DNA of 64,000 nt from Eledone cirrhosa. Its lineage: Eukaryota. Location: the NCBI GenBank assembly GCA_964016885.1, contig OZ024740.1, forward strand, positions 166,284,001 through 166,348,000, written 5' to 3'. Below the pieces are notes generated by a model, which saw only the letters and a program-made list of their open reading frames with translations, did no database searches and had not been told where the DNA came from. This document shows positions 1 to 64,000 of this stretch, one piece after another. Numbering within the stretch: position 1 is the first letter of the stretch; every line of letters begins with the position of its first letter. Made by a program: the position numbers and the translations under genes.

Positions 1-295
1 ACTGCTATCAATCATTTGCCAGACAGGTGATCATTTCGATAATTCATTAATCAACTGGTTGTTATGAAACACTTTTGTCCACCACCCAGGTTTCAAAGAC
101 GGGGTTGTAAGGTTAGTATTAGTATCATCATCATCGTCGTCATTATCTACAGCAGCAGCAACAACAACTGTAGCAGCAGTAGCATGAGTAGCAATAAACT
201 CTGCAGCAGATGGTGGCAACGATAGGAATAGAAATGGCCGACGTGACAGAAGTTGATGTATTGGAGGTTGTGTTTTTTGTGTTAATTTTTGCTGT

Positions 296-299
296 AATG

Positions 300-360
<61 letters not shown>

Positions 361-421
361 CAGCATCAGTAGTAGTAGTAGTAATAGTAGTAGTAGTATT
401 AGTATTAGTAGTAGCAGCAGC

Positions 422-476
<55 letters not shown>

Positions 477-569
477 ATATTATAGGTAGTAGTAGTGGTA
501 ATAGTAGTAGTAATAGTAATATTAGTAGAAGTGGTAGTAGTAGTAGTAGTAGTAATATTAGTAGAAGTG

Positions 570-633
<64 letters not shown>

Positions 634-655
634 CAGCAGCAGCAGCAGTAGTAGT
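296..655. repeat. (TAG)n trinucleotide microsatellite with CAG/TGG interruptions
   Basis: Direct reading; it explains the poly-T/V/L/Y ORFs. Confidence 0.98.
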
Positions 656-1136
656 CATTGTTTGTTTTGAAAGAAGGGTAGATCAACCCTGTCAGTGCAT
701 GAAAAAATGAATTCCACGAACCCATCCCAGCGACAAGACTACTACCGGTGATGCGAGAAAGACAGAGGGTAAAAAAACCAATATACAAACTTAACATCAG
801 AAAAAGCAAGTACGACAACAACAAAATCAACAGCAAAGAAAATAACAAGCACAACAAGCACAACACGCAAACATCATTAATAACAATGCCCGGGACTATA
901 GCTATAGGGATGACAATGCTGATCGGTTGTGACGTAGATAATAACGATATATAAAATACCATCTAGTTTTACTCCGCCACAAACTATTTTCTCATAAAAG
1001 CTGACGCTCGCTTCTATTAAGGAATAACAATTAGAAGGACGAATATCATTATAGATAAATGTCTTATGATCATAGACGCGCAAGGAAGGGGTCTATTCAG
1101 TGTGTTATACCATTTTATGCAGCTGTAAATGTTATA

Positions 1137-1137
1137 A

Positions 1138-1211
<74 letters not shown>

Positions 1212-1253
1212 GCCCTGGTGGCAAATAAATAGAAAGTTATCTACCTATCTATC

Positions 1254-1328
<75 letters not shown>

Positions 1329-1342
1329 ATATATATATATAT
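1137..1342. repeat. Compound microsatellite (TATC)n-(CT)n-(TA)n
   Basis: Direct reading. Confidence 0.95.
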
Positions 1343-1538
1343 AGAAGAGCTTCTTCAGGACTAGAACTGTTTCATTCGTGAGAAATCATCAGGCAGATCT
1401 TATGAGCTTCCTGATGATTTCTCACGAATGAAACAGTTCTATTCCTGTAGAAGCTCTTCTATATTAACATTGTTATACTCTGCTATGTATTAAGTACCTT
1501 ACTTACTCTGGTTACCTCCGATTCAACCCAGAATAACT
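1341..1538 (+). mobile_element. Short PLE-type pLTR fragment, family A: inverted arm, HHR and tail, between (TA)n tracts
   Basis: 1341-1393 is the reverse complement of about 1410-1462; HHR at 1404-1456; TA repeats on both sides. Confidence 0.8.
1404..1456 (+). ncRNA. Type I hammerhead ribozyme (family A)
   Basis: gagcttc-CTGATGA-tTTCtcacGAAt-GAAA-CAGttctattcCTG-TA-gaagctc; 7-bp stem I, GUA cleavage triplet. Confidence 0.85.
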
Positions 1539-1550
1539 ATATATATATAT

Positions 1551-3850
<2,300 letters not shown>

Positions 3851-3852
<2 letters not shown>

Positions 3853-4071
3853 AAAAGATTCGGAACCCCGACGGCTGAGCTCCGGCCGTTTCGACAGCTA
3901 GATCCGAACTAAGCCTGCAGTACATGGTAGCTCAGTTCGGATCTAGCTTTCGAAACGGTGGAGCTCAGCCGTCAGGGTCCTGACTCTTTCTCTATTGCCC
4001 ACTCTACTACCCTAAGTAGCGAGTACTCTGGTGTGTTATGCTCCACCTGGTATATTACCACATCTTCTTTG

Positions 4072-4072
<1 letters not shown>
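3851..4072 (+). mobile_element. Short PLE-type fragment, family C: fold-back, 3' half of HHR and tail
   Basis: About 3863-3910 is inverted at about 3935-3982; GAAACGG...CCGTC; same family at 33594-33759. Confidence 0.7.
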
Positions 4073-4107
<35 letters not shown>

Positions 4108-4724
4108 TTGTCTATCTATGTATATATCTATCTCTGTAAGTGTGTGCGTATGTATGGGCGTGTGTAGTGCGTTCGTCCAATATTGGGCCTACATTGTAAG
4201 ATGTATTTGAATGATGTTGAGGTCCCTGTAAGAAGTCACTGTCAGAGTATTGAGCTGATCGTCTTGCAGCACTAGCTTCGATAGAGAGGGGAAACAAGCT
4301 GTCAATGGTTAAATTTGGTGGAGGGAAGCTCTATATGAAGGGGAAACACTACTTTGAAATCTCCCGGAGAAATTATGGATGGAGAAACAGAAAGGGCTTG
4401 GAAGTGGAACTGCCAGAAAGAATGATACTCATTCAATTCGCACTGGCATGGAAATAGACTATATAAAATTTCGCGTGATGAACATTTGCTTGAGAAACTC
4501 ATTTGCATATAATGTGAACTGGGCTGGTAATATTTCATTGGCAGTAGTATTAAGACATCGTTTAAGCGTTATAGATATGAATATGAAAAGATATATAAAT
4601 ATTTACTATACGTCTATATATACAATAATCACAAATATACACTTGCATTCACACACACACGCACACACACGCACACACACGCGCACACGCACACGTACAC
4701 ACACACACACACACAAATGTTTTC

Positions 4725-4797
<73 letters not shown>

Positions 4798-4800
<3 letters not shown>

Positions 4801-4882
4801 GAGTGCTTTGCTAACTCATTCATATCGTAGGTCGAATTTGCTTGCCCACCGCCAAAGATTCGATTTACTAAGCCACCAATTA
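4798..4882 (+). mobile_element. Tail-only fragment of family K between (TA)n tracts
   Basis: Matches the reverse complement of 24722-24810 (tcgagtgctttgctaactcat...gattcgattt...ccaatta). Confidence 0.7.
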
Positions 4883-5401
4883 TATATATGTATATATATA
4901 TATATATAGATAGATAGATACAGAGTATATTTGTTTTGGGATGTAAAAATGGTATGAGTAACAATTTGGCGTAAATAATTAGTAACAGCAAATCCGCCTC
5001 ATGATAATGAATATTTGTATATCTTATTTACGAATATAATAGAAATTCTGAACGTGCAAGTATGTCGTATGTATAAAGAAACTTTAGCGTCGCCCACCCA
5101 ATAGTTAGTAATATAAATAAATGTATATCTAATATGCCCTCAGATAGGACCAGCTGCTAATTATTACAACGATGTCTTAAAAGAAGGATGCTTAAGGATA
5201 AGATTAAATTCTTACCCCAAAACTAGCAGCAGTGCGGAAGATAAGTATTCGAATCACCAGTTCATGCCACCCGCTGTTCTGTCTAAATGTAATATAAAAT
5301 ATGACTTGAAATTGCTTAGCGTTATTCAAGAAGGTCTCTAAATACAGCAGAAAATACCGCAATTTATTCAATAAAAATAAAGTGAAAGTCAGCAACATTT
5401 G

Positions 5402-5502
<101 letters not shown>

Positions 5503-5534
5503 CACACACACACACATATATATATATATATACA

Positions 5535-5757
5535 TATAAAGGTGTCCCCCCCAGATTATATACACATTTCCACACACCCCAAAAATGCATTAAAATAAAT
5601 TCTGTTTTATATGCATTATGTGAATTATGCAAGCGTTTTGGGTGTTTACATTATGTCTGTAGATCATGTTACTTTTTGGAAAGGTTGTGCATTCTAATAG
5701 ATATTGCCTGTACAGGTAAACGAAGTGTGGATACATTTTTTTGGAGCACCCTGTATA
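5535..5757. mobile_element. Degenerate Tc1/mariner-type MITE
   Basis: Imperfect TIRs (taaaggtgtccccc / ggagcaccctgta) flanked by TA. Confidence 0.45.
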
Positions 5758-5760
5758 TAC

Positions 5761-5791
<31 letters not shown>

Positions 5792-5852
5792 TGTATGAAT
5801 GTATGTATGTATGTATGTATGTATGTATGTATGTATGTATGTATGTATGTAT

Positions 5853-6508
5853 GTTCTTCTGGGTTCATAATTTCACAAATTTTTGCCAATAGAGAGAGAG
5901 TCGGTTTCTAACAGACACAAGACTCTTTCATTGGAATTTACACAACAGCAACTAAGTAGATATGTCTGCATGTCTGCATGTGTAGATATGGATATTATTG
6001 TATGTGTGGATGTGTATGTTTTGAGTTGTATGTGTGCATGTGTATATGCAGTATTAGATGCAACATTTTTGGAATGTTTTGCATAATTTTACTGTTCCAT
6101 TAATGGATTGTACTTGTAATATGCTAACTAGTTGTGTTCTTTCTGTTCCTGTGAACCTCAGTTTCTCAACATTTGTATTGAGGCAGTTACTAACATATCC
6201 CAGGCATAAATCACAGGCATAAATCTGATGGTATAATCAGGGTGGAGCATCTGTAGTTTTCTCATTAGTTCTGCATAAATATTCTCCTTTTCGCTAATCT
6301 TTGATATTTTATTGGCATCTGCTGGGCAGCTAACTTCCACTACTGTGCATGCCTTCTTTTCCCTGGTCTGTTATGCCTGCATTTTATTGAGATTTTACTG
6401 GATCATCTTCGATGTTAATTCTGCAGAGTCTGCACTTTTTATCACATCTAGGTATTTTGCCAACATCCCTATCTATTTTGTGAATCAGGTATTTCGTGTT
6501 GATTTCCT
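5853..6508 (-). mobile_element. 3' fragment of an RLE-type non-LTR retrotransposon (R4/Dong-like) within (CATA)n
   Basis: Minus-strand CTVVEVSCPAD...EKENIYAELMRKLQ...FMPVI resembles the restriction-like endonuclease C-terminus; ends at a (TACA)n tract. Confidence 0.7.
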
Positions 6509-6593
6509 GTATGTATGTATGTATGTATGTATGTATGTATGTATGTATGTATGTATGTATGTATGTATGTATGTATGTATGTATGTATGTATG

Positions 6594-7196
6594 TCACCAG
6601 TTGGTGCTACTGGTAACATGTATCCCAGTACAACCTGTCTCATGGTCGGGTCGTTGGCGACTAAACTGGCAACCCCACCAAGGTTTCTTGGTGAGGAGGG
6701 GGACTTTGGACATCCTGCAGGACTAAAAACAAAACCTGTCAAAGGGCAAAGGAGCTCTCAAGTGTCAATGGCCATCCAAAATCACCAGGAGAGATGACCC
6801 CTTAGCCTTTGTCAAGGCAGAATTCTAGGAGAAGGAAAACTCTGATATAACACCTGCAACTCTGATGGTATCCAATGATGTTGACTTGTTCTTCTTTTTG
6901 GTAAATATCATCTTGGTTAAGAGAGTGGGACTGCTTTTGTGCAGTGCCTTTGCTCACTATAAAAGCTTCACGGCACAGGCATTGCTTTATATCTGGAGAT
7001 CTCTCTGCACTTGTCGTCACATGGTACCATGGGCCCAGCACTGTGTGTCAATAATTGTCACAAGTGTAGTGTTTGTACCAGAGTTTTCAAGTCGCTGGCT
7101 GGACTAACAAGTCACACTCGTTTAGCGCATCGGTAGGGGTTCTCCTACATGGGTATAAAGTAGTGGCCGTACTCGAAAACGAGTTGGCAGCCACCG
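6594..7196 (+). mobile_element. Non-coding interspersed repeat of about 600 bp, probably RTE-derived
   Basis: Close inverted copy with the same ends at 62867-63468; contains aggagaaggaaaactctg, which I recall from RTE/RTEX 5' UTRs; sits in microsatellites. Confidence 0.7.
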
Positions 7197-7235
7197 TATG
7201 TATGTATGTATGTATGTATGCATGTATGTATGTAT

Positions 7236-7740
7236 GTTCTTCTGGTTTTATAATTTCACAAAGTTTTACCAATAGAGAGACAGTCGGTTTCTAACATAGA
7301 CACACAACTCTCTCATTGGAATTTACACAACATCAACTAGGTAGATATGTATGCATGTCTGCATGCATGCATGTGTAGATATGGATGTTATTGTATGTGT
7401 GGATGTGGATGTTTTGAGTTGTATGTGTGCATGTGTATATGCTTTGCATCTGTACATGTGTATATGGAATGTTTTACATAGTCTTACTGTTCCATTAATG
7501 GATTGTACTTGTAATTTCCTAACTAGTTGTGTTCTTTCTGTTCCCGTGAAGCCCATAATTACATAACCTCTATTTAGCTTATCCTCATTGTTTCCTCTCA
7601 CCCATCTCACGGCATCTGACTCTTTTATTTAGTTCATTCAATTTTAATTCACAATTGTGTAACCTTGGCTATAACACATCTAATATTGTCAAGACGGATA
7701 AGTTTGGAAACGTTAGATTATTTTATTCCATGTAACAATA
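7236..7740 (-). mobile_element. Second 3' fragment of the (CATA)n-associated RLE LINE
   Basis: Homologous to 5853-6160 with the same 3' junction (ccagaagaac-(ATAC)n). Confidence 0.75.
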
Positions 7741-9591
7741 TCTTCTACGAACGTTCCTTTACATTATAATATTTTTCTTTATATAATGAGTTGTAGTGGG
7801 TTGTAGTGTAGTTTGAAAACAGATTTGTCTGCTATTCTTAGCAGGCCGTGTGATGACGTAGAATCTTCCTCGTTGACACATAAGGTGTAGAAGTATATAA
7901 GACTATGACAAAAAGATAGTTATAGTCAATAATTAACTGCTGTTTTATTTCATTGTCATGAAGTAAAAATTCCACTCTGCAAAAATTGGATTTCAAACGT
8001 AAATGGCAACCAAACCCACAAAGTATTTTGTCCTACTGAGAAAATACTTTATGTTATTTATACTGATTAACTATTTACTGATTAACTACTTATAGAGTGA
8101 TTATACTGATTAACTACTTATAGAGTGATTAGCATCAAAGAAGTTCTATTGACTGTATTTTTAGGCTCTTTGAAACACAAATATGAACTTTTCATTAAAA
8201 TCCCGAATAGTCTTTAGTTAGAAATCAAAAGGGTGTAACGAATAAACCCAAGGCATTTTGTCTGTTTCTCTGGGAATGTCTTTTTCTGTCTACCATAGAA
8301 GAATACACTACACTGTCAAATGATCCGCTAGAAGCAGCAGCCATTTTTATTCATAATATACCCTACTGCCTTTAAAAATAAGAAGTAAGATTCCATAATA
8401 TTAAATCCAAGGAATAAGATTTTTTGATAAATAAGGATACGAGATGGTCGCGGCTAGACAGTCAGCTCGGACAAAGCGTTACTAATATTAAACAACAACA
8501 ACAACAGCAGCAGCAACATAAAAATACACAATATCTAGGAAAATAATATTCAACATTTCCAGCAAAATTTACAGTAGCACCAGCCTCAGCAACAACAATA
8601 GCAACAACAATTATGGCAATAACAACACAAAAAAAAAGAATAACATTACCAAATATGATTGAGAAATGCAATATTTCTAAACAAGAAAAAGGCGAAATAG
8701 TTCAACAACAAACCCCACAATGACAACGACAAGCATGAAAAAAAAATAAAACCTAAAATTATAAATAGCAACCATATCAATGTCAACTACAGCAGTAACT
8801 ACTAAAACAAACAACAATAAGAAAAACAACAAGGAAAAAAACATGAGTTAGGACAAGCATATCAATGTCAACAACTGTAAATGATGCAACAACGATAACA
8901 ACACCAATTTTACGTTTACTATAACCGCAAAAAAATATATCAACAAAAGAAGCTAGAAAGAATTTAAAAATACATAAAACGACAGCAAAAGCAAAACTGA
9001 AAACACCAATAAAAATGGACACGAATAAAGAATTCAACAAGAAGAGCAGCAACAATGAAAAAAACAACATAAGAATGAGGAAAGGCAAATAAAAATAAAA
9101 CGAATAAAACATCAAAAAGACGTGAATTTATTGAAGACAGGCGAAACCGACAAGCAGTTCTTAGATTAAAATAGAATCCATGGAAACATTTCAATAAAGT
9201 GAGTGTGCAGGCCTTGTGTGCCAACCGCCAAATAGCAATAAGTGAGCATTTAGATGTATTTGTGTTGGAGATGCACCGGATTTTATTCATAGCATTTGAT
9301 TCACACACTTATTTATGTCCATTCCATTACTGCAGAGTAGATAACATTTGTACTGCTATGAATCATCAAATATGAAGCATTTCTCATTCCTGTGTATGTA
9401 TGTATACTCCGCCAGGTTGGCAGATTCGTTTAAATGTTGCACAAAAGTCTTGCAATATTTGTCGAAGCTCTTTACTTTTCTTTGTTTAAATCACACCAAG
9501 GACGACTTTACTTGTCATACGTCCGGTATCGTTAATATACAATGCCAGTTGAGCAGTGGAGTAAATGTGATTGAATGTTTTTCCCTCTGTA

Positions 9592-9838
9592 AATTACAGG
9601 GAATTTATCATTAGGTTTGTTATTGTTGCCTAACATAAAGGTTTTCGTTATTGTGCTTGGTGACTGGTGTTCGAGGCGTGATATGTATATATATAAATAT
9701 GCAAGTTTTCTCCTCTATAATTACAGGGAATTTATCATTAGGTTTGTTATTGTTGCCTAACATAAAGGTTTTGGTGATTGTGCTTGGTGACTGGTGTTCG
9801 AGGCGTGTCATGTATATATATAAATATGCAAGTTTTTA
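9592..9838. repeat. Tandem duplication, 127-bp unit x2
   Basis: aattacagggaatttatcattagg at 9592 and 9719. Confidence 0.9.
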
Positions 9839-12800
9839 TATAAATATATGATTTACACGTTTCAAAATTGTTTAGCCCTCAATGAATCAATTAGTATTCC
9901 AAACATGTATGCATGTGGAGTGATAAATATGCATGTACCTAATCACGACCAAATTCTAATGACAGAAACTATTAAAATAAAAATAAAAGAATAGTGAAAC
10001 ATTTATGGAATATTAGGTTCTAACTTGGAAGTGTAGAATTTCCAAGGATCCAGCTTGTAGATAAATGTTTATATATTTGTTATGAATCGTTGTGCTTATC
10101 TCTATTCCCAGTATTGTAATTTTGTTGTATTCTCATTCTAGAAGAGCTTACAATACTTTCCTTCAGGCCTTCGACTCTTATTCTCCCCTCGTAATATGTT
10201 TTGAACAGTTCATACCCGGAGTCCATCTATACCTTCCAGAGAGTGAAAACTAGAGATAATATAGTGGGAGAGAAAGAAATGATAGATAACTAGCTAGCTA
10301 GCTAGATAAATAAATATATAGATAGATAGATAGAGAGAGATGGAGAGAGAGGAAGAGAGAGAGACAGACCTAATTGAACTTTACCTTTTCTACCTAGAAG
10401 TGATGAAAGCCAACGATTAACACACTGAAGGATTTGAATTCAGGATGCAGAGAATTAGAACGAAACCGCAAGCAATGACTCATTTACTTCCCTATCAGCT
10501 ATCACTATGAATTGTATTGTTGCGGTCAGTGTATGTAAATGGTGCGGAATATTTAATTTCATCTGACGTTTCGGTGCTGTCTAACTAATTTTCATAAGTC
10601 ACTGTAGAATGTTTTTCGTCTTCGCCATGTCTTATCTCTGTTCAGCTTGTGAATTAACTATTGGCCTTCCACTTGAGTCATTTCATAGTTCAATGGTAAT
10701 GACCTTAGTTCAGGGGATGTGTTTCTTGTTACTGATGTAAAAAACTTGTGCTACCTTGGTATACTTGGTAATTGAGAGATAGGCTTATATATTTATTCAC
10801 TCATTTTGTGTGAGGGAGAACTACTTATTACATTCCTACAGTAGTATTTGATATTTATGTTTTTCGCAGAGATATTTCCCGATAAGTTTATTTATTGCAT
10901 AAGCGGTCAACGCTTAGAATTATCGATTTTGTTCGATAACTGCTAAGAATAAGCGTACATGTTTTCTTAATATGTAGTACGTGATGATATCAGTAATGAT
11001 ATAACGGTAGAAACATCCAGATTAATATAGCATTATATTTTCTTGCAGAGAGAACACATGGCACATGTACCAAAAGCTTGTATTGGACTTAATTGTAATT
11101 TTGGTTACATAATCTTAGTGTTTGATGTGTTATTGTTTAACCCTGTAATCAAGCTGAACTATTTCGTTTGATTCCTTTTAGAATAGTTAATTTAGAACGG
11201 CATTATTGAAATGTCGTAACGATCCTTGTTTTCTGAGTTCACACACAAAGGTAAAACATTCCTTTCATCCAATATTTAGGTAGATAAATTCTGTTTTCCC
11301 TTAACTCAGAATTGTTAGCCATCGGCCAAAATGCCAAACTATTACATACGTTTTGCCTCCAATTTAAACGACGTTACCTACTCTCAGAGGGGGTGGGTGG
11401 GGGTGGCTGCTATTTTTAGCAGGTTGAGTGGCCCTGTAGATTTTTTTAACCGCCGCTTTATGTAAATGTTGGCAACCGTGAATGTTATTCAGACACTAAT
11501 GATGTGGGTATGGCTCTCATAGTATGTAATATTTGCTATTACATACGAAATGTTGCTTCGGGCTTTACATTATAACAAGTGTTGATAATCTGTATATTTA
11601 TTTTAAAACGAATGTTAGTCCTCTTACTTTGATTGTATTATGGGAGTAAAATATTTATTCATTGCAGAACGCAAGGTTGTCAGAAATGTTAAGAGAAAAT
11701 CTAATCGATAATCAGCTATAAGAACACACCTATTACTATATTATGTACATTTTGAATCAAATATATTTAACACTTTCACCTAACAAACAAAATAAGCAAC
11801 ACACAGTCAACATCATATATCAAAGAAACTACGTTTATATACAATGAACATATGGGTAGCCCATGCTATCAAAGAAAAATATATTTTCTTAATGAAAAAA
11901 ATATTTTTTCAATATTTTACTCCATGGATAAATCACAGACTTTGCAGTTCGTTTGATAATGTGAGATAGCGTTGTTTCAAGATCTACTAATATTGCAACA
12001 GTGATACTCACACAAAACATAGGAATACACCAGAGTCTGTATAAAATTTGGCGTAATGCAAATGAGCATTTGGAACCTATTTTTTGATTTGCTATTTGCC
12101 AGTGAGTGTCTCCAGCAAATCTTGATCACAAAGGTACTACATTTAACTAGGAGAAAGAATAATGTACACACATTACATTAGTCATCATTGACTATTCCAA
12201 CCCTGCCACGGACAATATTCATACACTTACAATAAACTATGAAATACATAAATCAGTGCGCTATGACATACAACGTACCACCTACTTAACAAACAAACAA
12301 ACAAAAACCAAATACTTAAAAAAAAAAGTTAATATGAACATGCAAAGCGCACTGTTTTTTGTCGTAGCATTCTCCAAACCCCATAGTGAATATTACAAGA
12401 TGTACACATCTACGACACCAAAAAGCACCACTTCGATATGGTCTCTCTCACTCAGTCATAATAAACATAATGAACTTATAAACAGAAATACTTGCAACAA
12501 CAATAGCCTCACTGGACCAACATACGGCACTGAAGATGCATTGCAGCCCTGAACGAGTCCACACTCTCCTTTCTCCATCTTATCCTTAGTTTTCAGCAAA
12601 TTAAACATACGTACAAAAATATATTCCTAATGAATTCATTACGTGACCATCTTACATTCTGAGGTTTCTGTCATATGGCTAATTATCAATATGTCCTTCC
12701 TTTTATCATGACTCTAGTATTTAATTTTAGAGATTTGGTTTCTAGATCTTGAAAGTTGATCAATCACATAGAGGATCTCTTGTTAGATTAGATTTAAATT

Positions 12801-15427
12801 CACTAATAGTAGTAGATAGTTGCATTGAAGAGTATCTTTCGGCGTCCCAATTAATGATAGCCAATGTATTTTCGGACAAAAATCTATAGAATAATGACGG
12901 ACATATCTCGAGTAGGCTGATGTTGGGAGTTATATGATGAAATCCTGTACATCGTGGTTACCAGGATATACGGTAGCACGGCAAATATAATGTGTATTCC
13001 TGTCCCAAAAGTGTATAACCATGAATTTTTTTGGATTCCATTTGTTGACGATATACCTAATGGTGATTTCACTAGCGATATACACCATGTTATGCTATTT
13101 TAAGCTGTGTTAGACTATGTCCCAATGTTATCCCATGTTTTACTCAACAAAGTTCTTCATCTTTGATTAAGTCACAAAATCATTTAAGAGAAAGATGCAA
13201 GGCCTTGTTGGAGCAAATAGATGACATGGATATAACATTTAGATAGCCTGGAAAATGATGTTAAATTAGGGTACAAGAACAATAATTTAATAAGAACAAT
13301 AATTTAAGAAGAGCTTGAGTATAAAAATATATACATTTTCTGGTGGAATAGCAGATTATTTAGAGCGATATTTTCTCTGACTTTTTACGCTCTGGGTTCA
13401 AACACCCCCTTGTTAACTTTGCCTTTCAAAATTCTGGTATCAAGTCAGTAAATATCAGGTAAGTACTGTAGGTGATATAATTGATATTCTCCTTACCAAT
13501 ATTGCTGGCCATTAGCATACATTTTAAAAGCAAACATTTTTTAAAGAAATGTCCATGAGTATACATGAGTATCCATGAGTATAACTGAGGGGGAGAGATG
13601 GATATGAAAGATATTTTATCCTGGAAATATGTCCCACACCTTTTTTTTATTTCTTGTGATCAAACATATACATGCGAGCAGGGCGACCAGGTCATAGTGT
13701 AAAACATTCGTTTCAGTAATGGGTTTAAAATATAAGTTTCCATTATAATCCTGTTTCCATTATTAAAAAACAACAAATATTACTACAAAAAATGCGTTAT
13801 ACCTCTAACAGAAAGAGTAATTCAACATGGGTTCTCGAATGAAAATAAAACACTATAGCATTCAATCAGTGCCTTGATACAAAACATGAACCCAATGAAC
13901 TTGTTTATCTGTTAACATTGAATGTCTCTTTTTGAATCTAGCTTTAGGTTGTACTTTTAGTTTATTTCCGTTTCTTAATAAAAATGTTCTTAAACAATAG
14001 AATTTATCAACATTGTAAAGCGTTTCTTATCTCCTGATATATAATTACATTTTATGAATTATGTTTACAAGTATAAAGAGACATTACTTACGTGTTTCTG
14101 GCAGACGTTGCCAGAAAAGGAAGGCGGAATATAAAGATCAAAGAAATTGATGAGATTGTGTAGACTATATAACTCAAATGCATTTTGGGCAACTTTTCAT
14201 TTGAAGATTTAATAATGGTTTTGGAAACTTTTATTGTACCGTTTATTAGAAGCTATAGAACTGCCTTTTATGTTAGTCACAGAGGAACGAGGGAGGATGA
14301 ATATCTTCAGCTTTTGAAAGCCCGCTCACACCAATGAGATTTATACAGTTAAAGTTTATCTCGAACATTTGTAGGTTAATGTTTGCAAGATAAACGTATA
14401 AGGACGGAAATCTATAAAGACATTGAATATATACAGTAGGAAATGTTTTGTGACTTTCACGGGTGGAGGTAAGAGGAGTTGGTTAGATAACCCTAAAGAG
14501 AAAATTCTAGAATGTTTGAAGGAACTGGGTAGAATTGAAATTATTGTGAATTTTTTTCTCTGGAAATTGAAGCAGAATAAACGTTTGTTCAAGGCGCTTG
14601 GTGTATTGTCTGTCTTTCCAATAATGGTGGAACTAACTTTTAAATTAATTACTGAGGATTAAACTTTTCACTGTTTTATAATAAACATCAAAAAGCTAAC
14701 TTCTTCGGCCTGACACATTTACATCTGCTTCCCACATAGAATATCATTCAAGCGATAATTTTGAGCTTAAATATAACACAAATAATATGCTTCAGATTTT
14801 CTATTAATAGTTTTACCAATGATAGTCTTTAGGGCCATCATTAGCATATTCATCTCATCTCATACCCCACGAAAGGTATTCAAACATGCCATACATAATG
14901 ATAGCGGTTACGTTAGAAGTTTAATGATCCATAAATAAAATAACATATTTTGAAATATTTGGTGAGGCAACCTTTTGATATTATGGGACATTGAATTATA
15001 TAAATATTTAAAGTAATCTAGAGGGAACGAAATCCATATGTCACAGATTGCACAAATCATTCCTGTGGAGTCTGACATTTAATGTCTGGTTTCGAAGTTC
15101 TTGCTTTGATCTAAAGTCATATATTTTTATTATTTCACTCGGGGAACTCGAAGGCTATGATATAGTCACAGTGTCAACTACTGGCTTGTCCTCACACATC
15201 AAAAGTACGCAATATAACGGTGTGTTGTCATCTTGTAACAGGTAGAATCTATCCATTAAAAACTCCTCTGCAGTGAGCCTTAAGTTATAGTTGTAGATTA
15301 AGACTCCTTTCCTATATTTCAAGCCTTAAACTGATATATCTCTCCATTCTACCTATCGTTTGCTTTGTTATTTCTGTTAACCTTTTACACGTGCGCGCGC
15401 ACACACACACACATATATATATATGTA

Positions 15428-15480
<53 letters not shown>

Positions 15481-15485
<5 letters not shown>

Positions 15486-16220
15486 TAATTTAATATATCT
15501 ACTAACATAAGCGCACAGATGTACGCTAATGCCAGCAAATACACAGGTTATGTCATAGTACCTAGGTGGTTCAATGCAGGAGGATGCAGAACAATAATAT
15601 AAAAGACGTAAAATAAGAAAATTTAAAAAGAAAGTTTTTAAAAAAAATTTTAACTTACTTACTTAAATTTTCACTCCAACTAATTAGTTTCTGCAATGGG
15701 ATAAAGACAGTTACGTAATCTAACTGTCGAGAATTAATTGCGTCATCAGGGAGTCTATTCTCAGCTAAGTCTCCAGGCAATGCGCGGACACCGGGGACTC
15801 ATATAAAAATAATAATAATTCAGTAGATGGAACAGCTAGCGGGGACTGAATTCCATGCACTGTAATCCTCGCTGCCTCTGGTCAAATGGCCTATTCTAAA
15901 GAATCAATCACGTGATACAGAGGCTAGTCAGTAGGAATGGGATGGTAAGATGACAGACGCCTACTAACACCCCCAAAAATTTAGAAGTGGTTTTGGCAGG
16001 TTTGCTCGACAAATCAGTGATTTGGAGATAAATATAGATAATTTAATATATCTACTAACATAAGCGCACAGATGTACGCTAATGCCAGCAAAATACACAG
16101 GTTATGTCATAGTACCTAGGTGGTTCAATGCAGGAGGATGCAGAACAATAATATAAAAGACGTAAAATAAGAAAATTTAAAAAAAAAGTTTTTAAAAAAA
16201 TGTTTAACTTACTTACTTAA
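15481..16220 (-). mobile_element. Retrozyme-like element, family D: 553-bp unit, 1.33 tandem copies, ending in (TA)n
   Basis: Direct repeat 15481-15666 = 16034-16220; HHR at 15673-15754; no ORF. Confidence 0.8.
15673..15754 (-). ncRNA. Type I HHR with extended stem II (family D)
   Basis: actcc-CTGATGA-cGCAAT...gacagtta-loop-taactgtc...ATTGCa-GAAA-CTAATTAG-TT-ggagt. Confidence 0.8.
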
Positions 16221-16566
16221 GACGGTAATGATTGTTTGCAGGCTAACACTAATTTCTAATCACTGATGGTGTTAAGATTCACAATCATTCAGAAGAACAG
16301 GACTAGAAATCGAAGTATAATATTCTACTGTCAAATTACATAAATTTGCAATTACATAATTTTGTATTTGTCTAATGAAATTAAGTTCAGTGGAACTAGG
16401 TTATACAAAGTTCAATACGTCTATTGCCTTATCTTTAAAATGCTTGTTCATAAAATGTTTTCTAACTCCACCTAGATCGCATTTATTAAGTTTAGTTGTT
16501 TATTTTTATTCAGAAATAAACACACCACTCACCCAAACCCAGAAAGTGTGTGTGTGTGTGTGCGCG

Positions 16567-16622
<56 letters not shown>

Positions 16623-16930
16623 CGCGCGTTAGTGTGTGTTTATTTGTGAAATAAAAATAAACAACTAAACTTAATAAATGCGATCTAGGTGGAGGTAGAA
16701 AACATTTTATGAACAAGCATTTTAAAGATAAGGCAATACACGTATTTAACTTTGTATAACCTAGTTCCACTGAACTTAATTTCATTAACCAAATGCAAAA
16801 TTATGTAATTGCAAATTTATGTAGAATATTATACTTTGATTTCTAGTCCTGTTCTTCTGAATGATTGTGAATTTTACCACCATTAGTGATTAGAAATTAG
16901 CGTTAGCCTGCACACGATCATTACCGTCTT
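16219..16930. mobile_element. Fold-back/MITE-like element, arms of about 300 bp around a (GT)n spacer
   Basis: 16219-16524 is the reverse complement of 16635-16930. Confidence 0.85.
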
Positions 16931-18157
16931 TTGAAGACAATCGTTTAAACAACAAGCTAATTGGTGAAGCAATTTATTGAGATTATACCTTGTTATTTTC
17001 TCGTACGAACGGTCATGAGTTTGATATATATAGAAAATGCCGCACTTATGCATATACAGAGTTTAGATTAAGAATATAAATAAATCAGTTAACTAGATCA
17101 ATACAGTTAATGTTTAGTTATTATGGTGAGATTAATCCAAAATATTCATTGACGTTATATGAAGTCAACAAAATATTTTTTGTATAAGTACTCAAATCAC
17201 TGAAATATTGATGGAAGAAACACCAACTTTTTATCAAAACACGTCTGAAGTTTAACGGGTTATGGTACCACGAATATTACAATACTGTCGTCAAAATTAC
17301 CAAATTATGTTCACGAGTATCCAGTCCGTGTTTCTAGTACAATTCCAAAATGTTCCTATTGACATCCCTGAAGCTCTACGCGTGAAATCATTTCAAAATA
17401 TCGAGGCCAGCTTTCTGAATTCATTGTAATCCTGTAGATGGTATTTTTTTGTCATTCTCCTATCGATTTGAAAAGTTCTTTGAAACACTGTAAATATACT
17501 ATAAATATTTTTAGCTCTTCATAATCCACATTTTAAAAAGTGTTAAAACTGTTTGTAAGCCGATTCTATGTTTTAAAAAAATCTCTTTATATTCATTGCA
17601 GCTTTAAGGAAATTTCATTTTATTTAAAGATCGGTAAACATATTTCTGTGAACTGTCAATATCTATACCTAATTTAACATTATTCTCAACCTCACATTTC
17701 TCTATTTTATTGGAATTTTCAATTTTTCTTTCCCTCCTTCTTCAACACGCATGTACATATGCATGCGCCAGTCTCCCGGATCTTTATATATTTACCGCTC
17801 ACACTTCTTCACTTTTGTTCACTGTCTATCCGGTAAAAAAAATGGCATATTTCTATGCCTTGTGTTTGTATATCTAGTTATACCCTCGAATATACACTTT
17901 CTCTATTACGATATTGTATGTAATGTGACTTAAATTATCGTAGGTCAACGGACGTTTAACTGTATACAAACCTATAGACATTTACTCTTCTGCTTCTTAT
18001 TTCTTCCGTTTTACATCCTATTTTTTTCATCTATAATTTCTCTATCCTCTCCTTGTTGCTCTCTCATTTTTATATTAGACTTTCTTTTCTTTTCTAATTT
18101 TTCTAACCCTTCAAAACCGGTGAAAGTAATATAATTGGAGCTTCTCTTTAAAAGTAC

Positions 18158-18220
<63 letters not shown>

Positions 18221-18231
<11 letters not shown>

Positions 18232-18778
18232 AAATAATGAATAAAACAATGAAACAGTTCCTTATATTAAACAAAAAAGTTCATTATTTAACGATCGTTT
18301 CTAGGATATATATGTGTTAGAATTGGCATGCATATTCAACAGATCTATGTACAAAATTATACAAAATTATACAAACTATCAAAATTAAATATACATACCA
18401 AACACATATATATGCCGTCTTCAGAAATAATGATTATTTCTGAAGACGGCATATATATGTGTTTGGTATGTATATTTAATTTTGATAGTTTGTATAATTT
18501 TGTATAATTTTGTACATAGATCTGTTGAATATGCATGCCAATTCTAACACATATATATCCTAGAAACGATCGTTAAATAATGAACTTTTTTTGTTTAATA
18601 TAAGGAACTGTTTCATTGTTTTATTCATTATTTTTTTAATATTTTATCTTGACTCTGTATTCCGTTTATCTTTCACCGAAAGTGATTTTTCATTGCATCT
18701 CTTCTTTCCATGATATCCGGATTACATTGAGTTCTTCATACGGATTGGACACTACCGTAAACTCTTGGTAGATTTATC

Positions 18779-18782
<4 letters not shown>
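18221..18782 (+). mobile_element. Solo fold-back pLTR (family E) of the Naiad at 35-42 kb
   Basis: Palindrome 18221-18645 centred at 18432, then a tail matching 42271-42408; (TA)n on both sides. Confidence 0.9.
18433..18581 (+). ncRNA. Type I HHR with stem II domain of about 115 nt (family E); antisense copy at 18281-18432
   Basis: attattt-CTGAAGA-[116 nt closed by atatatatgtgtt/aacacatatatat]-GAAA-CGATCG-TT-aaataat. Confidence 0.75.
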
Positions 18783-18809
<27 letters not shown>

Positions 18810-19182
18810 CCTCTGCTGCTACGCGTCTTTTTCGTTCTATATATCTTTACCCTCTCTCTCTGTTAGCCTCTTCCTCACCCTTCACTCACTCATTCTCTGT
18901 CACTACCTCTCCCCCTCTCCTCCTCCTCTTTCTTCCCGTTTGACCTGTGTGTAATTCTTTTCTCCCGCACGCTGGCCAAGCTGGTATGAATTGTTTCTCT
19001 CTCTCGTCTACGATTTCACAGAACTTATGTTTACCGAATTCGCAGACCAGACCCCTTCTTCCTCCCGTTAGACCTGTGCGAAATTCCTTCCTTGCTCACA
19101 TTTCAACCAGGTTTGAAGGACAAACTTTTTTCATATGTAACCCATTTGCAACTCCGCAGCGCCCTTATTATTATATATATAA

Positions 19183-19253
<71 letters not shown>

Positions 19254-19359
19254 GTGGTGGTGGTGTGGTGTGTGTGTGTGTGTAAGAGTATCACACTTCA
19301 CACGATGAATTTAACATGCTGAAAACTGGCTCTTCTCTTTACGGTAAAATAATGCTAAT

Positions 19360-19576
19360 AATATTTGTTTCTACATATGCCACATGACCAGTAATTTGAA
19401 AGGAAAGGGAGAAAGTCCATTCAATCGACACCAATACATTACTGGTTCTTTATTTTATCGATTTCGTAAGGGTGAAAGGCAAATGTAACCTCGGCAGGAT
19501 TTGAACTCAGATTGGAAAGGGCCATAACTATATGCATAAGATATTTTCCGATGCTTCAACGATACTGCCAATCCAC
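19360..19576 (-). mobile_element. Old tRNA-derived SINE copy
   Basis: ggatttgaactcag (B box, reverse complement) and ttattttatcga core. Confidence 0.7.
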
Positions 19577-19751
19577 AACAATTCATCTCCTGAATAGGAT
19601 ATACCCTCTAAACATCATATATCTGATCTGCTGTGGATATTGTTTCGTTCATGGAAAGGTAATTTTGCTAAACAGTTTGTTACCCTAGACAGTATCTAAA
19701 AAAAATCCATCTGACTAATTAGCATAAACTTAGTCATAGTCACATTCTAGG

Positions 19752-19925
19752 CCAGGCATGGTCAACGTTCTATGAGTAGTCCACTACATAGGATGTGGCT
19801 CATCCTAAGGCGAGCCACACTACTAAAAAAATTTAAGGCAATTTTGAAGTTACGCGTTCCATTGAGAAAGCCAAAGGGGCCACATGCGGCGCGCAGGCCG
19901 CAGTTTGCTCATAACTATTCTAGGC
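19752..19925. mobile_element. Degenerate hAT-type MITE
   Basis: caggcatggtcaac...gggccacatgcggcgcgcaggccgcagtttgc; flanking ttctaggcc duplicated. Confidence 0.45.
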
Positions 19926-21402
19926 CCTGGTTCATAATCGTATACTTACACTCTTTCCTTTACGCATCTATGGTTACGACAATAGCCACCACTCCTCGAA
20001 ATATGCTAGTCATATGCCACTCAAACCAGATATTCCTTCTTTATTGGTTTCTCCAACTCTTACCAGTCGTCACTGTGCTGGGTCTGCCATACATAATACA
20101 CACAAAAAATACCCCTACCCTCATATATGGTTCGTATTTGGTTCACATTTAAAAAAGAACACTAGCAATATACATACAGAAATATCCAACAGGTCATCTA
20201 AGGAGAAACGAACCATGCATTTCTTGCCTACCGAGAAAACGGATTATTTATTCGTGTATTCTATGTTAAGTACATGCCTAATATTACTCAAGTGTTTTAT
20301 TTTATTTTGTGAAAGATATATTTCTAGATTTCAAGCTTCTAAAATGTTTTCGCCACAAATAACTTTTGATTGTGCCGAATCAAAGAAAGATACTCGAACA
20401 GAATGATTTAAATGAATGCCTACCGTTTTTCTCTTCCATCTTTTTTCGTTCATGCTATTGTTATTCGTAAGTGACATAGCTTTTCATTTGAAGAAGGTTT
20501 CGTTTTACTTGCGGCTAAATATATTCATTAATTGGAAGAGAAGATACATTTACGAAAAGGAGACTATTTATTAGAAGTACATATCGTTCTCCCCACTAAT
20601 TTGAGAAGAAGCAATTACAACGGAAAGAAAGTAAAAATTTATTCTATCAGTCAAGAAGTGAGAAAACGAAACAATGTTTCCTTTGAAAGCATACGTCAGC
20701 TTAAATAATGGAAATATAACATAATCCAACAACGAGATCAAAGTAAAAGAAGGACTTTGTAGTTAAATAACAGAAGGAATTCATTTAGGCTATCTGAAAT
20801 GACCGAGCTGTAAGAAGTGTTTTTACTAGAATATCGTGGAACTTATGGTGGGGAATTTACAAGCTTTATTTATTTATTTATTTTAATCCACCAAATGAAA
20901 ACAAAGCAGTTTGTCCTCAATATGAAGAATTTTCACCCGATATTTCTTTGCTATTATTTTTTTAGAGAAGTTTTCTATCTTATATAAATAAACAATCAAT
21001 TCTCATTTTCTATTCATATTTGTATATTTTGTCTAGGTGCTTTTTGTTTTTCTTGTTAAAAATACTTTATCATTTCTAAAATAATTAGATTAATTTGTGA
21101 AGTTAATTTTAAATGAAAGAGGAAAAACACTCAATTGCGTGCGACGTGCCCGAGTGTGTATGCGTGTATATTTTTGGGTGTGTATGTCCATGAGTGTATG
21201 TGTGTTGTAATTTTGCCAACTTTCAAACTGTCTGAAATTTTGAAAAGATGTACTTGGCAAAACTCCGAAGTAAATGCTAATGTTTGAAAGAATAAATATT
21301 CAACTCCACGTCATATATTCATATTTAGTACTTTATTCTGTAAGTGTTTTTTGTTTGCGTTGTATTTATATACAAATAAAACCGTGTACAAAGAAGTGAT
21401 TG

Positions 21403-21434
<32 letters not shown>

Positions 21435-23339
21435 GTAGGAAGAGAGTGTATGTGTGTGTGTGTAAGAATTTTATAAGGATAGGATTGAGAGTTTCAGTTA
21501 CAATCGCCCTCGCCAAACTTTGGTTATTGTCTTGCTGGAAATACATTGTATGCTTGGGTCTGTAAGTAGGCGTGGTAAAACCGTTTGTAGTAGGATGCAT
21601 CTATAATATATTTGTTTTTTTGTCAATTTGAAAATTGATTGTGTCGTGGTAAAAATCTCTAATTTAGTGCTAAGATGTTTTGTATGAAGGATAATTCTCA
21701 GGTATATATGAGGCAGAACGGTAGGTGTGCACTATATGGTATAAATATATTTAACAAGAGGAAAATGAAAGATGAGAATGAGAATAAGAAAGAGATGAAT
21801 AGTTTTCTTTTTCCATTAGAATGAAGAAGTGAAAATAATCAAGTGTAGATTTATGTTATGGTCAGTTATAAAAGCAAAATAGAAACAGAAGAAAGGGAAA
21901 ATAATTGTGTTTATATTATTCTTAATAGTTTTTATAAATGTCAGATCAGCCAGTCTTTGCGCTGAAATTATTCATCTGTTAAAAGGCAACATTGCGTTAC
22001 GTTATTGATAAGTTTAAGATGTTTACTTTTCCTGGCACTGGGTTCATATTTAGAATCTTGAAATGTTTTTAAAAACAGAATTTTGTAAATAATTATTTTC
22101 TCCGTTTCTGTGAAAAATCCTTCCTCTTTTCTTTATGTTTATCCTTCTTCAACTCACCCCTTTCATTGTGTTTATTTCTAGCTAATAGTTCACACCTGTC
22201 AGCTCAGTAATCTATATCCCAAAGTCGAAGGCTGTTCGTATTATCTCAACATAATTATGATGTATTTAAGACCTATTCGAATTACACGACCCTGCATATT
22301 TTGACATCATGCAAGAAGCATGAAAAAAGGAAAAGCAAGCCACACAATTGTTAAGGGTGTAAATAACTGTCATGTGCTGATAGATTTGAAGGAAGTGCTC
22401 GGTTGCTTCAGTAATTATATAGCAGTAATTAAGCAACGTCATTGAGTTAAGTTAATAGATAACTAGAAATATTCGTCCTGATTGTAGTATCTCTAGTGTC
22501 TAGGAAGTCACTAAAACAAAGAAATTCTGAAATCGTGAGCTACACTTTTATTAAAATTAGTTTAAAAGTAACCTGTAACTATATCCATGGTACCCTTCAA
22601 ATATTTATAATTACTAATTATAAGCCTCGCTGAAAATATAAACAAATGTGAAAAGTAGTTTGTTCGTTTGTTCGTAGACAGTAAGATATAACCGACTGAT
22701 TTTACATGTTCCATAGCAATTTCGACCCCGAAGATATCTTATGATTAAACTCTATTTGTAACAAACTTAAATCAGGACATATCTGAAATGATCAGCCTAG
22801 GTTGAATAATGTGCAAATCCATTAATTAATATGATGCATGTAGAAGTAATTAAATAGTAATATTCATATGCAATACATGATTTAGTAAAAAAACAACAAC
22901 AACCCAATCTAATGTAGTTATGAATAGTATATTGACCCTCACAGTGAAAATGTAAAGAAACAGCTTTTTGATATCTTTGTACTCAGAAAAAAAATATGTC
23001 CCTCTGCGCGTGCCAGTGTTTACATATATAGATGTGCATAAGCTACTCTGTATGAGATATATGAGTGAGCAGGTAAGTCTGAAGATTATGTTCCATTTAA
23101 ATACCACAAGTACCAGACAAATTATCGAGGCCTTTTTACTTAAATTCGCCAAAAGATTAATAAATCATCATAGATGAATAAAGTAATCTTCGATTTTTAG
23201 TCCCATAAAATTACACTTGATTAAATATTTTTTATAAAGTTTCCATTCGCAACTACATATATGTAACTATTTCTTCGATGAAGATATTCATCCAAAACAT
23301 TGTCACATTTTTTATAATGTTGCTATTGTAATCTATCGG

Positions 23340-23550
23340 TGGGCACTATCGGTATAGTGTCAGACAATATGATTTGCGATATAGAGTTACATCCGTTTAC
23401 GTTCTGAGCTTAAATCCCGGCGAGGTTAACTTTGCCTTTCATCCTTACGTGATCGATAAAATAAAGTTCCAGTAACATACTGAGGTAGATTTACTTGACT
23501 TTACCCTCCCACCAAATTCTTGGCTTTGTACCTAAATCAGAAACCATTAT
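23340..23550 (+). mobile_element. tRNA-derived SINE
   Basis: Homologous to 34739-34924. Confidence 0.8.
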
Positions 23551-23889
23551 TTTACGATCATTTACAAAACATTATTTTCATTCACAAAACCATTGCTTCC
23601 TCCCTATCTACAACATTTTATTATGTTTTCTATTTTAATCCTTCTGTGAAATGATGTCTTAAAATATATTTTCAGTACATTTTTTACGCAATGAGCAGAA
23701 GTCTGTTGTCTTTGATTCATAGGTGTGTCTGATATCGAAGTTTCTGAAAGTAATAACATTTCCACAACAACTGCTTCATTTGCAACATATGGTTTATACA
23801 ATTTATGAACCTGTACTTCATTTTTCTAACCATACACACACAGAGAAAGAGACACAGACATACACACAGGCACACAAACACACACACAT

Positions 23890-24021
<132 letters not shown>

Positions 24022-24229
24022 TGTATATGTATATACGTATATATATACTGTTGCTTGGTCTGAGTCTACTATTATTATATTGTTTTGCCATGTGATATAA
24101 ATATTATTCTCTCTCTCTCTCTACACACACACATATATATGTGTGTATGTGTGTGTGTGTGCGGAGAGAGGAGAGAGAGAGAGAGAGAGCAAGAGAAAGA
24201 GAGCGAGAGAGAGAAAGAGGGAGAAAGAA

Positions 24230-24361
<132 letters not shown>

Positions 24362-24673
24362 CAGAAAGGGTGAGAGTGAGAAAATAAGAAAATGGGAAGT
24401 TCGATGTAGATGTTAAAGAGTCTTTATTAAAAAAGCTGTGATATATTTAATACATTAAAAGAGAAAGTTTTAAGCAATACTCCGACCGACTTCCGTCTCA
24501 CCCAACAAACATCAAGATATACCTTAGTATAATCCCAATTATACGTTTGGGGTGCTAACTATACGTACTTTGCGGATAGCCAGTTGTATTATTTTATATG
24601 AGACATAATTAAATACATCCTTCTTTCAAAACGATCGTTTCATTATAAGTTTTCTATACGCTAGCACCAATCC

Positions 24674-24721
<48 letters not shown>

Positions 24722-24725
<4 letters not shown>

Positions 24726-25024
24726 GGAAATCAGTAAAATCGAATCTCTGGCGGTTTGCAAGTAAATTCGGCCTACTTATATGAAATGATGAGTTAGCAA
24801 AGCACTCGATAAGATAGGGCCTCAGAGTTATAACATACGTTTAAATAGCTTGACAAATCGAACATTGTGGTAGGCGAAACTAACACACAATATATACCAA
24901 AGCAACAATAGAACTAATCAATGATAGAACAAATCAACCTGATTAGTTCTATCGTTGCTTTGGTATATATTGTGTGTTAGTTTCGCCTACCACAATGTTC
25001 GATTTGTCAAGCTATTTAAACGTA
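24722..25024 (-). mobile_element. Short fold-back PLE-type fragment, family K (no HHR retained)
   Basis: 24835-24920 is inverted at 24940-25025; tail carries the shared bulged hairpin; (TA)n on both sides. Confidence 0.7.
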
Positions 25025-25202
25025 TATATATATATATATATATTAGGATTGGTGCTCTGAAATAGCGATGTATACATGAACGTATTTATAGTATATTTGG
25101 TAATATACCGTGTGTTTAATAAAAAAAACATTTAGAAGACCATCTCCCTTCTTTCGCCGAAAATAAATAAGTGACATAGTCACTACTTTAAAACTGATAG
25201 CG

Positions 25203-25233
<31 letters not shown>

Positions 25234-25234
25234 A

Positions 25235-25265
<31 letters not shown>

Positions 25266-26129
25266 GAATGTATGTATAGTATATCCATACAAGAACGGTT
25301 ATTGGGATTTATTCCCTTTTCCCTTCTATTTTCCTTAACGCCCCCCCCCCCGTTTTCCCAATAACTTACCCAGTTATTCAACGCTCTGGGCGGTAGATAT
25401 CTTGTCTTTAAAACGTGTAAATATTCGAGACTCCCAGTAGACAACTGATGAGGACCCCACCCCTCGTTCTTGCTTTCTTCTTATTCTCACTCCATTTTAA
25501 GCTATATATATACATACACAAATACATATACATAATATGAAAGGAAATCGTAATCATAAGCATTATTAATATTTTCTTGATTCTTTGAGAAATACCAAGC
25601 ATTTTCTTAATATCAGAGAATGTCAATTTTGACCTTTCATTAATTTATCCATTACGCTATGTATTTCTTCCTCCATTGGTGTCTTGTTAATGATTCAAGT
25701 ATCTGCCTTTTTAAAAATCAACAATGTTACATCTGACGAATGAACATTTTATTTTATCTGCTATGCAATTTGCGAAGACAAGGACTTGTTTTAATAGAAG
25801 GAAGTTCATTGAACTTTGGGACTTTTTCTATAGAGACTCAATTACTGTATTATTCGTAATTGTATTCTTCTTGGAATCTCGCTGAATTTATTAAGCCAGT
25901 TCATGTTCAATTTTGTGCATGTTTAATGACAGTAGACTTTTTTTCTTTTTCCGTGACGTGTTCTACAAAGGTATCTAAATAAACGATTAAGTAACTTTCT
26001 GCGTTGTTTTTTGTGGGCAAGACAATAGGCAATTTGTTTGCCTCAAGTGATTTAGATATTATTTTTCTGTAATTTTAAGAATGTAATTCATCAATGAATA
26101 ACCGGTCAAAAATAATGCAGTGAATTCCA

Positions 26130-26330
26130 ATTTCGGTAGAGCGTCAGAAAATCTTTGTGGCATTCGGTTACGGCCCTTTACGTTCTGAGTACAAATCCCG
26201 CCGATGTTAGCTTTGCCTTTCACCTTTACGGGATCGATTAATGAAGCACCAGTAATGCACTTGGGTCTATGAAATCGACTTTCTACTCGTCCCCAAACGT
26301 TTGGCCTTGTGCCTATATAAAAAATCATTA
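26130..26330 (+). mobile_element. tRNA-derived SINE, diverged
   Basis: ttctgagtacaaatcccgccgatgttagctttgcctttca. Confidence 0.75.
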
Positions 26331-27007
26331 TTTGAATCAATACCCTAAATTTATTATAGTTATTTAAAGTAATAAAAATTAATTAAAAAAATAAAACATT
26401 TAAATATGTTATCTAGTCATACGTCATTTACTGATTTGTGCAACACGACACATAACACCTCAAGTAAACCAGGGAATGTTAGTTCTGTCTCAACAGTATG
26501 TAGTGTTCTGGTTTTGACGATCAGCAATGACATATTCTAAGTGAGTAACACATTATTTTCTGGCGTTAATGTAGATGAACAGATACTTGACCACGTCGAC
26601 TGTTATTAACTTAGATATGATGTGCTGTATATAGGATAAACCTTTGTTTGGCCTGTCACCATTAATTTTTTCGAGTGCTCTTCTTATCTGGAAGGTCTCA
26701 TAGATTTATTGGAAAACAACCGTTAGCAAATTAGACACATTGTCAATAGATTGTTATCGTTTTTAATATTCGATACTTTACCGACGACATTTTATTTTCC
26801 GTTCTTCCATGAATAACTATATAATGTAATATAATTACAGATATATGTATTATTGTTATAACTCTTTTTTTATATTATTTAACATACGAGACTGTTGCAT
26901 ACAAGACACTACATCAAACAGGACTGTAGCACAAAATATGCGTTCCCGAAAACTGTTTATGTTATGTCTGAGGGAGATTTATAATCAAATGCATGTTACA
27001 TACACAT

Positions 27008-27010
<3 letters not shown>

Positions 27011-27045
<35 letters not shown>

Positions 27046-27122
27046 AGTAGAGAGAGAAGAGAGGAGAGAGGGAGAGAGAGATAGAGAGAGAGATAGATAG
27101 ATAGATAGAGAGAGAGAGATAT

Positions 27123-27208
<86 letters not shown>

Positions 27209-27263
27209 TGAGAGAGATGAGGAGAGGAGAGAGAGAGAGGAGAGAGATGAGAGAGAGAGAGAG
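27011..27263. repeat. (GA)n-rich tract; another at 24164-24360
   Basis: Direct reading. Confidence 0.95.
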
Positions 27264-27279
27264 CGGTAGAAATGTAACC

Positions 27280-28590
27280 TAACAGTAGGACAGTAAACCT
27301 TTTAGATGTCACTCTGGAATTAGACACAGGTCTCTATCGTCCATACCACAAACCTAATGAACATCTTAAAATACGTCAACAGAAACTCCAAACACCATAG
27401 GAGCATAATTAACTCAATAGTTAAAAGCGTTTCCTATAGAGTGTCCACTCTGTCGGCAAATAGAACTATCTTCAACCAGAACGCGGAATACTACAACTCC
27501 GCACTTGAAAAGGCTGGTTACATTGAGAAGATATCTTACAATGACCCAACTAGAACCGCAACGCCGCTAAACATAATCAGACGCTTAGAAACGAACATAG
27601 ACGAGGTCACCCCACCTAGAACAAATAATAACCTAAGGCCCCCTTTAGCCGGCAGGGTAGGCAGCGTCAGACACAACCGTCAAGGAGATAAAGCTATATT
27701 CTCCAACCCCAATAAGGACTCTGATTATTGCACACGTTTACGTAGTAATAGAGACAAAAGACATAACACCAACATATTACTAGGAACCCCTATGACATAT
27801 ACGCCTTACCAAAACGCACCCACACAACCACACAACCACAAAAACCACACTAACCACCGTAAAGCCCGAAGTAGAACTGTCACCTGGTACAATGCCTCGT
27901 ATTCTATACACGGTGCCACCAATATACCGGGAACCTTCTTCAGGGCTCTTGAACAATCTTTTCCACACACACATAAATACCACAAGCTCTTCAATAGACA
28001 CACTGTAAAATTCTCTTTCTCTACAGCACCAAATCTAGGCCACACAATAGCACACACTAATAGGACACAAATACGCAAACACATGGTTGCCCCACAACAA
28101 ACCACTACCACAACCCAGAACGAAACCACATACACAACACAACATCCGACATGCCAGCTCCACACAGCATGCCAACAACCGACAACGTGCCACCACACCG
28201 GTAACCCCCAATTGCAACTGCAAAAAACGGTTAGAATTCCCACTAAACGGGGAATGCCTCATTAAAAACATTATTTACCGGTGTGATGCCACAGCTGGCA
28301 ATAAAGAGTATTCATATATAAGTGCGACCACCACTACGTTTAAGGAGCGCTGGTATAACCATAGAAGCTCCTTTAAATATAGGATGAAACGATCCCAAAC
28401 TAGACTGGCCGATCTGATCTGGGACCTCAAGGACAGGAACATCGAATTCCAGGTCACATGGTCAGTCAAAAGACGCGTGGCCCAACTCCCCAGTGACAGA
28501 AACCACTGCAGGTTATGCCTGGCCGAGGCGGCTGAGATACTCAAATTAAAATCTGCCAAAAACTATGTCGGACATAATTATCAATTGTAG
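27280..28590 (+). pseudogene. 5'-truncated, frameshifted Naiad-type PLE polyprotein (RT thumb, linker, GIY-YIG)
   Basis: LDVTLELDTGLYRPYHKPN, RTVTWYN, LFNRHTVKFSFST, CNCKKRLEFPLNGECL..IIY...YISAT..FKERWYNH..SF, CRLC; colinear with the 36.8-kb ORF. Confidence 0.9.
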
Positions 28591-28705
28591 ACACACCAGC
28601 TTGAACACCTTCTCTGCACAAACATTCGGCCGAGGGCCGCACACTAACCATGACTCAACATAATAATAATCACCTTTGCCTATAATTTTCTTATTTTACG
28701 TTTTT

Positions 28706-28770
<65 letters not shown>

Positions 28771-29260
28771 GAGTATGTACACAACGTTTTTGTCAGACTA
28801 AGTGTGTCTATGTATGTATCTCCTCATTGTATTTGACACCACCATCACTTCCACCACGCCACCATAAACACCATTACCACAAACAACACCACACCCACAC
28901 CACACACAAAAATCAGCCACAAATATACGCAATTTGCCTACCGACAATTCCCCCCCACATACACACCACAGCCCACCTCAGCCGGCGAGCGTCACCACCA
29001 TGTTACCATCATATCCACCCCCACATACACTACAGGCGAAAACATCCCTATGATCTATTTCACCAATAAAAACAATCTTTATTGACCAACATATGAACTT
29101 TTGACTATATCATGTATTAATTTTCTACTAGCATTTTAAGGGGTCCGTCGAGCTGAGGATTACAGATTCGGGTAAGATCGATACAGATCGAACCTTGAGT
29201 GAACCTAAACATCGAGTGCTCACCCGGGTGAACCTACAGTAACTCTAAGTTACACTCCCT
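28591..29260 (+). mobile_element. Probable 3' UTR/pLTR of the decayed Naiad, with a degenerate HHR-like core and tail
   Basis: CTGAGGA-TTACagattcggGTAA-GA-TCGA-TA at about 29153-29183, CATCGAGT motif at 29210, then (TA)n. Confidence 0.45.
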
Positions 29261-29278
29261 ATATATATATATATATAT

Positions 29279-30177
29279 GGGATAACAAGTTATCGTTATA
29301 GGTAATCTAGACTCACCTGATCAATGAAACAATTGTCAGTACTAGAGATAAAGCCCCTTATTGTACAGCCAACCTAGTTACTCTTCATTCTTTCAGCATC
29401 GACCCTCCCTTCTCTCTTCTCTTCGCCTCCTCACTCTCGTTTCTTTCTCTCTCCCTCTCTCTCTCTCTATCCAGTTCGGTTTTGATTGTTGACATGTTTA
29501 CACGTGCCGTGGTGGCCTCTCTGTCCGCAATCTTTGCGGCACGTTTTTACCACCGTCGTAAAAAAACCCTTCTGGATTATCTCCCTTTCCCTTCTCCTCA
29601 CTTTTTATTGCCCATGTCTCTCTCTCACTTTCTCCTGTCTATGTAAGAGGCAGCACGATTATACCAGCTCTGAGTCGCAGCTGACCACCAGGCTAAAGTC
29701 TCCCTGGTTGGCCACAACTTACTTTCCCTATTTTTCCACAGTTACTTTTTTGCATGTTTCTTTAACCTGTGTCTTCCCACGATAGGATCTGTACACTTTT
29801 GTTTCCTCTATTCCTTTCCTATTTTCCCCCTCTTCCTCTCTTCTCATCCCCCCTGTTCTTCCTCCTTTCCCTCTCTTTCCTTTTCTCTCTCCTTTTTCCC
29901 TCTCTTTCCTTTTCTCTCTCCTTTTTTCCTATCTTTCCTTTTCTCTCTTCTTTTTTCCTCTCTTTCTCTCTCCTTTTCCACCTGGCCCTTTGATTAATAA
30001 AAGGCCTCGGGCGCAGCCGAACTACACCGATGTCCTGTAATTCAGCGTCGAAACATTGGTTCGGGATACATTTACAGCTGACGATGGAAACTCCTTTCTT
30101 CCTTTCTCTTCCTGTTCCGTCCTAATCACCATCCTAAACCTTGTTTTTAGTAACCACACATCTCCTTTCGTTTCATA

Positions 30178-30182
<5 letters not shown>
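29279..30182. mobile_element. TA-flanked non-coding insertion, probably another pLTR family
   Basis: Bounded by (TA)n; HHR-like pieces CTGATCAatGAAACAATTGTC (29318) and GAAACATTGGTT (30050). Confidence 0.4.
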
Positions 30183-30227
<45 letters not shown>

Positions 30228-30443
30228 CACGCCGAGGTTAGATTTTTAACTTTAGCACTTCAACCTTTTCTCTTCCTTCACCTTTTAACTCTTCTCATCG
30301 TGCAGCTTTTAAAAACACTTTTTCACTTTTAGCAATATGCTTTCTTACCTCCATATTCATACAATCATTTACGCTTCTCACCCGCCATCCTCCCTATAGT
30401 ATACGAAAACATAGCCTGTCAAACATACGTACACACACACAGC

Positions 30444-30541
<98 letters not shown>

Positions 30542-30882
30542 GATACATATATGTTGTGTGGTGATGATGTGTGTGATTGTGGTAGTGTTGGATGGAGTGG
30601 GATGGAGTGGGACTGTGGATAGATAGACAGACGGAAAGAGGGTATAAAATGGTGCTCACTGCTGCACTGCTTGTAACATTCAAGTAATGTTTTGACATTG
30701 CTGTTTGTTGTTTGTTGTTTGATAGTATAATGGCGTGGTGGACACGTGATGTTAGTTAACTAAAGTATAGGTGTAAATAATGTTGGTAACAAGGTGATGA
30801 TAGTGGTGGTGGTGGTGGTGGTGTTGGTAGTGGTTGTGGTGGTGGTGATTGGACACATATACACACACACACACACATACAC

Positions 30883-31001
<119 letters not shown>

Positions 31002-31704
31002 AGTATCTGATTTGAATATCGAATTCTCGAGATTTCAAAGTGCTGTGATAATGAATATATAGAGGATGATCAGACGCAGAAAAAAATTTCAATTACAATC
31101 AATTGTTATGAAAACAGTTTACATTAATCAGGTAAAGACCCTTAGATATATAAATGGTTCTGAATCCACACATAAAACATTTCTCAATCCAAAGTACAGC
31201 ACAGTGCATTTTGACCTGGATTCAGATAGCTGCGAAGTTAACCTTTTTAACCACACGATCACGTTTTTGACCAATGGTCTAGTTTTCATTCCATCTTACT
31301 CTAAAGTTGTAAATGCCATAGAGCAATCAATTTTTATTTTCTGCTATACCTTAATGAATCTTAGTCTCAGAATTCGCATACATGTATGTGCGCCCCATCT
31401 TTATGCAGTGTTGTCAGATAACCCAGCTACGTTTATCCTATACTTCACCAAGCATCACCATCACAACGAACTGTACTACACATTATTAGCGAAAAGATTA
31501 TTTCTTTATTATTTTATTAGCGAAAAAATACTAGTCCGTTTAAGTGTGCTGTCTTATGTGAGCGCAGATTGTTGTCCCAAATCTATTTGAACTTCTCCGC
31601 TTGATGGTTGAATATCTTCGCCAAGCACAGACGCATAATATGGAAATCTGGCTCTTCGATTCCTCAATAATTCGTCGATTATCTGTCCATACAAAATAAA
31701 TATC

Positions 31705-31890
31705 AATAATTGTTTCTACTTTTTGGCACAAGGCCAGCAATTACCCGGTGTATTACTGGTACTTTATTATATCGACCCCGTAAGGATGAAAGGCAAAGTC
31801 AACCTCAGCGGGGTTTGAACTCAGATCGTTAAGGGACGTAACTATGCTGGAAAGCATCGCATCCGACCCTCTACCGATACTGCCAAATAC
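31705..31890 (-). mobile_element. tRNA-derived SINE
   Basis: Reverse complement of the 34739-34924 family. Confidence 0.88.
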
Positions 31891-33499
31891 CAGCATATAC
31901 TCTATTAGCTGATTAAAAATGTATAATCTCAAATTGATTTGAACATCATACACAAAACCTGTGAACATATTTGAACCTTACACGAAGTAGTACATCTCGT
32001 AACCAATATGTTCATTATATGACTATATGAATAAAGGCTGTTGAATATTACTACAGTTGTTGGTTGCTGAAGAACTAAATAGCCGTGTGTTGCATCATAT
32101 TATTTAAATAATTATAAGGATAAAGAGAGAACTGGCCTCTAGAAATCATAATTTATTTACTGAGAACATTTGAGGTTCATGTGGAAATATTTTGCTACCA
32201 TATCAACTAATTTCCTAAAGTGTTTCAAGGTAAGATATACACCTACATCTAAAATAGCATGTGTTTGTTAGATATAAGATATATACTACTCGAACAGCCT
32301 TTACAATTCGGTTTATCGTTACAGATAACATCGAAATGAATTCAGTTCACGTACAAGTATTGAGAAAGGTATAAACATAATAATATGGCTATTTACATTC
32401 CTATACATATGTGGCATTGCCACAAACAATAAAAAGTATTATTCCAAATATATTGATCAAACAATTTTCTTTAGAATGATTTTCCTTTATTGCTTACTTT
32501 GAAAACTGTCCATGTAAGTTATTGTCTTTTCTTCAACATCTCTACAGTTTGTACCATAAACAGCCGATCTATCTCACACACACAAAAATGTATATATGTA
32601 TGTATATACGAATGTATATATGTATGTGTATGTATATGTGTGTATGTAAGCATGTAAGTACGTACGTATGTATGTATGTACATATGTATGTGTATATATG
32701 TATATGTATGTATGTATTTTGTTTTTTAAATCAATGGCGCCTAATTGACTAAAATAAAGTCACCGAAACTAGAGTTTCAAACTGTTCTCAGACTTATTAT
32801 AAAAATACTGTTTTTTATCCTAAATAGTAACGTGAATACAATATCATTTTCTAAATATGAAATATTATTTCCTAATTTGAAATGAATTATGACGTTGTGT
32901 TTGTGTATTTTCTTGTAATCCGGTAACACAAATGGTAAAATACACATTAGCACATGTATACACACAAGTAAGTTTTTACACATGGCAAAATACTGATGAT
33001 CGATCGGAGTATAATGTAACAGGGGAACAATTGATCCATTTTCATATTCCCACCCGTAATTCTACTGACATGTTTACACGTTCTATGAGATGATTTTTTC
33101 TTCTTCCGAAGACGAAAATAGATAAATATGAAAGTCAAATAACTGAAGGAATCAATATTAAAAGTCCCTCAGAGAACATGGTTTCTAATATTTCTCTGTT
33201 CGAGCACTCATTAGCAAATGGTAAGTAAAATGATATATGTTAAATAAAATTTGCCAAATATTTTAAATGGAATAGTTTTTCCGAGATGGCACTTTGGCGC
33301 TTGGCTACCTTCGTCGCAATTGGTTAAGTACATACGCTTGTATACACACTAATTTACTTGAAGACATATGTATGATTAATTGTGCATATATTGTCACAAT
33401 TGTACGAGGTGATGGCAGAACAAAATAGTATCAAGTGGTTTATAAAAATAGTGTTTTCACATACACAGATTTGGCATATGTATCTACAATTTACACTCA

Positions 33500-33584
<85 letters not shown>

Positions 33585-33593
33585 CATATATAG

Positions 33594-33757
33594 GTAAAGA
33601 GTCAGGACCCCGACGGCTGAGCACCGGCCGTTTCGACATCTAGATTCGTCGGGGTCCTGACTCTTTTCCTATTACCCACTCTACTACACTAAGTATCTCG
33701 TGCATTATGTACTCTGGTGTATTATGGTCCACCTGGTTCCTTACCACACTTTCTTTG

Positions 33758-33759
<2 letters not shown>
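33594..33759 (+). mobile_element. Family C fold-back fragment
   Basis: aagagtcaggaccccgacg / cgtcggggtcctgactctt inverted pair; homologous to 3851-4072. Confidence 0.75.
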
Positions 33760-33808
<49 letters not shown>

Positions 33809-34219
33809 ATGTATACTATACATGTATTTATTATGTATATTATATGTATGTATATATAACTTTGATTAACTTTGATAACTTTGACAGAATTCAACCAGTG
33901 TTGGTCCATGGTATGTCTAACTTAATAGTTCTACTTGGGGAAGTGTTTCACATTATAAGTTTACAACCGAGTCATGTTTTAAAAACAGTGCCCCCCCCCT
34001 CATCCCTAGTGAAAAGTTGTAATTTTCTGAGAAATTTTCTAGTGTAGGGATTTTATCCAGGATCTCTTAGGCAATGGTCAAGGGAACGTTTGAATATTAT
34101 GGGATGTGTTTTGATCGTGATGTATTTTGGTATGATATTAAAGAAAGTGGGACAGTATCTCGTGCATTATGTACTCTGGTGTATTATGGTCCACCTGGTT
34201 CCTTACCACACTTTCTTTG

Positions 34220-34270
<51 letters not shown>

Positions 34271-34619
34271 ATGTATACTATACATGTATTTATTATGTAT
34301 ATTATATGTATGTATATATAACTTTGATTAACTTTGATAACTTTGACAGAATTCAACCAGTGTTGGTCCATGGTATGTCTAACTTAATAGTTCTACTTGG
34401 GGAAGTGTTTCACATTATAAGTTTACAACCGAGTCATGTTTTAAAAACAGTGCCCCCCCCCCTCATCCCTAGTGAAAAGTTGTAATTTTCTGAGAAATTT
34501 TCTAGTGTAGGGATTTTATCCAGGATCTCATAGGCAATGGTCAAGGGAACGTTTGAATATTATGGGATGTGTTTTGATCGTGATGTATTTTGGTATGATA
34601 TTAAAGAAAGTGGGACAGT
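33692..34619. repeat. Near-perfect tandem duplication of about 462 bp
   Basis: 33692-34156 = 34154-34619, with AGT microhomology at the junction. Confidence 0.92.
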
Positions 34620-35034
34620 TGAGGTGAAGTAGTTGTATCGTATTATTGCGACTTTGATTTCTCTAGTGGGTTAATAGCACGGGGATAAACCGTTAGTTGG
34701 ATTTTAACGGATTAATCAATATTATTTGTGTAATATTGGCGGTGGATTGGCAGTATCGGTAGAGGTTCGGACGCCATGCTTTGACGCATAGAGTTACGGC
34801 CCTTGCCATTCTGAGTTCAAATCCCGCCGAGGTTAACTTTGCCTTTCATCCTTACGGGGTCGATAAAATAAAGTACCAGTAATGTACTGGGTAATTTTCT
34901 GGCCTTGTGCCAATAGTAGAAACAATTATTTGTGTAATATTGATGGAATATTTCCCTACATTATACTGCAGCGATGAAGACAGTAGAGTTTTAGCTTTTT
35001 GTTTATTCCACCCTCAATAGTCATGGCATGTGGA

Positions 35035-35035
<1 letters not shown>
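34320..35035 (-). mobile_element. Decayed CR1/L2-like LINE 3' fragment interrupted by a SINE
   Basis: Homologous to 42507-43160 (3' end tcaaagttatcaaa); FKRSLD-like residues. Confidence 0.6.
34739..34924 (+). mobile_element. Young tRNA-derived SINE (probably octopus OK/OR type) with 18-bp TSD
   Basis: A box tggcagtatcggtag, B box gagttcaaatccc; TSD attatttgtgtaatattg at 34721 and 34925. Confidence 0.92.
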
Positions 35036-35094
<59 letters not shown>

Positions 35095-35956
35095 TAAAAA
35101 AATAATGAATAAAACAATGAAACAGTTCCTTATATTAAACAAAAAAAGTTCATTATTTAACGATCGTTTCTAGGACATATATGTGTTAGAATTGGCATGC
35201 ATATTCAACAGATCTATGTACAGAATTATACAAAATTATACAAACTATCAAATTTAATATACATACCAACACATATATATGCCGTCTTCAGAAATAATGA
35301 AATATATTTATTGATAATAACAACAATTCAAAATTACAGGTCTGTTTGGGAACAGAGTTCAAATTGACCAATGAAATACACAAAAAATATATCCAGAAAA
35401 TACAGTTAGGTGTGTGTATATATGTAAGTAACTTCGTTCACAGATATGCATAAAAATATATGTTCACATGCATACGCATGTCGAAAAAATGTATGTAAAT
35501 ACAAAAATTCAGGGCTAATGTCTCTGTATGTCTATAATCTACAGATAAAATACACACACGTATATAAACATATATACATTCATATATACACACATAAACA
35601 TACATTCACACACACACGCGCATATACGCATAAACATACACATAACCACGAACATACACACACACACACACCCACACACACACACACACACATATATGTG
35701 TATATATTATTATCATAAGCATATGGACATTAAGGCGCGCACATAAGCACTGCCACATACATTTAGATCCAGATACAGAAAGTAGGTGTGTGGGGGGGGG
35801 GTCAGTATTTACGGGTGTCAGACAAACTGCAATATTTAAAAATGTATCTATAAATTTAGAAATAAAAAGAAGAATATTAAAAAAATATATATATATAAAC
35901 AAGTAAAATATAAAATACACATCGATATACATATATATATATATACATATATACAT

Positions 35957-36013
<57 letters not shown>

Positions 36014-36233
36014 TATACACTTACATACACACATATATACATAGAGACACATACATATACACATATAAATACATAGACACATATACGTACACACATATAT
36101 ATATATATACATATTCACAACACACATATATATATATATATACACATATATATATACACACACACACATACACATACATACCCATACATACATATATATA
36201 CACACACATACACACACACATATACACACACAC

Positions 36234-36276
<43 letters not shown>

Positions 36277-36424
36277 TACATACATACACATATATATACA
36301 CACACACACATACACATACATATTCGCATATATACACACACACACATCCATGTATGCATATACACATACAACTACACGCTCACACAACTCAGACATACAT
36401 AAATAAAGAGATATACATACACAC

Positions 36425-36473
<49 letters not shown>

Positions 36474-36547
36474 CATACATACATATATATAAAATAAATA
36501 AATAAATAAATAAATAAATAAATACACACAGTCAGACAATTATGCAC

Positions 36548-36592
<45 letters not shown>

Positions 36593-36604
36593 TACACATC
36601 AACT

Positions 36605-36648
<44 letters not shown>

Positions 36649-36746
36649 TCACATATACACGCACACATACGCATATATATACACACACACATACACATAG
36701 ACATATATATATACATACATTTAAACACATACATATATACATATAT

Positions 36747-36783
<37 letters not shown>

Positions 36784-36830
36784 CACAATCATACACCCTT
36801 ATTTACATGCGCACATATGTATTTTTATAG

Positions 36831-39248
36831 GGAACCTCTTTAAAGAATATACCAATACCTTCTAAGGATGACTTCTTACTCCTTATGATACAGAAAACTA
36901 ACCAATTTATCAGAAGAGTTAGATGGAGGGCCTACCACTTCGATAAAAAATCTAAATATGCAGATAGGAAATATATGTATGATTTCAATACTTACAAGAA
37001 TCCACCACACAACTCTCTACTTGAAGACTTTGAGAAAGACCTTTTTAATTTAATTAAACACCTCAAATTTAAGAAGTATGAATCTGTCTTTCAAAAGGAC
37101 CTTGATTCTACCCTATTGGACCTAAAAAAGTCTAAAAAAATCCATGTCCACTCGGACAAAACAGGAAACTTGTATCACATGGATATTGAAGATTATAATG
37201 AGTTCATATATAAAGAACTCAGGAAAAATTATAAAAAATCTAATAATGCGTCACTCACCAACATCAACAACAAAACACACAACATAGTAAAAAAACTAAA
37301 CATTGAAGATAGAACTGAACCTTTGGCATTGAAAAGACCACACTTCAACCTGAAGGATCATAAATCAAACTTTAACTCAAATCCTTCTATAAGACTTATA
37401 TGTCCCTCCAAATCTGATATTGGAATAATTAGCAAACAAATTTTGGATAGAGTCATCCCACAAATAAGAAAACACGTTAATTTACCACTCTGGGAAAACA
37501 CTTCCCAGGTAATTAACTGGTTTAAAAATATTAGATGTAAATCTTCTGCTTCTTTTCTACAATTTGATATAGAAAATTACTATTCTTCTATATCACCTAT
37601 ACTCCTGAACAAAGCTTTGATATTTGCTAAAAATAGATCTAACTTAACTTTGGATGACATTAATATTATTACACATGCTAGACTAACACTTATTGAATTT
37701 CAGAATGAATACTGGACCAGAAACACATATAGTAATCTATTTGATATTACTATGGGTTCAAGCGATTCCGCCCAAATTACTGATCTTGTGGGCCTCTTTC
37801 TCCTTTTCAACATAAATGCTTCCTTTCCCCACCTTAAAGGTGGTTTATATCGTGATGACAGTCTTCTTCTTTCCAACAACCTTAGCCTTTCAGAAATAGA
37901 AAAAAACAAAAAGCTTATTAGAACTTTCCTTAAAGACTATTATAGTCTTCATATTACTTTTGAAAACACAAGTAAAGTAGTTAATTTCCTAGATAAAACT
38001 TTAGACTTAGCTACGGGTATCTACCAACCTTACCATAAACCCAACCAAAACTTACACTACATACACTCACAATCTGATCACCCTAAATCTATCCTTAAAA
38101 ACCTTGCATATAATATATCACTTAGAATTTCTAACCTTTCGTCTAACCAAGATGTATTTGATAAAAATGCGACCTTCTATAACGAAGTTCTAGATAGAAG
38201 TGGCCACAACAATAGATTAGAATATATACCTTCTACTAAAAATACTATAAACATACAACCTAATATTACCAACAAACACCAAATGAAAAGTACACACCTA
38301 AATGCCACCCACACTATACCCCAAAATACCAACAACTCCTCTAATATAAAGTATAGTAACTCTCAAAAAACTACTCATCATACAACTCTAATAAATGTTA
38401 ATAATAAAACTCCTAATAAACAAGATAAAACACCTAAATCTATAAATCTAACTAAAAATGTGCGTGGTGAGATCATTAACATTAATCCCCCTAGTAAACA
38501 TCAGGATACAACCTATAAAAATAATAAACAACATAGAAACCGTAATAGACGAGTTACTTGGTATAATTCTCCATTTAATTTACAAATTAAGGATAATATT
38601 GCTAAAAAAATTGTTTATATCCTAGAGAAAAACTTCCCGCCAAACCACAAATACCATCAAATCTTAAATAGGTCAACAGTTAAATTCTCATACTCAACAA
38701 CCAAAAACATAAAACAAAATATAAGTGCCTATAATGCATATAAATGTAAGAATACCATAAGTATACCACCAATACATCAAACTAACCATAATATCTCCTC
38801 AAATACAGAATTAACGAAAGGTTGTAACTGTAGAAACAAAGCAAACTGCCCATTAAAAGGAAATTGTCTTGTTAACAACATAGTTTATAAATGTAATGTT
38901 AAAACTAAAGATTCTATTTGCTCATATATAGGAGCTACTTCTAACAATTTTAAGGTAAGGTTTAATACCCACAAACATAGTTTTAAAAATGCCGCACTAG
39001 CTAATACAACATCTCTAGCAGAAAAAATCAATAGTTATAAAAATAAGAATATAGAATATGATTTGACCTGGAGTGTGCTCAAAAGAGCCACCCCTTATTA
39101 AAATAATAGAAATGAATGTAGATTATGTTCCCAAGAACTATTTGAAATAATGAAATCTAAGGATATCCTATTAAATAAGCGACATGAATTAATTATATCG
39201 TGTAATCATAAACTAAGAAAAACATTTAAATATTATAAACCTAATTAA
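36831..39248 (+). CDS. PLE reverse transcriptase + GIY-YIG endonuclease polyprotein (one in-frame TAA at 39099; extreme N-terminus probably clipped by the inversion)
   Basis: SLKNIPIP...[58 protein letters not shown]-x5-[11 protein letters not shown]...YIG..FKVRF..H..SF; past the TAA the frame continues CRLC...LNKRHE...CNH. Confidence 0.93.
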
Positions 39249-39707
39249 TAATATAATTTTAGAAATTAATATAAAATTTAATTTAAATGTTAGTTAACCT
39301 ATAAATTTAATTTAATTAAAATTCTACTACAGTTGAGATTATAAAATATTGTGTAATCATAAATTGTGAAAAACTTTTAAATATTATTAACATAATTAAT
39401 ATATACTTTGTAAATTAATTTATAGATTAATTTTAGTTTATTTAACCTTTTATTAAAATTCCTTTACAGAGGAAATATAACAAAATAGCGTGTAATCAAT
39501 GACAGAGAAATATTTTTTAATATTATAAATCTAATTAATGTACAATTTAGAAATATATTTATAATTTAATTTTAATTTAGTTAACCTAAAATTTTATTTT
39601 AATTAGCTTAAAATTAAAATTCTAATACAGATGGATTGCAGAATATCATGTAATCATAAACTGAGAAAAATGTTAAATATATACCTAATTAATATATTCT
39701 TTACAAT

Positions 39708-39804
<97 letters not shown>

Positions 39805-40165
39805 TAATTTTTATTTTTTGTTAACCTATAATTATATATTACTATAGATAAAATACAAAATCTGTTTTAATTATTATAAACCTAATTAACATATACTATA
39901 GAAATTAATATATAATTTTTAATTTAGTTAACCTATAATTTATATTCTACTACCGATGAAATACTTGATTTGGTTTTTTTCCCTATTACTAAATTTATTT
40001 CCTAATATTGATACCATAATGTTAATATTTTTCATTTAGTTATGCTATAATTAATACTCTACTACTGTTTAACTTCAAAATTCCGCTTCAAAGATTATAA
40101 ACCTAAGTAGTATACACCTTAGAAATCAATATATTAACTATTTTTAATTTAGTTAACCTATACTT
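39195..40165 (+). repeat. Degenerate tandem repeats of about 150 bp derived from the ORF end
   Basis: tgtaatca(taaa)...aatattataaacctaattaat...ttagttaacct recurs at about 39200, 39352, 39492, 39649, with partial units at 39870 and 40093. Confidence 0.8.
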
Positions 40166-40441
40166 AATAGTCTACTTATATTAAAATGCATAATTTTGCT
40201 TTCTTTCTTACATTTCCTAATACTGAAAATACTATGTAAACACATATTATGATCTAGATGCAATTTAATATTCTATGCTCCTTGAAACCTATTTTTACTA
40301 TAATCCCCTCCCCCCTCACTATAATTATTTGTATTTGTAAGCGTGGATGTACGTATGTATATGTAGGTAGGGATGTATGTTTGGGTGCTTGTATGTGAGT
40401 ATAAAAATACATATGTGCGCATGTAAATAAGGGTGTATGAT

Positions 40442-40524
<83 letters not shown>

Positions 40525-40662
40525 ATATATATGTATATATGTATGTGTGTATATGTATGTATATATATATATCTATGTGTATGTGTGTGTGTGTATATAT
40601 ATGCGTATGTGTGCGTGTATATGTGAGTATATATATATATATATATTTGTATTTGATGTGTG

Positions 40663-40701
<39 letters not shown>

Positions 40702-40767
40702 GTGCATAATTGTCTGACTGTGTGTATTTATTTATTTATTTATTTATTTTATATATATGTATGTATG

Positions 40768-40828
<61 letters not shown>

Positions 40829-40891
40829 GTGTATGTATATGTGTGTGTGTGTGTGTGTGTATATATATTTACGTGTGTATATATATATATA

Positions 40892-40932
<41 letters not shown>

Positions 40933-41086
40933 GTGTGTATGTATATCTCTTTATTTATGTATGTCTGAGTTGTGTGAGCGTGTAGTTGTATGTGTATATG
41001 CATACATGGATGTGTGTGTGTGTGTGTGTATATATGCGTATATGTATGTGTATGTGTGTGTGTGTATATATATGTGTATGTATGTA

Positions 41087-41151
<65 letters not shown>

Positions 41152-42067
41152 GTGTGTGTGTATATGTGTGTGTGTATGTGTGTGTATATATATGTATGTA
41201 TGGGTATGTATGTGTATGTGTGTGTGTACATGTGTGTGTGTGTATATATATATATGTGTATATATATATATATATGTGTTGTGAATATGTATATATATAT
41301 ATATGTGTGTACGTATATGTGTCTATGTATTTATATGTGTATATGTATGTGTCTCTATGTATATGTGTGTGTATGTATGTGTATATATATGTATATATAT
41401 ATATATATATGTGTGTATGTATATATGTATATATATATATATGTATATCGATGTGTATTTTATATTTTACTTGTTTATATATATATATTTTTTTAATATT
41501 CTTCTTTTTATTTCTAAATTTATAGATACATTTTTAAATAGGCAGTTTGTCTGACACCCGTAAATACTGCCCCCCCCCCCCCCACCTACTTTCTGAGTCT
41601 GGATCTAAATATATGTGGCAGTGCTTATGTGCGCGCCTTAATGTCCATATGCTTATGATAATAATATATACACATATATGTGTGTGTGTGTGTGTGGGTG
41701 TGTGTGTGTGTGTATGTTCGTGGTTATGTGTATGTTTATGCGTATATGCGCGTGTGTGTGTGAATGTATGTTTATGTGTGTATATATGAATGTATATATG
41801 TTTATATACGTGTGTGTATTTTATCTGTAGATTATAGACATACAGAGACATTAGCCCTGAATTTTTGTATTTACATACATTTTTTCGACATGCGTATGCA
41901 TGTGAACATATATTTTTATGCATATCTGTGAACGAAGTTACTTACATATATACACACACCTAACTGTATTTTCTGGATATATTTTTTGTGTATTTCATTG
42001 GTCAATTTGAACTCTGTTCCCAAACAGACCTGTAATTTTGAATTGTTGTTATTATCAATAAATATAT

Positions 42068-42210
42068 TTCATTATTTCTGAAGACGGCATATATATGTGT
42101 TGGTATGTATATTAAATTTGATAGTTTGTATAATTTTGTACATAGATCTGTTGAATATGCATGCCAATTCTAACACATATATGTCCTAGAAACGATCGTT
42201 AAATAATGAA
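42068..42210 (+). ncRNA. Type I HHR in the Naiad pLTR (family E); antisense copy at 35149-35301
   Basis: ttcattattt-CTGAAGA-[104 nt]-GAAA-CGATCG-TT-aaataatgaa; 10-bp stem I. Confidence 0.78.
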
Positions 42211-42404
42211 CTTTTTTTGTTTAATATAAGGAACTGTTTCATTGTTTTATTCATTATTTTTTAAATATTTTATCTTGACTCTGTATTCCGTTTATCTTTC
42301 ACCGAAAGTGATTTTTGAATGCATCTCTTCTTTCCATGATATCCGGATTACATTGAGTTCTTCATACGGATTGGACACTACCGTAAACTCTTGGTAGATT
42401 TATC

Positions 42405-42487
<83 letters not shown>

Positions 42488-42506
42488 ATATATATATACA
42501 CACATG

Positions 42507-43160
42507 TAATTTTGATAACTTTGATACATTTCGGCGAGTATTGGGCCAGGCCATGTTAAACTTAATAGCACTACCTGGCGAAGTCTTTTAAAACAGCATT
42601 TGGACACCATGGCCCACTCAAGTAGAGAGTTATTCTTTACGGTAATATATCCGGGTGTAGAAGGTTTATCCGGGATATATTGAGGCAATTTGTCAAAAGA
42701 TGTTTTGAACTTTATGGGGTCTGTTTCTGTTTTAATGTGCTTTGGTATAATGGTTTCATTAGCGTGTTCTGTTTTCATTTCGTTACACTGAGAGCTGGAC
42801 CAATTGAGGTGAAATAATTGTGCCGTAATGTTGTTATGACATGCGAGTGTGATTTTTGTTGTGGCCGGATAGCGTGGCGCCCAAGCCTTGGGTGCAACAT
42901 ACAGATGATGCGAACATCATTTGGGCGACGCTGATGGAATATTTTCCATATCATGCAGACGACGTATCGCTAACGGCGACGTTAGAGAGAATACAGTTTG
43001 AGTTTTTCAAGTTTGAGTTTTTCTAGTCAACCCCAAATGTCAAGGCCTGAAATGCCATCTACCTTTTTCGTGATTGACATTACATTTTTATGAAACTTTG
43101 TTTCCTGTGGAGAGACCAAAGTGGACAACAGTATTCAAGGTGGGGTCACCCATTGTGTAT
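42507..43160 (-). mobile_element. CR1/L2-like LINE 3' fragment
   Basis: FKTSFDKLPQYIPDKPSTPGY..NNSL resembles the C-terminus of CR1-group ORF2. Confidence 0.65.
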
Positions 43161-43177
43161 ATATATATATCCCCCCC

Positions 43178-43579
<402 letters not shown>

Positions 43580-44904
43580 CATGTGTCTGTCTGGGTCGAG
43601 GCACACAATTTGCGTGTCTTTCAAAGTTCATCTAATTGAAAATACAATTTACACATGAAAACATCTATTCGAAATTTAGTAAAACAGAAAGAGAAAAATA
43701 ACCTTTTCCCCGCAGAAAATATTCCATCTGCCCATTGACATCAAGTTTTGATTGACTGCGAAACAATTATATTAAATTGAAAAATCCAATGATCATGTGT
43801 GTGAAGGTTTGACGTCTAGATTGTAGTGAGTGTTAGGTGTCGTATACCAGTTGCACTGAGATGTGTATAGCAGGTTTAAAGGCTATAAGTGTAACGAAAT
43901 GAAAACAGAACACGCTAATGAAACCATAATTAGTATATTTATAGGTTGTAATAGGTATTGGGTATATTCATGTTGAACTAAATTAATGATCCTATACAAT
44001 ATATTCTCGATATATGTAACTTTTTGTGAAGATATGCTTTTCATGTTGTTAAATCTTGAATGTGTTTACGTATATATATATATATATATACGTATATATA
44101 TATACGTATATATATATACGTATATATATATATATATGTATATATATGCATCTTTGAAATATGGTGATATGGGGCAACTGTGATTCAGCTGAGAAGCAAA
44201 CTAGGGCGAGAAATATACCCTAATCTATTCCATGTCATTTGAAGTAATTAAAGTCACTGCAATGGAATTGTATCTTGTCCTATGAAAGCAATGGTCCAGC
44301 TTCATCCGTGTTAAAGTATTTTCACCGAGCATGTTCGCTAGAATGGGTTGGGAGTACAATCATTGCAAATAATTGTGCCTCAAGAAGAGCAATATAAATA
44401 GACTTTAGCCAAAGGGAGGGCAGAGTTTCTGTAAGAGAGATTTGTTGTCACGATAATAAGGAACCAATCACGTAATAAGTGCTAGCCAAAGAAGGAGGGC
44501 GTAGCGTTAGAGTCATAATAAGTTGCACACGATGAAAAACGAAACACATATCACGATTAAATAAATACATCTAGTTTCCTCTTCAGCCACGCATTAGTCA
44601 AGTCTATTTCGTGCATAAGGTTGATATTGCATAATATTCAGGACGACGGCCAAGAAGAGGCCGTTAGAAAGATGGTTATGTTACAAAGCCATAATATAAA
44701 GGGAGGGGACCACAAGTGAGTATCTTTCGACAGCAAAGCCTGTACAGATAAAATGCAGACACATTCTGTGAATGGTAACACCATGAAGAGGGAAATGTAA
44801 ATACACTTTTGTTAAAGTAAACACTTAATATATATAGGATTTTTGCTTACACTAATCCATTTCATGAGCTAATACTGCTATACAGCGTAGTCATGTTCTG
44901 TCGA

Positions 44905-44984
<80 letters not shown>

Positions 44985-45040
44985 CTCTGTGTGTGTGTGT
45001 GTGTGTGTGTGTCTGTGTGTGTGTGTGTGTGTGTGTGCGC

Positions 45041-45078
<38 letters not shown>

Positions 45079-46978
45079 GGCCTGTGTTTCTAATTATTAT
45101 ATAAATGTTTAACCAAATTTAAAAGTTCAAGATATTTAATCCCTGACAATTGTTTCCTCCCATAGGAATATACCACCAACATCAAGTTATTTCATTTAAC
45201 AATTTGCTATTAGTTAGCATAAACCATGAAAGCCATCAGAGTTTAATTAAAATCAAAACGATAAATACAATATCAATACAAGGAGAATGTATATATATAC
45301 ATATAACCAGAGGTTGACTGGCCAGCTTGCCAGGTTGGCCAATGGCAAGTGGGCCCCAGGAGGCCCATGGCAGCATAACAGTAACCCACTGTAGTATTTT
45401 AGGAGCCTATGACTTGTTTTCAAAAATATCTTTAAAAATAAGTCTGAATGAGAGAATAATTTAAAATGAATAAATAAACAAATAAGCAAACCAATTGGTT
45501 AAACAATACTCTAGGGCACAGGTTCTCAACCCATTTAGGCCATTTTGTCCCTCGAAATGACGAAACGCCCCCTACCCTATTTTTCCATTTTTTTAAATAC
45601 TACTGATTTTGATATTAGTAGATTACTAAAAAATTAACAATATTACAAAGATACCATTGCAGGCAGCTGAGAGTATAAATACATTCCTTGAAAGGAAATA
45701 TATAAATTTCAAAAAAAGGAACATAAATGTTCTTTTTTATGAATAAGGACCAGTTGAATTTGTTATATTCCCACCAGGCGTTACCAGCTATTTTGAACAT
45801 TTATACAAGAGCAACTCTGTCTGGCCAATGAGTGCTCTTATCTGGAAGAAAGTGGCAATTATTTCCTTTCAAAGCTTTCCAATTTTCCCTTTAATGAAAC
45901 GGACAGAATAAATGTCGATATCTAACTTGATGTCCCCTCTGCTTTGTGAGCTTAGAGACCACAGAAGAGGGTTTTCATGACCACGCGGGAGGGTATATTT
46001 TTTAGTAAATGGTAAAATATATACAACAAATGAGTAATTTAATTGTAGTAGATGGTTTCCCATCCAGTCAGACTGCAACTACAAATTAAAAAATTGTTAG
46101 TTTGCTTTGTAAAAATATCATATCTAAGTTTTCGGATAAATCAACTTACTTTAAATTTGACCTCATTTCAATGGGACCTTTGAGCTTCATGGAGTCTAGC
46201 TAACTCTTTGATGCCAGGCTGGATTTTCGTAAGATGTAGCCGGAGATCTCCATGTGTAATTACATTGTAGCGGTTGCGACCCTTACTGTGCAGTCTGGAA
46301 ACAGCACCAAACCCCCTCTCGACTAAGTATGAGCTTGGAAAAGCAGAGCAAATCTCTTAGCCTCTGTTTGTAGGAGTGGAATCGACGCTGAATTTCCTCT
46401 TGCATCCCCAAAAGTAGTTCACCTATTTTGGGAAATCTAATTTTGATCATGTCATCTGCTTGAAGTTCAATGAATTCTTCCTGAAATTTAATGTCCAAAT
46501 CATCAACGTTAGCTATGAAGGGATCTGCTACCCACATTGGGATGTCCATCGGCAAAAGGTCGATAAACCATTCTCTCATGTTGTCTTATAGCGCACGGAG
46601 GTGATTGGTATAAATTTGGAGTTAGTCATCGCTTACAATGTTTTGAACATTGGCGACACTAGAAAAATTATAGAATTCCCGTCAACAAAGATTCCTTTCG
46701 ATGACATTCAATTTGGCCAGGAATGTTTTTACAGCATTCCTTGCTTTAAGCAAGGTGATCTTCTTCCATTGCATTTGTCGAAGATGTCGGTGAGTTAGGC
46801 ACAGTCTTGCCTCACATCGAGGATTTTCTTGTACAGTTCTGTGTTGGGTCCTCGAAGAAACTCAATGATAGAGTCGAACAGTTTAAAGAAGCGAGTAAGG
46901 CACTTGCCCTTTGAAAGCCACCTCACTTCAGTATGAAGGATCAACTTGACAAATTCTTCATCATTATCTTGGTACAGT

Positions 46979-47156
46979 GGATTGGCAGTATCGGTAGAGG
47001 GTCGGACGCCATGCTTTCCAGCACAGTTACGTCCCTTTACGATCTAAGTTCAAATCCCGCCGAGGTTGACTTTGCCTTTCAACCTTACGGGGTCAATAAA
47101 ATAAAGTACCAGTAATGCACTGGGTAATTGCTGGCCTTGTGCCTAAAGTAGAAACA
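46979..47156 (+). mobile_element. tRNA-derived SINE with 16-bp TSD
   Basis: TSD attatcttggtacagt at 46963 and 47157. Confidence 0.92.
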
Positions 47157-47302
47157 ATTATCTTGGTACAGTTGCCGGAAAATTCGTTCATTGAGGGAAT
47201 GCCGTTTGATAAAATTGATGACATCAATGACCACCTGCAAGGACTTGCTCAGCGGCTTGCTGAGTTTCTTCGCAGCAAAGTGTTGTCGATGAATGACATA
47301 AT

Positions 47303-47495
47303 TGTTTCAACTTTTGGCACAGGGCCAGCAATTACCCAGTTAATTACTGGCACTTTATTTTATCGACACCATAAGGATGAAAGACAAAGTTAACCTCTCG
47401 GCGGGATTTGAAATCAGAATGGCAAGGGCCGTAACTCTATGCGTCAAAGCGTGGCGTCCGACCCTCTACCGATACTGCCAATCCACCATCCTCTA
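47303..47495 (-). mobile_element. tRNA-derived SINE
   Basis: Reverse complement of the family; flanked by gatgaatgacataat. Confidence 0.9.
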
Positions 47496-47630
47496 AATGA
47501 TGAATGACATAATGTCGATGAATGACATAATGAACAGCAAATACAGATAGAGTTTCTCTCTTCAGAAGAGTGACAAAACCCTTATGTTGGCCGACCATTG
47601 CTCTTGCGTCGTCCGTAGCAGATGATACAA

Positions 47631-48062
47631 TGTGTGTTGTATGTGGTCCTAGATGTATGTATTACCTGCTTATGTATTACATGTGGTCACAGCTGTATGT
47701 AATACCTGCTTGTGTGTTGTATGTGTTCCTAATCTGTGTATTACCTCCTTATGTATTGTATGTGGTCCTAGATGTATGTATTACCTGATTAGGTGGTGTA
47801 TGTGGTCCTAGATGTTTGTATTACCTGATTATGTGTTGTATATGATCCTAGATATATGTATTACCTGCTTATGTGTTCTAGATGTTTGTATTACCTGACT
47901 GTGTTGTATGTGGTCCTAGATGTGTGTATTACCTGATTATGTGTTGTATGTGGTCCTAGATGTGTGTGTATTACCTTCTTATGTGTTGTATGTAGTCCTA
48001 GATGTGTGATATTATCTGAGTATGTGTTGTATGTGGTCCTAGATGTGTGTGCTACCCGTTTG
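47631..48062. repeat. Minisatellite, unit of about 40 bp, about 11 copies
   Basis: tgtgttgtatgtggtcctagatgtgtgtattacctgatta repeated. Confidence 0.92.
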
Positions 48063-48138
48063 TGTTATTTCTTTTCTTTTTTATTTGTAATATTATTTAT
48101 ACAATAGGGAATTTATTCAATGGGTTGTTTATACAATA

Positions 48139-48712
48139 GGCTGTTTGTTTACAAACAAACCGAACATGACAATAAATGTTCGGTAAACCGATACGTACAT
48201 ATATATATGTGTGGATGTATGTATATATATATATATACTACGGTACGTCTGTATACATATATGTATGTACGTACAGATACTTACATTTAAGTATCAGCCG
48301 TACTAAGAGTGAGAACTGAAATTTCGTTTCATTCTTTTCCATTTATCGTTTTCGGTACGCCCGGCCGACTAACTCACTCGATATGCAAATTAGGCTGCTC
48401 AGTCGTTAATATGCATAAGGAAAGTATATACTATCAAACGTTCAATCATCTGACAGGAAGGTATACTGTGCTGATGACAGCTAATAAGCTTGAAACTAGT
48501 ACATCGTTCCTGTGTCAGTGTTGAACAAAAAGGTGACGATGTTTGCCGAACACTGTACTGCTTAATTTGGGCTGTTTGTTTACAAACAAACCGAACATTA
48601 TAATAAATGTTCGGTAAACTCATACGTACATATATATATGTGTACATGTATGTATATATACATACTACTGTACGTCTGTATACATATTTGTATGTACATA
48701 TACATACTTATA
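48139..48712 (+). mobile_element. Retrozyme-like element, family F, 431-bp tandem unit
   Basis: ggctgtttgtttacaaacaaaccgaacat at 48139 and 48570; HHR at 48468-48504; more copies at 51397-51543 and 57020-57329. Confidence 0.75.
48468..48504 (+). ncRNA. Minimal type I HHR (family F); second copy at 57023-57059
   Basis: gtg-CTGATGA-cAGCTaataAGCTt-GAAA-CTAG-TA-cat; palindromic ACTAGT stem III; weak stem I. Confidence 0.7.
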
Positions 48713-48804
48713 TATATATATATATATTGTTATACTTTGGGAGGGTCATGTTGCCAATAAGAAACACACCCACCAGTTGCTTTCCACTTCAATTTATTAT
48801 AATA

Positions 48805-49197
48805 AATTTATAAATTTCCGGTTGGTTGGTTGGTTCCACAACCAGATGGTTGTTTATATATCGTCAAAGTTCTTTCGTCACACATTCTGTGACCTCTTCA
48901 GTGACTGGAGGTTCTTTTCTTTGTTTTTTGTGCCTCTCCTTTGTTCTGTCCTACGCCATCTTGTTTTCAAACAAGATGGCGTAGGACAGAACAATAGAGA
49001 GGCACAAAAAATAGAGAAAAGAACCTCCAGTCACTGAAGAGGTCACAGAATGTGTGACGAAAGAACTTTGACAATATATAAAGAACCATCTGGTTGTGGA
49101 ACCAACCAACCAACCGGAAATTTATAAATTCCTAAATATCGGTTTCAACACACGTTTTCAGATAAAGAATCTTGCTAAACAAATTCAGAAACGAAAT
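48805..49197 (+). mobile_element. Fold-back PLE-type fragment, family G
   Basis: 48805-48966 is inverted at 48969-49130, then a tail and (TA)n. Confidence 0.8.
49030..49072 (+). ncRNA. Minimal type I HHR-like motif (family G)
   Basis: gtca-CTGAAGA-gGTCACagaatgtGTGAC-GAAA-GAAC-TT-tgac. Confidence 0.6.
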
Positions 49198-49204
49198 ATA
49201 TATA

Positions 49205-50102
49205 TATATTTATATATATATAATAGACTATATGTGTGTCTCTGTGTCTGTTTCCACATAACGTCTACAACTTGCAACCGATTTTCTTCACATTTGGCAC
49301 AAACATGTGATATACCCCTGCTCTTCTTACGAACGCATTACATTTTCAAATGTCTGTCTATTGCGCCCACTATAAGAGAAAAACCGACTCAGAAAAATGT
49401 TGACAATAACTTCTACAATTTACATCCATTTCCTTTAAATTTAGAACACACATGCATTATGTTCCAGACTTTATTTTGGACTCATAACAGTTTGTTTACT
49501 GCACCACTATGCCTCATGTACCAAACATTATTTTGGACTAATCGATTTTTCGAGTTTTCTTTATCTAATTCGGGTCCTGTGTGCGAAAAACTAAATTAAA
49601 AAAATATCAAGTCAATAACTTCTAGAGTTTGCGGCCGATTTTATTCAAATTTGCCCCAATTATACATTCTGTTCTGTTTAATATTTTTCACTCATAAAAG
49701 TTTTGTAGGTTTGCCTACTGTAGCCCCTAGCAACGGAAAATCAACTCAAACGACCACCTCAATTGCATGATTTACTGCTTGGTCCATGGGATTTTTTATC
49801 CACTGACATAGCATGTGATTCACAGATGTTTACTATAATGGGTGCATTTAATAAGACGTCGGTTGTACCAGAAAAAGCTTAATTATTGAAAAAGAGTCAG
49901 AACGGATCTATTGAAAAAAGACCTGCCAACTCCGGGTGTTACTGGTTTTTTTTTTTTTCACCAAAGAAGTAGGTCACAAACTACAACCTATGTTTCCGCT
50001 CCATATGCACAACTCACAATCATATTTGATTTTTTATTTATGCGTGTTACTAGACTTTTGAAGTTTCATTTTTCCAATCCCATGCAACGCTGGACTCCAC
50101 TG

Positions 50103-50105
<3 letters not shown>
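49205..50105 (+). mobile_element. Non-autonomous Helitron-like element
   Basis: 5' tatataat..(gtgt/ctgt) tract, repeated ccgatttt..aaatttg motifs, 3' ccatgcaacgctgg...ctgcta. Confidence 0.5.
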
Positions 50106-50160
<55 letters not shown>

Positions 50161-50473
50161 TGACCTGTTAGCGACTACGGAAGCGAGCGGAAACTACCTA
50201 CGTGGTTGTTTATGATTTACATAGTAAGCTATGTATCTAAGACGAAGGTAGGCTGTAAATAAAATAAGAATTTAAAAAAATAGTAATAATAAGTTAACCA
50301 CAATATACTGTTGTTCTTATGTACCATACTTATAAATCGTTATTATAACCATATAAGTTTGGTTGGCTGGACACATACATGAGTGCATATATACATACAC
50401 ACACATACACACAGGTACGTTCCATACATTACACACATACATACACGCACGCACAATTTTACTAGAGTTTATA

Positions 50474-51396
50474 TCTCTCTCTATATAACATTTTTTGTCT
50501 CTCTGTCTGTCTGTCTGTCTGTTCCTATGCATTCTCTAACGGCTGGACCTAATCAAACCATATTTTACAAGGTTAATAGCATTAGACCCCGGGAGTGTCA
50601 ACAAGTAATTTTTATTTTTATTTGGATTAAAACAATATAATATTTCATCCAAAATATTATTTTTATAGTGAACTATAGTAAACCACGACGACAACGACGA
50701 CGACTCACACTTTGTATATGAGCGTGTATGTGTCTGTGAGTGTGTGTGAGTGTGTGTGTGTGTGTGTTTTTTTTGTTATGTGCGTGTGTGCATGTGTGTG
50801 TTTGTTATGTATGTTAGGCCTCAGAGAATTAAACACTCACAATTCTACAATACATACACATAATGTGTATGAGTGTATGTGTTGACTGAAATAATGATAT
50901 TTTCTTTAGTCAACTATAGTAAAGCACAACCACCAACACGACAACGTCACATTTTGTATATGACTGTGCACACAGACAAATACACACACACATCTACACA
51001 TACAAATAGATATGTGATGACAGACAGATGTGCATGAATGTATATCTGCGTGTGTCTGTCTTAGTATATGTGTGTATGTAAGAGTGTGTGTGAGTGTATG
51101 TGTGTGTGAGTGAGTGTATGTGCGTGTGAGTGTATGTGTGATACTTTTTATTTTCATTTGGATTAAAAATATAGGACGTCACGTTCCACAATGAATATTG
51201 GTTACCCTAAGGTGCTTCAATATTGACAGATTTTCATTGCTATATTCTATTATTACAATATTGATATTTAAAAAAATAAAATATATATATTAATTATGAG
51301 AAAAATATCTTCATATTTATTGTTTACTAATCTGAATAAGACCAGCAGTAACCCTGGACAATTCAGTACCAAGCAACGCCGGGTAATTCAGCTAGT
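50474..51396 (+). mobile_element. Non-autonomous Helitron-like element
   Basis: 5' TC..tatataa, (CTGT)n, 3' gcaacgccgggtaattcagCTAG followed by T. Confidence 0.6.
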
Positions 51397-51540
51397 ATAT
51401 ATATGTGTGCATGTATGTATATATATACATACTACTGTGCGTCTGTATACATATATGTATGTACGTGTACATACATACATACTTACATTTAAGTAGCTGC
51501 CGCACTAAAAGTGAGAAATGAAATTTCGTTTCATTCTATT

Positions 51541-51585
<45 letters not shown>

Positions 51586-51594
<9 letters not shown>

Positions 51595-51773
51595 GAGGTT
51601 TTCTTAAATAAAAAAAAACGAGATGTCCTACACGGGTGAAAGTCTAAGGAAAAGAAATCGAAAATGCAACTGGAGTCTTTTTTAAAATATTTATTTATTT
51701 TCCTTACCATTTTCACGGTTCTCATGCTTTTCAAAAGTAGAATTAAGATGGAGAGTTTGTGGTTTGTCTCGCA

Positions 51774-51778
<5 letters not shown>
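51586..51778 (-). mobile_element. Older family B pLTR fragment with decayed HHR
   Basis: Homologous to 3600-3816; TA-flanked. Confidence 0.8.
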
Positions 51779-51810
<32 letters not shown>

Positions 51811-52059
51811 CAAAACACACATAAATGTGTCTCTTATAGATCAGTATTGTCACGTCTATAGGTTACTAACTTCTTTCGATTAAAACCTTCACCTGTATGG
51901 TATTTAAGAAGTGACATTCGGCATTTCTTGTCAATCTTACATGACATTCGCAGTATATGTTACATTTTCTGCTTTCTTAAATCATAAATACATACCTTCA
52001 CCCGTGACATTAAGCATACAAAATTGTTTATTATTATTATTATTATTATTATTATGTTC

Positions 52060-52185
52060 CTTTACGGTCTGAGTTCAAATCCCGCCGAGGTTAACTTTGC
52101 TTTTCATCTTTACGGGGTCGATAAAATAAAGTACCAGTAATGTACTGAGTAATTGTTGGCCTTGTGCCAAAAGTATAAACAATTA
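52060..52185 (+). mobile_element. 5'-truncated SINE; other diverged copies at 52676-52855, 54250-54355, 55100-55305, 55685-55830 and 58930-59020
   Basis: gagttcaaatcccgccgaggttaactttgc core. Confidence 0.85.
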
Positions 52186-52199
52186 TTATTATTATTACT

Positions 52200-52650
52200 A
52201 TTATTGGAGTCTCAGTCATTGATGTTATTTAACTGGAATGTTTGTTCAAATGAACATCAAGCCGCTACCTGCAGCTTCATATATTCAGGACATATCCGAG
52301 GGTTCTTGCTGTTCCCAGCATGCATGCCTTTTGAAGTGTACCAAAAAGGGGCCTGGACTAATGTTCATTAACCATACTTGAAAACTCTTTGAGATAGTAC
52401 CTAGTGTTCCTATGACAATCGGTACGACCTTGATCTCATGACAGTCCCAAATCCTTTAAAACTCCCTCTTTAAATACTGGTATAGGTTAATTTTCTCCTC
52501 CTTTTTTTGCACTCTTGTGCCAAAGGGGCAGGCTACATCTACAATCAGGCACAATCTTTTTTTTATTTTTCAGGCCCCTTTTTTTTCTAATTTCGTGTCT
52601 GTCTGTATCCTAAATTCCCATAGCACCTTCACTTGATCGTTTTCTACTAT
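52200..52650 (-). mobile_element. R4/Dong-type LINE 3' fragment (RLE domain) ending near (TAA)n
   Basis: KVLWEFRIQTD...CLIVDVACPF...EKINLYQYLKRE..RIW...VVPIVIGTLG. Confidence 0.8.
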
Positions 52651-53222
52651 TATCATCATCATCATCATCATCAAGGGTGGTGGATTGTCAGTACCGATAG
52701 ACCGACGGAAAACATGCTTCGTGTTCTGAGTTCAAATCCCGACGAGGTTAGATTTGCCTTTCATCATTACGGGGTTGATCAAATAAAGCACAAATAATGC
52801 ACTGGGGTCGATTTAATCGACTTTGCCTCCCTCCCTAAACTAGAAACAATTATTATTGTTGGCGACTTACTTGTGAAGTCGCGTTATTGTGCACCCCGAA
52901 CGGTTTGTTGTTTTCAGTTGTTTTGCATTGCTAGTTTTGGAAAATGTTTGATGTTATCTGTTGATTAGTTCATATATATTGCACTCTAAAAGGAACATGC
53001 CATGGTCGAAATTCTTTGTTAAAAAAAAAAATTGTCAAAATATAATGACAGAATACAACCCCAGAGTTAAGCCAGCTGCCACGTGGCAGTGACTCAAACC
53101 TCAATATCCCCCCCCCCCCTACCAACATTGTGAGATTTTATACCATTGTCAAAACTTCAGACAGCATCGTTGACAACGACACTAACAATAACCAACATTT
53201 ATCCTGTGCAGTAACTGCTTAC

Positions 53223-53440
53223 AAAATAGATTTTCCACCTTTGCCAATATTTTCCAAAGTGAACGCCGCCATTCCCATCACCACAATGCCGGAATGCAGG
53301 TCCAAAACCAGTAACATGAAGAACAAGATTTTGACCAAGGTGTTAGCGACGTGATTGACGCTTGTCGTCGGGAGTCTCGTGGGAGATGCGCAGACCTGTG
53401 TCATCCCAGCCAGATCCATCCGCTGCAACCTCCACCTCAT
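53223..53440 (-). CDS. Candidate first coding exon of a secreted or membrane protein
   Basis: MRWRLQ...ILFFMLLVLDLHSGIVVMG hydrophobic stretch, TT|GTAAGC donor, CpG-rich context; product not recognised. Confidence 0.45.
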
Positions 53441-53818
53441 GCGACGTATATTGGAGAGGGTAGCTAAGGAACCTGGTACGTGATGAAGGCTTTAGATAGG
53501 GTCGCCCAATGGTACCGGAGGGCGGCCGACTTCGGGCCCCTCTTCTGTGTCTGGATCGCTGCCATGCACAGCGACATCTTCTCTGGAGCATTTCCTCTTT
53601 TGCGTTTTGTAGAAGGGACGCGCTTCGATGGTCAGGTTGTCGATCCGTTGTCAACACCGGCTACGTGGAGAGCTGAACATGCCGTGGCTAATGACGCGCA
53701 AACATGCGCTGAGACTACGACATCTCTAACTCTTCCTTGACTGTGAACAGGTGTGGTCGCCATTCGCTAAGCGCGTTTTATCCCTGCTCGTTTCCTTGAT
53801 GGAGCTGCAGTCCTGCGT

Positions 53819-53862
<44 letters not shown>

Positions 53863-53865
53863 TTT
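53441..53865 (-). promoter_or_regulatory. CpG-rich putative 5' UTR/promoter with a (GA)n tract and a CRE-like TGACGCA
   Basis: Local GC/CpG enrichment upstream of the candidate exon. Confidence 0.35.
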
Positions 53866-56840
53866 GGAGACTGTTTCAATCGATTTCAGTATTTTGTCTG
53901 TAATCCACCAGGTTTCACTTAGTGGAGAGCTTCTCTTTTTGGATTACGAGTATTTACAAATAAAGGGACTTACACTTTTTGGAGGTCTGTCACACTCAGG
54001 TCAGGCGAAACTGTTTGTTTTATAAACATAGATATGTTTTTGGTATCATTTGGACACGCAGATAGCAACGAACTGGAAATCTCTCGAATCCATTGATGAA
54101 AAAAAAAGATTTACACAAAATATAAAAGAAAAGAAGCAATCCATAATGGACAAACATTCATTTTCTTAGTATATAAAAAACAATTATTATTCTATAAACA
54201 TTATAGATACTAATGACAATTTCTAATATTCGAACAATACCATCAATATGGGGGAAAGTCAATAATTCAAACTTCATTACTTAACAGGTATTTTATTTTA
54301 TCGAAACCTGAAGAAGGAAAGTCAATGTTAATCTTTGCGGGATTAGAACAAGATTCTCGGAAGTCATAACTAAATACCTCAAAGTCCGAGACTTTAGGGA
54401 CTAAAAGTCTATTTAAACTCGGTAGGATTTGAAGTTAGAGAGTTGAAATGAACCCTTAAAAATTATATTCGATGTTCTTTACAATTTTGCCAGTTCGACG
54501 TTTTGCTCAATACTATTTTTTATGGGCTGAGGAGAATTACGTTTTAATGGTAGTTATAATGGAACAGTTGTCATCGACATATAGTTATCATCATCTGATG
54601 CAGAAGCAGTAACAACGGCGGGCCCTTCCCTAATACTATGATGACATCGTTCAAGAATGTTTCGTAGAAGACTGGCACTAATAGAAAAATACCAAGTTCA
54701 GATATTTTAAACAATACGTATTAAATGTACTGTTTACACTAACTCAGAACACGAGCACAATTACCCTTACAACAAATATCTGCCGGGTGATAATGTTTGA
54801 AATTTCTATTGAGCTATAGCGAGTGTTACAGGAAGTATATGCGTAAATAATGACGACCACCCCAGTAACATCTAATCGAATTCCATTCATTATCTACTGC
54901 ACAAACAGTTGTAAAATTGTTAACTAAAAACGTCATTGAAAAATGTATGAATAACCAACGCTGGAGCAAGCAGATAAGGCCTGGGTTTAACCGATTAAAT
55001 ATTACAAAAAGTTACATATTAGGCGATATAATATTTCAGCGCTAATAAAGCATAGAATAGTCGAATATGAATTCTTTTTTTATTGTATATAGGGCTAGAG
55101 CAGTGGATTAACAGAATCGCTAGAGCGTTGGACACCTTGCTTTGCAGAATAGAGTTACAGCCCTTTACGTTATGAATTCAAATCCCGTTGAGATTAGCTT
55201 TGGCTTTCATTCTTACGGAGTCGATAAAATAAAACACAAGTAATGCACATGAGTCGATTTAATCGACTTTCCCCCTCCCCTAAAATTGTTAGCCTTGTGC
55301 TTAAATCAATATCAAAACACACACACACACTTAGGAATGGCATAAAGTAAAATTCCCATAATAGGATGTTTTCGTTTTTATAATTTAGTCAGAAAGAAGG
55401 AATATATGCTTTTAGGGCCCCTAAAAGGTATCCTTAAAGGTAGCCTGAAAGGTATCCTGAAAGGTATCCTTAAACCTGAGCCTTGCACTGAATGCTCGCA
55501 ACTGGGTGACGTACACTAAAGGCATTTCAATGCAATGTGTTATTGTTAAATATGGGAATTGATAAAGTCTATCACCATAGCAGATCACAGCATAATTTGA
55601 ACTCAGAACGGAAAGAATCGGGACAGATTCCACACGGCACCATGTCCATCTATTTGCTAATCCTCCAGTCCATTTCATTAGAATGGTAATTTATTTATCC
55701 ACCCCGAAAGGATGAACGACAAAGTTGAAATCCGTGGGATTTAAACTCAAACTACAAAAAAACAAAACAAACACAATACGCAATGTGTTTAATATGCATG
55801 CATTAACGATTCTGCTAATTCTTCGCCCAAATATTTCGATTACAAATCTATTTCTCATGCTTCCTCTCAGTCACTCCCCCCCCTCTCTGAGTATCAGCAA
55901 TATAACTGAAGTGAGTTCTCATCCAATTAAAGAAGAAACTGGATTGTGGATTCCCGACATCTTGTCCTCTTCTTTGTTATATATATCTGCTTAGGATTTC
56001 TTGAAATCAGAATAGAAACACACCTGTTTAGCTACTAAATGATCTATTTCGTCGTGCAACCTGCAAGAAATAGATACCAAATTCACTTCAAATCACATCA
56101 TAACATCTTAAACGAGGGGCGACATATTAGATAATAGGATTTTAGATGCATTATATCTGAATGTTTAGATTAGGCCTCTGGACACAAGGTTGCTCAACAC
56201 ATATTGAGGTACGATCAATTAACAATAAACCAATGTGATGATGTCTGCGCCGCTATACAAACAGATAGAAATAGTAAATGAATCTCACTCCACTCTCTTA
56301 AATAAAGCATAAATTAGAAAATGCATACATTATCATTCCACAAAGGTAGCTTGCTAACGACTTGAACGAATTTTATGATAGGTTGGTTTCGTTGGGGAAT
56401 TACTTGTGATAAAAACCTGTTCATTAATTTAGGTTTGAATTTGGGCCCTAAACGAATTTCTGAAACGTCTTTATTTCAGAGTTTCTGTAGATTGATGTTA
56501 CTTTCTGTATGTTACTAAAGTTTCACAGATACACCATATGATTCAATAATATATTTTATAGAAATTAACTACTGATTGGCATTGTATCGAATAATGTAAT
56601 CCCACAAACCACTAGGATGTGATTCGAACCGCCATTGAAGCACTTTAGGCAAAAATAACTTTTGAACGATAGCCACAAGTATTGGTATTTAGGTTCCCGA
56701 CATTTCGTAAGAAATAAAAAATACTAATTTTATATCGTTAAACGTGGAAAACAGGACGAAGAAAGAGTAAAATAAATGCTGTAGAAAAGTATTCAATACA
56801 CACTAAGCTCTCAGTAAATATAAATCAACGATTTCTCCTG

Positions 56841-56886
<46 letters not shown>

Positions 56887-57328
56887 TGAAATTCTTACTC
56901 TGCCACCACCACAAGGCCACTGGCAGGGCGACTAGCAGTAAACTATAACCGTGTCATATTATAGACCTGGATGGGGTGATTGTTTCGTTGGGGTGTGGGG
57001 GGACCTGCCTAGGCGAGTTTCGTTGCTGACGATAGCTAATAAGCTTGAAACTAGTACATCCTTCATTTGTCAGTGTTGAACAAATAAGCAACGATGGTTG
57101 CTAGACACTGTACGGCTTAATTCGGGATGTTTGTTTACAAACACACCGAGCATTATAATAAATGTTCGGTGAATCCATACGTACATATATTATGTATGCA
57201 TGTATGTATATATATATATACATACTACTGTACGTCTGTATAAATATATGTATGTACGTATACATACTTATATTTAAGTAACAGCCGTACTAAGTGTGAG
57301 AAATGAAATTTCGTTTCATTTTTTTCCG

Positions 57329-58300
<972 letters not shown>

Positions 58301-59481
58301 CGAGAGAGAACTAATTTCCTGGAACTCTTACAATGGTTTAGAAATAGAATAGATTTAGAGTTAGTAGGCGTATGTATTTTTATTTGGTCCGCGTATCAGT
58401 AGAGAACTTCATACGACGAGGAAAATTATTGGCAGACAGATGTCATTAGAAGAGTTTTATAAAGGAAGAAAACAAACGGAGATATTATTATATCCATACT
58501 AAATATAGTTGTTTTACATGAATATAAACATCTATATATAGATCGTACCAAAATATTTGTTTAACTACTTCATATGCCTCATCTATCTATGAAAGCTATT
58601 AAAAAATCGAAGAAAATTGATTGCTTCACATTGTTACTATATATAAGTAACTCATTAACAAATATAGCAACGCAATATCTTGGTGGAGCATATACAATTA
58701 CACACAAAATCTTTTACGAGAACTATTAAGATTCATATTTGTTGAATTAGGAAATATATTATCGTATAACTTATATTATATAAATGATATATCTACAAAT
58801 CTAATGATATGGGTTTAATTATAGCAGAATTAGAAATTATGGTGAATTGGCAGAGACATGAGAGCATCAGAAAAATGATTATCAGTATTTGTCCCGACTC
58901 TTTATATTCTGAGGACATATAAATCCAAGAGTATCCGTTCGAGTTCGATAAAATTAAGGACAAATCAAACACTGGGGCCGATTTCCCTTTACCCACCAAA
59001 ATTGTTGGCCTTATGCCCAAATTAGTTGTGATAGTAGTGGATTCTGTTGTACAATCAGGTCAATATTGATTGAGGAAATATATGATCAACAACCGGGACC
59101 ATCAAAGATCATTAGAGATGACGGTGTCTATATCATTCAGGGCATAATTTCTTGTTTAACGTTGTAGGGTTAGATTTGAGGTAAATGGGGCTGGTTTTTT
59201 TCACTGGTTGATTTACTATGTACCTTTTCCTATATTGCCTCATGATACATTCATCTTTAAGGGAGATAGTGTATAGAATATTTTAAACTAAGATCTTCTA
59301 AAGTGATCTAGGTTATGATGCATTTATTTATTATCTCTCCAATTTTATCTGCAGATTTGTCAAATATTTTGTATATAGGGTCCTATTTCGAACATAAAGA
59401 ACCCAATGACTTGCATCCCCATGTATGGAGTACGTTCGTCTTATGTAGCACTTACGTATTTATGGATGTATATCCCTCCCC

Positions 59482-59517
<36 letters not shown>

Positions 59518-59751
59518 TATGAAGAGAGAAGAAACATTTAGATATAATTAGTAATAAAATTAATCATACCTAAACTGTTCCTAAATTCCTCGACTACGTA
59601 GTTTCGTGGCATAAACAAAAACAATATATCAAAGATAAGAGGCTTAGCTCTGTTTCTCGACCGTTATATCGCGTGACTATCTCCCCCTCCGCCTTTTGGG
59701 ATTCTTTCTCACGTCGTGTAGACGCGTTCTTGAGACTAGTAAAATGAGGTA

Positions 59752-59839
59752 TCCTCTTGATAAGTCGGCAGACCTCGCAAGGACTCTATATCTTTGATAT
59801 ATTGTTTTTGTTTATGCCACGAAACTACGTAGTCGAGGA
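59752..59839 (+). ncRNA. Type I HHR, U3-A8 variant with long stem II (family H, copy 1)
   Basis: tcctc-TTGATAA-GTcGGCA...TGCCAC-GAAA-CTACGTAG-TC-gagga. Confidence 0.82.
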
Positions 59840-60341
59840 ATTTAGGAACAGTTTAGGTATGATACATTTTATTACTAATTATATCTAAATGTTTCTTCTC
59901 TCTTCATAATGTATTTTTAACTCTGATACTGGTTCAGTCTAGTTCAACCGGATTGGTCTGTCCCAGTCATTCATTGAGCAACATCGGTGAAGTTGGCACC
60001 CTTAACTCACAGTTGGGTGCGGATGCATTCATGTATATATGTGTGTGTCCGCATGTATCTGTGTGTTTCTAAATATATTAATAACTCCCTCTGGTCGAGC
60101 AATCTTTGAAGTGTGGGGACAACTGGAAAGCTTCCATTACTCATACTTCTCGCCTTCTTCACTACCTCTTCTACGGCCTCGATATGAATACCCCCTCCGC
60201 CTCCGTGGTATTTTCTTCGTGGTTATAAGAGGCTTAGCTCTGTTTCTCGACCGTTATATCGCGTGACTATCTCCCCCTCCGCCTTTTGGGATTCTTTCTC
60301 ACGTCGTGTAGACGCGTTCTTGAGACTAGTAAAATGAGGTA

Positions 60342-60429
60342 TCCTCTTGATAAGTCGGCAGACCTCGCAAGGACTCTATATCTTTGATATATTGTTTTTG
60401 TTTATGCCACGAAACTACGTAGTCGAGGA
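60342..60429 (+). ncRNA. Type I HHR (family H, copy 2)
   Basis: Identical to 59752-59839. Confidence 0.82.
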
Positions 60430-60659
60430 ATTTAGGAACAGTTTAGGTATGATACATTTTATTACTAATTATATCTAAATGTTTCTTCTCTCTTCATAAT
60501 GTATTTTTAACTCTGATACTGGTTCAGTCTAGTTCAACCGGATTGGTCTGTCCCAGTCATTCATTGAGCAACATCGGTGAAGTTGGCACCCTTAACTCAC
60601 AGTTGGGTGCGGATGCATTCATGTATATATGTGTGTGTCCGCATGTATCTGTGTGTTTC

Positions 60660-60706
<47 letters not shown>

Positions 60707-61460
60707 TGTGTGTGTGTGTAGATATTTAGTAATGCAAAACCACAAGCAATAACATAAAATACAGTATTCTCTTGAAAAGAGATCCATCGAGAGAGTAGCG
60801 TATACTGGCAACCTTTTGGGGGAAAATCAATTGCTAGTAAGATTCTTTAGGGGTTCTATCCTGTATTTTCTTCCAATAATTTTAAAACCGAATTCTGAAG
60901 AAATAGATCCTCTTAAAAGTCACAAACAACAGTTATTTTATAAGCAAATCAATATGCATAATTTCTGGCTCATTTTACCACAAATTAAAGGAGGTTTAAC
61001 CAGGTATAAGTCATTTACAAATGTATGGGCTCGAGAAATGTAACTTTGTATGTCGAGCTAAATGTTTAAGGAAATTGCTAACTAAATATTCATTTCATTT
61101 TGGATTATGTTTTTATAAAACAATTACTGAATTACTGAGGTTATTGGTCAGGTAAACTGTTCAAACATACATATGATTAATCAGTCCAGCCATGGTCATG
61201 CCATCATTCAATGTTTGCATATTATATTTAGAACTACTTTCTCCAATGTGTCCATTATTTTAAGACAGCAATATTTTAATTGAAGCGAATGCAAATGCTA
61301 TATCTAATAAAACGATGGGAACCGTGTAGAGGCTTTCACCTTGGAAACGCATGAAATCTTGTGAGCTACCAACACATCGAATATTAGGCCTCTTATATTG
61401 CTTTTGTTTTGATAGGAGGTCAACATATGGATATGAATATGTTCCGATAAACTGACTCAC

Positions 61461-61633
61461 CTTTCCTACAGGGTATGAAGAGGAAATGTTTGCTGGTAAA
61501 CCAGTTACAAATGTAGTGTTACGGGAATTGATTCTACCAGCAAAAACACTGAAACAGCCCAAAAGGAGGATGTCTTTAAGTGAGTGTTCAACCTCATAGA
61601 AACAGAAGTTGGCATTCATTCCAGTCATATCTC
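61461..61633 (-). other. Candidate spliced exon (173 nt)
   Basis: ttcttctttgaaatag| acceptor, AAG|GTGAGT donor, open frame; product not recognised. Confidence 0.3.
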
Positions 61634-62804
61634 CTATTTCAAAGAAGAACAGAACAAGTTAGGAAATGTATCTACTTTGCTTTAAATACGGTATGGTCAT
61701 GGTAGGAATGCCTTTGATCATAATCGTGCTTTATCAGGGCCGACTTAGATCTAAATACAACACCAATCATTTATAGCTTTGTTACAATGCTAGATATTTT
61801 TGTGAGAAGAGAACCGTCGATAATGCTGTCTCCAAATTATGACTGGTACATAATCCTATCGACCACCGGAATAATGGAAATAAACGCTTATCTAGTTAAG
61901 ATTTTAACACAGAATGCAAAGAGAAATAAATATAGATGTAGTGTGGCATTTGTTTCAATGTTAGTAGGAAACTAAATGGCGGGATGTTGACACATTGAAG
62001 GTCCTGTTCTGAATGTTTGCAAAGAATGGACTCTGGGGAAGGTACTCAAGGACCAGTTAGGGGTTGTAAACTAAGCGACACTTTCCATCTACTACACATT
62101 TGATAGCATGGCTTGGTCGATTCTGCCAATCTACTCCTTTAACAATAACAATATCACCTTATCCCCACCACAAACATCATTAACAGCAGCAACAGCAGCA
62201 ACAATAACACACACGATAAAATTAACAACAATTGCACATAAAAAGTTCCCTTAAAATAAAAGAATTTAAAGAAACGAGTAGAAAAATAAATCCGCCACAC
62301 TAAGTATGACTTTGTGACAGTTCTTTCAAGCTCATTAATCATTCATTTAACTAAAGTAAAAGTGCTGATACATCTTCATCAGTATTAACTGGTAGTTCTC
62401 AGGATTTCTCTTCTATTTCCCTCTTTGTTCTCTTTATCCAATTGTCTGTTTGTCTACATATTCACCTTGTACAGCCCTACTCAATTTATGATTAGCTTGT
62501 TTTATTTCGTTTATTTTCTCATATAAAACTAACTACACCATGCCTCGACTGACAACTAGAGCACGGAAATCTTAAACAATTCATACTGGTAGTGCAAATC
62601 AAATGTGAAAATAAGTGGCAAAGTACGTTCATTAGTCTAGCAGAAGAAAACATAAAACATGAAGCATCATACCAAATGTAAAAAGAAGTTAAAATAGTGT
62701 TAAATATAAAATAGGACAACTTCAGAAAAAAAAATACGAGTACTCTCTCTCACACACACACGCTCATATATGTGCATAATAAGATAAGAAAATTTAATCA
62801 CCTT

Positions 62805-62866
<62 letters not shown>

Positions 62867-63468
62867 GGTGGTTGCCAACTGGTTTTCGAGTACGGCCACT
62901 ACTTTATATCCATGTATTAGAACCCTACCGATGCGCTGAACGAGTATGACTTTTTACTCCAGCCAGCGACTTGAAAACTATGGTACAAACACCACACTTG
63001 TGACAATTATTGACACATAGTGCTAGGCCCATGGTACCATCTGACGACAAGTGCAGAGAGATCTCCAGATATAAAGCAATGCCTGAGCCGTGAAGCTTTT
63101 ATAGTGAGCAAAGGCACTGCACAAAGCCAGTCCCACTCTCTTAATCAAGATGATATTTACCAAAAAGAAGAACAAGTCAACATCATTGGTTACCATCAGG
63201 ATTGCAGGTGTTATATCAGAGTTTTTCTTCTCCTAAAATTCTGCCTTGACAAAGGCTAAGGGGTCATCACTCCCGGTGATATTGGATGGCCATTGACTCT
63301 TAAGAGCGCTTTTGCCCTTTGACAGGTTTTGTTTTTAGTCCTGCAGGATGTCCAAAGTCACCCTCCTCAACAAAAAACCTTGGTGGGGTTGCCAGTTTAG
63401 TCGCCAACGACCCTACCATGAGACAGGTTGTACTGGGATACATGTTACCAGTAGCACCAACTGGTGAC
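62867..63468 (-). mobile_element. Second copy of the ~600-bp repeat at 6594-7196
   Basis: Reverse-complement similarity over the full length. Confidence 0.85.
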
Positions 63469-64000
63469 CTGACTCTATGTATATAGTGTATATATATATA
63501 TATATATATACAAACACACATTCACACACAAGTATGTTTGCGCATATATGAAACTAAATATATCAGTTTGTGATAGTTTATATGTGTATCGATGTTTTAT
63601 AATTTTAAGGTTTTATACTATAAAAAAAATGTAAGTACACTAAAGAGTCATTAGTCTTTCAGTGAATAGAAAAGAATACAGCACGGATAAAAATGTGACT
63701 AAAGGAGTTGTATATAAGAATAAGAAAATCCAAGTTGCAATAAACAAAAAAAAAATGACAAGAAGATAGAGAGAAGAACGTAAGCCAAATTAAAACTAGA
63801 TTTTAAAATACTCTATTACAAGAATGATGCAGCTAAAGAAATAAGTATGACTATTAAATAGTTTCTCGTAAGTATTGAAAATACACACACACACACATAT
63901 TATATATATATATATATATATATGGAGAGAGAGAGAGATGTATGTAGGTAAATATATATTATGCGACAATACAGAATCTTTGAATTACATACTGATTCAA

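Follow-up and report, generated by a model that had tools for sequence, protein, structure and literature searches.

A decayed, 5′-inverted Penelope-like element of the Hydra clade in a (TA)n microsatellite of Eledone cirrhosa, and the end geometry of its family

The Hydra clade of Penelope-like elements (PLEs), with Hydra-1_Obim, is characterized in the accessible parts of PMC8557442 by a reverse transcriptase (RT) followed by a C-terminal GIY-YIG endonuclease, the motifs RWK, DKT and CxCX5C, the absence of CCHH, a CxxC and a CxH flanking a conserved E and N, a type I hammerhead near the 3′ end, (TA)n targets and 5′-inverted copies. A length below 3 kb is usual there, not defining. Naiads share with the family reported here the PLE RT, the (TA)n preference, the inverted pLTR and the tail, but carry, according to the same parts of that paper, the endonuclease before the RT, DKA, an IFD of about 20 additional amino acids between RT motifs A and B, and a CCHH finger with CxxC inside the GIY-YIG and CX2-5CxxC before it, and no canonical hammerhead. 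A tail at only one end of the insertion is already known in PLEs (PMC8557442 and PMC3846280, accessible text). In PAc, a Poseidon element of Anolis carolinensis (Frangieh et al. 2024, PMC11167929, as far as its accessible text goes), two fixed 3′ ends bound the tail, and in vitro work accounted for the tail as the interval separating two internal RT start sites; the target is AT-rich and the uncut hammerhead RNA is the template. The Penelope element of Adineta vaga (PMC3846280, in part) possesses N-rich inserts between RT and endonuclease, a tail on a single end, an inverted pLTR and a palindromic junction. A search of the literature for a study of a Hydra-clade protein found none.

The locus studied here is situated in a stretch of 64,000 nucleotides from E. 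cirrhosa, which is called the window. It is a copy from a new family of the known Hydra clade, as judged from its sequence. As a locus it is ordinary: a dead, decayed, 5′-truncated and 5′-inverted retrotransposon copy. The left part of the (TA)n target (35034 to 35088) is followed by an inverted, 5′-truncated copy of the 3′ region of the element on the minus strand (35089 to 36829), which matches 40393 to 42273, contains a type I hammerhead motif at 35149 to 35301 and has the short end, without a tail, as its outer end. On the plus strand follow the ORF remnant (36830 to 39248), encoding RT, thumb, an N/T/K-rich linker and the C-terminal GIY-YIG, and a long 3′ region (39249 to 42070) with family-borne TA/CA microsatellite patches; degenerate repeats of the ORF end occupy 39195 to 40165. 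A second type I hammerhead motif (42068 to 42210, plus strand; CUGAAGA...GAAA, long stem II, palindromic stem III) has its predicted cut, from pattern and fold, between 42200 and 42201. The plus-strand tail of 135 nt (42274 to 42408), which harbors TTTCACCGAAA at 42297, extends from the short end (42273) to the long end (42408 to 42410), and the right part of the (TA)n target covers 42408 to 42498.

The first-pass annotation had described inverted and direct pLTR copies with little divergence outside the microsatellites. The inverted arm is real, with 7 substitutions and 3 gaps per 693 aligned bases of its non-microsatellite part (one block with 1 substitution in 462 bases, another with 6 in 231) and 21 substitutions plus 21 gaps over the entire arm, but a direct pLTR upstream of the ORF is absent. 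Of the two arms, one is the main copy's 3′ end and the other the 1.74-kb inverted copy.

As the first-pass annotation had read it, the frame runs open from 36831 through 756 codons to a TAA at 39099 to 39101 and resumes behind it for 48 codons via CRLC, LNKRHE and CNH, ending at the TAA at 39246 to 39248. The RT motifs, all on the plus strand, are DKT at 37155, motif A at 37563, motif B at 37752 and YRDD at 37848 to 37859; behind the thumb an N/T/K-rich insert of about 95 residues (38240 to 38530) is predicted to be disordered. The Hydra-type endonuclease (38823 to 39245) comprises CxCX5C (38823 to 38849), YIG (38925 to 38933), CxxC (39117 to 39128) and CxH (39201 to 39209), with the conserved E at 39135 and N at 39174. 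In the window protein these correspond to RWR, DKT (residues 109 to 111), YRDD (340), CNCRNKANC (665) and YIG (699), followed by CRLC, E769, N782 and CNH. These RT and endonuclease motifs are conserved among 76 database homologues, with the last residue of RWR being K in 40 and R in 20 of them. Pfam detected neither RT nor GIY-YIG in this protein. In a structure model of the 806-amino-acid protein of one sister copy (pLDDT 84.6), the folds closest to the predicted RT were telomerase RTs (best E value 5.6e-9), and for the last 152 residues the top five Foldseek rows were GIY-YIG nucleases, T4 EndoII and I-TevI, albeit as weak matches (E values 0.23 to 0.61).

The assignment to the Hydra clade rests on motifs and on comparison by eye, because the RT tree did not include published Hydra or Naiad sequences. 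A single ORF combines the RT with a C-terminal GIY-YIG (the fold match being weak, E value 0.23) and lacks an IFD, the distance between motifs A and B being 63 amino acids compared to 66 in Neptune-like and 65 in Poseidon-like RTs. RWR/RWK, DKT, CxCX5C and the CxxC and CxH around E and N are present, CCHH is absent, and a canonical hammerhead motif, by pattern and predicted fold, is located near the 3′ end and conserved in the sisters. The Hydra rows of the supplementary alignment of PMC8557442, in its accessible part, match the window protein by eye. The 36 RT cores in the tree came from the window, a single sister, 30 homologues (the first ones having the anchor motifs) and, from the same genome, three Neptune-like PLEs and one Poseidon-like PLE; without published references, the tree separated these last four from the remainder at 100/100. 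The DKG and CCHH of Neptune and Penelope/Poseidon elements and the CX2-5CxxC of Neptune do not occur in the window protein, and its RT core is only 23 to 33% identical, over short stretches, to the Neptune-like RTs of the genome. The 24-nt pattern of Hydra-1_Obim had no match in this genome. Compared with the published Hydra elements (PMC8557442, accessible parts), the tandem units of this family, at 5.2 to 5.7 kb, are about twice as long as the reported 2 to 3 kb, so that the usual length below 3 kb does not apply, and the tail has 135 nt instead of 30 to 40. An 811-amino-acid ORF with a 95-residue N/T/K-rich insert, a 3-kb microsatellite-rich 3′ region and a hammerhead stem II of about 100 nt also set the family apart from Hydra-1_Obim.

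The copy had been thought to be one nonsense codon away from completeness, which understates the damage. The private TAA removes the CxxC, the conserved E and N, and the CxH from the endonuclease; the ATG and the first 17 coding bases are gone, too. Six more codons preceding GTS, plus a 5′ leader, are present in 28 of the 29 sisters with a 5′-end match, beginning with ATG in 27 and ATA in one; here, start codon and leader were lost because the inverted arm joins at 36829/36830. Sisters without the stop exist, as had been sought: all 29 that were scored possess CAA at this codon. Compared to 36 sisters (39 minus three near-duplicates), the window copy has 16 rare sites, of which 12 are unique, and all 12 are non-synonymous, including the stop. 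Three of the 11 private missense changes are at conserved sites, I389K, N416D and A453V, with residues absent from all 76 homologues. From its sequence, this copy is decaying neutrally and is judged unable to make an active protein. The proposal that the insertion is young fits the family, not this copy, which is among the older of the 37 because its 12 private changes exceed the median of 6; its private divergence of about 0.5% makes it young in a broad sense.

The sisters were sampled as best-scoring matches and not at random, and the 1,741 and 961 candidates of a first look, obtained with the endonuclease piece and the ORF start, respectively, are not copy numbers. Six of 39 sisters, two of them near-duplicates, have ATG-to-stop frames of 806 to 811 amino acids; two further ones begin with ATA and one is without a start yet open over 807 codons. 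Rebuilding the window copy for an assay, as had been suggested, is not needed with natural open frames available. Every open-frame sister carries lesions of its own, such as YRDG in L064 and small in-frame RT deletions in L075 and L076. Among private variants, 77 of 290 are synonymous (neutral expectation, 26.5%), compared to 47 of 74 variants common to at least three copies (Fisher P = 7e-9 versus private). As read from these substitutions, the private variants are neutral, and purifying selection acted on the shared ones.

The expected insertion into (TA)n was borne out, for the window insertion on both sides and for the family at 42 of 43 outer ends: 25 of 26 short ends (42273) and all 17 long ends (42408 to 42410) adjoin (TA)n. 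So do 29 long and 11 short ends of a partly overlapping set scored by eye. Where both outer ends were seen, one was short and the other long, in 8 of 8 insertions and in 11 of 11 from loci selected on the long end (19 of 19 together). The two ends are 135 nt apart, and TTTCAC(C/G)GAAA is found 23 and 12 nt behind them and nowhere else in the window element. A mini-copy of the same family inside (TA)n at 18221 to 18781 consists of a short and a long arm head to head, both stopping at the equivalent of about 42070 to 42071.

It is highly probable that the locus is a decayed, 5′-truncated and 5′-inverted Hydra-clade copy in a TA microsatellite. The protein of an intact sister likely made the insertion by target-primed reverse transcription. 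Its endonuclease would nick both (TA)n strands, by analogy with the in vitro work on Poseidon (PMC11167929, accessible text), and each DNA end would prime cDNA synthesis at an internal point of the RNA, 42273 for one end and about 42410 for the other. The resulting short-ended and long-ended arms would meet head to head, in the window as one arm of 1.74 kb and another of 5.58 kb that halts 17 bases short of the ATG. The RNA itself would begin with the first hammerhead base, 42071, and be copied without prior cleavage; priming near the RNA 5′ end would thus yield the common stubs of 200 and 340 nt.

Evaluation of 42071 as an RNA start needs to consider where the arms end. In 30 loci chosen on the basis of the tail only, ignoring the ribozyme, 44 of 50 arms had their 5′ ends within 41871 to 42225; among these 44, 18 ended exactly at 42071 and three at 42205 to 42206, and none at the predicted ribozyme cut at 42201. 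All loci together gave 22 of 73 arm 5′ ends at 42071, and an extra G preceded this base in 9 of the 22, of which only 5 were unambiguous (P = 0.12). The fixed 5′ end of the short copies, on the plus strand, is the A of TCATT, an initiator-like word, and 42071 is the first base of hammerhead stem I. PLE transcription starts are known to be in the pLTR. Taken together, 42071 probably marks the start of a capped RNA, as far as the copies themselves tell. However, in ORF-bearing tandem copies, 42071 is not the stopping point of any of the 20 upstream pLTRs, so that a simple start model needs a jump to a downstream pLTR or read-through RNAs of greater length. Alternatively, though this is considered rather unlikely, the pile-up may come from amplification of a mini-subfamily or from a hot spot at stem I where RT stops or folds back. 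The position at the 5′ edge of stem I, the palindromic nature of many junctions there and the extension of tandem copies beyond 42071 would agree with a stop. Non-palindromic junctions, on the other hand, also halt at 42071, and several of them carry an extra G; an amplified mini-element is at odds with junction sequences that vary between copies and with the at least five haplotypes that take part in the 42071 ends, also in ORF-bearing copies.

With 42071 as the RNA start, a more specific form of the model can be offered as a tentative possibility: a capped RNA from 42071, RT starts 203 and about 340 nt inside it, and cDNAs that are inserted as stubs or jump. Each RT start would lie just upstream of a TTTCAC(C/G)GAAA hairpin, and the cDNAs, resembling strong-stop products, would either be inserted, giving the abundant stubs, or transfer to the 3′ pLTR and copy the remainder. 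If so, PLEs would combine target priming with an LTR-like strand transfer, and the element itself would give rise, by run-off, to the TA-targeted hammerhead RNAs of its family. No paper on Penelope-like elements with strong-stop and strand transfer was found, and none on capped run-off copies was among the papers listed, as judged from the listings.

The first-pass annotation had also named this element the best candidate enzyme for TA-targeted hammerhead RNAs, which holds only for the stubs of its own family, such as 18221 to 18781; otherwise it is unsupported because another Hydra family of the genome has more open frames. That second family, 42% identical over the RT, possesses a full 714-amino-acid frame in 14 of 30 loci, a third Hydra fragment resides in the window at 27281 to 28618, and Neptune-like families are also present. 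A role of this family as the main trans helper of the other TA-targeted hammerhead and hairpin RNAs of the genome would accord with the same target and head-to-head footprint, its recent activity and open frames, and with proposals of PLE trans-mobilization in print (10.64898/2026.07.22.740005 and PMC3846280, accessible parts). It is nevertheless quite improbable: the window's further hammerhead motifs, at 1404, 15673 and 48863 to 49072, have no 3′ sequence in common with the family, and TTTCAC(C/G)GAAA, in this form, did not turn up in these other hammerhead elements. This family is one helper candidate among several.

The reading as a nearly intact Naiad, a single codon short of complete, retains hardly any chance despite the long frame and despite features that Naiads likewise have, namely the (TA)n target, the inverted pLTR and a tail on one side: it is refuted by the domain order of RT then endonuclease, and DKT in place of DKA, a GIY-YIG without CxxC behind a CxCX5C linker instead of CCHH, the 63-residue spacing of motifs A and B, the hammerhead, the missing ATG and the absence of a GIY-YIG-like frame ahead of the ATG, seen in all 6 sisters examined for it, all disagree with it. 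For the RT tree, neither the 50 GIY-YIG loci fetched nor a search with the Naiad pattern yielded a Naiad sequence.

Adineta vaga Penelope (PMC3846280, accessible text) belongs to another clade and has a 31-bp tail and visible target-site duplications. PAc (PMC11167929, accessible text) is also from another clade, and its two start sites are adjacent and within the ORF, whereas in this family both would lie in the 5′ leader, separated by 135 nt. That text does not describe for PAc a constant 5′ end of short copies like the one found here. With natural open frames and sharp ends, the family is a usable model. The sharp ends at 42071, 42273 and about 42410 predict exactly the RNA start and the priming points, and this end geometry is the part of the family worth testing. 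If the model of 5′-leader priming and jumping is true, the pLTRs, tails, tandems and stubs of PLEs would come under one mechanism.

Degenerate repeats of 110 to 150 nt each, which stem from the terminal part of the ORF, occupy positions 39195-40165 of the window, and such repeats form the start of the 3' region throughout the family of the main element. A SINE-like repeat of about 200 nt is abundant, being present at 34742-34952 and at about ten other places, among them 19406, 23342, 26118, 31699, 46975, 47298, 52052, 52723, and 55100.

At 33593-34619, a 462-nt tandem flanked by TA, with units 99% identical, follows a GC-rich hairpin whose minus strand contains CGAAAC. The ACCAGAG motif ahead of this tandem is reminiscent of a hairpin ribozyme. 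Related pieces were found at 3970-4131 and 42400-42588. A head-to-head palindrome of another family at 48790-49200 carries one hammerhead motif per strand (48863-48905, minus; 49030-49072, plus), and further type I hammerhead motifs at 15673-15754 (minus) and 1404-1456 (plus) are unrelated in sequence to the family of the main element.

Another, distinct Hydra-type element is represented at 27281-28618 (plus), between (AG)n and (TA)n, by its decayed and frameshifted 3' half, which holds the thumb, the CxCX5C linker, and GIY-YIG. Neptune-like elements of the same genome possess open frames of 938 aa (L160), 1096 aa (L162), and 636 aa (L163). In the second Hydra family (L180-L209, e.g., G000:C28:46943007), CTGAAGA and CTGAGGA cores are present in the leader as well as in the 3' region. 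Its 714-aa frame is intact in 14 of the 30 loci, and many other loci stop at about 480 aa, which suggests a shared RT-only subfamily. Within the family of the main element, an identical premature end at 724 aa is common to three sister copies (L065, L072, and L097), so that an endonuclease-truncated variant may have been copied in trans.

Follow-up and report, generated by a model that had tools for sequence, protein, structure and literature searches.

Retrozymes, U3-A8 hammerhead cores and a Penelope origin of such elements are already published, and what is said here of described systems holds for the portions of the cited papers that were compared. For the metazoan non-LTR retrozymes, PLEs have been proposed as helpers (Cervera and de la Pena 2020, PMC7229834). 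The U3-A8 core was described in PLEs of Schistosoma in 2014, and it is established that palindromes allow hammerheads to cleave as dimers (Cervera and de la Pena 2014, PMC4209133). The purified protein of Poseidon, a PLE of Anolis, acts on AT-rich DNA, where each of the two strands is cut and extended; synthesis begins at two internal sites of the RNA, one on each side of the tail (Frangieh et al. 2024, PMC11167929). Naiads are reported to lack canonical hammerheads and to exist in cephalopods only as remnants (Craig et al. 2021, PMC8557442). Most recently, retrozymes have been treated as nonautonomous PLEs (Li, Clavereau, Pollet 2026, bioRxiv 10.64898/2026.07.22.740005). No report of an octopus retrozyme or of retrozyme editing was found in a literature search whose scope ended short of subscription journals and the supplements of the Li et al. 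preprint.

Here, we analyzed a stretch of 64,000 nt from the octopus Eledone cirrhosa (the window; contig OZ024740.1, positions 166,284,001 to 166,348,000), in which a cassette with two identical hammerheads lies at 59512-60668. Our preferred reading, with a probability of roughly 0.6, is that this element is the insertion of a non-LTR retrozyme, likely copied into (TA)n by the reverse transcriptase and endonuclease of a PLE, probably of the Neptune or Hydra rather than the Naiad type, and probably from a self-cut RNA circle.

The cassette is flanked by (TA)n target tracts detected by TRF on the left (59485-59514) and on the right (60663-60694). Since both edges lie within (TA)n, a target-site duplication longer than 4 bp is unreadable at this insertion. 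The direct arm on the plus strand (59635-60668) comprises 1,034 nt or 1.75 units, is 5'-truncated, and terminates at a fixed end, named end B. It contains an exact direct repeat of 444 nt (59635-60078 and 60225-60668; 100% identical) at an offset of 590, while a 146-nt portion of the unit (60079-60224) occurs only once. Sequence comparison further revealed an inverted, 5'-truncated arm on the minus strand (59512-59641), which overlaps the start of the direct arm by 7 nt and is the reverse complement of 60374-60504 (97.7% identity; two substitutions and one deletion). Its outer end is the second fixed end, named end A, and it harbors only the 3' half of the ribozyme, the core being absent.

Both direct copies contain a type I hammerhead with the stem I TCCTC/GAGGA, the U3-A8 core TTGATAA, 57 nt between the core and GAAA, the palindrome ACTACGTAGT, and a GUC. 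In hammerhead 1 (59752-59839, plus strand), the helices of which covary across subfamilies, stem I is located at 59752-59756/59835-59839, the core at 59757-59763, the stem II insert at 59764-59820, GAAA at 59821-59824, and the palindrome at 59824-59833; cleavage is predicted after C17 at 59834. Hammerhead 2 (60342-60429, plus strand) is identical, with a predicted cut after the C at 60424. Neither had an Rfam match at the gathering score. The exact repeat confirmed the two identical ribozymes 590 nt apart that a preliminary description of this locus had proposed, and the 10-nt palindrome and 57-nt stem II, both present in each hammerhead, as well as the inverted arm, were likewise confirmed; the coordinates given in that description were correct.

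The predicted 590-nt monomer extends from cut site to cut site (59835-60424, plus strand), has a G+C content of 42% (247/590), and is strongly folded on the plus strand only. The longest ATG frame on the corresponding circle has 75 aa, and the unit is noncoding. Just 3' of the cut site, RNAfold predicted a hairpin with one bulged G on the plus strand (59844-59896; second copy at 60434-60486). Thus, the bulged hairpin of the preliminary description is supported as a prediction, but not its being shared, as no common sequence was found with other elements of the window. A CCCCCTCCGCC motif at 60191-60201 (plus strand), which is kept in older subfamilies, resembles a GC box and is a putative internal promoter; a second motif is located at 59683-59693 and 60273-60283 on the same strand. 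The 164-nt tail (60505-60668, plus strand) lies between end A at 60504 and end B at 60668, which are 80 and 244 nt 3' of the cut, respectively.

The 21-mer of the ribozyme had 7,545 exact matches in the 3.0-Gb genome, in comparison to none for its reversed control. Since the first 100 matches corresponded to 50 insertions, we extrapolated to about 3,800 insertions. We read the first 50 insertions by position, 20 of 23 further position-ordered ones, and 30 best-match loci. They consisted of unit sequence in TA-rich tracts, with arms of up to five passes of the unit, and no run-on into an ORF was seen in the 70 position-ordered insertions. At least two complete ribozymes in one arm were present in 20 of the 50 sampled position-ordered insertions. 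The 590-nt family is young and of high copy number, and the cassette is one typical insertion. Older, noncoding subfamilies were detected at about 82%, 72%, and 61% identity. Their period is 587-597 nt, and both fixed ends recur in them; core, unit length, and fold are conserved.

The survey of genomic copies also revealed tandem units at many independent loci, and for this reason the concern raised earlier, that the tandem is an assembly duplication, was rejected. The 100% identity of the 444-nt repeat would suit such an artifact, or an ordinary tandem duplication or satellite at the DNA level. However, thousands of dispersed copies, independent truncation points of the tandem units in the 20 of 50 insertions, the fixed ends A and B, and the finding of the unit in public-run contigs (a matter of presence, which says nothing on expression) make an origin of this kind practically negligible.

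With one type I hammerhead per unit, tandem units, the noncoding sequence, and copies throughout the genome, the identification as a retrozyme was upheld. The family resembles the metazoan non-LTR retrozymes (PMC7229834) in being composed of noncoding tandem units with a G+C content below 50% and one type I hammerhead each, in its palindromic short stem III, in its highly self-paired RNA, and in its thousands of copies. It differs from them in size, since the unit of 590 nt exceeds the 170-400 nt of the tested retrozymes and the 150-450 bp given for the group. It also differs in the U3-A8 core and the 57-nt stem II insert, in its dispersed two-armed insertions with two fixed ends, and in a ribozyme that is predicted to be blocked in the monomer. 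With the nonautonomous PLEs of Li et al. (bioRxiv 10.64898/2026.07.22.740005), it shares the likely PLE origin, a length within the range of 51-972 bp, and the two consecutive complete ribozymes used as the criterion there. In the frogs of that preprint, however, the retrozymes are linked to pLTRs by sequence, whereas the link of the 590-nt family comes from insertion footprints, and no autonomous relative was found.

In the comparison of the young consensus with the 82%-identical older one, all 33 ribozyme positions were kept (the right half had been part of the search pattern; for the left half, 13 positions that had not, p was about 0.06 alone). Furthermore, 15 predicted pairs were broken, in comparison to 31.7 +/- 3.7 for random placement (0/2,000). 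In 40 aligned subfamily ribozymes, 88% of the helix cells were paired versus 30-51% when the alignment was slid, and stem I and the base of stem II changed on both sides; pairs with double changes (9, versus 8.3 in column shuffles) were not in excess. Stem III was found as ACTACGTAGT, ACTGTACAGT, and ACTGCGCAGT, and was palindromic in 69 of 76 copies, part of which had been selected by pattern. The innermost two neighboring bases of the palindrome change together across subfamilies, a pattern that is accounted for by a double hammerhead but not by pairing within one hairpin. The three different palindromes, representing about two independent changes, thus point to dimer cleavage, and the subfamily comparison upheld the dimer-type palindrome that had been proposed. 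This covariation argument may already exist in the work of Lunse et al. on dimer cleavage. When two ribozyme strands were cofolded, the double hammerhead was the minimum (-58.9 versus -45.2 kcal/mol). The hammerheads of the Schistosoma PLE Cercyon (PMC4209133) are similar in the covariation of the U3-A8 core, the short stem I, and the dimer design, but they are minimal, without stem III, and mostly single, whereas in the 590-nt family stem II is long and the palindrome measures 10 nt.

In equilibrium folding, the active form was above the ensemble by 7-9 kcal/mol for one ribozyme and by 14-17 kcal/mol for the whole cassette, and a folding model that leaves tertiary contacts aside predicts that ribozymes in longer transcripts are sequestered. 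The monomer is predicted to be highly self-paired, with a z of -6.6 in linear form and, as a circle, of -5.4 for the sense strand versus -0.6 for the antisense strand. As judged from sequence comparison, the ribozyme and the whole sense-strand fold are under selection, and the element is real, well formed, and probably functional. Release of a 590-nt RNA and formation of a circle would be plausible, but the predicted energies speak against easy cleavage. In addition, PLE hammerheads cut poorly in vitro, and cutting occurred in only one of nine Xenopus retrozyme dimers (bioRxiv 10.64898/2026.07.22.740005).

The arms of the 590-nt family have variable 5' ends, not LTR ends, and stop at one of two places 3' of the cut site, at a distance of 80 nt (A) or of 244-246 nt (B). 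Partial tandems, 5' truncation, and an inverted 5'-truncated arm recur among the insertions. Ends A and B, which are 164 nt apart, were paired in 30 of 30 classifiable two-armed insertions, with no case of A+A or B+B (three more were unclassifiable); the tail is present at only one end of such insertions. In the window insertion, likewise, the inverted arm has end A and the direct arm has end B. The PLE-style integration suggested by the preliminary description was thereby upheld in the genome-wide comparison. This geometry is explained by the two internal start sites and the extension of both strands known from the Poseidon protein, and by analogy the A+B rule fits two internal start sites of a Penelope-type reverse transcriptase. 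Poseidon is also alike in its AT-rich target and in having both start sites 3' of the hammerhead. Its tail of 30-40 nt is shorter than the 164 nt of the 590-nt family, however, and in the compared portion of PMC11167929 no strand difference in the start site was seen, whereas pairing of one A with one B is strict in the noncoding family described here.

The same two-end geometry was observed in Hydra-type elements of the window (35086/42410 and 18218/18809). In Neptune-type two-armed loci picked for their B end (n = 10), the inverted arm ended at A in eight, at B in one, and could not be assigned in one. Tails measured 137 nt in the Hydra-clade family of the window and 63 nt in the Neptune-type family. 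The distance from the cut site to end A was 80 nt in both the 590-nt family and Neptune, 73 nt in Hydra, and about 55 nt in a sister subfamily, and as an indicator of the helper it was rejected.

According to the preferred reading, a tandem copy would be transcribed, and two ribozymes would pair via their palindromes as a double hammerhead and then cut, probably cotranscriptionally or aided by protein. A host ligase would close the 590-nt piece. A PLE protein would then nick both strands of (TA)n, and reverse transcription would begin at site A on one and at site B on the other. Synthesis of each arm would proceed round the circle over a varying distance, after which the truncated cDNAs would be joined back to back.

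The haplotypes of the insertions bear on the nature of the template. Because many apparent differences within insertions were artifacts of gap placement, 77 of the 590 alignment columns were masked before counting; one segmental duplicate was counted once, and arms with less than 90% identity were left out of the variant counts. In 68 position-ordered insertions, divergence was 0.30% within arms, 0.29% between arms, and 1.8% between insertions. The low divergence within and between arms suggests that a single unit sequence usually gave rise to both arms, as would be expected of a circle. At sites covered at least three times, eight rare variants were present in every pass, one in a subset, and 30 in one pass; 9 of 55 full passes were nearer to another insertion. 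At the best-match loci, where most mosaics were found, the corresponding divergences were 0.8% and 1.5%. Subfamily mosaics were detected at L004, L005, L010, and L022. In the latter three, the subfamily haplotype switches inside one arm, and the switch of L005, located near end B, hints at template switching or at insertion into an existing copy. We conclude that the repeats of one insertion usually represent one haplotype, which is consistent with a circular template but is not a proof of it.

Homogeneous arrays could also stem from very young linear donors. More generally, the insertion template could have been uncut, linear read-through RNA from tandem donors, with the ribozyme acting at another stage and circles being a by-product or absent. 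In the purified Poseidon system, indeed, cleavage is unnecessary for insertion, uncut RNA is the main template, and ribozyme mutants insert normally (PMC11167929). The predicted sequestration of the ribozymes, the mosaic insertions, and the 88 of 96 sampled arms that span at least one cut site (in a sample picked by ribozyme match) also agree with a linear template. However, 5' truncation would shorten the arrays in every round, and yet in arms of four to five passes, as at L121, each pass of either arm has the same locus-private variants, so that a step that multiplies one unit must recur. Selection on the core and the palindromes additionally argues against such a template, which we consider unlikely, although it deserves to be taken seriously.

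A circle would also be dispensable if the reverse transcriptase jumped from the 5' end to the 3' end of the same linear 590-nt monomer. The hammerhead fold holds the monomer ends together, and jumping would yield the same homogeneous arms. Nevertheless, the cut-site junctions were seamless in the copies read, the 5' end was within about 5 nt of the cut site in only 1 of 96 arms, without a pile-up there, and tested animal retrozymes accumulate as circles (PMC7229834), all of which makes jumping very improbable. The 5' ends of 20 of the 96 arms cluster at unit positions 355-413, which may reflect microhomology with TA.

Variants that were inherited also differed from those that arose after insertion. 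Inherited variants kept predicted pairing in a ratio of 29:8, in comparison to 20:43 for postinsertion singletons. On the ribozyme strand, the inherited A>G:T>C ratio was 15:5 in the pooled data versus 5:15 for singletons (Fisher p 0.004), an excess that was not replicated in the second sample alone (3 versus 2). ADAR has a neighbor preference, with which we compared the sites; a G was the 3' neighbor at 10 of 24. The skew could be due to ADAR editing or to selection for G-U pairs, and either one would place the change in the sense-strand RNA.

The preliminary description had considered the cassette a link between a noncoding retrozyme and Naiad-type integration. This part of it was unsupported, since Hydra and other PLEs, like Naiads, target (TA)n and have inverted arms, and since U3-A8 type I hammerheads in this genome sit on autonomous elements, namely two Neptune-type families and one Hydra-type family (clade names of PLE families rest on motifs, not on a tree). 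The 590-nt family resembles the Neptune-, Hydra-, and Naiad-clade PLEs (PMC8557442) in the (TA)n bias, which Hydra families also show, the partial tandems, the inverted 5'-truncated arm, and the tail. Unlike those PLEs it contains no ORF, and its type I hammerhead is of the kind present in Hydra and reportedly absent from Naiads.

With a Naiad helper, the element would be a nonautonomous Naiad with an overlooked hammerhead. Naiads do insert into (TA)n and form tails and inverted arms, and the published descriptors could miss a hammerhead that combines a U3-A8 core with a stem II of 57 nt. These integration features are not specific to Naiads, however, and the published octopus Naiad end has GAAAC before CTGATGA, which is not the type I order, whereas the 590-nt family combines the type I order and covarying helices with a core variant that descriptors can miss. 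The stem III motif of the unit had no match in the text of the Naiad supplement, where one interrupted by a line break or a cut run could have been missed. No credible case of the Naiad DKA motif was detected in 1.64 Mb of examined, partly overlapping, selected loci, and no Naiad-type ORF (N-terminal endonuclease, CxC, DKA) was found beside any copy or in the examined loci. A search with a short motif from this octopus Naiad end also gave no match, a result that is uninformative on Naiads in this genome. Altogether, a Naiad origin appears quite improbable.

A search for a helper with related sequence gave negative results. A C3-G8 version with the same stem III had no match in the genome pattern search, and a short-stem-II version with the same stem I had two matches versus one for the control, yielding no sequence relative as a helper. 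The 35 loci from a long-stem-II search were dismissed as noncoding sister subfamilies or chance matches. No sequence relative of the unit was found at the Hydra loci or at 20 loci of other U3-A8 families, and none was found when low-stringency BLAST and an nhmmer profile of the unit were applied to the examined autonomous PLE loci. Among the autonomous families examined, no pLTR shared sequence with the unit, and the loose end of one contig had no match. In consequence, the clade of the helper is a guess from shared features. On these, Neptune would be our tentative first choice, at slightly less than even odds; Hydra follows closely behind, and Naiad is a possible but improbable and the least supported one.

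Short-stem U3-A8 type I patterns had 2,955 matches (81 in the control), among which about 10 U3-A8 families were distinguished by eye; C3-G8 descriptors thus undercount hammerheads in this genome. The hammerhead pattern scans were nonexhaustive, one having missed a Hydra ribozyme and another the 590-nt family. The U3-A8 core was dropped as a marker of Neptune, as a Hydra-type family also has it. The window itself contains a two-armed Neptune-type PLE 3' end (1548-3816) with a U3-A8 type I hammerhead, a cut after 3673, and the palindrome ACCGGT. Full elements of this family, with a C-terminal endonuclease, a CX4CXXC linker, and CCHH, are located at L163-L165. U3-A8 cores are also present in a second Neptune-type family (L167, G000:C1:47.56 Mb) and a Hydra-type family (L180, L183), and a separate retrozyme-like U3-A8 family of 316-nt tandem units forms an array of six at L170-L175 (G000:C1:6.52 Mb).

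A young, two-armed Hydra-clade PLE occupies window positions 35086-42410, with an ORF on the plus strand (36831-39101) that has an early stop near its end. Its protein contains the motifs RWR, DKT, and CxCx5C, and Pfam gave no informative match. The type I C3-G8 hammerhead of this element (approximately 42070-42200) has a stem II of about 110 nt and the palindrome ACGATCGT, and its ends A and B are at 42273 and 42410. The family has 59 scored genomic copies with 95-100% protein identity, many with open frames, and a short A+B copy is found at 18218-18809 of the window. A decayed fragment of a second Hydra-type family (27284-28560) is about 28-38% identical to the main PLE protein of the window in the longer matches.

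Several smaller repeats were also noted. Another small family, with a C3-G8 type I hammerhead and a Hydra-like shape, is present at 48469 and 57024. The sequences at 3857-4070 and 33558-33760 are ends of yet another family inserted in (TA)n, with half a hammerhead whose stem III loop is palindromic. A two-copy tandem of 462 nt (99%) spans 33692-34619, and two copies (91%) of a 700-nt repeat lie within simple repeats (6536-7235 and 62827-63528). Elsewhere in the genome, further PLE families (L011, L104, L118, and L280; L012, L093, L094, and L112) often occupy the same (TA)n tracts as the retrozyme.

New in this analysis are the series of subfamilies with its covarying palindromes, the selection on the fold as a whole, and the negative outcome for Naiad. 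A more far-reaching account, which we regard as doubtful, is that thousands of insertions in the genome record how a PLE protein copies one dimer-cut, ADAR-edited 590-nt RNA circle into the two strands of a broken (TA)n tract, beginning at two fixed sites with a spacing of 164 nt. The family would then be a viroid-like RNA lineage, in which length, fold, and dimer palindrome would have been conserved while about 40% of the sequence changed; it would no longer share sequence with any helper and would be recognized by shape alone.

A PLE reverse transcriptase that rolls round an RNA circle is the proposed, and in the literature compared not yet demonstrated, route of animal retrozymes into DNA. 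The 590-nt family provides a test system for this route, in which the cut sites and the two priming sites are predicted exactly and palindrome variants occur naturally, and the young Neptune- and Hydra-type proteins of the same genome are candidate helpers.
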